From the NCBI GenBank assembly GCA_037379345.1, contig CM074517.1, forward strand, positions 1,736,001 to 1,800,000: DNA of 64,000 bases, given 5' to 3'. Numbering within the stretch: position 1 is the first letter of the stretch; every line of letters begins with the position of its first letter. The position numbers were made by a program, and so were the translations under genes. This stretch comes from Perna viridis. Its lineage: Eukaryota. The notes beneath the pieces were generated by a model that had not been told where the DNA came from, made no database searches, and saw only the letters and a list, made by a program, of their open reading frames with translations. This document shows positions 1-64,000 of the stretch, piece after piece.

Positions 1-1935
1 ATTATTTTTATGGCTTAAATTAATGCCCTGATAAATCTGTGTTTTGCTACTGATGTTTTTCATTGAAGGCAATGTAAGTATAATTAAAATTATAAAAGAG
101 CTTATATTTTCCTGTGTTTAAGTGCAAATCTTGAGGAACAGTTCTGTGTAAAATTCATGCAAGCACAAACACAAAGTGCTACTAGGGAGAAAAAATACTA
201 TTTAGATGAGGTTTGGGCACCATTTTTTATGGTCAATAAAAATGATAATAAATTCCAATAAAAAAACCTGACCAAGGAAATCATTTCTTGTTTCATTTTA
301 ACTCTTTAATTGGAGTTATGTCCCTTTATCAATTAAGCATGACACTTAGGTTGATTTACAGCTCCTTAATTTGACAACTAGATCAGGATCTCTATCAGAA
401 ATAATGAGTTCCACCACAGTGTGTAGATACATGCATATCACTAACATAATTATTTTGTTATTTAAAGACATATAGTAGAGAAATGTTACATACAAAATAA
501 ATGTGGTCAAGACAGAATAGAAAGAATATATCACTATTGGCCTAACAACATCAATGATTTATTCAAGTAGTAGTGTTAACAAACAGTTACAGTAAGTTCA
601 TGAACCATTGTGATGCACACAGTAATTTTAGAATTTACAATATCAATAAACGATGTCAAAGTCATATCAGGTTTTAACTATATATGAAACAAAAAATTTA
701 AAATGAAATATCCCAACACCACAGACCAACAGAAAAAAGTCCAACACTTTTAAAAAAAGACATTATTCTGATAAAGCTCACAAACATAACATATGATACA
801 ATATCTGACCTCAGCTGACAATCATATGCCTCCTCATACTTCTTCTCTTGCAGGTCACTACATGTATCTTGTCTCAGCCTCTCATAGATTCTGTCAATAG
901 CTTGCTAATCACTCTAATGCTAGATGGCTTATCATCAGCTACACCAAAACTTCCTTCATCTATTTTTTTAGTTTGGTATGATTGTTGCCTGTTTGACACA
1001 TTCTGGATTTCCTATTTCTTCTCTATAACCAAACATGTGTTGTCCTGTGTTGTAGTAAACTAAAAGATAATGTAATTCTTCTAAGAAATCCTGGTATTCT
1101 GACCATTTCTGGCTTAAGTCTGCTACAGCCTCTGCCTGGTTACAAAATATCTACGGCTGGTTGCAAACTTTCCCAAAATCTTTCATATCATAACCATAAC
1201 ATCATCTAGTTGGAAGGTCAGTTGTGGCACCCAAACCACTGCTCTTTGGGTTTCAGGCTTCCAGTTTGGCTCCTCCATCTGTTCAATATTGAGCACTATG
1301 CCTTCTCCTTTGCAAGTCCTTATACAGCTGCTCTCCATTATAACAATTGTTCAAATAAAAATGCTTCCCTTTACTTTAATGTAACTGTGTGATGATTGAG
1401 TATTGCAGTGATATATTGGTGCCATAATATGACCATGAAATAGCCACTGACCCAAAACAAAAATGTGTAACTGTGTTCAATGCTGTACTATGTAGATAGA
1501 AATGAAATATAAAAAGACCTGACCAAGACAACTCAACTGCATCATACTCAGAACAAATGGCAGCACATTTATGACAACATTTTATTGCTGGAAGTAAGGA
1601 TGAAACATTTCTGAACTGAAAATGTACCATAAACCAATCTCAGGTAATAATTCTGTCAACAATTTATTTTAATTCCTCCTTTGTTTATCTATTGCCATAA
1701 TATTATTCCTTACAATAAGGTTGTATAAATCTTACACCCCTCTATTACCATCATTCTATCAAGACTCTGTTCTAACTAACCTTGTATTGTTAATAGAAAA
1801 CCCTTTCTATCACATTAGTTAAATTATCTGTTGAAATTAAACAAGAAGTCGGTACACACCTGTGAAGTTAAGAAGAGAACAATCCTGTTGACATGTTGTT
1901 TAAAGTTATAGGTGTTAAAACACATTGGCTGATCA

Positions 1936-2680
1936 AAAACCATCCTGCCCTAGAAAAAATTGGCACCTCAGTTCAAACTACACAGGCAAAATTATTTCAC
2001 ATGATTGTCACCTGAATTGAGCAAATAAACTAAGTGAAAGAGTTCACATGAAATTTGGGTGAATGGAGCTTTCAGATGAAATTCACACGAAATGTTCACA
2101 TGAAATTTGTGTTTAATGAATTTCACATGAAAATCATGTTAATTTCATGTGAATTTCACATGTAGCTCGATTAACATGAATTCCACGTGAAAAATATTTG
2201 CCTGTGTATCCTACCCTAGGAAAACTTGACACCACAGTCCAAACCATCCTGCCCTAGGAAAAACTTGACACCACAGTCCAAACCATCCTGCCCTAGGAAA
2301 AACTCGACACCTCAGTCCAAACCATCCTGCCCTGGAAAAGCTTGGCACCACAGTCCAAACCATCCTGCCCTGGAAAAACTCGACACCACAGTTCAAACCA
2401 TCCTGCCCTGGGAAAACCTGACATCACAGTCCAAACCATCCTGCCATAGGAAAACTTAACATCACAGTCAAAACCATCCGGCCATAGGAAAACCTGACAT
2501 CACAGTTCAAACCACCCTGCTCTTGGCACTTCAATCCAAAACCATCCTGTCCGTGGAAACCTCAGCATCTTATGGCCTGAACCACCATCCCCTAAAAAAT
2601 CCTCAGCATCTTAGTCCAAACCATCCTGCCCTTGAAAATCTTGGCACCTCAGTCCAAAACCATTCTGCCATTTCTAAGGA
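1936..2680. repeat. 38-39-bp minisatellite (ccctaggaaaaacttgacaccacagtccaaaccatcctg), interrupted by a MITE
   Basis: About 12 degenerate copies in 2209-2680 plus one copy at 1936-1978. Explains the PQSKPSCPRKN repeat ORFs. Confidence 0.9.
1981..2206. mobile_element. MITE (226 bp) with TA target-site duplication, Tc1/mariner-type
   Basis: TIRs CACAGGCAAAATTATTTCACATG and CACGTGAAAAATATTTGCCTGTG, with TA at 1979-1980 and 2207-2208. Removing the element restores a satellite unit. Internal TTCACATGAA repeats. Confidence 0.85.
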
Positions 2681-2987
2681 AATCTCAGACCTTAAACATT
2701 TCAACAGTAATTAAAAATCCAGGGCAAGACCTAATGCACTGTGCCAAAACCTTCAGTAAAAAGATCAGTAACTCATGGAAATCCCAAAAAGACATTACAC
2801 CCTGAGAGAACTGAGATATCTTCATTTGTCTTATTTTTTTCTTCTTCTTGCTCTTCCAAAGTAAACAGCATTAATCTCCCATCATTGTTGAAAGCTTCAG
2901 GCTTTGTTCTACCTGATCTTATTCTGACAAATACAAAAACAAATTGTTTATACAACATATAACAATTGTTATTGTTTCTTTATAATT

Positions 2988-3260
2988 ACTTATTCAGAAC
3001 CGAGAGCAAAATCAACCATCTTTTACCACCCCTAAGTGTGCCACCATCACAACTTATTCAGACCTGAGATAAAAAATTTACCATTTTTTACAACCCTAAG
3101 TATACCACCATCACAGCTTATTCAGACGTGAGAGCCAAATTTACCATCTTTTACCACCTTAACTGTGCCCCCATCACAGCAAAAACTGCTTTCTTTAACA
3201 ATGGTAAGTGTGTCATCACCCAAGCTTTTTCAGATCTAGAAACAAAATCTGTCATCTTTT
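2988..3260. repeat. ~64-bp degenerate tandem repeat (cttattcaga...ccatcaca), 3-4 copies
   Basis: Units start near 2988, 3052 and 3117. Confidence 0.75.
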
Positions 3261-3419
3261 AAGATTGTGCCACATCAAATGAATATCATGAATATAACTC
3301 ACTCCCATCATAAAGCTTTCTTGAGAAGAAGGGGAAAATTTCTAGTGAGATTTCTTATAGTATTCCATGTTAGTGGGAGAGAAAAACAATCCATTTCTGA
3401 TAAGCTAGTAAAACCCTAA

Positions 3420-3610
3420 GCTATGGAAGGTCCCTCAAGACATTGACAGTTGATGGATTAGACCTCCATTCAAGTCATGGTAGGCCCCTCAAAACATTGG
3501 GAGTTGATGGGCTAGACCTCCAGTCCAGTCATGGTTAGGTCCCTTTAAACATTGGCAGTTAATGGGCTAGACCACTAGTAAGTTGTGGTAGGTTCCTGAA
3601 AACATTGACT
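3420..3610. repeat. ~55-bp degenerate tandem repeat (catggtaggcccctcaaaacattgg...gctagacc), ~3.5 copies
   Basis: Visible periodic recurrence of ggtaggtccc..aaacattg..agttgatggg.tagacc. Confidence 0.7.
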
Positions 3611-4883
3611 AGAACATCCAGTGGTGCCAAATCTTCAGATCTGTAAGCCTGTAACCAATATAACCCATCTTCTGTTTTAACATAATGACATTGTTTAATT
3701 ATAACACAGTGTCCATACTTTCATTTTTCAGAAGCTTGTAAGGTTCAAGGAAGCCTATATCAGAAAGACACACATTTCACTCAGTTCAGAAGAAAATATA
3801 ATTGTTTCTACAGAATCTTAGCCAAAGTAATGACAGACACACAAATTCCTCAGTATATCACGTATTAATTTACCATGACCAAGACAGAAATTGCCCTTAG
3901 TTCTCATAACTCTCCTAGGTTATTTATAGAAACCCCATTCTGTTATTTATACATGTAAATGTTTTATTCTTATGAATGAACACTTCACCCTGAGAATGGA
4001 GTGTGAACATGTCTATCTGTACTGAAACATTGGAATAACATTACAATGAATAAAAAATAATTTGATTTAGAAGAATTAGCAAATGTAATATCAAATCAAG
4101 CCAATCATCAAAAGGAGGGAAATAAAAAACATAAAATTAACTGATACATTGTATATTCTAAATAAATAGTTAACAACAAATCTATTATCAAAGCCCCTCT
4201 TCCTGCAAAATAGCAAATACATTTTTTTGTATCAAAACTTAAAGACAGGACTTATTAAACAAATCCCATTACTGTTGACATCATTGTTTACATGTGGCTC
4301 CTATATTCTTAGAAGAATCTCAAAGTCAGTATACAAGCATTGCATAACACTAATGTAATTATATGCTTTATCCTGCAGAATATAAATTCTAAGTATATTT
4401 TGATAAACATACATTATTAATAAAAGAACAGCTGGTTTAGAGAGAGAAAAAAAGCAAGATGGAGGAGTTAGTGAAAATATGATTTATATTTCAGCTTTTC
4501 TGCTACTTATTTTACATAAAATGTCATCTGATTACTGAAATATTTTAATAGATTTTAAACAGACAAAATTTCCCACAGAAACAAAGCAACATGCACTTTC
4601 AAATTTTACTCTGGTAAAAAATGTTAAGACATAATTTTCAAACATCATGATAAAATTAAACTTAGTTCAATAAAGTAAAAAAAAACTCAGTTACTTAAAA
4701 CTTTGTATCAGGATTATCATTGTTATTCTATTTCCTCTAAGACCAAGAAAAAAAAAACAACCCTTTTTTTAAGTGTGAAAAAAATGTGTAAAAGGCATGG
4801 TTGTTAATTCATTTTAAGTTTTAACAAAAAAAAGGAAAAAAAACTGCATTAGTATGAGTAATTTTATGATGAGCACTACTTAC

Positions 4884-4995
4884 CTGCTATAAGCTGATTT
4901 AATCCTATCTTATGATCGTAGCGACACACGACAAGCTTCTTCACGATTGGAGACGTTTGTGACGACACAGGATGATCAGTGCACACGACAACATG
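4884..4995 (-). other. CpG-rich candidate alternative first exon next to an (ATT)n microsatellite
   Basis: Perfect donor CAG|GTAAGT at 4883 and local CpG retention. (ATT)~7 at 4998-5018. Confidence 0.4.
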
Positions 4996-6939
4996 GTATT
5001 ATTATTATTATTATTATTAAGAACAGACGGTAGCTGTGAACATGTGTTAATATTTTACAGAAATAACTTCACAGCTTCCACCAGAGGTTACTGAGAAAAT
5101 ACATCCAAGTTAATTAGGAGGAGTTAAAGAAATATGCTCATTAGCTAGGCCTTGGCTCATTTGATAATACTACTATAATCCTAATAAATGGAAGAGAAAT
5201 AATGTGTACATTTCATTTCCATACTTTCAAAACGCTTCTTCAGAAATATGCAATGATAATGCAATGATAAATACTAGATTAAATCAGTAATTGTTTAAGA
5301 GATTGAAAGTGTTAGATATAGAACGTCTATGATAGGTTTTTTTTACAAATAACTTCACTGTGAGGTTGGAGGTACAGACAAGTTAGAAAAGATTTGTTTT
5401 ATAGAGCTTATACATGAATATGCCCAGACGGCTAAAACACAGAACAATTTCTTCTCAAAAAGTGGTGCGGGGGGGAACTAATGGAAAGAGGGGTGTGGTT
5501 ATTGAATCATCGTTTTTTTTCATTCCATGGCAGTGTAAATAAAGAAATTTTTGCTAAAACTTGAATGAATTTTTCTTTTCAAATAATCCAAGGACCCCAT
5601 CAGTTTAAAAATGGTTAGTGTCAAAGTTTTATTTACTTCTTTAATCTGAAGAAATATCAGACAACTACATTTTTTTAGGCAACATGTAAAGCATGTGAAG
5701 CATACTGTGAATTAAATATATGAAAATGTTTCTTCTGACCAACATACCATACTAAACCTACTGTTAAGTAGATACATGTCATTTCCTGTACTACATGTAG
5801 TAACTACAAGAACAAATTCTGCCGTAATTATAAACAGATTACAAGGAGACTTTTGCTAGGGCTGGAAGAGATATATGCCACTGCCTAATGTGGCCTATAA
5901 GTGTGGCCATCACACAGAATCAATTGTATTTTTTTAGAAAATAAGCTTCCACCAGACATAGAGAAAAATATACTGTAATTAATGACCTCATACTCCACCA
6001 ATGTGATGTGGAACACGGAAAAGTCTTGAGCACAATCCCAGGATACATATTAATTCAAAATTAGGGATAATAAACACTAGAACATAATAAACCAGTACAA
6101 AAATATATTGGCTAGGCAGAGAATAAAACTAACGGTACAAACATTAATCTCTAATGAAGACAGGAAATCTTGTCATTAATTTCTATTTACGTGTCTGCCT
6201 TTTGACCGTGTACATCTTTGTTGTCAATACCTAGTGATCTGATGTCCTGTCGTGAGCTTCAGACAAAAAATCTTCAAAGTTAAAACATTTAATCTTATAT
6301 TCCTGGTTAACTGTTTGGTAAAGAACTTTGGAATCAGACTTATAAAAAAAATCTACGAGGTGAACATACAGGGATATATATATTTTAATCTCTGCAGAAT
6401 TGTAAGGGATTAAAAAAAAAAAAAGACATACATGTAACATGAAGTTGCAAATGTTGAAGTGCTAGGTATACCCCAATCGGTACAGGAAGTCAATGTCAAA
6501 AGCGTTTAAACAGTCACATACCAAATTTGAAATCAATCTGACCAATACTAGTATATCCTGAATGCTAGAGGATATGCATGAAACAGGTACAGAACTATGA
6601 TGTATTGATACTTATGCACCTGCATACCAAATATGATTGACCTACTACAGGTAGGTCATATTAAACTGAGCTAATAACAAAACTTTACATAAAATCTTAA
6701 ATGCAGATGCCAATGCTGGAAAAGCAATATCTTAATTTTGCCTTCCGTTACAAAAAGGTGAAACAAAAATGGGAAAGTCACATGAAGCAGTAAACTGACA
6801 ACAGACAGCAACCAAAATCTTTTTACAATGTGGGCCTATTCTACATAATACCACACAACAAAATTGAAAATCAACCAGTGGGAGCCAAGATGGACAGAAA
6901 TACAGACGGACCTTTGGACTGACTGAGTAAGAGTATAAT

Positions 6940-7728
6940 ATTGGTTGGCATGTTTTGGGCTTTTATGTCTTGATATGGGGACTGACAAAGTAGGGGTATA
7001 ATATCATTGTGGTTGGCATGTTCTGGGCCTTTATGTCTTGATATGGGGACTGACAAAGTAGGGGTGTAATATCATTGTGGTTGGCATGTTCTGGGCCTTT
7101 ATGTCTTGATATGGGGACTGACAAAGTAAGGGTGTAATATCATTGTGGTTGGCATGTTTTGGGCCTTTATGTCTTAATATGGGGACTGACAAAGTAAGGG
7201 TGTAATATCATTGTGGTTGGCATGTTCTGGGCCTTTATGTCTTGATATGGGGACTGACAAAGTAAGGGTGTAATATCATTGTGGTTGGCATGTTTTGGGC
7301 CTTTATGTCTTGATATGGGGACTGACAAAGTAGGGGTGTAATATCATTGTGGTTGGCATGTTTTGGGCCTTTATGTCTTAATATGGGGACTGACAAAGTA
7401 GGGGTGTAATATCATTGTGGTTGGCATGTTCTGGGCCTTTATGTCTTGATATGGGGACTGACAAAGTAGGGGTATAATATCATTGTGGTTGGCATGTTCT
7501 GGGCCTTTATGTCTTGATATGGGGACTGACAAAGTAGGGGTGTAATATCATTGTGGTTGGCATGTTCTGGGCCTTTATTTCTTAATATGGGGACTGACAA
7601 AGTAGGGGTGTAATATCATTGTGGTTGGCATGTTCTGGGCCTTTATGTCTTGATATGGGGACTGACAAAGTAGGGGTGTAATATCATTGTGGTTGGCATG
7701 TTTTGGGCCTTTATGTCTTGATATGGGA
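6940..7728. repeat. 68-bp minisatellite, ~11.5 highly similar copies
   Basis: Unit taggggtgtaatatcattgtggttggcatgttctgggcctttatgtcttgatatggggactgacaaag, starts at 6991, 7059 and onward. Confidence 0.97.
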
Positions 7729-9018
7729 GTCAGGATTTGCAAATCTTTGTGGTCAATGACAAAGATAAACCTTTTATATCATAATATACAAGGACTTCAT
7801 GGTTATGGTTAAGATGAAATAGATATGATAACTTGACCTTTAACCTTGATCGGAATAAATCTCTATTTAACTTTCTTTTTACTTCTGCTACAATTTTCCT
7901 ATGCTTCAAAATAGAAAAACACAAATTCTTGATTGGGGAAAATACTTTACAAGAAATGATACAGCCTAGACAATGTGATAAATATGGTCAAACCAATTAC
8001 CAACCAGAGAATCATAAAACATGATGATAATGAGTGAGATGGTCCTTAATTAACAGACTATTACTATGTAATAATCAGACCATATTCATGATATGGACAG
8101 ACATTATAACTCAACACATAATTTATCCTCCTTAAAATGTCCTTAATTAGTGGTTATTTGTATGATATGCTCTCAAAATAAGCAGATATCTGTCTGTTTC
8201 TAATATAAATACTTGGCTGAAGGAGTTGGCAAGCTGAATTCTCAAGAGTAACAATTACAAGGAAGAAAACATCAAACTCCCAACTGTTTTTCATTTGGTA
8301 ATAAAACACATGCAAAACCATAATCTTTCTGATGGAATTTTATGTATTTAAGAAAAATATATTTACATATCTTCAGATTTATAATTATATGAGGTCTTCA
8401 AAGACGAGAACATTAATAGCCAAATCTAACTGTTCTGAAGTGCCCAAATCAAATGCCAGAGAAGCAACCATTTTTATTGATGTATTTTCTATTTCATTCT
8501 ATGAATGGAGAGATTTTTTAAACTTATGTTTTTAATGACAAACTGTACATCTAAATTATAATATGTTTTAAAATCTGCTATAGAAGCCATTTGCAAAATG
8601 GAGACCACAAACATCAAGCAGAGGAACCCTTGTAAAATACATATATAGTATTTAAATTCTCCACTGCATTAAACACAAACGTAGACATATAATGACACAG
8701 AGGTACCTACAAATATTTATGGCTACACTTTTTTTTTAATTATTTTCAAGGTTTTGTTTTGACAGTGGGGAGCTATCCTACTCCAAAGATTGCATAGTTT
8801 TTTTTGTAATTGAATACAATAGTAACCCAGATATCATCCCTATGAACAGATTAATATCATCCCACTGCAGAATTTCATCATTTAATTCATAAATATTTTT
8901 CACAGTATGAAGAATAGTAAGCCAAAAAAAGGGTAGATAACTTATATAAGAAAGGGTAGATAACTCGAAGAATAGTATTTCATTCAAATTATTTCCAAGC
9001 ACCAAGTAATAGACTTAC

Positions 9019-9112
9019 CTAACTTAATTCTCCAGCAAACCAACAGAGTGAAGGTCAATTAAAGGTCATGGTCTGTAGTGATCCTTTTCTTTTGTTGTCT
9101 ATAAGTCACATT
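9019..9112 (-). other. Candidate 94-nt non-coding exon of the minus-strand transcript
   Basis: tttttttttttacag|AATGTG...AAGTTAG|gtaagt: consensus sites. Stops in all three frames, so UTR, lncRNA or poison exon. Confidence 0.5.
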
Positions 9113-12100
9113 CTGTAAAAAAAAAAATTACCAAAGTATGAATACAAACATCAAATATTCTTGACAAATCTGCAAATTTTCTTAGAGAGTAACTGCAGTA
9201 ATTTATTGCATGAAATAAGTATGTTGAAAGAAGATAGGTTTTCAAATTTAAGTAAGTAATTTTGCACTGTCTGGACACAAACCTATGAATCACACAAAGT
9301 TCTATAATAATTTTTATTTAATATCAAGTAGCAAAAGCTCAGAATTGGATTCTATTTCAAATTTTGGCACATCCATACCAGGGCTATTGTATCCCAGATT
9401 TATTCATGACAAGCAGTACATACATTTTATCTATGTACATATTCTGCCTTATTTGTTCTGAAGTTTTATAGCATGACTGAAATTTATTTGTTAGTATGTA
9501 CAGTGTAAAGAAAACTAATCTTTGATTACTATAAATTTTTGCAGATTCTGTCAAGTGAACATATTCTCAGGTATCAATTTCACTGTAAAAAAAGGAAAAG
9601 CATTATTATCAGAGGTACTATTTTTCTTGGTTTTCTGTTCAGCATGAAAATTAGTAAGTATACAGTATTACATGTACATACAAACAGACAAATGAACAAG
9701 GTTGAACTGGTTTGCTTCAGAAACATTAAATTTGATTTTAAACCTTAATCTGACATGAAATGATCTAATCACAATCTATGGATTTTCCCATCAAAAGAAT
9801 AAATGACAAAAATCTAAGACGTCTTGATGGTTATTAAGGTTTAAACAAAAGCAAAGTTATTACCTTGCTACTTAAGATCAAACAATTTCAAATGTCAAGC
9901 AATATGCACAGGGAGTAGCAAGGATAATTCATCTGGTTTGATCTTAAATATCTTAGATTTTCTTTGAACTATGATGTTGAAATAAAATTAGCAATTAAAC
10001 TGATGATAATAACCACCACATGTGACCAAAAATGCTCAAAATTATTTCATCTTTAACATCATAAGACTTAAGACTTGGAATCAAACCCATTCTATTAACT
10101 GGTCCTTTTTGTCTGATGTCATCACCACCCCAAAATTGTCTTCCTGTTTTATGCTTTATGTGACCAAACTAAATTATATAACATAGTACTAATTTGATGA
10201 TAATGCCAACTCCAGTGAAAGATAGATAACTCTTAATGACTAATGACAATAGCCTAGGCAACTAATTTAGGTAAGAATGACTTATAATCTGACATTCTTG
10301 GTGATGTAATGTTTGGTAAAAATTCTATTTATACAGCGGTAACCATTAGTGTTAATGTTCCTATAATATTATCATAAATCTATTAGAATAATTTCTGTCC
10401 TTGAGTAAATGGAGCAGTGTTGATATCAAATTGTCAATAGTAAGATGTTCCATATGACTGTCATATTGTTCAACCTTAAAATAGACAATTCTATCAACAG
10501 ATTGTGTTATATAACATCAATAATTATAATTGTGTTGCATTCTTTTAGTTTTTATGATGTAATTATTACTTGTTACACATAATAAGATATACACATATTA
10601 GGATTGCTGTAATACTGACTGGAATATTTTGCAGACATTTAAAAATTTGAAAATGCAAAATATGAAAAATGGGTTTGAATGGTTACAGATATGTTAACAA
10701 TGAATTAAACAGTAATGTGTTCTATCTGTGCACCATCATTCTTAATGAAATAAAACATAACTTTCTTAAAGAAATAATAATCAGAAATCACCTTCCTTCA
10801 ACTTGTATTATTTCAATTTATAAAGTACAATAAAAAAATTCTCTCTTTTGATATAGAACTTTTATTTGAACTAGAACTTGTTTCAAATATAAATCAGAGT
10901 TATCCCCCTTTACCTGTTAATTTTTGTGTAGACTGATTATGTACTATGGCAGGTATGTCAAGGACCTGACCAATCCAGTTTTGGAAATAGAGAAATATTT
11001 TATTTTATATAAATTAGAGAATAAAGTTTTAGTACCATAAATCCTAGCACCTCCACCTTAATTTACTTTCTCCATCCTTAAAACATGTACAACCAGGCTA
11101 ATATTCCCACACAGACACATGTACAATGTTTTTTTATATTGTATATTAATTTTACTCGTATTTGGTATAAGTATGTTTGATATAAACTTTCACATGCTCT
11201 GTATTAAACTTTGTACTGGTTAATGTAGAAGGTAAGTGACAGTGGCTACTTAACAGCAGATTATGATACAAACTTGCTAACTTTCTTAGTAGCTTGACAA
11301 AAAAAAAAAACATGAGATGCTTAGAAAAAAAAAACAACAACCCAAAGATAACTATCAATTCTGTAGATAGCTCTTGGTATGAAAACTACAGAAGAATGTC
11401 AACAACAGCTATATCAACTGTTTTATACGAGATAGCAGCAAGCTCTCAAATTAGATTTATCAAAACTCCCTTCAGATATAATAATCTGTTGTCAACGGTA
11501 GTAAAAAAAAAACATTACATCAAATTACAGCAAATGTAGAAACTACAAGTCTCAAAATTGAACAAATATCTCAGTATATTATCTTAGATTCATAGATTAT
11601 ATGGGAAATATATAGTAAAATTATTCTACTCCGAAGAACTCTGATTGCAAAACAATTCTATGTTTGCCTATTGTAATGGTAAAATAATTCCTCGCTGGCT
11701 ATTCAGATAATGTTATATTAGCAAGATGTAGTATCAAGTAAATCAGTTTTTACACATTTTCTATCCAAATCAATATTCATTACCGGAGAATGTGACATCA
11801 TATCTCCACTGAGACAACACGCTTGTCATGGCTTTCATGTTGTCACTCGTTATTTGATTCCGATTACTTGAGCTGCAGACTTGTACAGAATGGAAGACCA
11901 AAACTGAATGAATATGGAGGAGGAATTAATCAGATAATTGCTTTATTATGCAAAATGTATTTATACGGTAGAATGAGAGAATTACAAATAGAATGAATGG
12001 AAAGACAGCCAATTTGGTTTCAGTATCTCTTCCTTCTGGATAATTGATAAAGATAAGCTAGGTATCATGTATAATTATTTATCAGACGCTTGATAATGGA

Positions 12101-12479
12101 AAAGTTTTTAAAAAGATGTTACTTTTTTAACATATCAAAAAAACAAACTCTTTTTCTTATGAAGTTCTGAAGTTTTTTTTTTCATTCCAGCTTCTTCAAG
12201 TAAACAGCTAAATATTATAAGATTGGGGATCACTGACAACCTCCCATTCAATATTTCTGAAGAAAGAAAGGGACATAACTCTTACAGTTGAAACACAATA
12301 AACACGATAATCAATATGGTATGGTCAAAAACATTGCGTTGAAGGAAAAGATTTTGTTGACAGATTCTTTAATCATCACAGGTAAAATTTGACTAATGAA
12401 TACTCACTAAATACCCCTGATTTCTCAACTAGTAGTATATAAAAAGAGCCTTAAAACACTCAAGCAACATTCAATTTTT

Positions 12480-14120
12480 GTAAAAGCAGCCACATTTTTT
12501 TTCTTGGATAAAAATTCCTAACACTAAAACCTAAGGAACAATCATATCAATGTCCAGTAGTGTCAAAGGAGAAGATTTTAAAGGAAATAACACTTAAAAT
12601 AGCGAAAAACCATCAAAACAAGAGGCTTCCAGGAGCCTGAATTGCTCACCTGGTTAAATTTTGTCTTTCAATGGCAATAAATTTAACAAGAAGTTGTCTA
12701 ACAATTTTGACTCAAGAAGACTTTGGTAGGACTTATCGCAAGGACCATTTCAGTTTCTTTTTATTCATTATACCATATTTTCCGGACTATAAGTCGCTAT
12801 TTTTTTTCAGCAAAGTGTCAGCCTGGACTTATATAAGGATTTTTCAAGAAAAAATGTTCATCTACAATGCATTTCATTAGACTTGTTTAGTTCACTTCTG
12901 ATTGCTTTAATTCAAATTTTTTTGTAAACTGCAATCACTGAAATCTGTCACTCGAACAGTCAAACTGACGATTGAATTTGAATATTATTGATCATTGCCG
13001 CTATTCTTTACGAATTATACACCGATGTTAATAAAAACTTTGAAACTTTGAAACCGTTAAAATATATAAACAAACTCTAGAAGATACTTTAACAAACTCT
13101 TTTTAACTGGAAAGACATTATCGAGTGTTCTGGAGTTATCGATCCTTTAATATGCAAATTTATACCCATTTATGGTATGTCATAACACATTCGCATGTGG
13201 CTCAAATTAAAATTAGTTAAGGTGTTATCTAAATGGCTAACTGCAACCAAATTTGCAGGTAACAATTATCTTTTATTGTATTTCGTAATACCAGATAATA
13301 TTGTTTATCAATTACTGCTGGTAATTATGACCAATTCATCAAACAAATTTTCCTGCTTATTTCACACCTGTGTGCCCATATTTGACAAGTTTATGATTTC
13401 ATACACCTGATGATCTAAGGCTTCAGAGCCATTGACATGCCAGTCAATAAAAATAATTGAACTTGCGGACAAAGTACACTTTAACAAAAACACAATTATT
13501 AATTTAATTCAGAAATATTATACTTAGTAACATCGCTGGAATAATATGCTGTTGAAATCAAACTGCTCAACTCGGATCTCTGCTGACACATACGATATCA
13601 ATGCACACGTCTGATCCTTGACTTATCTGCAGAATTCACTTATTAATGTTTTTTCCGTTGATTTTGGTCAAAATCAGGCAACTTATACTCCACACTGACT
13701 TGTAGTCCGGAAAATAGGGTAGTTTTCAAGATATCGGCTGAAAACTTTGGAAAAAAAAACCATTTATCATCTTTCAAAGGCAATAACTCTTATAAGCAGT
13801 CGTCTGATAACTTTAATCCCTGGAGACTTTTGTAGGCCTTATAATAAGGATTATTTTAGCAATTAAAAGAATTTGGCTAAACCAAATGGTTTTAGAAATA
13901 TAATATGCAAAAAATTACTGTCTGACTATTCGGACTATACTATGTTCTATTTTTAGTAAGGACGCCATGTTTTTCGACAGATAAAAAATCCCCACATCAG
14001 TTCTATGCAGGGTACCCCAGGAAACATTCATACAAAGTTTGATTCCAATTGGTCAAGTAGTGTCAGAGGAGAAAATGTTGGAAAGAAATAACATTAAAAA
14101 TAGCAAAAAATGATGAATAA
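12480..14120. mobile_element. Degenerate bivalve-type interspersed repeat (HINE/Helentron-like) with an internally repeated segment, hosting a nested DNA transposon
   Basis: Related segments at ~12485-12615 and ~13960-14110 (agtagtgtca.aggagaa...aaataacac/ttaaaaatagc). The caagaggc...gagcctgaattgctcacctgg motif is recalled from mussel repeats. Family name is inference. Confidence 0.45.
12773..13719. mobile_element. Non-autonomous Tc1/mariner (pogo/Tigger-like) DNA transposon, 947 bp
   Basis: TIRs CCATATTTTCCGGACTATAAGTCG and GACTTGTAGTCCGGAAAATAGGG, flanked by TA at 12771-12772 and 13720-13721. No transposase ORF. Confidence 0.85.
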
Positions 14121-15653
14121 AACAACAGCGTTCCAATGTCCCACTAAAAAAAAATAGTGGAAAACTTGAAGTTCACTGAAATTTTCCATGTCCAAGGTCA
14201 TAACTACCATATTAAAAAGTAAACTCTGAGCACTATGTTGGGGTGGGGGTTGTATCAAAATTATTTATCAGAACAGAAATTTCAAATCACTTTATAAACC
14301 AGAAATTCATACCAAACATAGAATTATAAACCAAGAAATTGTAAGGAAACAAGGGTGAAATCTAAAGTTTTATTGTCAAGGACTTATTCTTGTTAAAACA
14401 GCATTTCTCAAGTTTACAGCATGTGATCTCAGGAATGGGATTCATATCAATTATTGATCAGTGATCAAATGAATGATTAATTACATTGCTATGGTTAGTC
14501 TTAAATCTTCCCTGATGTTAAATTAAGACCATGGAGTTAGACAGATCAAATCCTTCAGATCCTAATTATTACTGCAGTTTAAGTCTTCCCATAATGCATT
14601 ATTTAGTGACCGATGTATATTTCTTGAAGGATTTTCTACAAAAGCCACAGACTTGGCTATTATTTCTATTTTTACATTGTCTCTTCATGGGAAGAATGAT
14701 AGGGTCGGAAGGTCAATGGTGGATATATCTTTACTCTCAATATAGAGTGCAATTATATCTTTAATTGAGGCATTTATTTAATTAATAATAAGCAACACTG
14801 AAGATATATTAACATGTGATGTAATGGGTGTGACCACTTAACTGGCACGGTGATGTCAAAAAGTAGGACTAACTCTCAAGCACAATGTCTTACTAAATAG
14901 AACTGATCAACAAAAATCGGTGCAATAGATTCACCATGGCAAGCTAATAGAACAGGGTGAATATTTTTCAGGACTTAACAGCAGAAAATGAATGACAATC
15001 ATATATCCATTAAATGCACATTAACAAAACTGTCTTAGAAAATCAAATGAAATCAAGCAAATAGAGGCATTATCCCTATATCATAGAGATATTAGATTAT
15101 TCCCATGAGAGTGGAAATGCCATCAAATTATTCCCTTCTATGATCTTTATGCCTTATCCAATTCATAATGAAATCTTAAATGATTTTACACTTATGGAAT
15201 ATCTGTCTAAAATCTATTATGAGTATATTTTTATTGATTACTTCCCTTATTTTCAAATCTAACTTATATAATCTGTAAATGTAACAAGAATAGCAAGTTT
15301 CCTTTAATTTTTTAAAAAAAGTTTCTCATAGTATCATTGTCCAATTATCGTTTCTTTTCAGCACCCTCAATGACCCTACCCAATTGGCTGATTATTTAGG
15401 TCAATCTATTTAGCTATAGTCCTGCCTCATTGACGTACATTCCACATTCCTGCTTAATCAGAAGTTTAACATATCTCTAAAAAGCTACTAAGACTACTAA
15501 GGACCAATGGTACCTACGAACACTGTGCCAAAGTCTTGGAACATGGACTAGTTGTATCTGCCCCAATTGTACTTGCCAAGACTTAGCATGGACCATTTTA
15601 AATATTTGACTTATAAAGGATTTCTTACTCATATTTTTTTAATCCATCCTTAC

Positions 15654-15699
15654 CTTAAACTACCAATGTAGTCCATACACCCAACATCTTGTTTTCTTC
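15654..15699 (-). other. Candidate 46-nt internal exon of the minus-strand transcript
   Basis: tttttttttcttttgtag|GAAGAA...TTTAAG|gtaagg: near-consensus acceptor and donor. One frame open (RKQDVGCMDYIGSL). Confidence 0.5.
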
Positions 15700-16024
15700 C
15701 TACAAAAGAAAAAAAAAACATATAATAACTTAATCCACACCAAGAGTTATCTCCCTTCTAGCCCTTTATCCTTCATCAACTTACTATTTAGGGCGGTAGA
15801 ATATATGGTTAAAGAAGTTATCACAATGAAGTTAAATGTACTTAGTTTAATATCTTCTACTTAAGGTAAAAACTTGTGCAATCCTAACCAATATTACAGA
15901 AAGGAAATACATCACTTTACCAAGAGAAAAAGTCTTCCTTTATAAATCTACAATCTATAAATAAATTCACTGGAAAAAAGACTGATCTAATAACAGTCTT
16001 TACTTCAAACTAAGAATAACAACA

Positions 16025-16725
16025 GACAATACTGACTACTCAATAGAATGGTAGTAAAGTTAGGACAATAAGACATAACAAAGAGTCGGACAATACTGAC
16101 TACTCAATAGAATGGTAGTAAAGTTAGGACAATAAGACATAACGAAGAGTCGGACAATACTGACTACTCAATAGAATGGTAGTAAAGTAAGAATAATAAG
16201 ACATAACAAAGAGTCGGACAATACTGACTACTCAATAGAATGGTAGTAAAGTTAGGACAATAAGACATAACAAAGAGTCGGACAATACTGACTACTCAAT
16301 AGAATGGTAGTAAAGTTAGGACAATAAGACATAACGAAGAGTCGGACAATACTGACTACTCAATAGAATGGTAGTAAAGTTAGGACAATAAGACATAACG
16401 AAGAGTCGGACAATACTGACTACTCAATAGAATGGTAGTAAAGTTAGAATAATAAGACATAACAAAGAGTCGGACAATACTGACTACTCAATAGAATGGT
16501 AGTAAAGTTAGGACAATAAGACATAACAAAGAGTCGGACAATACTGACTACTCAATAGAATGGTAGTAAAGTTAGGACAATAAGACATAACAAAGAGTCG
16601 GACAATACTGACTACTCAATAGAATGGTAGTAAAGTTAGGACAATAAGACATAACAAGGAGTTGGACAATACTGACTACTCAATAGAATGGAAGTAAAGT
16701 TAGGATGATAAGACAGAACAATGAC
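16025..16725. repeat. 64-bp minisatellite, ~11 copies
   Basis: Unit gacaatactgactactcaatagaatggtagtaaagttaggacaataagacataacaaagagtcg, starts at 16025, 16089 and onward. Confidence 0.97.
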
Positions 16726-18332
16726 TTGGAGAATGTCCTTATACTAACGACGAAGACTTTATCTGGTATGTTTCCCTGTCTTATCTCAAATTACCTGTTC
16801 AATATTGAACCTTTCCATCTTGTCTTTTGATGACTTTATCAATTTTAATTCAGACAAAATTCTATTATATTAAAGTCAAGAGCTGTCTTCATTGACTTAT
16901 TGAACAATGGCTTTCAAATGTTTAATATAATAAATAGACGAATTCCATTATACATTTATACAGCTTCTTGCATAAATGAGGAACTTGCCATCAATTTATT
17001 ATCATGGTTCTGAAAGTCTGCCGATTTACCATAAATCTAGCTAATTCTATGTTATCACATTCCATAAAAAGACATAGCTATTAATTCTGAATAAAAACCA
17101 ATACACAGACAATATTAATATTGAACAGCTATGATATATAGCCATAATCTGAACATCGTATCTCCCCAATGCGAATCAAACCTCCCCTCGTCGACAGAAG
17201 ATTTCATACCGATTTAATAATTCTATCCACAAGTGGTGATAGAAAATACCAACAAGGGACCATACTTTGGTTGTTAATTCAAATCATCATTGACTATAAC
17301 TTCACACCAGACCCACTTTATGACAAAATGTCATATTGATAAAATTTGCTGTAGGAATGTCACCCATGGGATCTAGACCCAAACATCTATAAATACCAAC
17401 TAGCTACTAAATGATCTTCCTCTACCATCTATTGAGAGTTGTTTTCAAATAAAAACTTTCATTTTATATACCTTACTGACAATGTATAACATTAAAGAAG
17501 TGTCTACCACAGGAACAATACCATCATTAGAATGAGAAAAGTCTGGGGTCAGATTACCAACAAACATTGGCTGTGTGTAAGCTGACAAAAACAAAACATT
17601 TTCCAATACTTATACTTAATTGGTTTTATCTGGACAAAATTATTGTTTAACAAAAATAGTTTACAACAAATTATATTCTACTTTTGACCTTAACAAATAC
17701 AGGTAGAGTACACTTGTGTTTATATTTTATTCTTGGACTGCTGAGCTCATCCCAGTTTTTTTTTTACTTTCTATTTAATGATCTAGTCTTTTTGAATGTA
17801 TGCTTGTGTTGAATTTATGTTTCATTATAACACTGTTCCACTCAACTCAGAATTTTAAGCTATTTGATAAATTTCAAATAAGAATTTTTGGCTTTGTTTA
17901 TAAAGTGAAACCTTTTACAAGGAATTTTTTCTACAGTTGAAGCTCCATGATAACTGAACTCAAGAGAATAATGGACACATCTATACAGCCTTAAACTCTA
18001 TATCTGTACACCCATTTTAAGTCAGGAACTTGGTCCATAGTGTTATTTCAAAAATAACTTGATTGTCTTATAAGAAAAGATGTTCACTTTAGCTAGGGTC
18101 AACAAGAACTTGCCACTATCCCTTATTGAAGTTAATATTTCACTGCTGGGGTCATTGCCTTATGTACATTTTCCCCACATCATTTTTGCTTCATGATCAA
18201 ATTCAGTTGTTAGTGTGATACCTAATATACACTGTAATGTAGGAAACCTCTTTTTTCTTTTGTCCTTATATTACTTTTTAGTTTGATTTGTCATTGTTCA
18301 GTTACCATGGATTTCATTACTTTGTTGTCATG

Positions 18333-18658
18333 ACCTTCCAGAGATTACTTAAAGGTGTGTTCACACTTACTGAAGACCATCCAGAGATTACTTAAAGGTG
18401 TGTTCACACTTATTGAAGACCTTCCAGAGATTACTTAAAGGTGTGTTCTCACTTATTAAAGACCTTCCACAGCTTACTTAAAGGTGTGTTCACACTTACT
18501 GAAGACCCTCCAGAGATTACTTAAAGGTGTGTTCACACTTACTGAAGACCTTCCACAGCTTACTTAAAGGTGTGTTCACACTTATTGAAGGTGTGTTCAT
18601 ACTTACTGAAGACCTTCCACAGCTTACTTAAAGGTGTGATTACACTTACTGAAGACCT
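18333..18658. repeat. 43-bp minisatellite, ~7.5 copies
   Basis: Unit ccttccagagattacttaaaggtgtgttcacacttactgaaga. Confidence 0.93.
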
Positions 18659-19701
18659 TTTGGTGATCTCTGAAAGTACTTAATATTTTGTATTTAGGTT
18701 ATATGCTGGTGCATTTGTTATGTTTCACCAAATCTGTTCATTTCCTATTTTTTCTTTTGAATGTTGATTATGTATAGAAAATGGTGAGTATATAACACAC
18801 AGTTTTCAACCATAGGTCTTCCAAATGCATGCCTTTCATTTTATTTTCATTACCCTGAATTTAATAAAACCAGATTTTCTGCCTAAATAATTGATACAGG
18901 ACCAAATACATGTTAATTCATAATATTTGTAGCAGTATAAAATAAACTGAAAGGCAAATTCATTAAACATTCACAGTTTTTCTTTTCATTTAATCAATGT
19001 GACATTTTATTCTGGGATAAACAGCCAGACCAAATCAAACATACAGTAATCCTTTACAATCCATATATTGAATCACATCAACGTCAACATTTAGTTGACG
19101 AACTGAGATTTTCAAATCTGTCTTTACATGTATAATCCTTGAATCTAATCATTAATATTATAAATGACGTCCTTTTTCCATATCTATTATGAAGTCTTGG
19201 TCCTATTGATTTAAAGGTAACATCTTGACTTAAATAATAATTCAAATCCTGCGATAAAGCTGTTTTCTAAACATGAATCGATACCTCAAGGTTTCAAGTC
19301 CCGACTCAAGCAATAAATGAAACCTAGTAACTCTAACTTGTCAGTCAAATAGTAACTAATGAATTGGGTCAGTGGCTGCAACTCAATAAATAACTTGAGA
19401 AAACCACACTTCCCATCGCTTCCATTATAGCTTTGTCCTGCATGATGGCAATCGACGATATCACAGGCAGAAATCTATTACATCAGAATCGTTTGTCAGA
19501 AATTATACAATTGGGTGACAAGGTTATCAATGAATACGCTTGCTATTTTGTTGTTCAATATCTTCAGGAAACAATATTTTCACTGTTCTAATAAATATGT
19601 TCAGATTGTGTTGCTTCTTCTTTCAGTCCAGCTACTTCATGGTTGGACCAATGTAATATTTGGTTTTAACTCATCATATATATATATAATTGATTTACCA
19701 T

Positions 19702-19863
19702 CAGGGAGGGAATTCTTTTTGTTTGTTTTGTTTGTTCCATACACTTTAACTTTGAATTTTGGTAGCCAATTGGTAAATTCCTTCTATAGTAGAAGAAATT
19801 TAGTAGCTCACACTAAATGTTTGGGGCCATTTGCAAGTGGGTCCCTGCTAATTTCAGACCCTG
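19702..19863. mobile_element. Possible small hAT-like MITE remnant
   Basis: Ends CAGGGAGGGAATT and AATTTCAGACCCTG form an imperfect CAGGG TIR. No clear 8-bp TSD. Confidence 0.35.
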
Positions 19864-21044
19864 TGATAATGTTTTGCAGTTATATTTTGATAGAATTCTT
19901 TACTTTTTACATACTAGGAACACAGAGTATAAAGAGCTTGCTTGTGCCTTACTTAAATATATTTAAAATGAAGCTTGATCTCACAAAAGTTTTGTACTTC
20001 CAAACATTTTCCATTATGCTAAACATGATATTTTAGTGCAAGTCTTATTTGAAGGTTTGAGACTGTGTTGTCTCAAGGTTACTTCTCTATTACCCCATGA
20101 ATAATGCCTGAAGGTCATTTTTACATCACCCCTTGGACATTGTCTAAAGGCTGTTTTCCAAATACCTCTATCCAAAATTTTGTCCTTGTCCATTATTTCA
20201 TGAAAAGCTTTTTTCAGTTTTTTCTCACAAGTTCAATGTTTTCCAAATTGGATGTTTATGTTCATTCATTAAATGTCTTAAACTTGCTTGGAAAAGATTC
20301 TCATATTCTATCATTAACGAAGTGTTTTCCATTAACAGTAAAACAAGAATTTCCCGTGGCAGTCAATATCTGTATCTCAGATCTTATATATGGAGACATT
20401 GCTAATTGGGAAATCCAGAAAATCTAATTTATATAATAAAATTGTCGCAAACATGCCATCAGTGATAGGAAATAGAAATGCTGCAACACTACATCCTAAA
20501 GAAATCTACTACATCATACAATAAATAGACATCAGAAGTCTTACAACAATGTTATAAAAATATTACTTTAACATTCCTGTGGTTAGGAATTGTTAGGAAT
20601 TCTTTAGCTATAAATTTGTCCCTATTTCTATGACTTCCTAAGTTCAACAACTTTATGTCAGAACAATAACTGTTTTCAAACATGTACAATGTTCAGTTTT
20701 TTTGTGGAAATTTGTATGTTAAAGTTTTTAAATATTTCTTTTCAGAGAATGCAGGAGAACATATATTATGCTAACTGTTTTCATTACCAGAGCTATTTCA
20801 AGACAGAATTGGAAGTCCTTAACATTTATTTAGCATACAGACCATCTATTCACATTTGTGATGGAAGGGCCAGTATAGCTAATTTTCCTGTATACTAGTA
20901 GTCACAACTTGATACATTCTGTTGTATTGAATCTGATGGAATGTCTAAAGGCTTGGCTGGCCAATCTATAGGAGCAATACACATAACTAAATTAAGCCAA
21001 AATTTCACCATACAACATCTACATACACTTTACTGTACAACCAT

Positions 21045-21395
21045 ACAATGTACCTACATGTACTAGACTATCCTTGCATGCATGTACTATACTGTCCCTG
21101 CATACATGTACTAAACTGTCGATGTAAACAATGTACCTACATGTACTAGACTGTCTGTGTATACAATGTACCTACATGTACTAGACTATCCCTGCATACA
21201 TGTACTATACTGTCAATGTATACAATGTACCTACATGTACTATACTGTCTGTGTATACAATGTACCTACATGTACTACACTGTCAATGTATACAATGTAC
21301 CTACATGTACTACACTGTCAATGTATACAATGTACCTACATGTACTACACTGTCAATGTATACAATGTACCTACATGTAATATACTGTACATGTA
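21045..21395. repeat. 35-bp TACATGTA-rich minisatellite, ~9-10 copies
   Basis: Unit tacaatgtacctacatgtactacactgtcaatgta. Produces the spurious ORFs 21157-21396 and 21200-21424. Confidence 0.9.
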
Positions 21396-21853
21396 ACCTT
21401 ACAATGATTCATGATGTCTGGTGACTGGTAACAAATGTAACTTTCTGCTGCAAATAAACTTAAGGAGTTCTATAAGGATAGCCTTTGTTACCATATCGTT
21501 ATCATTTTAGTCGTAATCATAACTAAATTTGATCAAGTATGGAACTAACATAACAAGTTAGGGAACAATCAACTCTTGGAGGAGTCTGATATTGAAGAAA
21601 TGATGTGATTGAAACCTGTAAGGAATCAACTATTTGACAGGATACAACCAGAATAGTAAATGACAAGGCTACAGACCTCTAGAATCTAATCAGAGAAGAC
21701 GAAGAAAGGTTTGGTAGAGATCAACAAACAAAATTAAGTCAATCCTGACCTTACTGCACCAATGTAGTATGTCTATGCCTACAATTTTTATTATTTTAAA
21801 CAAACATTACGCAAATTCCAATATTAAAAGAAATCAGGGCACATTGATATTTC

Positions 21854-22189
21854 GAGTTTTCCTGATCCTTTTGTAAGTCCATACTTGTCTTATTGTATTT
21901 GTCAGGGATTCATGAAATACATATATTTTACACACTGTATGTAGATGCCTGTATGCTGTTCATACCCTCATGGAAATAGAAGTGATTTGACCAATTTCTT
22001 GATAACAAGCATGACACTGCTTTTATTTCTCAGTGACTAAAATCTGATACTTTTCTGAATTTTACCTGTTTATCATAATTGACAACTAACACATTGATTT
22101 AAGGTGTTTTTTTTCCTTTTATCAGTAAACACTAAAATAATTCACACTGTGATTTTCCAATCAATGTTAATAAAGTAGTCAATTTTTCC
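21854..22189 (+). repeat. ~336-bp direct repeat, copy 1 (copy 2 at 26395-26732)
   Basis: gagttttcctgatccttttgtaagtcc...gtagtcaat(t/g)tttcc present twice with only a handful of differences. Confidence 0.95.
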
Positions 22190-22977
22190 AAAAGAATCAA
22201 TTTTTATAATGGTGTTTTTTTTCATATTAATTAAAGATATCTTAACCAACTTCCAAAGTACATCAAACAGCTATAAAATTTGCTATTGATTGGGTCTTTT
22301 AGTTTTGAATTAATCTTCATCAACAGAACGTTTGCTAAACAATATTAACTGCAGCCCTGTTCAAATAAACTTCTAGTGTTTACTCACAATCATCTCGTCA
22401 ACTCAGTGTTTCAGTAAAAAGTCAAGTCAATAACAACCTGTATCAATTACGTGATTCCTATTACTTGCCATTCAATACTGCTATTACCCACGGAACACGT
22501 ATGTTTACGGGAAATTCAAGTTCCGGCTCTCTGTTTCTGTAACATTTATCATCCTTAGTTGGTAGAAAACTTAATCCTACTTAAAAACTTTGCAAAAGTG
22601 TAAGCTCAATAAAGCCTTAATCAGTTTTAGAAGAAAAGAAATATATAGCTTCCTGAATTTCTTAATTACATATATTCTTCACATTCTGGATTTATAACCA
22701 AAATTATTTTGGATACTACATCTGAAACTATTTAGTATTTCTGCAATATGATGTAATAAATATTAAATTAATGTTAGTTACTAACCTAAAAACTTCATAA
22801 TGAGAGAATTTTCTTGGAAACTCTCCATTTTAATTTTACTGATAAATGGAGAAAAAAACCACCAGCAGATTACTAACAATACGAATGGCTACTAAATACC
22901 ATGGAGAAAATATAGCTTCTTACTTCAAGAGTTTTTCAATGGTTTTGTATTGTTTCCCTATTTGTTTTTTTTAAATA

Positions 22978-23698
22978 GGTGCAGGTAGTAGCGACAGTGA
23001 CTAATTAATAAGTGCAGTTAGTAGCAACAGTGACTAATTAATAGGTGCAGGTAGTAGCGACAGTGACTAATTTATAGGTGCAGGTAGTAGCGACAGTGAC
23101 TAATTAATAAGTGCAGGTAGTAGCAACAGTGACTAATTAATAGGTGCAGGTACTAGTGACAGTGACTAATTAATAGGTGCAGGTAGTAGCAACAGTGACT
23201 AATTAATAGGTGCAGGTAGTAGCAACAGTGACTAATTAATATGTGCAGGTAGTAGCAACAGTGACTAATTAATAGGTGCAGTTAGTAGCAACAGTGACTA
23301 ATTAATAAGTGCAGGTACTAGCGACAGTGACTAATTAATAGGTGCAGGTACTAGCGACAGTGACTAATTAATAGGTGCAGGTAGTAGCAACAGTGACTAA
23401 TTAATAAGTGCAGGTAGTAGCAACAGTGACTAATTAATAGGTGCAGGTAGTAGCTACAGTGACTAATTAATAGGTGCAGGTAGTAGCGACAGTGACTAAT
23501 TAATAGGTGCAGGTAGTAGCGACAGTGACTAATTAATAAGTGCAGTTAGTAGCAACAGTGACTAATTAATAGGTGCAGGTAGTAGCGACAGTGACTAATT
23601 TATAGGTGCAGGTAGTAGCGACAGTGACTAATTAATAAGTGCAGGTAGTAGCAACAGTGACTAATTAATAGGTGCAGGTACTAGCGACAGTGACTAAT
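22978..23698. repeat. 33-bp minisatellite, ~22 copies with higher-order structure
   Basis: Unit ggtgcaggtagtagcaacagtgactaattaata. The variant pattern of units 1-6 recurs 528 bp (16 units) later. Confidence 0.97.
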
Positions 23699-23764
23699 AT
23701 AACTAAACCAATGAAACAGATGTTTAACAAAATACACTGGTAATGATGACATGGTTGGTTTCCA

Positions 23765-24082
23765 TGAGGATCACCATCTGATTTTGTGGGGAGGAGGCCT
23801 GGCAGTTTTTGTAGATTAATATCTAGTATTAAAAAAATTGGAAATACATTATCTGGCCTCCACTACCTAGAACATAAAACCAATCTGGCCTCCACTACAT
23901 AGAAAATAAAACCAAACTGGCCTCCACTACCTAGAAAATAAAACCAATCTGGCCTCCATATTCTAATGTACAGTATACTGAAAATAAATAATCTAGCTAT
24001 AAAGCATTTGAAAATAAAATGTTCTACCCCAACCAAAAACTGCCAGCCCCTCCTTTTTCAGAATGAACTGTTTGTCTCCTAA
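23765..24082. mobile_element. Degenerate MITE-like element containing a 32-bp internal repeat (aatctggcctccactacctagaaaataaaacc x~3.4, 23850-23958)
   Basis: Inverted subterminal motifs ggcctggcagtttttg and caaaaactgccagccc. Decayed termini. Confidence 0.45.
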
Positions 24083-26394
24083 CTACATTGGTGGTACCCA
24101 GCACTGGCATTGGTTGTTTTCAGTAAGAAAGATGTATAAGTATGTCAGGTTTCCTAATCAATCAGGCCAAGGTTCTGTAAAACTTGAATAACAGGTCTGT
24201 GAATATTTATCTCCAAGTTAAATGAGGTAACATACTAATTGTCACTGTTCTACCAATAGAACATTAAGACATCACAATACCAACAGTTAAGAATATGCTA
24301 AGTATATCCTTCATGTTTTCAGGCAGTGGGGACTGGGGTTTCACATGGCATGGCAGAAAAACAGGACTCAATAGAAAGTAAATGTTTAACCTAACAAAAT
24401 TTCAATTTATTATTTTGTTTCAAAGTGAACCTCCTATACATAATTTATATAAATACATATTTAAAAAAACACCAACTCTGCAATATTTCATCATATATGA
24501 ACATGACATATTAGTTTGAAACCTTTAGCTGATTATTATGTTCTAGCCACAGTCTGATTTACAAGAAAATGAAGGACATGTCATTATGCTGACTACAGTT
24601 CATTACTACATGTTATCAGTTCCTGTGTTTCTTGTTAACTAAAGGGAAAAGTCTAATTAAGATAAATCTTTAAAATAAATTGAAGATTTCCAATTCCTTT
24701 TAAATCCCTCTTCACATTCTTTGATCTTAGTACAACTAGCATAAATCAAGCCACACCAAAATTAGTGATCGATTTGAGAGCTAATTAAAACTGAGCAGTT
24801 TCAAATTAAGATAGATATGTCCAACGATTTGTCAAGCTGTGGAATAGATGTCACCAAAAATGCATCATTATAAATCTTCTGGAAATTTATCTTAGAAAAG
24901 AAGTTCTTTACCCTAAGGGTCTTAATAATGAGATAAAAAACAAAAGAGAAGTATGTGTCCATGAAGCTAGCATCCAGATCTAACAGCTAGTAGTAAAGTT
25001 ATACCAATAATTAGATAACATTAGGTATATTGAAAAAGTGACAAAACAAGTAAACACAGACCAATGGACACAGAACTACCCAAAAGGGAATATAAGCATC
25101 TAAAGTTTTGGCAACTGAGACCAGGCCTTTTTTACCTGCTAAAACTTATCTATCAGATTTAGATAATGTCTCCAAAAAGAGCAAAAGAAAATTAAAATCA
25201 AAAGGTTTGATAGAGCTCTGTCTGCAAAAATCAAATGATAGCTGCCTAATACAACAATAAATCTAGCACATATGACATTCTAGTGTATACAACTCTATGA
25301 TCAGTGTGTCTATCAAATGTTCTACTGTCTGTAGGGATATGTATCTAGTCAATTATTTAAAACAATAAGAGATTAAATAATGATTAAATGATTCAGTAAA
25401 GATAAAAATTAAATTTGAGTCTGACATTTATCGTGATATAATATGATATAGTTGTCAATTTATTGATCCCTATGTAGAACACTTCCTTACAAAGTCTTCT
25501 ATGGAAGCACTTGCAGAACATCACTTTTATTTTCACATTTTCTCTATCAAATTAGTATAGCTAATTCTTAGCACAGGGATGAAACTCCAGTACAAGATGT
25601 ATAGAAATGAACTAATTGACTTTTCATTTTCCACAATGATTTTTGAGAATGGACTTAAGGAATCATAATTTTTCGAAAAAATATTTTCTCTGCTAATCTT
25701 ATATAACCCTAGTACTAAAGCCCTGTCAGGAATTCACAGGTCTACAGCACCACAAAAGTACAATTAATCTGACAAGAATCTTTCTCTCTGGACCAGAATC
25801 TTTCTCCATCATCTTTACATGGTTGTTTTACATCAATAATCTCTGATCCTTGCTGATCGCAGATCAGTTAATCATATTTGGCCAATCAATCCTCACGAAA
25901 CATCACACGTCTCACCCAATCACATCCACTGATCCTCCGTCAAAACAATTGATTTTTCTCCCTTGTCCATATATAAATAATAAGTTAATATAAATCTTTT
26001 AAGGTTTAGTGACCATGAATAGGGTGTTAAGGATGTAATGTTCCTATACTGTTCTACAATCCTTTAAGCTCTAGACAGCTTCAGTAATGATACATTTATC
26101 TATAAATAGGATTTTCTCTGATGCTTAGCTATGTTCCTTTAATATACAATTCATAAAGGATTTTTCTTTGAAGCTAAAGTAATCCTATTTGATAGTGAAT
26201 TCATATAGACTGCTTTTTGATGCCAATTAGATACATATATAAATGGAAGTCTTATAGTAATGTCACTGATTGTGAAGAAATTTAGAGAACTTCTATGATA
26301 GATCGAACACTATCTTAACAATTCCAAAAACCTTAAGTAAAAAGTCTATAAAACTTGTCAGATTTCTATTGTAGGTCCAGCCATTGAAGTCTGA

Positions 26395-26732
26395 GAGTTT
26401 TCCTGATCCTTTTGTAAGTCCATACTTGTCTTATTGTATTTGTCAGGGATTCATGAAATACATATATTTTACACACTGTATGTAGATGCCTGTATGCTGT
26501 TCATACCCTCATGGAAATAGAAGTGATTCGACCAATTTCTTGATAACAAGCATGACACTGCTTTTATTTCTCAGTGACTAAAATCTGATACTTTTCTGAA
26601 TTTTACCCGTTTATCATAATTGACAACTAACACATTGATTTAAGGTGTTTTTTTTTCCCTTTTATCAGTAAACACTAAAATAATTCACACTGTGATTTTC
26701 CAATCAATGTTAATCAAGTAGTCAATGTTTCC
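26395..26732 (+). repeat. ~336-bp direct repeat, copy 2
   Basis: Near-identical to 21854-22189, offset 4541 bp. Confidence 0.95.
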
Positions 26733-26752
26733 TAGAGAAACCTCATGAATTA

Positions 26753-26880
26753 AAAACCCAGCTAAACTAGATATAGTTTCACCAAAAACCTAGCTTAACT
26801 GGACATGGTTTCACCAAAAACCCTAGCTAAACTGGACATGATTTCACCAAAAACCCAGCTAACCTGGACATGGTTTCATA
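26753..26880. repeat. ~33-bp tandem repeat (aaaaccctagctaaactggacatggtttcacc), ~4 copies
   Basis: Visible periodicity. Confidence 0.8.
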
Positions 26881-28059
26881 AAAAAATAAACATTGAGTAT
26901 TGAGGAAATCAATGATCTTTGCCCTGAAATCAAGACATAAAATGCACCATGGAGTACAGAATGATACAACTAAAGAGTTCAAAACTTCATACAGTTCTCA
27001 CTTTGGATTGTGATTGAATGTTGACACAACCCAGGTTTTCAAAACACAGTAACAGTGGTCATGAAATTGGACATTAACCTTATGGTCAAACATAAAAAAT
27101 CTAAATACACAGAGTTGGTTTTAACATATCCATGCACCTTTGGAATTCAATTTTTTCTTATAATGTCTACTTTCGATCCCTATGGAAAACCAGGTCAAAA
27201 TCCAAAATCTAATACAGATTCAGCATGATATGATTTGAGGCTTCCATGTCAGGGATGGGGCTATTTTTACTCACTTGTTGATAAAGCACCATGTTGTAAT
27301 ATCATTGATGTCTCAACCAACAGGTGTGACTTCCTACTTTGAGCAATTCATGTTTCAGAGCATCTACATAACATAGCTGACTCTCTGTCCTTTTCAAATA
27401 TCCCTTGTTTTCAGTTTCATTAAATCTCCCCAAAATTTTCAAGACTAAAAAAAAATATAAAAATATGAAAACATGTGAAGTTGAACAAGAAATATGTAAC
27501 TTATACAAAGTTTACGAAATATCTATCTTGCTTGAGAATTGATCCAAACCTTTCGATGTGATATTTAACTTTATGCTACAATTTCATTGAGATCCATTAA
27601 AGTTATTGTCTGGAAACAGAGTCCATGAATGATGATGATGCCCACAAAGATTAAGACAATGAAGACATCACCATACCATTATGGGATACAATGTTTTGTG
27701 GTTATGTGAAACTAAAACCATAAAACTGGTACTATTTTTTTTTCTATATTGCAAACCCTTCAACTAGACAGATGTTTCTTTAGTCCCCCCCCTGAAAAAA
27801 ACAAGTTCTAAATTCCCATTAACATATATTCCCAGAGAAATGGCATTTCATTGTATGATGCAAAGAACTCAGCAGGAGGTTTAATTATGTAATAAGCTAA
27901 ATGATCTGAAGTACTCAATAACCTTGTTTCTTGAACCTGAAATACTGAGAGTTTCTACAGCAAAAAGTCTAAAACATGGCCATTAAGACATTTAAGATTG
28001 CAACTGCTGAGAAACAAGAAAAAATACCTCCACATCAAAGATCTCCCTCTGTCTACAGG

Positions 28060-28290
28060 TCATGATACACCATGAAAGTAGTACATCACATGCCTACCTT
28101 AATACAACATTTTCACTGAATGCACTATGTATGATACACTATGAAAGTAGTACATCACATGCCTACCTTAATACAATATTTCCACTGAATGCAGCATGAT
28201 ACACCATGAAAGTAGTACATCACATTCCTTCCTTAATACAACATTTCCACTGAATGCACCATGATACACCATGAAGGCAATACCTAACTT
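28060..28290. repeat. ~66-70-bp tandem repeat (catgatacaccatgaaagtagtacatcaca...cactgaatgca), ~3.3 copies
   Basis: Visible periodicity. Confidence 0.85.
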
Positions 28291-31200
28291 CCTCTAGAAT
28301 GCATTTAAACTGTTACATTGAGTGCAGCATGATAAAACTTTAAATGCTTATGAACTAGAAAAACAAATTTGTGGGGAAACCCTATGAATTCTTAAATTAT
28401 TGCTTTGGACTTCAACTAAATTCCTCACAGATGAATCTACCAATAACCTTTTGATTGCAGAATGAAAACTCAAGCTAAGATTTTTAAAAAGTGATCTTTC
28501 AACTAGTGTTCAAGTTTCCACAAGGAAACATAATGACACTGGATATTTTTTATGTCATTATTTTTGATTCCATAATTTATTATGATGTAGAAAATCAAAA
28601 CATACAGACAAGTCATGGAAAAAGTTCTGCTAAGCAAATACCAAATAAATTACTTCTTGCAAAATGAAACTTCTGGTCTTTCATTCCTCTTCTCTTGTAA
28701 TCACCACAGGGTAAAATAAGAAAATGAAAGTAAAAATATCGCTATAAACCAAGATGACATTAATGTGCCCATAGAAGCAGACTTAAGATTTTAATAACAA
28801 CTCTACCCAACCATTACAATACCCAATCTACCAAAGTCATAAAACCATCTGTTTTAACACTTTAATCTATCCATTTTATGAGTAATCCTGACCCTGACTT
28901 CCTCATAAGGATACTAAACTGAAAACTCGGCAATTGATTTCCAGGACCATGTCTATATATAAATGATAAGAAACCATAAATCTTAACAGTTAGTTGAACC
29001 AGGGAATGGGTGCTAAAATCCTAATGTTCATTGATTGTTTTATTGCAGATCTCAACACAAGCCAATAATTAACTGTTGGATTTATTGTCTATCAGGGGGG
29101 CTATGAATTGTTCCTTGTTTTAGTAAACTGATTAGATTTCCTAGACCTTACTACATGTACCTAGGTTCAGGTTATGAATCTTTTTTTATTTGGATAGGGA
29201 ACTGATCAGATACCTGGAGGCCGTGAACTCACTACCAGTGTTCAGATTGTGAATCTTTTATATTTGAAGAGAGAACAGATTAAGAATTCTGAATCCCTAG
29301 AACTCACTACATGTACTTCTGTTCAGCTATTCCTGTTCATGCTGTGTTCATCAGAGAGCTGACAACTTTAACTATTTCTTTGCAAATTTTTCTTCAGGTT
29401 TGGCCACAACCACAAAAACATTTTCTTTTTCTCATGCAATCAGAAACCTTATCTCTAAAATTTCATTGTAACTTACAGAATAAAAACAGAATGTCTATTT
29501 GTAAGCAACTTCTAAAATTTATCAAATTACAATGGAAAAAAGTTCTGCATCTTTTAAAATTTATTACAGGCAATTTTCTGCAGCAGAAATACTTGATATT
29601 TAATATTTTCCTTTTTTTTTTAAATATTTATTACACATCATTAACATATAATTTTGAACACCTGTACATGTAAAGCTACAAGTAATTTCATTTGAGCTAA
29701 TAAAAGTAGATGGCTTTAACAATATTTCAATACTTTAAAGATTACAAATATTTTACTACAAAATATCACATTTACATACATGTAAATATAAATTCCCTAT
29801 ACATGAACAAGAATATAATTTTAAAAATATTTCCACCTTGCACACTTTTTAGTTCCCATTGTCAAGGGAAATAACTGTTGATAAGATATCAGAAACAGAA
29901 ACCTTCAACTAAAATACCATGAACAGATGTTACCACACATAAACCATCCCAATCCATGTTTCAGTATAATAGATTGGTAATAGTAATTTCTATGACGCAT
30001 GTAATTAATGCAAATGCAGGGAAAATGCACCATATTAAACCTTTCTATGATGGGGTATAAAGATGCCAGGAGTACTGCGATAAAAATTATCAAAACCCTG
30101 CCATTGAAATGGAGTTCTGAAGATAAACAATGGCACAGTAGCTTGCTGGTGATACAATGGTTCTGTTTCATGGCCTTGTGATAAAAATGCCACCAATATT
30201 AATCTTCCTATCAAAAACCTATTATCTTTTGACAGTAAGAAACTGAACTTCTGTTTTCAAGTTATCATACAACAAAAAGTTTATAAAAATACATACTACA
30301 TTCATCAATTGTAAAAGAATTTTTCACACATTACATAATAAAATCTCAAAAATAGATCTGTGTACAGTTATACAACTAACTACATCAAATTTAAACAAAC
30401 AAAATGATAGAAAATTTACAAAATTCCAGATGATCAGAGAAAATCAGCATCGTCTCTCATCAGTGTTAGATAAGGTGCATGATCAGTGTTTGAAGGAAGT
30501 GATACACTTGACATTAGCTTGCTTCAAGGTCAACCAGGGCTATTTATCATTGGGTTCTAGGTGTAGGTGTATAGAGAATGGATAAAACAGACAACTAACA
30601 CAATTATCACAATTTGTTAAACAAATTAATCCATAAAGTACACCAATTAACTGTTAATTATGTCTTGTTCTAATCAAAAAGGCGAATGACATAAAGATTA
30701 TTAATAGAATAAGTACAAGGTCACTTCAATACTGGGCGACCTCCCAATATTCCTCTTGTTTTTTATTCCAAGGAGGTATTACAGTGTAGTAGCAAAACAC
30801 TTTTTCTTAAAAAGATTTCTATTTTAAAAATACAAATTGTTTTATGTCACCTGACAGTTCAACAAATAAAGGTACAGTTCTGACCCATCATAAAAAAAAT
30901 CAAGGTCAAGGTCTGACAATGTTCAGCCAAGATATTTTGTCTATCACAGAATAGTCCAAGGTCAAGTCCAACATCAATCATGTCAAAATTTACTTAATGT
31001 CTTGCTACCAACATTTACAGCTTATGACAAAAAATCCAGTTTTGAATTTGAAGAAGTGGTTTAACTAGTCAATTTAGGTTTCCACAAAGTCACCAGACAA
31101 TTAATGTCACTCATTAATACAAGGTTAAGTTATTAGCTAATAATTTCACAAACACAACATTGTCACATCAGTCACCTGCCAACCATTACTATTGAGTTGA

Positions 31201-32331
31201 AACAAGTAGAGATAATTCACCTTAGCTTCAAGGTTAAGGTCAGTACCCTCATTTTTTTCTGTATTGTTGTTGTCCTGGATTTCTGCCTGATTCATTCCTA
31301 GCATTACCAACCTCTGCAGCACCATTCAACGAACAACACTGGAACGGCATATCATAAACAACACAAAATGGGTGTTTATATTTAGTATTTCATGTGACTA
31401 CTGTTACCAGTGAAGGTTTACCAGGTATTTTGGCTGACCTTATGCAGAGGGGAAAACCTAAGCTTTTTCAGACTTTTGTTAACTCTATTTTATGATATAA
31501 CCATACATGTAGATAGTAGATGTATCCTTCCATTGACAGGACTGTTAATCTGCCATCATGAATCAAGTTCAGTAGTGTTGTTTAACTGGCTCTCCGTTCG
31601 TCATTTTTAGTAATTTTTGTATAATTATTTAATATGCAATAGAGTGCACCAAATAATAATAGGTTTTTAATGTGTTTAATTTGTAAGAAATTGATTATGG
31701 ATGATAAGATAATCCAATGTTGGGGTGCTACAGAGTGTGATTTATAGCAGTGATAAAGCCAATCACCCATCATAGATTTATCTTTACACAAGAGCTGAAA
31801 CATTGTTGGAAACGTGAGAATGGTATATACTATAATATGTTATTTCTTAGCTGGAATGGATCCTAGCATCGGTTTTCACAATCATCAAAGAGAAAACAAT
31901 GTCTTTTTTTATAAACACATGGGATGTCATTTCTAGGGTTCTGTAAATTTTTGAATTATTACAGTGTACAATAAATCAGACAAAATTTGCCTCTTGTGAA
32001 AAATTGCTATTCATTATCAGTCAATATTTTAGGCTTCTCTCTTCCAAAACTTTCCCTGGTAAAACTAAATTCTGACAGAGAAAAACATATCTTAATACAT
32101 GAAAATAAAAAAACAACTTTTCATTGCTACCCCTGCAAATATTTCTAATTTGCATGGACTTAAATCATTCACACAGTGACAATGATAACAGTGTCAAAAT
32201 AAGCTACAAGGAGTTTTCAGCATGTTTTGACTTGAGGCAGACATTGCTTTAGTTTTGCTTTAATTGTTTCATGTCTCACAAGATTTCCATGAAACTTGAC
32301 AGACTTGCAGTCATATTGATTGACAATTTTT

Positions 32332-32699
32332 AGATGTTTTATGGTCATCATCATGAACTCTTGGATCATTATGGTGTATCTATCTGCACCATGAAAACTG
32401 ATTTATTCAACGGGTCATAGTTTTCCTTTCCTTGTTTGTCTACCCCGGACTTGACTTTTTATGAGCAACTCGGCGGGTGTTTCTAGAAAAGCAGAGGACA
32501 CTTACCCTACCAGTGCACCTGGTCCATGCTCCCAGTTTTTAGTGGAGTCCGAGTTGCTCATTTGCTTTTGTTACTTTGTATGTATGATTTTAGTTATTTT
32601 ATGTTCTTTGTTGTGTATGTCTGTTTTCCATGACTGGTCTTTGTCCCTGGATTGCATTCTTTTGATTACCGCTATAACCTTGGTTCCCTTGATTACTCT
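32332..32699 (+). mobile_element. 5'-truncated copy of the Penelope-like (Naiad-type) element: RT C-terminus plus 3' region
   Basis: Highly similar to ~60925-61291 (FYG.HHEL...MKTDLFNGS*) with the same 3' end ccttgattactct. Confidence 0.88.
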
Positions 32700-34114
32700 T
32701 TTTGATGTGTACCAAAAAAAAGAGTTAATGTAAAAGCATATATTTTTTTCAAAATCAATACGACTCATCTAGTTATTCCAGTAAAAGCTGATTGTAAAGG
32801 ATCACAATGGTTACATCATAATACAAAACCTTAAAAACAAGAATGCATGGTTATTTTTAAAAGGATTTGTTTTGTTTTGTCAGGTACAACAGGTACTCCT
32901 TTTAAGATGCTATGGGCTAGATGATTTCTTTTTTTTTCCTGATTTTTTACATACCAGTACAAGGCATTTATACAGGAACATATTTGGACTAATATCCGTC
33001 ACTCAAAACTTCCTTACTTTATCTGACTAAGGTAACAATGGGTTATCTCGTATAGATAAAAGAGAGACAATGATAAGTGTCCTTTAAACCACTCATCTTT
33101 AAATGTAGCTCGTTTTAAAAGAAAATCAGGTCAACTGATAACAAAATATGGGAAAAAACAACAAAAATTGATTAAAACATTCAAATCTATAAGCATGGCT
33201 GTTGAAATTTGGTGCATAAAATTGGTAAGGGTAAAGCTACAAAGATACACCATTGTCAAATCCTTAAGGTCTGTATGGTTGTTCGAATCATGCTACATTT
33301 TCAGCTGATATCAAACAGCATTTCAAGATAAAAATAAAGAAGTAGCAGTGACTGTCACTATTTTATCACTTGCTATGAAGAAGCAATGAGAATTTTATTT
33401 AAGTGCTATATATTGTCTTTGTGTAAAACACTGCTCATTCTTTGTGTCACCCACTATAGGAAGTAACGCCTGTAATTGTCATGATAAATACAGTATAGTA
33501 AGCAGTACCAATAGATTCTATGACAACAAAAGACACTTTGCCAGATTCATTGAGAGGTTTTACTAAGCTCCAGAACTATAATAGTCTATCAGCATTGAGA
33601 GCACCCTTATTATGTTCTTTTGTTATGAAAGTCTAGTAAGAAATACCATCATTAAAGCCAGAAATCATGGTATCAAAATCTGGTAAGTTTAAACAATGGA
33701 GCTATTAATTTCATCCCTGTAACCTTCAACCATTTATTAATGTAACCTGTTTCCTTCAACAGAACAATGCAACACAGGTTATATTTGACGTCAAGAAACA
33801 GTAGCACACCAAGATAAATACCAGAATGGCTCTATTTATATCAGAACTGTGGAAGACACGGAAGGCCCATTTGAAAAGGCATTATTATATTGGAACAATC
33901 CTAAACATATTAAATTTAGAAATAAAAGCAAAACCAATAATAAATATCCCTGTTTCATAAGTACACATGTATACAGAATGAGTTTCATGGTAAAAGCTTT
34001 TGGTAGACAACATAAAATCTGTTAAAAATGCTGGTTTAACTATGACCATGATGTAGTAGTGACTTCTAACCAGAGACATTCATATCAAATTATGACTTGA
34101 CCTGATAACTTGAA

Positions 34115-34452
34115 GCTTTCCTGTTATTGTAACTGAATCAACAAAGTAAGTACCAGTTTTCAGGTTTACATTGCAACTAATGACAAGACCAACAAAGTAA
34201 GTACTTAAGATTTCCCGTTGTTGTAACTAATGACAAGACCAACAAAGTAAGTAACTTACAGCTTTCCTGTTGTTGTAACTGATGACAAGACCAACAAAGT
34301 AAGTTACTTACAGCTTTCCCGTTATTGTAACTAGTGACAAGACCAACAAAGTAAATTACTTACAGCTTTCCCGTTATTGTAACTAGTGACAAGACCAACA
34401 AAGTAAGTTACTTACAGCTTTCCCGTTATTGTAACTAGTGACAAGACCAACT
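34115..34452. repeat. 52-bp minisatellite, ~6 copies
   Basis: Unit gctttcccgttattgtaactagtgacaagaccaacaaagtaagttacttaca. Confidence 0.9.
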
Positions 34453-37400
34453 AAGAATAAAAGTCTAGCATTGGACCAATTGTAGATACACTGTGAGCCA
34501 TTGACCATTGGAGTCAGACACATGTAAATCAATTAATAATTAACATTGATAAGTTAATAGTCTTGTATCCATAGACAGTCTTAAGTAGAAAAGCCAGAGT
34601 AACCAGTGGAATATACAGACAGTCTTAAGTAGAGAAGCCAGAGAAACCATAATAAAGCTGGACAGGTGACAAGGAGGTCTAGTAACTAAACATCTGATGC
34701 ATTAAGTCAACATGTCACACTGAGAACTGGTGAAAAATATGTTATACAGAGTACTGACGTCAACAAAAAATGGAATCATTTAGAAATAAGTGAACTTACT
34801 AAAAACTAACCACAACAGCAAAAATGGCTATAGTAACCTAGATTACCATATGTTAATTGAATTTTAGTTAAGTGAACTGGCAACATTGGAGCGTTGGAAA
34901 CCCTTGTACAAAATGGTGTCCGTTTTAGTAGAAAGAGTAGAGAAAACTATTGCACAAAACCGAATCAGGGCAAGAAGCCATTAATAGACAAGGTAGCCAT
35001 GGAAACTGGAGGTTTATTTTACATCAATGAGTCAATGTTTTGGGAAAGCCATCTAACTGAACTGTTGACAGGGTGGTCATGGAATCAGCACAGAGGGGTA
35101 AAATTTTACATTATAAACTAATTGTTTAGTAATCTACCATGAAAAACATATGTTAATTTCTACTTCACTCTTTTTGTTTAGTATACTACTGCTATGATGA
35201 AAGAATTCCTTCAAAAAGTCTGTGAAACACAAATATTGTGTGTAGTAAAGATATCAATAACAACTGTATATCCTCATATGACTCTTCCTATTAGTCATGT
35301 ACAATGTAGAAGGTAGAAGTCATGGATACAACCCATACACTGATTACAATTGTTTCCTTCATGATTTTTTTCAGGTATCTCAAAATATATGGATCATAGA
35401 GATTGCTAGCTCAAAAGAAAAACATTTATGCATTTCCTATTTTTGCTCATTATAATTTTTTTATTTGGAGAGAATTCTCTAAGAGTCATTGCTTAAATCT
35501 GTCATTAAGGGGAGAGCATTCTGCAAAGAGAGATCATGGTAATTGCAAGAAGGAAGAGCATGGTTTAAGAAACATGACCTACATCTGTTATTTAGGTGAG
35601 CACAATTTAATGAACAAAAACACTAATGAAAATATGTAGACAAATAACAACCCAACTGTGTGGAGTAACATTGGTGTTATTGTCATATACCTCTCCAAAC
35701 ATATGGAAAATACATACAACAGCACCACACATGCCAATTATTATAGAGAAATTAAAATTCCAATGCAAGCAGATCTGAAACTCCCTGGTGTTCTATAATA
35801 AATAAAGAATAGAACAGATGTACATACAGAGACTGCCAAATCTAAACAGAAATGTTCTGTAGCTGTTAAAAGTGTACACAACCCACCATGTCCCTGTAGA
35901 TAGAACTGCCAGTTTATACAAACAATCCACATGCTTCACCAGCATCAATGAATGGATGGTTTACTCTTAACTCTCTAGTTTGTAAGTGTGCCCTGAGGCT
36001 GACAGTTTATACAAAAATCAGCATGTTTCTCTGGAATGCAAAAATATCAACTTTGCAAAGGTTAGATCGGTCTACGACTATCATAAATAGACAACAAATG
36101 ATAAGGTGTTCTATCGAAACAGAATCAGGCAGTTTGTCAAAATCACATACAGCAACTCATGGTAGTCCGGTCAAGGTTGTAATAAGTGGTAAAGTACAGA
36201 TATCAAGATATATACAACAAGTACTTCAACAAATCAAATGATACTGACATTAAAGCTAGAAACAACCAGATACAAATTCAAAGATTATCAATAAGAAAGT
36301 ACTGCCAAACCAGTAATGAAACCCAGAGGTGCAGCCAGGCACTGAAGCATGGCACTGAAGACCTCCTTGAAACCATCAAGCCAGCAAACATGAATTTTTT
36401 TTTAACTACTCTGTGTATAAAGATTTTTGACAAAAGTTGTAGTGCCTAGTCTTCAAAGGAACTTCAAACCAGAGACATAAAGACAGATCGATGGTGACAA
36501 AGAGTTTAACAACATGTACATGTATTTAAATACAGCTACTTTTAAGAATCAAGTTTTACATATACAGGATAAAAGGCAAAACAAATTTCGTCAAATGGCT
36601 ATCCATCAAACCAAACCTATCATTTGTCAAGTACAAAAGCAATCTTATCAGTCAATGTTAATGGTTTTTGTCACAGATATTTATATGATTGTTGTTTTTG
36701 CATCAACTTCATTTCATTGTTTAAATTCAATTGAAACATATAAGTTGGATACAAGTCTATATAAGGGAAGATAATTAATCTGAATAAAAAATTTGGGGCA
36801 ATGTTCCCACTAAAAGTGATTAAATTTTTATATTATTTACAACCTTAGTATTTGTTAATATCAAATGGCAGTACTTGACAAATCTGGACGAGGATCAGAG
36901 ATGATTTTATATAATTATGCTTTAAATATTAACAAAAACTTAGAAGTACATTCATTCCAAACCTCCACCCACCAATCATTTAAAAATCAAAATGCAAATA
37001 AATCATTCCTTTCAATATACATTTTTTTTAAATGTCTATGTTATGTAATTATAAAACATCAGCCACAACAAATGTCTAAGGTAAGTGAGTTCACGGAGCT
37101 GCAAATATTATAAAAAAAGCCATTAGTTCTCATACTCCTATAACTATGCAACAGGTTTGTGTTTCATTGTTTTTATAGCTTCATCAGTCACAGACTGTAA
37201 AATTTATTTTTATTCTTATAGTGTAAGGAGGAGATAACTCTAGATAAAAATCCTAAAACATCAAAATTTAAAACTACATTGAAGTTTCATGCCTAGGAAA
37301 ACCTTCTGACACATATCATTATAATCAAAATTTACATGTAAAGCTAAATTACTTGTTTAAAATATCTTTCTAGTAATTATTTGCAAATTTCAGTCATTTG

Positions 37401-39594
37401 AAAATAAATTGAGCATTTCAGGTGGACATAAATTTTTTGATTGATCTTTGAATTGAAACTGTAATCTTCTATCTATAAAGCAAAAGTTGATTTTTACAAT
37501 TTTTGTAAAAATGATTCATCATACAGCCTTTAACTACTAAATATATGTTTTTCATTCATTTTTCCATCTGACCTATTCAATTTTCTGAAAAGTTCTTTCT
37601 CTTCAGACCAAACAGAACAATCACCAACAAGTTCACTGTTTATTATTCAAATCAAAAATAGGATAAGAACTATTTGTATTGTACAATGCAAGATTAAAAA
37701 TTTTAATATTAGCTCTTAAGACCCAACAAAAGACTTGAAAGTGGCCAATCTAAGCATAGCCCCAGCACAACTTCTATAAAAACATTATTTTTCAATTTAA
37801 CTCATTATTCATATACTTAAGATATAATTTACTTTATGAGTTTATATAAACTCAAATATTTTCCTTTCTATATAAAACCACTCCAGCCTTAGAAAACATA
37901 TTTACTCAGCAAACAGCCAACAATAAATCTGTATAGGGTTATATTTGTCACAATCATTGTCCACCAATCAAAAGCCTGTTTACATATGTAACCTATATTT
38001 CATGTGAAAAGTAAATGACAATTCTGTGGCTATTTGTTTTGGTATAGATATGTGAAGGTTTGCCTACAGTCTGTTATTGTTTTATGTCAGTTCTGTTCTG
38101 GGCCACTGATTCACTTAAAGTGTGTATTGGCATCAGAGAAGATTTTAGAAGTGTGAGATATGTTTTATGTCCTAAGGACCATCTTCTGAGTACTTACTGT
38201 TATATTAACATAACAATACTAATGTTTTTGTAACAAATTTATTTCCATGACATGACTACATGTACTCTAGTTTAATCATAGGCATGAATGGTTAACAGTA
38301 CATGTATGTGGCAAAGGGCTTAAAAATATTTTCAATCTAAAGGAAAAATAACCAAATTCCCTAAAATGTTAGATTCTTGTGATCTTTTAAAATTTTTATT
38401 CTTAATTTTATAACCCAGTAAAAAGTTCCCAAACATCCAACACCTGTATTGTTAGGCTATTTTAATGAATAAAGATAAAAAAAGGGCTATTTTAATGAGA
38501 GGCAGTTACCATGATGACACTTTTAAATAATCAATACATTTCCTTTTGAAATAATACATGTATATTCTACAGAAGAAACTCTAAACCAGTATCTTATTTC
38601 AGTGAATTAACTTGTACATTAAAATTCAGTATCTTATTACAATGAACAATCTTTCATGATTGATACATGTAGTAACCATAGCAGTACATGTATTCAGTAT
38701 GTTCTACATTCTTTATTTTGTGGTGAGTTGAATATGCACTTCTGAGGGGTATGGCTTGGGTAGAAAAAAAGAATTTCCTCACAGAAGTGTATGTTTAGCA
38801 TGCTCATTGAGTTCCCCACAGGGTCTATAGTATAGTTGTTGTACATGTATTGATTCTAACTCTATGACAAGCCAATTATGACCAACAAAATAGCCTTTCA
38901 AGAAATTATCACCTTATCCCTATAAAGTAATAGAGATATCTGACCTTTGCAGTATATGGACACAATACATGAACAAATGACATGAAATTGACAAGATCAC
39001 ACCTTTAACGACTTGGGAATGACAGGTAAATAAGGAGGACAATAATAGTAATAATCACCTGTCAGATAAACAGGTGTTCCTGTCTGTCAATCAGGTATAT
39101 AGATAATATTTCATATTCAAATCATTCTCCAGATAAATCTGATGTAAAGAATAGGAATACTCCAATAAGAATGATTCTACATTGTTTATCACCAGACAAA
39201 TGATAGTTTTCAAACCTTTAACACTACTTGTTTTAGTTAAATGTTTCTTTAAATGTTTAGAAATATTTTTTTTATAATTAGGTCTGATTTATTAAATCCA
39301 TGAAAAATTTAATGCCAAATTTATTGAACTTCATTTGAATGTCGTGTGTTGTGCGAATTCAAATAATGAAACTGTAAAATCACATTATTTTTGTCAGACT
39401 TATAATTTTTGTCTGTCAAACTAACAAAACTTGCAATTCCAAAGGACTCTATATTTCACACTGTCTTTTTTTTTCAATCCTTCCTTTTAAAGGAAACCTT
39501 TCCATAACAATTATATTTTTTTCAATTTGTTCAGGTTGGGAAAATGTGTCTGGTTTGTTCAATGTGCAAACAGGTTATGCTGTTAATAGCAATA

Positions 39595-39730
39595 AGATGT
39601 AATAAATGTATTATGTAATAGATGTAACATGTATTTACTGTATTATGTATTACATGTAACATGTATGAACTGTACTATGTAATAAATGTAACATGTAATA
39701 ACTGAACTATGAAATCAATGTAACATGAAA
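39595..39730. repeat. ~32-bp degenerate AT-rich tandem repeat (tgtattatgtaatagatgtaacatgtatttac)
   Basis: About 4 copies, tgtaacatg recurring. Confidence 0.65.
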
Positions 39731-42700
39731 TAGCTGTAACCTGTATACCTCTAGTCATCACACTGTTTCACTGATTCCTTATCATGACTTCCTCCTAACA
39801 CCTAAAGGGCAAACTAAAGGGAACATTAAACACCAAAGGGTTACTGTTGCAGGGTTAAATCCAGATGTTTTTTGCTCTAATCTAGAAAACCTGTCTTTTC
39901 GCTTCCTAATGCCATATATCAGGAAGTATTTATATTGTTCTATTATCTTATAATTAGCATTCCTAAGAGATAAAACAATAAAAAGGTACATAAAACATTT
40001 GACCAATCAAATCAGCTGATTCAGTTTCCCTATTTAATCTTGGTGTTGATAAAACCTGGATCCAAGACTAGGAAATATGTAAAAATAATTCATCATTCAT
40101 TTAAGTTAGTCATCATATAGAAGATGATACTCTAAAAAATCCTACATACAATGTATAGAAATCTTGCAATTAGTATAGAGTTGTCTTCTACAATCATCCA
40201 CATAGCTTTCTTTTGACCATCTAAGACAATGCAATATATTTATATATCATATATTCAGAGTAAAATGTAATTTTTTTGATATGCATTATAGGTGTTTGTT
40301 TCAACTCTATATCGTCCACCCTAGATCGCATACCCTAAATCAAACCTCCAGACCTATATTGCATCCCTTCACAGAACATACTTGGAGTATGGTTAAAATA
40401 TATGATATAATGAATATGACATGTTTAAATCCATATCACATGGGTTGATACAGCATGTGATACAGACCTTGACATGTACAGAAATGTATCAGAATATCTA
40501 ATGTTAATAGGATTAAAGATACAGTATAAGTTTGTAGCAATGTACTTTTAAATATTCCCAGGATTCATAAAATTATTTGAGATGACTGACCCTTCTCAGA
40601 CCACACCATAATCTTTAAAATCAAGGACACTGACCAAGCCTTGTGAAGATTAGGACAATGGTTAAGCTTTTATGATCATAAATTTGTCACAATAACCATG
40701 TCCAAATAGTGCAAGGGCCATCATTATAAATACAGACTAATTGAACAAATGATTCATGAAACCAGTCTGGGCCACATCTCTGACCATACATAACATCAAA
40801 TTAACTAACAGTATAAAATTGACTTAACAAGCTATGATAGAGGTTTTAAAGGACATTATGACATCAATTGGATCAAACAATCAGAAAGGTTATAATCAGT
40901 TACTAATAATGTAAACATAGATATTTGTATACATTTCAATTAACATGAGGACATAGCTAACAAGTTTACAGCACCTAGATGATTGTGACAATTTATTGTT
41001 GACATGGAGAATTGTTTTGTTTGGGACCGTTGTACCTACAGTATCTGTTCTTTGTGTTTATGAGAGTAGTGGGTTATAACCCAATCATGTTTTTGGCCCG
41101 GTGTGCCTGGTATAAACTGGTAAACCTTACAGTACCAGTATTTTTTTTAAAAATTACCTCTACTTTACAAAAAAATTGAAAGACAGGGCCAGATTTTGTG
41201 ATAATGGATTCTAATATACAAGAAAACATACACATGGCAATTTCAAGAGAACCTGCAGCATTTTACATGGTCAGTTTTTATGTGGAATGACTTTAACCTA
41301 AATAGCTACCAGAGAAAACATTTTTTTTTTTTTTTAAAGCAATCTGAATGAAGTTAAAAATTGATTTTTGTGTCTATAGATATTGAATTTCTGGACTAAT
41401 TTTAGAGTGAAGCAGAACCATGCAATTAGTGACTTAGATTGCTTATCATGATTACACCAGCCTTCCATATAGACTTGAGACTAACGACAAGCTGATTTAC
41501 CAACTATGTCTCTCATTAAAACTCCCTACGCTGATCCCTTCATTAATTATTCTCTATAAGTTTTAACGAATACATCCTTCAGCCAAGCCATCGTGCCTGA
41601 GGACACCAGAAAAAATAAATCTCTATCGTTACGTGATGATTTAATCAATAGTACTGCCATAATTATTCCAGTTTCCAGGTAATTGAGAGATTTAAGGTCC
41701 AAAACATTTTTTATAGAAAATCTATTTTCTTGGATTAAGTTCCGACGTCTTTTCCGTAAAAATCCACAATATATCATGTTTTTCTATTGATTCATAAACA
41801 ATCACAGAGACGACTCCCAGAATTCACAATGAGAATTGTGTGATTATCCTGCCATAAAAATTCATGACTTTACACTTAAGTTCCAATAAAATCCTTCCAA
41901 CCTAGAGCCATCAACCCTGCACTCCTAAATTTACAGCCATTTCACACTCTCTACAATCCTGAGTTTTTAGACAAATAGAAGTGAATTTACATGTAGACTA
42001 AGCGTACATTCTATAGTACTGAATGTAAGGACATGTATAACTGTACATATCTGCTGAAGTACTGGTTCATTCTCACTTTTGGGCCCTAACCAACAGGGTT
42101 TGTTATAAGACAAAGCAAAGAAACAGTAAGCAGAACTAGAGATTGTAACAGTTGGTCAATAAAATAGAAACCAAATATAATAGACCTTAAGCTGTAGAAT
42201 GACCTATGCTGGTTGTCCAATGCATGACTGATGAGATACATGCAGGGGCATAGTGGACAACATCAGCCACATTATTAATAATCATTTGTGGTAAAAGCAT
42301 GGTATAGCTGAAAGTTACATTAAATAAATATATATATTAAAAAAGGTTTTCGCACAGCCACCCTCTACTTGGCAAGTTGTATAGCTTGCCATACTAATAC
42401 AAATTCAGCTAGGAGCTATAACACTAATACATTGCATTCACACATTCCGAAAATGGAATAAGTATCTTGTAGAAGTAGTTTGAAAGTATGGTTTTGAAGG
42501 GTAAGTGTACAATCTCATCACAAGGAGTAATGACAATTTGTCTACATTTGATATACAGCTTACTGTTTTTGTTAATATTTTGTCTCTTTGTGATTGATAA
42601 ATTGTTCTTTTAGTTATGGCAAATTATCACTTTGCAATTACAAAGCTTTTCCATATAAACCTACTTGAAAGGCTTAAAAAGCTTGATCCACTTCAAGTCC

Positions 42701-43147
42701 CTTCCGTAAATGGGCTCATCATCAATTCAATAAGTAATAACTACCTAAGGAATCCTCTTACATGTACATAGAACACCTGTAATCATTACATGTAACATTT
42801 TAATTATCACCTCACACTCCCAACAGGTGTTTCTTAGCACCTGTCATCAGATTCTGGCATTTATAATCAATAACTGTATGATTGATAACAGATACTGGTG
42901 AGATACAATAAACTTGTGAAAAATCAAATTCCACCACTATAGTCAGTAGAGAATCAACATCTCATCCACATTTTAGATTCAGAAATTACTGAGAAAATAT
43001 ACAGTATGATTGCAATAGTTCAAACTTGCACTATGAAATGCTTGCCATAACTGAAGTTTGAAATAAAGAAGGAGGTGAATTCTAAAATGATAACAAAGTC
43101 AAAGTTGCTCCTTATTAACAAAGCCAAATAATACAGTTTAGAACAAA

Positions 43148-43580
43148 GGCCACATCAAGTTAATTTATAGATTCTCATCCACCAGCAACTAAAAAAATGG
43201 GGTGGGTGGGATGATTTTATTTTTTATTTTTCCAAGATTTGTAAAATCTTATTCCTGCTGACAAATTCTATAAAGAAATCCTGGATATGTGTACTTTCGG
43301 TCATGTTTGTTCCATACCAAGGCTTTATTTCTGTAATGTGACTAACAACGAAAACCACACAGATATTCCATTAACATACATCATGTTATTCTTGTTACTC
43401 TTTTTTTAACCAGAAGTCTATAGTATTGTGTTTAAGCAGAGTCCTGAGGGACAGGGACATAAAAGAAATCTAGACATTTGAACCAATATAAAAAATCCAA
43501 AAAAAAAAAAAAAATTCAGGTGGGCCCTTTTGAGCAGGGGCAGGCGGGGATGAGAATCTACAAATTAATTTGATGTAGCC
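43148..43580. mobile_element. MITE (433 bp), PIF/Harbinger-like
   Basis: ~33-bp TIRs GGCCACATCAAGTTAATTTATAGATTCTCATCC and GGATGAGAATCTACAAATTAATTTGATGTAGCC, with 3-bp AAA on both flanks. Confidence 0.8.
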
Positions 43581-45433
43581 AAACCCTTGTTCTGACTGGT
43601 TATTTTTGTTGGCAAAACAATATTTAATTGAATGGCCTAATTTCCATACTTTTAGACTTATAATTTCAAAAAAATGGGTTCAATCATTTTGCTTATTGAT
43701 GAACAGCAATGTTTCAAATGAAAATTCATTCTTGATATAAGTTGGTATTGGTACACATTAAATCTCCCAAGTTTAAAATACATGTGTCTTTGATACAGTA
43801 CAAGTATAATTTTGCTTTGTGATGGCAGACTTTCTTCAATACAGATATCTGACATGAACAATATAGACCTAATTATACTTAGCACATCTATCATAAGTGA
43901 CTAATGACTTTGTTTGTCTAAAATCTTCTTCAGTTCTGACATGTTCATATCAAAAAAGATTTTAATAGTAAAATACTTAAAACATATTGATTTCAATAAC
44001 AAAAACATATTTCATAAACAACGGAAGAATTAAGACCCCTTTAAAGATCATATACTGTAGATTTTATACTGGTTAACTAGTTCAGTTACTTTTAAAGTTT
44101 AGACCCAACACAAAAACTGCATTAAAATCTCATAAATATGTAAATCCCTACCACATCTGAGAAAACATTAATAGCTTAAAATCTTAAAGAGTGATTCTAA
44201 AAATATGGACAGACTTTACTGAGATAAGTCACATCAGAGGATTAGATTTCCTAAAAACAAACTGAAAAAATCCACTTTAACTACACAAGATTAATCTTTA
44301 CAAATACATGTATATACTGTAATTACAATTACTAATAATTTTTAAAATTCAATTAATACAAGACTTTCAACAGAAAAAACCTACATATGTTTATCATTAA
44401 ATACCAGAGAAGTGAGAAGATGTACTAAGCCTACTTAAGTGTTTCACCATAATAATGACCACTGAGGACTTCTACATGAGTAGTTAAGTTCCAACCAAGT
44501 AGCCTTAATCAGCCTCTTGATTGTGTAATCTTACATCACAAAAAATATCAAATAATAATATAAAAGGGATTACAGAAAATGTTGTATAATAAAAACTGAA
44601 TTCTTAATCCTTGTTTATGTATTCATAAGGATGTTCCCAGGTACACCATGACAGTTGTGGAAAGGGATTAGGCCAAGAGAAATAAAATTGTCAACATTAA
44701 GGCCAAGGGAAATAACTCCTTTTTTTGGATGAATTATGGAATGAGAAATTTATTTGTATATTGTATGTTCATGTATTCATACTGACTGTATTGTAATAAG
44801 CAAACTATATTTAAAGGTAAATGTTATTTTCAACTGTTTTCTAAAACCTGAACCAATTTAGAAAAGAAAATTTGGCAATAAAAAATGCATAGAAAAGATT
44901 TTATTACTCAACTTGTTAAAAGAATAAATAAACTTCGATAATAACAACTTCTCAGTAACTCCTGCCAAAAATACCAATTTCCACATCAAGGCCACAGGCA
45001 GACAGATGCCAATACCCCAAAAAAAGCCTCAAAATTGTACCCCAGAGAAAGTATCAATTAGTTCAAAAAGTCTCAGCTGACACTGAAATAATCCCTCAAA
45101 GATAGGAAAAGCTGAAGTTTTCTCATTATTTTTGTACTGAGAATAACAGAGCAATGAGAATACCAAATTGGTAATTACATTCACATAAGTTAAGAAGATG
45201 TTTCCACTTGATAGGATGTTAAAGAAAATCTGTAGTGTATTAGAAAGAGTGTGAAGGTGAATATTAAGTCAAGATTTTCTTTCATTACAAGAAAATGAGA
45301 GTATGCTATTCATAAATCTCCTTTGTGTCAGAACTATACATAAATTGTTCCTTAGTGTGAAGCCTGGTTGTAAACGTGTGTACAGAAAAAGGCAGAAAAA
45401 TGAAACTAACAGTAAAAATGATCATCTTAGTAG

Positions 45434-45560
45434 TTTTTTTTTTGTGTTGTAGTATATAGGAACTTTCTAATTTCTAATAAAACCTGGTATTTAATTTTTT
45501 TTGTGTTGTAGTATATAGGAACTTTCTAATTTCTAATAAAATCTGGTATTTATTTTTTTT
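45434..45560. repeat. Two-copy ~59-bp tandem duplication
   Basis: ttttgtgttgtagtatataggaactttctaatttctaataaaa.ctggtattt present twice. Confidence 0.85.
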
Positions 45561-48500
45561 CGTGTGGTTGTTTATGTTGTTTGTGAAGTCAAACAATTCT
45601 CTTTTTTCTCCAGCACAATGGAAAGGCTACAATATACTGGTATTCTGACTGAATCAAAGCAGGTTAATTTGCACGTCTATCTGAAAGTCTCACTAAAAAT
45701 GGACATTATAAACTTGTTCTATTAGCAGCAGTAAATTGTGGGCAGGAATACAGAAACAAGAGTAACTAAATATCAACCAATTGCTCAGAGCAGGCAAATT
45801 ACTTCTATCTTAGAAGCTTCAACAAATTAAACTTTGTAGTGTCTAAAACAAAAGCTACCGGTACACTAAAACCATGAACAAAGGAACTGTCCTTAAATGA
45901 GATCTGTACCTCCATACAAGCTGATAAGGCTGGAGATATGTGACAGTTTAGGATAATGTTACTGCCAGAAATAATCTTCAGAAAAAGCAGAAAAATCTTA
46001 GCAACCTCCTACAATTGGTACCAGAATTATGTAACATTGCATTTATCTTATTTAGGTGCAGTCAGTCTAAACTATACACACGAAACAAAGAAACAACATT
46101 ATAGCTAAGCTTGAACACATGATTGCTGGAAGTCTTTTTTCTTGGGGGGAGTGGGAGGGGGGGTGGGGGTTGATGGGGGTTTAATACTAAGCCTTTTGTT
46201 ATAAATCTGTTATGAAACAAGCAGCAACTGTAGCTTAGAACGTTCTGTTAAATATCATAAGTATGTGAATTACATTTTTAAAATTGTTTTATAAAAATCT
46301 ATTCATTCTTTAATTCGCTTCAGAAAAATGAAGAAAAAACTTAAGAAGACTTTTAATTATAGTAACAGTTGAGCTTTACTTTTTCTCCAAGTTTGTTAGC
46401 CTTTTACTCCAATTAAAAGTCTGTCACAGACACAGACATTACCTTTTCACATGAGAATGATTTTATTGAATGGACCATATCTTTCACAGTTAAATTAATG
46501 GGTGTAGGAGGATAGAGCTTTGTCCTTGACCTAAATAGAAAAAAGTTATTGGATGGCCTATATCTCATAATAATAAAGTCAGATGAACCAACATCCGAAA
46601 TACAGATATACATTTCACTACCAAAACCCAAATACATAAATACATTTAGGATCCTAAACATTTTCTAATGAAGTCGATTTCTAAACAGAATGTGTGTTCC
46701 TGACAAATGAAAACTAATTCAAACCACTTGACTTATTATTGTTTGTATTGTTATTAAAGGCAACACCCTCCAATGAAAATCTTGAGGCAATATGTCCTGC
46801 CAGAAATCCTCAGATATCAAACCATCACCTAATTTATCCACAATTAATTTACATTAATATTTTAGGATATTGAAAAGTTGAAAGTTCCCATGAGTGTGAT
46901 TAAAATGGTCTCCAAGCCATTATCAGGTGTTTACTTTCCCCGGGGTTATATTTCACTTGATCAGGACAAGAAACAGAATATTTGTTAAAATAGTATTGAG
47001 AAGAGATTTGTAGAAGTCAATTTTTAAGATATATTGACAGCTTAACTACTCCAAAAATGACAACCTCATAACATATCATAAACTCTACATCTACTACAAC
47101 ATGTAGGTTAAAAGGGCATGGATCTACATGTATGTCAGCACCACAAGAGTGACACTGTAAGTTTATATGTTTGGGATAAAGTTTCAAGTGACACTAAAGA
47201 AGTAAAATAATTAAGAGAAATCCCCACTACATGTACTTCCTTTCTGACTACTTCAACTAGCCAATAATAATGTGGTAAGAATATACTGCACTCACAGCAG
47301 TAAAAAGAAAAGAATCAGCCATACTTGTTTTAAGTATCCACCACTCAAACATCATCTGGTACTACTAACATGTCAATGTACAATATACCATCTGTACCAA
47401 CAATCATGTAAAAGTGAATAATACATGTATATGTACTTTCAGACATGTTTAGGTTTTGTAGCACCTTGTTACATTGGATAGAACCCTGGTATATAAAGAC
47501 TGTAGTGACATCCCTTAACTTTAGTGATAAAGGTACAATTATGACCCAAGACATATTACGAGATTGAGGAATATACACAAACCTAGGTCTTGAACTACAT
47601 ACAAGACTTGTTAAGTACAAATCTTACATGTTACTTTCCTTTGCCTTAATACCCCAAGCTGGGTGACAGGACATGGGAAACCAGAGCTCTGCCAGCTAGT
47701 ACTGCTTCACTTGGTAGTATTATATAAAATAAAAGATTTACTCATGAACCTAAACTCAGAAAAGGTGGAAGAAAATATATGCCAGTACAGGTTACATGTA
47801 CATAATTAACCTACCATTTCTTAACACAAAAGGATATCTTTTTATAGTAAAATGAATGAAAAACAGATATAAAGTTGACATAAAGCTTTGACAACCGAAC
47901 ACCATCAATCAAAACATTGTCTTCATAACATCTGAACACTTTTAAGCTATACATCAAAGTCTGGGTCAAAATTGGACTTGCTTCTCAGTTTTTCTTGTTT
48001 TCATAAAACAGTATTTTAACACTAAAAGTATGTTATTTCAAAACACTGCAGGAGATATACCACCCAATAATGGCCATGGGGGTTTGTACTTTATTGAAGG
48101 TTCTTTATCATATCTCTTTTGCTATCATCTGTGATTTTAATGCTGATTTGATGACACTAAGAAATTCATCCGAGTTCAAATTTTCACAAGGATGTTTCAG
48201 AAAAAAAATGCTTCCAATAATGAGCATTAGAAATATAAAAAAAAGTCTGATAGCCATTCAGTTAATACCTGAAGATTTGGCATTAATTAGAAACTTTCAA
48301 TACACCTAAATGTTTAAAGTACCAGTAGTACATTGGGTACTACATGTAGTTTATTATGGTATATTGACCATGGCATGGTATTACAATCTTTTATAACTCA
48401 TTTAAAGAAGGATTATAATATGATTAGTCATATTTGAGATATTCTTTCCTTTTATAGTGGATCTACTATAGTCATGACCTAAGACACAATGTCAATGTTT

Positions 48501-50975
48501 GTTTGACATGAAACTTATCTCAAGGCCGAAGACATTTGGTAAAATTAGCTAAACCCTTATTTTATGTTGTCAACTGGTTCTTGTTATCAATATGAAAATA
48601 TATTATTTCTCTAATTTGAAATTATTTTGCTTAAACTATAAATAAAGGTTTAAGAGAAATAAAATATATTCATTAGAATGTTTTGCAACCCAATTCAATA
48701 CTTTTAGCAACAAAAAATATGTATAAAAATCAATTGAATTTAAAATAATTATAGTTTGCAAAATGCATACATTAAAGGGAGATAACTATGTAAATTCAAC
48801 ACATTTAAGATATCCATCAATATTTAAATAAAATTAGGAGATTGATAACATTTCAATAAAGGTATTGTATATCCGTAGAGATACATTTGATATTTAAATC
48901 ACAGATATGAATCTTGATTTTTCACCACCTCCTTGCATTCAGGTGCAGTAAGGCAGTAAACAAACTCACACAAGGTGAAAATGTGTCCCTTCAAGCATGA
49001 AATGATACTGATCTGTTAAATATCTATTGATTTATATACCCAAGATGATTAAACAGATTTATATATTATATAATAATAACTTTTAATGAGGTGAATTTAA
49101 ATACAAAGTATAGGCTTTTGATAATGATTCTAAATAGACTTGGATAAAATTTTAATGAAGATTAAAATCTATATAAATACTGAATAATGGACTGATTTTT
49201 TTAAAAAGAAGATTTATGCAAATATCATAACAGGACATCACTCGTCGGAACGAGAAATTCTTGTATAAATTCAAACTTAGTCAAATCCTTCATGAATAAT
49301 CATAAGAACTAAGTCATTCTCATTACAACTTCCAAAATACTGAATAGAATTATCCAAAAGGAGTCAAGCATTTCTAATCTTAGGTACAGAAAGATTTTTA
49401 TTTTAATCCTTACTTTAAAGGATATTGAATTTACAACACCATTTAGATTTACACCAATGAGTATTCAAATCATATGAGGATTGAGTTTTTTCTCTCCATT
49501 ACATAACATGATCAACAGCTTGCTTTTGATCCATTGTCATGGTGAAATAGTATAATTGTGATGTTTAAGATACATGAAGTGTGAAACAGCTACATCACTT
49601 AAATTTACTTCAATATTTTTAAAGAGAAAAACAAATGTTAGAAATACATGGTTTTATTGTTTATACTATCACCCACATGTTACATATACATGTACATATA
49701 TATTCATATTTCATGATGTTTGCCATAAAATTAACATCATCTGTCTAAACTTAATACCTACATGTATGTATAGAATTGAGATAAATAATGAGCTGACATC
49801 GCTTTTAATCACTTTTAACCATAATTGTATTATTTACACTAAAGCACTGTATCTCAATTCAATATCCTTACTTAAAAGTACTCCAACATCATTGCTATCA
49901 TGATTTTACTTGCTTGTAAGGATATTTCCAAATTTTAACATGATAGCAACCAAGTTGAAGCCATACATTAAAGCAGTCTGGAAAAAAATAAAATTGACAA
50001 TTCCATTTGGCATTAGTTCAGAGCAATTAAAATGATTGAACTTTATGCTATGCATTAAATCATACCAAAGATATTCCAGCACAAACACTACCATAAAACA
50101 GGAGAAAAATGCTCCAAATCTGATGACTGATTACTCTCTTTGTTCTACCTAATCAAAGCTGACATTGTAATCATCTATGTTGACATATATTTCTTTAGCA
50201 GGTAATTATGTAGGTATGATAAATGTTCTTTTCTAGGTGCTAAACTTTGTGTAATCTTCAGTATTTATGTACAATTGTGTATTGGAGTTGGGTTATTGTT
50301 ACATTGTTGCTATTTGTGTTTTGACATTTACAATGTATTTGTTTGTAACTTTCTTCCAACATCTAATTATGTCACTATCAAAGAAAATTGTTTTCTTTTT
50401 TTTAAGCAACTTTTTTTTAAAGCACTGAGACCTGCATCAGTAATTTATGCATTTAATATTCAATTTTTTTTTAATCAGAACACTCTTAGAATAATCCATC
50501 TAAACTAATATCTAAGAAAACAATTTTCAATGCACAATGTCAAGAACCTTCTTAGCTAGCCTGATTGAGAATATTTTACATGTATTGTTTAAATTCACAA
50601 ATTTTAGACAACAACAAATCACAGGCCAAGTAACTTGTTATTCAGATTAACTCCATTCACTCTCCATAAAAGATGTATGACTGTTCAGGGGATTTATTTT
50701 TCACAATAATCACCAACTGAGATACCCAAGGACTGCATTAAATCTTCACAAGTTTGTTGCTTACACACAACACAAGTTTTTACTTTTAATAATACTGAAT
50801 AACAAAATAAGTACTCCACCTTTTGATGCAAATTTATTCCAACATTCAATATTGCAATTTTAACAATAAGATTCCAGAAATTCATTGTCATAGATAAGTG
50901 TCACTAAATATACATATTTTCTCCTCCTCTCCTGTGTTTTGAATCTCCGTTTATTGAAATCCAACATGTACGTAC

Positions 50976-51161
50976 ACTGCTCTACGGAAAAAAGCTCGGG
51001 GTTAGTAAGGTAAGGATGTAAGGATGTTTCCATGCTGAAGTCTTCATAGATATCTTCATGATGGTCGCGCACGATAAGGGTGGGATTAGGATTAAGACAG
51101 GTGAACAAAAATTAAGTTTGGGATCTGGGTAGGAAATGCGTATGTCGGATACAGATATTTT
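50976..51161 (-). other. Candidate exon 2 of the minus-strand gene, possible start METSLHPYLTNPELFSVEQ (ATG 51033)
   Basis: Polypyrimidine acceptor ctcttttcctccgatattttcccgtag| at 51162 and donor AGT|GTACGT at 50975. Overlaps ORF 50860-51108. Protein not recognised. Confidence 0.35.
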
Positions 51162-51434
51162 CTACGGGAAAATATCGGAGGAAAAGAGAATTGATTTTCC
51201 ATTTACCGTGATTTTAATTAGAATAAAAGGTGTATACAGTACACACATGCATGGTAAACAGTTTCATGAAAAAAGCAACGTGTATATCTTAGCGATCTAA
51301 ATACACCACTACTGCACGTGCGTTCATGGCAACGTGCGCGCATGATGAAAAATATATGAATGGAAAAATAAAAAGAAAAACATGTTAACAAAGTGAAAGG
51401 TAAAAAGCTAAAAGGAAAAGTGATGTAAACATAC

Positions 51435-51600
51435 CTTTGGATAAACTAGCAAGGGATAGGCAGGTTTGGTTGACAGTAAATATAACACACAAGAATACAC
51501 AGCCAGGGAAAGATGCAATTAGATGAGCAGTGCGGGAATATAATAATCATGTGTAGAGAGCCGATTTACGCTTACCGATAACTCCGCTCGATCAAAACAT
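51435..51600 (-). other. Candidate first (5'UTR) exon of a divergent minus-strand transcript; 5' end approximate
   Basis: Minus-strand donor AAG|GTATGT at 51434 inside the CpG island. No ATG-initiated frame reaches the donor. Confidence 0.45.
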
Positions 51601-51888
51601 TGTGTTTTTGTAATTGCGATGATTTACAGTGTTATTCAAAACCGAAATAAATAATATAAAAGCAAATAAAAATATTGTTCTGCAGGAATTTAAGCATTTA
51701 TATTCATTTTACATAATTCATTTAAACATGCGGACGAATATTTTACACTTTGACGTTTTAAGGTCATGACCGACAGGGGCCTGTCACATGATCAAGCAAA
51801 TGGCAGCCCCCATGTTACAAAATATTTACATTTGATGGTGTATTTATTTTACGTGCGCGTAAGGATTTTAAGTCTCTAAGTGTATGCA

Positions 51889-51952
51889 ATGTCACATTCA
51901 GATACTAAAAATACCTTGTATGAAAGAGACATTGAATTTCCTCAACTGAAAG
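51889..51952 (+). CDS. MOCOS: Molybdenum cofactor sulfurase, coding exon 1 (MSHSDTKNTLYERDIEFPQLK-)
   Basis: ATG at 51889 with an in-frame TAA just upstream (51877-51879). Donor AAG|gtact, phase 1. G+AT joins exon 2 to give EFPQLK-D-SVYVDHSGATLY, matching the MOCOS N-terminal pattern EF.RL...YLDHAGATL. Lies at the edge of the CpG island. Confidence 0.85.
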
Positions 51953-51989
51953 GTACTATTTTTTTTCTTAAGCACATATCACATCTTAT

Positions 51990-52735
51990 ATAGGGATGTT
52001 CGTCAGGACCTTTCGACAAATATGGCATAAATCACAACACATTTCCATCTGACTACACACAAACATGTGTATCTATAAAAATTTTAAGGCACAGCATCCC
52101 CTAGATATGAAAAATTTGGGAACACATATGTAATTGAAAAAAAATCACTTGTTAATATGACATACATGTATAATAATATTCCCCCAAATAACAAATGGAT
52201 CTCAACAATCCGGAAATGGATGAAAGGATTGGGATTTAGCTTCCTCATATTAAATACCCATGATATCAAAGAAATATATCAAATATTAAACAAAGAATAT
52301 GATCAAGCTATTCAAAATCAATATAGCTGCTTAAGATAAACTCTGATTTTATAAAAGTTTATACAAATCAAATGGTAGACTTGCTTACATCAATGTAGCA
52401 AATTTAAACCTTTTTTAACAGATCCACTATTTGTAAATTTAGGATTAGTGCTCACTCTCTTGCAATTGAGAGGGGATGCTACCAAAATATCCCCAAAAGT
52501 AACCATATTTGCACTTCACAAATTGAAGATGAAGTGCATTTTTTTCATACACTGTCCACCTATAAAGTACCCAGACAAGTTCTCATCAACAAGATCAAAT
52601 ACAAAGACAAAAGTTTCTTTTCAATAACATAAAATAATATATCTTTAATATTAAACAGTAGCTGTTTGATTATTCTAAAAGCCATAATTGAACATATATT
52701 TAAATGTTTAGCCTTGTCAATTAAATAAAGTATTA
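51990..52735 (+). mobile_element. Decayed 3' fragment of a non-LTR retrotransposon (LINE, CR1/L2/RTE-X-like ORF2 C-terminus) in MOCOS intron 1
   Basis: Translates across frameshifts as ...WISTIRKWMKGLGFSFL...CKFRISAHSLAIERGCYQNIPKSNHICT.QIEDEVHF..HCP, the Cys/His C-terminal motif of LINE ORF2. AATAAA near 52725. Confidence 0.8.
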
Positions 52736-53067
52736 GTTTAAGGCACCTCCACTTCAGATTTTCAATATGGTTATTGAACTGTTATTTTTTGTATATTTAG
52801 ATTTGTGTATTGTGACATGACCATTTATTGTAAATGTGTTTGAATGAATAAATACTTGTATTTGTATTTGTAAAATGGTATCAAAAACTGACTTGACTTT
52901 AGCTGTTTTAATTTGATCAATTCTGCAGACATCACCTGGATGACTCTGTGTATTCTTGATTTTGGGATAAGGGGTGTACATTTGTCTGTAAATGTTGATC
53001 TAGATGGCATTCAGGATTGAATCATGAACTTGTTAAGGATCAAGTTGAGTTTAGTGCTTCATTAGAG

Positions 53068-53322
53068 TTTCAGATTCAGTGGCAGTTCCATGATTATGAG
53101 TCACCTTGTTAGGGTATAATGTTTCAGACTCAGTGGCAGATCCATGTTAATGAGTCATCTTGTTAGGGTATAATGTTTCAGACTCAGTGGCAGATCCATG
53201 TTAATGAGTCACCCTGTTAGAGTATAATGTTTCAGACTCAGTGGCAAATCCATGTTAATGAGTCACCTTTTTAGAGCATAATGTTTCAGACTCAGTGGCA
53301 GATACGTGTTAATGAGTCATCT
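53068..53322. repeat. 54-bp minisatellite, ~4.7 copies, each carrying TGAGTCA
   Basis: Unit tttcagactcagtggcagatccatgttaatgagtcaccttgttagggtataatg. Confidence 0.92.
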
Positions 53323-53958
53323 ATAATATTACCTTGTGAAAGCAAGATTTGTTTAACTACATTTCTTTCATTTTTTGCATTTTTCATTTTTGCTAAGGAT
53401 TAACTGATGTCATATTATATGGTTTCCATCACACCAAGACCACTCAGTGTCTTAAATTTTTTCTTCCAAATTTGTGTATTTGTAATAATTTGATTTTTTT
53501 TAGAGGGGTTTCTTTGTCATTTTCCCAGAATTGCTTTATATGCTGGCAGTGTGCACAGACCATGTGTAACAATTAGTGGTTTAATGACAAAACACCTGTA
53601 ATCAATCATCCAATCAAAATAAGAAAATGTAAAGGAAATAATTTTAGGAAGGTAGATATATGAGGCCATCATTAGATGTTCCCTAAGGGACCCATACTTA
53701 GGAAGAAGAATTCATATTTATATATGGTTCGGAATGTAATAGTTCTTTAGAAGCAAGGATTTCTAACAGATTGTTGAATGAGAAACCTGGCAGTTCCTAT
53801 TATATGGATGGCACATGGTAAAATTTATCCAAATGAAGTAATGTTTATATCATATTTATGTCCAAAAGTACTAATATTTTTTTAAATTGTCAATGAATGC
53901 TCAAAAGATTTTGTTAAAGTTCCCCAAGAAATCAACCAAATTTTGCACCATATGAAAG

Positions 53959-54479
53959 TTTGTTTGTTTGTTTGTTGGGGTTTAACGCCTGAGCAGCAAT
54001 ATTTCAGCTATATTCAGGTGATGAACATGAAGTGGATGATAAAATGAACATGAAATGATGATGAAATGAAAAATGGGATGGGACACAAGGATAATAGGGT
54101 CGACAAATTTTGATTGCCACTGGAAATAGGGAGAGGTGGGTAAGGTCGGGCAATTTAGCCTCCTGTGGTGGAGCCCTATGGTTCCTACTCCGGGAGAATA
54201 CCACAGTCAGGTTTTTTAACGTTTGAGGAACATGGCATCTTTTCCAACATGGTGCAATGCTATGGTTTGCAGTCAGGTTTTCCGTATTATAGCCTGACAA
54301 CCCCAGCATGTAACACACTAGGGGTACCCCATTCCACCACCAGGGGCACACAACCCAGTTGTTCTGTGGGCAGAGCGCCCTAGCCTCCGGCTAAGGTTCT
54401 GAGCACTATTTAGTTGCCTTTTACGACAAGCTTAGCACTGCTGCAGGCCTATTTTTTTTACATCGGACCTGCACGGGGC
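53959..54479 (-). mobile_element. Full-length SINE-like retroposon with (AAAC)n tail, 11-bp TSD and a non-tRNA structured 5' head
   Basis: TSD ccatatgaaag (53948-53958) and ccaaatgaaag (54480-54490). Minus-strand 3' end gctgaaatattgctg...ggcgttaaac(ccc)(aaac)n. Central acgttaaaaaacc resembles the Deu/Nin SINE domain motif. GC-rich. Confidence 0.8.
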
Positions 54480-56393
54480 CCAAATGAAAGAGTTATCTCC
54501 CTTTTTCAATGAATTTCAATGCTTTCTATGTAATTTATTTCTCTTTCACCATTGCAGTTAATCAAAAACCAACACTCAACTTTGTGAAAGGATGCATTTG
54601 TAATTTGAAATAGATGAAAATTTTCTGAAAATAAAATTTTTTATGTGCTACCACTGTCTGGTTTTTGTGGGGACACCCTCTTTTAAAAAGTCTACTATAG
54701 AAATCCGCAGTAAAAGTTGGTGTTTCTGTTCATTGTTGAGTTGTTATTTGCAAGCAAAAGCACCAACACCATATTTAGCGAAAAACAGCTGTGGTTGTTA
54801 AGATGGTTTAAATATTTTAAAAGAGATGCTTTTAACAGTTGAGCCTCCTTAATTTCTCCTAAATTCAACTTTTTTCAGCTAAAATAATATGTTGCTTGCT
54901 TTTGGAACCTTGATGATCTTAAAGTAGTTGTCTAGAAGCTGTTTTGACAGTTGAAATTCCAAGTAAACCATATTGATCAATATATTGCCATTTTGACACC
55001 TCAGGATATTGCAATCCAATCAAATTTAATTAAATAATTACCACTTACAGTACTTTGAGAAAATGACACCTTGAAAAAAATGAGGTTCGACAAGGGGTAG
55101 TCCAGTGCGCCTTGGGACCACACTCTGGACCTTCCACTGAGACTTGTATATGCATGATTAGTAATTCATTCATCTTTGTCTATGACATTTTTATATAATA
55201 TTATATTGTTTTTGCCGTACCTATAGTTTGTAGATATTTTATTTTATTATTACCGGGTATATTATTCTATATTTACTTGTGCAGAGTTAGAGTTACTGTG
55301 TCAAAGAAATCTATTTTATCAGTCTTTGCTAGAAGGACAAGAAAAAAACTTGATGCTTCATTGGAAAGCTTTTTGTTGTTTTTTTTTTTAATCATTCTAG
55401 TCAAGTCAATTTGCTTTCTAGTTCTAAAACCATTCTTCTTTTTATTCAGTTTCTTAGTAGATCTTTTTAAATCTGCTGATTCCTTCAAAAATTATGTTAG
55501 CTGTGTGGGCATTCTGATTTACATATTCTGTCTTTAGATGATTTAGATTATTGAACCAAGGTATTGCTGGAGATAAAGCTCATTTACTGTGATGTGCTCA
55601 TTTACCCTGATGTGCTAATTTACTGTTATGTGCTCATCCTAATGCTTCAAATTTTATATGGATTTAGGCAATTCCTAGATTTTTAGAATCTGTATTATGC
55701 AACTATTTGGTGCTTGTGTTATGGCTAGAAAGTCATATTTAGTGTGAAACAGTTCTACTACTTTTGATAAGAGCAAGCAGCTAACCTTAATCTTGAAGGG
55801 GACTTAATCATAGTCACTTTTAAGTGATCAAAAAAGCACTCAGTTTGGTCAATGTCTACTCAAAAACTGAAAACACAATCTTCATTTACATGGACATTCT
55901 ACTAATAAATGTTCTATTTAGAACAGCAGGAAATATTTGACCTGTACATGTACTTTTTCAAGAATTTAGAGCATGTTTAATTAAATGTTGGACCAAAACC
56001 TGTTCTTTAATCCAACACTAAGCTTGGAGATTTATATGAATATAATAAATCTTCAGGAGTTTAAAAAAAACATGTTATGCTCCTGAAGAAACATATGCAA
56101 TTATTTCTGAATTTCAAAAATCTTATTCTGTTAAGGTTTTAACCATAAAGTCTAGTTTTGTAGCAACAATTTATATCTAATTTATAATGGACCATTTTCT
56201 AATGGCGTTCAGAATTTCAATTGGCCATTCTTAAACATTTTTGTTAAAAAAATGTGATTGTAGTGGGACATTTCATTTGGAATGAGATAAATGATGGATG
56301 GTTCCCTGTAATTAAATCACTGCAGTACTCCAAAGGCCGTATTAGAAAAAAAAACAGGAAAATATAAATAACATTTAAGTAGCACTCCAGCTA

Positions 56394-56774
56394 AGGATCA
56401 TGCAAAATGTGATTCATGGGTAAAAAGCCTACATATTTTTATTTTTGATATTTTGAAAATTGTGGATTTTTTTTAAATGTCATTGTTAACAGAAATTAAC
56501 ATGTGGTTTTTCATATAACCCGTGCTCTTAGGAGATAAAAATTGTATAGAAGGCACTGTAGATTTCAAAATTAAGGGAGATAACTCTGTAAATGACGCTT
56601 AAATACAATAGAATGTACTGGATTTTCAATGTTGATTATCTCCTAAGAGCAGGTAGATTTGAATGAATAATTACACATTTCATAGTACCGACCATTAAAA
56701 CAACTGAATTATAAAAATAAAAATATGTAGCCTTTTTTAGGGTGTATCACATTTTTCAGATTTTGCATGATTCT
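56394..56774. mobile_element. Fold-back MITE (~380 bp) flanked by TA
   Basis: TIRs AGGATCATGCAAAATGTG and CAGATTTTGCATGATTCT, plus nested inverted pairs aaaaagcctacatatttttattttt/aaaaataaaaatatgtagcctttttt and ctcttaggagataa/ttatctcctaagag. Confidence 0.8.
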
Positions 56775-58189
56775 TACAAAGACAGCTACTTAAGTTTTAA
56801 TGTATACTTCATATGCGTGTACTGACTGTTAGGGAGGAAATTTGTGATGATAAAAATTATTGTACCTGTAAAACTATTGTACCTGTAAAATGGCACAAAT
56901 GAAAGAAATGGAAGAAAAAAATGGCAACACTGAAATGCACAAAACAAAAAGGTTAATTGTCCCTGCAACAATTGGTAATCTTTAATAATTAACTTACATT
57001 TGATTTTTATGTGGGAGGGATAGGAAATAAAAAAGTCAGGTTTGAAATTTTCAGGAAATAAAAAAGCTGGACAGTTCATGAAAAGGCAGGACCTATATTT
57101 CCTCAACATATGGGGACATAATGAAAATTTTTGCTAGCCCCCCCCCCATAAAAATCAAACAGTTTCTCTCAAATGATTTCTGACCTGTACACAATGGGTT
57201 CAAAAGCATTCTCCATTAAAAAGATAACTTTTTAACTAAAAAAATTAAAGTGGAAACAGAGAATGTGTCAAAGAGACAACAACCTGACAAACAGTAGTAA
57301 AAAAAACAAAATGCAGTCAATGAACTTTCATGAATGGCAAAAAATTAAGATACTGATCATTCTGGTAAAGGGGTACCAGACTAATGACTATTCATGTACT
57401 CTAGAAATAAGGATAACCAAATGATATTTCAAAGGCTAGAGGTTCCTGACAGTGACAGTAGATTCATCAAAGTTTAACTACATGTAATATTATAGTTTAA
57501 TGGGTTCAATCCTCCACTACCTCTTGCAAATGTGCACAAACTCAAATAAAAAATTGTTGGAGTTCAATGTTAAAATAAGGAACATAACAAACATCAAATA
57601 AAACAATAAACATTTGTTTTACTTTGTATACATACATATCTTTATAATTCCTTGATCCAGCCAGTTTGTATAATCCTTTTACATCTCCTATATCAGTTAA
57701 GATGAACTTTCTCATGAATATTTTTAAAAATATTATTAAAAAATGACCAGAAAACCCACTTGACTTCACTGTTTCATCATCAATACTTTAAGTCACTGTC
57801 ACATTTTTGTCACTGTCACAAAATGAGAAAATGAAAGAAATCTGTAATAAGATTTGTTGTAAAACTGATTCAATCAACTCATTTGATCTTTTAGTATGCA
57901 CTTTGCAATAAAATGTTACTTGAGTTTGTAGATTAAAGTACAATTTCTAAATTTAATGATTTGTCCATCATAAAGTGTTGACAATGGAGATTTTTTATTT
58001 TATACTTTACTGCAGTTTATGATTACTTAGTAATTTACAGGTAGTTGTGAAGTGTTCATTTCATTTAACTTTTATTGTAAAGAAGTATTTTTATGATAGG
58101 ATCTGTCTTGTTGATAATTTTTTTTATTGAAGTGAGGTCAATAAAGAGACCTGTTTCCATCAATCATGGTGTTACTGACGTACACTTTC

Positions 58190-58420
58190 TAGTTTTGTCT
58201 TTGTCCCCTGCTACTACATGAAAACACCAGTGTCTGTCTTCCAGTCACACATGTGGACGCAACTCCTTGGAAACTGCCTGACAGATTTTGTTCAAGTTTT
58301 GTAGGAATATTAATCCCCATTTCTAGTTGACCATATTATTGCCCTGCCAATTTCCAGGAGTTACAGGTCTTCTGCATTTCAACTTTTTTTGTGGCAGGGG
58401 ACGTATGGCTACTACTTGCT
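58190..58420 (+). mobile_element. Degenerate HINE/Helentron-like interspersed repeat
   Basis: tttgtcccctgc ... gtctgtc ... gacgcaactcctt ... gcaggggac: inverted subterminal motif and layout recalled from bivalve HINEs. Confidence 0.4.
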
Positions 58421-59038
58421 TGTTTAGTTTTGACAATTTCTTTTTTTTTTAACATCCAGTGATTCAATAATAAGTTCATGTGTTACGTTTTACAAGATGT
58501 GATTTGTATTTGATATATAAAAAAACACCCTTAAATTTTTTTCCAAAGAAGTTGTCTGTCATTTCTAAAAAAAAAAAGAACATAGAGGTCCATTCAATAG
58601 TTAAATATAAAAATGTTGAGTTGAATGAATTTTTGAAATTGGCAAATTCTACCTACTTAGAATGCAAATTTTGAATTTCTTTTCAAAATTTTTTACAAAT
58701 ATATTGCCTTCAAATGGAAAGTTTGGGAAGATTTTAGAGTTATATGTTAATATTTGCATCCTTGAATCATATCTGAAACTGGTTTAATTTATGTATGGAG
58801 CTCATTCTGATAATTAGATGGATTTTTTATTGAAATAAGTTATATGTTACTTACATGTTGATTTATTGTACTTGTGAGTGTAATCATTGTGTCCATACAG
58901 CATTGGTTGACTGGTTGTGACAGATGTCATCCTCATGGTAGGACAGGATGTTGTTCATTTTATGGTTTCAATCTTTGAATTGAAAGATTCTGATGCATTG
59001 TTATTTTCTGTTGAAGAACAGACTATGTATCATTTCAG

Positions 59039-59195
59039 ATTCAGTGTATGTTGACCATTCTGGAGCTACTCTTTATAGTAAAAGTCAGTTGGAAGCTTTT
59101 CAAAGAGAGTTGCTTAGCAACTTGTATGGCAACCCTCACAGCAGAAGTCAGAGCAGTCGCCTAGCAACAGACTCAGTCGACCAAATAAGATACAG
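59039..59195 (+). CDS. MOCOS: Molybdenum cofactor sulfurase, coding exon 2
   Basis: Acceptor catttcag|AT, donor AG|gtttt (phase 2). Encodes SVYVDHSGATLYSKSQL...LYGNPHS...DQIRY, the YLDHAGAT and YGNPHS motifs of the NifS-like class-V aminotransferase domain of MOCOS. Confidence 0.95.
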
Positions 59196-59491
59196 GTTTT
59201 CATGAATATGGCTTTCTATTTTGTCAACATTCTTCCTGTAAATCTGGAATATCTGTTGATTACATCACTTCAGTATATTTTTAGATTTTGCCCTTGTAAA
59301 TTTGATGAAAGGGGAGATAATTAACCTAAAATCCATTTGGAAATACAATATATTACTCATTTTACCCCATTAGAACATTTTTTCTCATTACAAGAGTAGT
59401 AAATCACATGCTATTGCATATTCCTGAAGAACTGCTGTGGGAAATCATTCATATTTAATGTACTCATTACCGTTTCTCATTTATTTTGTAG

Positions 59492-60234
59492 AATTTTGGC
59501 TCATTTCAACACAACAAGTACAGAATACTCAGTAATATTTACCTCAGGTTGTACAGGGGCTCTCAAATTGGTGGCAGAATGCTTTGATTTTAGTGATGAT
59601 ATTGATATTGAACCACTGAACAGTTATCAGAAAAGGAATGATGAAAGAGTTACAACCCTTGAGAAAGACAAATTATTGACCAGCATCGATCAGCCTAGTA
59701 TGAACCGTAATTTAGATGAATCTGAGAGAAATCATTATGATACCTGGGGATGTAAACTAAAAGCTACTGAACAAGGATGTGAGCTTCAAAGTAAAATGAA
59801 GGTCAAGTCTGGTTGTTATGCATACTTGTTGGATAATCATACCTCAGTTCAGGGAATAAGAGAGGTTGTCAAAAGTAGAGTCAAATATATGATATGTGTT
59901 GAGGAAGATAGTAAAGAAAACTTTAAACTCCATTATTTACCTGGAAAACTCCTAAATGAATGTGATGAGAAAGGTCAAGGTAACAGTTATACAGAATTCT
60001 CCTTGTTTGCATATCCAGCTCAGTCAAACTTCAATGGTAGAAAATATCCTTTGCATTGGATTGATAAGATACACCAAGGTCAAATGTCATTCCAGTGGTC
60101 AACACCAGGGAGATGGCTTGTTCTTTTAGATGCTGCTTCTTATGTTAGTACCAGTGACCTTGACCTTGACCAGTACAAACCAGATTTTATAACATTATCA
60201 TTTTATAAGATGTTTGGCTTTCCTACTGGCATTG
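59492..60234 (+). CDS. MOCOS: Molybdenum cofactor sulfurase, coding exon 3 (contains PLP-binding lysine); gene continues beyond the window
   Basis: Acceptor ttattttgtag|A, donor G|gtaaga. Encodes RILAHFNTT..YSVIFTSGCTGALKLVAE, DNHTSV, LFAYPAQSNFNGRKYPL, VLLDAAS and PDFITLSFYKMFGFPTGIG, all MOCOS/ABA3/HxB motifs. The next exon (expected GALLV-like) was not found before 64000. Confidence 0.96.
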
Positions 60235-60255
60235 GTAAGAATAATTAATGTAGTG

Positions 60256-61291
60256 AAACCTAATGGTACACCTAGATACAAATATATAGTTCATGGCAGA
60301 GATTCCTCATACTTTGTAAGAAATAATTCAAAATCATCTTCAAAATATATATATAATCGACAACATATTTGTCCAGTGTGGTGGACTTGTTTTTCAACAA
60401 ACGGTCGGCATTCCAATGGGAACAAATTGTGTCCTTTACTTGCTGACCTATTCCTTCACTCTTATGAGGCTGACTTTATAGCTGATCTGATCAGAAAGAA
60501 AGAATATTGTTTGGCTAGATCCTTCAATCTCAGTTTTCCGCTATATAGATGATGTATTATCTTTAAACAATCCTAATTTCGGGGATTTGATACATCACAT
60601 CTACCCAAAAGAACTTGAGATAAAGGACACTACAGACACTGTGAAGTCAGCCTCACATCTTGACCTACACTTAGAAATCGATGGTAAAGGAAAACTATTG
60701 ACCAAACTGTATGACAAACGTGATGACTTTTCATTCAGAATTGTCAACTTTCCTTTCATCTGTGGCAACATCCCTTCGGCTCCTGCATATGGAATGTTCA
60801 TATCACAACTCATACGTTATGCCAGAGCTTGCTGAAACTACGCAGACTTGTATCGTGCTAGAACTCTAACAAATAGGCTTCTGGAACAGGGTTATGTTGC
60901 TACAAGATTGAAGTCATCACTACAGAAGTTTTATGGTCGTCATCATGAACTCATGGATTGTTATGGTGTATCCATCAGCACCATGAAAACTGATTTATTC
61001 AACGGGTCATAGTTTTCCTTTCCTCGTTTGTCTACCCCGGTCATGACTTTTTATGAGCAACTCGACGGGTGTTACTATAAAAGCAGAGGACACTTACCCT
61101 ACCGGTGCACCTGGTCCATGCTCCCAGTTTTTAGTGGAGTCCGAGTTGCTCATTTGCTTTTGTTACTTTGTATGTATGATTTTAGTTACTTTATGTTCTT
61201 TGTTGTGTATGTCTGTTTTCCATGTCTGGTGTTTGTCCCTGGATTACATTCTTTTGATTACCACTATAACCTTGGTTTCCTTGATTACTCT
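60256..61291 (+). mobile_element. 5'-truncated Penelope-like retroelement with C-terminal RT (Naiad-type), disrupted
   Basis: Across frameshifts: NGTPRYKYIV..R.SYFV, IDNIFV..GG.VFQQTVGIPMGTNC.PLLADLFL.SYEADF, FRYIDDVLSLNN, IYPKELEIKDTT, LYDKRDDFSF.IVNFPF, AYG.FISQLIRYARAC. The ORF ends at TAG 61010-61012 with no C-terminal GIY-YIG domain. Confidence 0.9.
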
Positions 61292-61546
61292 AACACATTT
61301 GTATCTTTAGACACTGTCAAAGTGATGTGACATATACCTGGATCTAAAATTTTCCCTTACTTATATAATGTAGCATCATTAAGACAGTTATCAGAATTCA
61401 CAAATCCCCAGAAGCAGACAAATGTTTTGTTAAGAGCTTCTAATACTGAAGCATAGAACCCTAATATAGCCCTGCCACTATTGTTTTTGGCTGAATTTGA
61501 CATAATACGGTGAATGTTGGGTGGACAGGGAAATTGTTTTTGTAAC

Positions 61547-61750
61547 ACTTTTCTCAGCAACTACTTATCGCAGCCTCTTGATATTTGGTATCCAGCATCA
61601 GGTACAAATCCGGTATCATAGGCTTCAATTTCAGGCCTATCTGGCATCTAATTCCTGTTACTCTACTATACTTTTCTCAGCAACTACTAATTACAGCCTC
61701 TTAATATTTGGTATTCTCCATCAGGTAAAAGTCTCATAATTTCAAGCCTG
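61547..61750. repeat. Two-copy degenerate duplication, period ~123 bp
   Basis: acttttctcagcaactact...cagcctctt.atatttggtat...catcaggta at 61547 and 61670. Confidence 0.7.
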
Positions 61751-61844
61751 TTGGACTACCACTTTCTGTTTCACATAATTAGGTATTTCTGTCTTTGTCT
61801 TTGTGCAGTAATTTATTTGATTTTTCTAGGATCAGATCTACTGA

Positions 61845-62876
61845 AAATTGTGTAGTGCTGGAGTCCATAAGGTCCATAATCAATCAATTCAAGGATTAAT
61901 CATAACAAAAACTTTGCTTACCTTTAGTGCAGGGGCTGGTAGAGTCCATGTGTAGATCAGTCCTACCAAAATTTGTGCTCACCTCTAGTGCAGGTCTGTA
62001 TGGGTCAATACATAGATCAGCCATACCAAAATCTGTGCTTACCTGTAGTGCAGGAACTGTGAAGTTCAATGCATGGATCAGTCATTTAAAAAAACTGCTC
62101 ACCTGTAGTGCAGGAGCTGATATTACCCATGCATGCATCAGGTATTACAAAAACTTTGCTCACCTGTAGTGCTGGAGCTGATATTACCCATGCATGCATC
62201 ATTCATTACAGAAACTGTGCTCACCTGAAATGCAGGAGCTGATAGGATCCCTGCATGCATCAGACACACCAAAACCTGAGATAAATCTTAAGCTAAATTA
62301 GTCATAAGTTTTGACATCATGATACTTTGATATATTATGATGTCGTAACTTACTAATAATTTTATTTTTGATATTTGTGAAAAGGACTGCTGGAGCTGAT
62401 AGGGTCCATGCATGGATCAGTCCTACCAAAGATTGTGCTCACCTATAGTGTAAGAGCTGATGGGATCCATGCATTAATCAGTCCTCAGCAACTCGGCTGG
62501 TGTTTCTAGAAAAGCAGAGGACGCTTACCCTACCGGTGCACCTGGTCCATGCTCCTAATTTTTGGTGGAGTCCGAGTTGCTCATTTACTTTTGTTACTTT
62601 GTATGTATGATTTTAGTTACTTTATGTTCTTTGTGTGTATGTCTTTTTTCCATGTCTGGTCTTTGTTCCTGGAATACATTCTCTTGATTACCACTATAAC
62701 CTTGGTTTCCTTGATTACTCTTTCCTACCAAAGATTGTGCTCACTTGTAGCGTAATTGCTGATGTAATCCATGCATGGATCAATCCTACCAAAGATTGTG
62801 CTCACTTGTAGCGTAAGAACTGATGTGATCCATGCATGGATCAGTCCTACCAAAGATTGTGCCCACATGTAGTGTA
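61845..62876. repeat. ~60-bp degenerate minisatellite (gtagtgcaggagctgatagggtccatgcatggatcagtcctaccaaagattgtgctcacct), interrupted by a PLE fragment
   Basis: Periodic recurrence at ~60 bp. Explains ORF 61927-62169. Confidence 0.85.
62487..62721 (+). mobile_element. Short 3'-terminal copy of the Penelope-like element inserted in the 60-bp satellite
   Basis: Similar to ~61056-61291, flanked by duplicated tcct (62482-62485 and 62723-62726). Confidence 0.88.
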
Positions 62877-63721
62877 CGAGGGGACATTTGTTCTCCTTTG
62901 GTTTGTTGCTATCATATGTTAGATGGTTACAAATTCCCCACTGAATGTCAGCCTAATTGATAGAAGGATGCCATTGAAAGAAAATAAAAACCTGTTCACC
63001 AGAAAATGCACCACAACAATCATTCATTGATATGTATCCTGGGACATGTATATGTTTATGGAGGATTGGTAGAAACGAGCAGCTCATTGAAAAAGTTGCT
63101 TATTTATTGTGTTGCCTCAGTGTCATAAAACATATCTTCAATGAGCGGGGGCATAATCTGTCTATCCTTGACACTAAGATGTTTCTAGGGTAGTCTTAGT
63201 GGAGACATTTGATCTATTTTAATCAACTACTGAATTAATAACAACCAACAGTTGAAGTTGTATCACATTCTTGGAGCAACCATTTTTAGGCACCAATGCC
63301 TTGTAACTCATTAACCTTACTTCAGGTTTATAGTTTTATGATTTAATATTTCATTCCTTACATAATTCTGAAATATATTCAGAGTACTTTGACCTCAGAA
63401 ATTTTGATGATGCCAAAAAGTAATTATTTGATTATTTTGTAGTTTCCCAGGTGTAATACATTGTAAACTGTCAGAACTGATTTAGGCTCTGATTGATCTG
63501 CCAATACACAGAGTTATGCAATACACAAATTATAGACAACATTAATTACAAAAATGTTTATCTTCTTGAGGAAGTTTCAAAATTGATGAAGTAAATATTT
63601 CATGTGATATTTATTACAGAATTTGCTACTATGAAAGCCTTGCAGTTATATCTGTTATATGATTCTTGTATTTGTTCACTGATTGTTTCCTAGAAATTTC
63701 TTTTGAAAATATGTTGTTAGC

Positions 63722-63985
63722 ATGACTGCCTTAGTGGTCTTAGAGAAGCATGCTCACCTTGAGTGTAGGAAGTCGTTGGTTGGATCCCATGTTGGGTCAT
63801 ACCAAAGACTTTAAAATTGGTAGTTCTTTGTCAAACATGATATTTGAGGGGATAGAGTGAAGACTTGTTTGCTCAGAGTCAGAATAATATGTCTGAGTGG
63901 GGTGGCATGTCTACCTGTGGGCTGTAGCTTCTGTGAGCTAGCACAATGAAAATCTGGCTTAGCATGTCAGATCAGTACATAGCAA
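63722..63985 (+). mobile_element. Decayed tRNA-derived SINE (mollusc Meta-domain/RUDI-like, from memory)
   Basis: Degenerate A-box (tagtggtctta) and B-box (ggttggatccc), followed by ggtcataccaaagactttaaaattggta and gagctagcac..t.aaaatc, typical of bivalve SINE bodies. Confidence 0.7.
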
Positions 63986-64000
63986 ATTCTGTTCAAATGG

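Follow-up and report, generated by a model that had tools for sequence, protein, structure and literature searches.

Among mollusc SINEs, a class has been described whose ~70-bp head is common to Nimb-17_LMi, I-3_DR and RTE-9_CPB (Matetovici et al., 2016; PMC4758252). In the available text of that paper, these elements are named LP ("LINE promoter") SINEs, an AATATA hexamer is named for those of Haliotis, and the head is presumed to be a promoter, explicitly as a presumption not put to the test, with Pr77 as the promoter-ribozyme analogy. A second group of interest, the Bipartite non-autonomous LINE derivatives, keeps a LINE 5' end together with a LINE 3' end, according to the portion of the source at hand (Kojima, 2018; PMC5786205).

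At the RNA level, two kinds of structures must be considered: (i) class 3 xrRNAs, in which, following the accessible part of PMC11702639, 8-9 bp are formed between a loop and a 3' strand, Xrn1 halting at the base of P1; and (ii) self-cleaving ribozymes, those of totiviruses belonging, in the available part of PMC13725137, to known classes and occurring in pairs. The locus described here bears on how LINEs and SINEs without Pol III heads gain exact 5' ends, a matter for which the LP-SINE promoter was only presumed in 2016.

The window, i.e., the whole stretch of 64,000 nucleotides of Perna viridis DNA that was analysed, contains a full-length, slightly damaged SINE copy of 521 bp (Table 1), whose sequence, coordinates and strand were confirmed as given in a preliminary description of this DNA. 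The 11-bp target-site duplication (TSD) reported there has the right length, with one mismatch between its copies (CTTTCATTTGG at 54480-54490 vs. CTTTCATATGG at 53948-53958), and the SINE-type tail does end in CAAA repeats. This tail resembles those of mollusc LP-SINEs and is similar, in plan only, to the 3' end of an RNase H-bearing Nimb-type LINE resident in the genome. As for the reported lack of A and B boxes, it holds for the B box (absent from the element with one mismatch allowed) and for a strict A box, but three loose A-box-like matches exist (positions 52, 141 and 165). Directly upstream of the element (window 54482-54640) lies another repeat family, with multi-copy RNA-seq coverage, and ~20 minisatellite arrays (units of 32-68 bp, several with >90% identity) are found between positions 2208 and 62876.

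In the 723-Mb animal genome that contains the window, a first look gave 3,805 candidate heads; the exact head 15-mer occurs 9,582 times and the exact tail 18-mer 16,274 times, with 0 occurrences of either reversed control. The family has about 10,000 heads in this genome. The core motif given in the preliminary description is real: it has 125 exact genome matches vs. 0 for its reversed control, and relatives elsewhere. No LINE donor of the head was found in this genome, since 55 core-pattern loci (30 of 125 plus 25 of 25) all belong to this SINE family and a scan of eight LINE neighbourhoods with the motif model gave SINE copies only. The single full-length Nimb-type LINE examined here (L178, minus strand, ~350-6390; two ORFs, endonuclease, RT and RNase H) bears at its 5' end a different, GC-rich hairpin head, which suggests that LINE heads are swapped as modules. 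Dense clusters of the SINE exist in contig C1 (3.33-3.55 Mb), L160 and L046:2610-2738, where copies are nested, inverted or arranged tail to tail, so that long double-stranded RNA would result.

The 5' boundary of the family was established from 93 heads in fetched loci, 60 of which had flank and tail and yielded 50 TSD calls (a few of them doubtful), 10-15 bp long in 47 cases. The starts so defined fall exactly at the G of GCCCCG in 30 of the 50 calls, so that copy 5' ends do pile up at the motif, as had been proposed for verification; 4/50 start one base later and 5/50 carry one extra purine. In one raw-read RNA-seq run with the same species label, mapped on another copy of the family, 334 reads exit the family sequence at the equivalent of this G, while 85 do so two bases short and 70 one base short. 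TSD starts and RNA-seq exits together define a sharp boundary, with no extension of the copies into a tRNA or 5S head; ARAGORN finds no tRNA gene in the element either, and the earlier view of a SINE without a tRNA head is upheld.

In relatives, the head folds into an H-type pseudoknot followed by a variable stem, P3, and a near-invariant hairpin, the helix order being P1, P2, P1', P2', P3, P4, P4', P3'. P1 measures 4-7 bp among relatives and 4 bp in the window family; P2 is formed by an 8-nt loop that opens with an invariant U and pairs with the strand after (G)AATA; and the hairpin, GTCG-TAARAGG-CGAC, lies inside P3 past an internal loop. The invariant U has A, G or C as its partner and, in consequence, may be an unpaired loop base. 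Two adjacent hairpins had been described instead: the 85-mer alone does fold in this way (z -2.2; 3/200 shuffles equally good), z falling to -0.3 and -1.4 in longer windows, but the fold supported across relatives is a pseudoknot plus a hairpin. The first of those hairpins is one pseudoknot stem, and the other stem (CCCG/CGGG) was hidden because the copy is damaged. This damage affects two stem positions: (i) the copy has CGAT where the family majority has CGGG, as do 64 of the 89 heads sampled among those bearing the commonest P2; and (ii) it has CAAC where relatives have CGAC, a G-to-A change in the 3' strand of the near-invariant hairpin. The A-rich linker is predicted, by analogy with H-type pseudoknots in general, to run along the P1 minor groove.

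Table 1. Features of the SINE copy and of its structured head (positions in the window).
Feature	Position	Strand	Evidence or remark
LP-type SINE copy	53959..54479	-	25 of 30 head-fetched genomic copies align over the whole length, 87-93% identity; TSD on both sides
5' target-site duplication	54480..54490	-	11 bp, one mismatch vs. 3' copy
3' target-site duplication	53948..53958	-	flanks SINE 3' end
Nimb-type 3' tail	53960..54017	-	AATATA hexamer and CAAA repeats
Family 5' boundary, first base G	54479	-	2 nt before P1, 6 nt before invariant U
P1 5' strand CCCG	54474..54477	-	in relatives, its partner is 54462-54465; paired in 90% of cells, two-sided changes in 2/4 pairs
P1 loop = P2 5' strand	54466..54473	-	first U invariant
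P1 3' strand, damaged (CGAT; family CGGG)	54462..54465	-	copy comparison
A-rich linker ending in conserved (G)AATA	54450..54461	-	invariant columns in alignment
P2 3' strand	54442..54449	-	two-sided changes in 7/8 pairs, 92% of cells paired
P3 stem, internal loop and hairpin	54402..54438	-	P3 54433-54438 with 54402-54409; hairpin 54413-54427
Family-specific hairpin after the motif	54377..54396	-	seen in the sequence; absent from other families

The evidence for this fold comes from covariation. A metagenome scan, with a pattern free of any pairing demand, gave 49 loci, and two alignments were considered: (i) 26 rows aligned by sequence only, chosen by hand out of 50 with redundant and degenerate copies left out, in which 6 of the 8 P2 pairs show two-sided changes and P3, of variable register, is 62% paired; and (ii) an 18-row alignment with roughly one sequence for each lineage, four of the rows being viral and discovered once the model had been built, in which P1 is 90% and P2 92-93% paired, with two-sided changes in 7/8 P2 pairs. 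The P2 score of the latter was reached by 0/500 shuffles (slid controls, 24-51%), and RNAalifold recovers P2 and the hairpin unaided. Since row picking biases pair counts, all anchored instances were tested as well: 56 were usable, in 19 clusters, and the first members of 12 clusters have at least 7/8 P2 pairs and a flanking P1, as against 21% of 342 swaps and 7% of shuffles. Among the seven clusters that fall short are degenerate copies and a family whose P2 is bulged. The G-U pairs are found on the element's sense strand. The compensatory changes in P1 and P2 bear out the covariation that the preliminary description expected across other retroposons. The hairpin, on the other hand, never covaries: its pairing is predicted, and its invariance is partly a product of the search patterns. 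The bases before the hairpin are altered in scallop and viral variants; a pairing of GCYU with the hairpin loop was dropped, as viral and scallop variants alter those bases. An apparent similarity between the hairpin and the decoding-site strand of small-subunit rRNA is probably due to chance.

The motif is not restricted to this SINE family. It heads four intact single-ORF endonuclease-RT LINEs, RTE-like (L094, L098, L108 and L116), where it lies ~80-200 nt before the start codons, as well as other SINE families, the same G being the first base in two of them. It is also located between the integrase and the F-type env of a gypsy-type element (L099), ~360 nt before env, and probably at the same place in a second, decayed one (L102, by-eye reading). 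Furthermore, an AT-rich contig of 212 kb from a DNA virus (L061), which we take to be iridovirus-like, has it in the interval separating two genes. Tandem copies occur in L186, L076 and L112, the last of these being a head-to-tail array of 74-nt units that correspond to the motif alone; shorter head duplications are seen in L016, L076, L098 and L186. A tRNA-type B box was observed in L086:423-560, upstream of a motif that lacks the 5' half of its pseudoknot.

Six RNA-virus-like contigs, from five lineages, bear the motif: (i) L062, with a toti-like RdRp; (ii) L193, with a tombus-like RdRp and a nodavirus-type capsid; (iii) L195, with a tombus-like RdRp; (iv) L189 and L194, near-identical, with a tetravirus-type capsid; and (v) L186, an S-domain capsid virus with no RdRp match and two tandem motifs. 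In all six, the motif is on the coding strand, 11-106 nt past the final stop codon, with 84-178 nt left to the end of the record; three of these contigs may be incomplete at the 3' end. In individual cases, a recent viral capture of host retroposon RNA may be involved. Relatives of the toti-like virus were searched for and none was found; further along its 3' UTR (L062:3095-3115), another hairpin, resembling the conserved one, is present. That the two crossing stems covary, and that the motif occurs in viruses lacking a DNA stage, shows that it acts as RNA.

By contrast, an occurrence in bacteria or phages was rejected. In GTDB there were four matches vs. ~4 expected by chance for the bare pattern: three with the full motif sit in animal-like repeat DNA, likely as host contamination, and the fourth (L066) has the core only. 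Animal SINEs complete with the motif-bearing head, TSD and tail are present in the bacterial MAG contigs L063, L064 and L065, where host DNA has likely contaminated the bins, and a metagenome record (L072:3972-4362) joins bacterial-looking ORFs to a copy of this SINE family, probably as a chimera or contamination. The loosest productive scan gave 12 matches, i.e., seven full motifs and five bare hairpins in phage coding DNA. The phage-like matches (L144, L147, L187, L188, L192, L196, L197, L199 and L200) have the hairpin only, at 9-14 bits, and are attributed to chance; GenBank phages gave no motif match.

The reading that we tentatively prefer, with a probability close to even, is that the first ~75 nt of the SINE, pseudoknot plus hairpin, act as a barrier to 5'-3' exonucleases, by analogy with xrRNAs. 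Host promoters nearby would drive transcription of the SINE copies; once the RNA had been decapped or cleaved upstream, Xrn1 or Xrn2 would digest it up to the knot and halt 1-2 nt before P1, so that read-through transcripts would be trimmed to the P1 base and protected. The near-invariant hairpin might fold back on the knot or bind a host factor, thereby bracing the knot, and the reverse transcriptase of a Nimb-clade LINE would take the tail and copy the RNA up to the trimmed end. The same barrier could give rise to subgenomic 3' RNAs in RNA viruses and to the env RNA in the gypsy-type element, leaving the genomic RNA intact. A barrier is an activity that fits every position of the motif; since cutting there would likely harm viral and LTR genomes, it fits better than a new ribozyme, a translation element or a DNA promoter.

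Several observations count against the barrier. The single RNA-seq run shows no spot where many molecules start, standard RNA-seq being poor at detecting 5' ends. Besides, at least 489 reads continue into the flanks at a depth of about 820, so that, in that library, RNAs with the head are for the most part untrimmed. An H-type knot of two stems does not necessarily encircle the 5' end, and a barrier alone leaves unexplained a hairpin conserved without covariation, which points to factor binding or catalysis.

The first alternative, of rather low probability, is a new class of self-cleaving ribozyme that would cut 6 nt before the invariant U and free the element from read-through transcripts. 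It fits the retroposon ends equally as well as the barrier does. The motif occupies the position of the HDV-like and twister ribozymes of other LINEs, RTE included, according to the available parts of the sources (PMC5786205; PMC6765202); the sharp 5' end keeps a fixed distance from the core despite the variable length of P1; and the invariant loop and junction bases recall catalytic cores. The array of 74-nt units in L112 and a possible second pseudoknot of 2 bp (94% paired, with no covariation) also count in its favour. Nevertheless, the would-be cut site has no conserved bases across lineages, many RNA-seq reads cross the junction, and no Rfam ribozyme matches. The case for the candidate ribozyme of the preliminary description, whose interpretation is partly supported, is also weakened by where the motif is found: in coding orientation just downstream of the final ORF in the six RNA-virus-like contigs, and in the pol-env interval of an LTR element. 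A cut at these sites would likely sever the 3' end of the genome.

It is likewise unlikely, and to the same degree, that the motif is a cap-independent translation or ribosome-binding element which would act at the start of the LINE ORF and of env, serve as a 3' enhancer in viruses, and bring the SINE to the LINE reverse transcriptase at ribosomes. Its distances from the LINE start codons and env suit such a role, 3' translation enhancers are usual in the 3' UTRs of tombus-like viruses, where the motif is found, and a hairpin kept unchanged, with no covariation, suits a host partner that is itself conserved; but the exact 5' ends of non-coding SINEs are left unexplained. A translation role could exist beside that of a barrier, and mixed roles for the motif are possible. 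Finally, the published LP hypothesis of an internal Pol II promoter starting at the G, with the RNA fold as something secondary or as a second function like that of L1Tc Pr77, is very improbable: put forward as a presumption in the available text of PMC4758252, and in keeping with the 5'-terminal position in LINEs and SINEs, with a start G that gains a purine (5/50) or is lost (4/50) as cap-templated ends may be, and with RNA-seq reads favouring one strand by ~1.8 to 1 (a ratio whose meaning hinges on library strandedness), it fits DNA elements only, given that viruses lacking a DNA stage have no use for a DNA promoter and that compensatory changes in two crossing stems would not be kept.

Natural variants of a 75-nt motif with a defined fold are available from molluscs, arthropods and viruses. 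If the motif blocks exonucleases, xrRNAs are not confined to viruses and there is a third route to retroposon 5' ends; if it cleaves, it represents a new ribozyme class. With ~10,000 heads in a single genome, an influence on the decay of host RNA is also possible.

Compared with known systems, the element shares with the LP-SINEs, as far as the available text of PMC4758252 describes them, a LINE-type head instead of a tRNA, variable TSDs (here, 50 calls in 60 copies), an end of tandem repeats and the AATATA hexamer. One model scores the window head at 60 bits and the heads of the intact RTE-like LINEs, which are themselves in the model, at 68-81 bits. In the scallop head of Supplementary Fig. 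S2 ("Nimb-17 homology"), the CGTAAGAGGCGACTAA core recurs along with both crossing stems and, therefore, the class was already known: what had been proposed as a new SINE class is published, and the element is a new family of it, with a body absent from the LP-SINE sequences compared (the Fig. 3 sequences lying outside the comparison). The available text of that paper proposes a promoter and contains neither a structure for the head nor any mention of it in viruses or at a pol-env site. In the literature searched (subscription journals, Repbase and figures being outside it), no paper deals with the fold or the viral occurrence, and the letters of the motif appear in no main text; within this literature, the fold and the spread into viruses are the new part. 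As to the Bipartite LINE derivatives, in the portion of PMC5786205 at hand they are, similarly, non-autonomous elements with LINE 5' and 3' ends, and L111 has the appearance of an RTE that bears this head and has lost an internal part. Here, however, head and tail need not stem from one LINE, the resident Nimb-type LINE having another head.

Among ribozymes, the nested double pseudoknot with five helices of the HDV-like class was not found, the helix order being different here, and neither were the fold and core that Rfam 15 gives for hammerhead, twister, twister sister, pistol and hatchet. In fact, no family of Rfam 15 covers the motif, which had no match at E<=10 when taken from 11 sources, in line with the earlier remark that it fits no named ribozyme. 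The likeness to the HDV-like and twister ribozymes at LINE 5' ends (R2, RTE, L1Tc Pr77 and Perere-3) consists in a compact pseudoknotted RNA at an exact 5' end, on the basis of the parts available of PMC5786205, PMC6765202 and PMC13725137; unlike them, the motif also occurs in viral 3' UTRs. As for 3' cap-independent translation enhancers, only the position of the motif fits.

Regarding xrRNAs, the motif belongs to none of the described classes. The supported structure has no three-way junction, unlike the flavivirus xrRNAs (class 1/2), built on a three-way junction with a double pseudoknot. From class 3, as described in the accessible part of PMC11702639, it differs in that the 8-nt loop is wholly used by P2 and P1 is one short helix, so that the L2B hairpin in the loop, the J1/2 bulge and the AGY before the pseudoknot strand are all absent; moreover, it has an extra conserved downstream hairpin domain and occurs in cellular retroposons, its activity here being predicted. 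It is conceivable, with somewhat less than an even probability, that it constitutes a new xrRNA class outside Rfam, a module that has spread through LINEs (RTE and Nimb), SINEs, gypsy-type elements, one large DNA virus and no fewer than five RNA-virus lineages, in which a host decay enzyme would trim retroposon 5' ends precisely without promoter or ribozyme. With the class 3 xrRNAs of Tombusviridae and Solemoviridae (ST9a, SCNMV and PLRV), following the same portion of PMC11702639, it shares (i) the long pseudoknot between loop and 3' strand; (ii) a 5' end close to P1, at its base in class 3 and 2 nt before it in the SINE; and (iii) the site, either intergenic or where the viral 3' UTR begins. 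Known xrRNAs sit after the last viral gene, as the motif does in the six RNA-virus-like contigs, and the intergenic class 3 xrRNAs have their counterpart in the motif between the integrase and env of L099.
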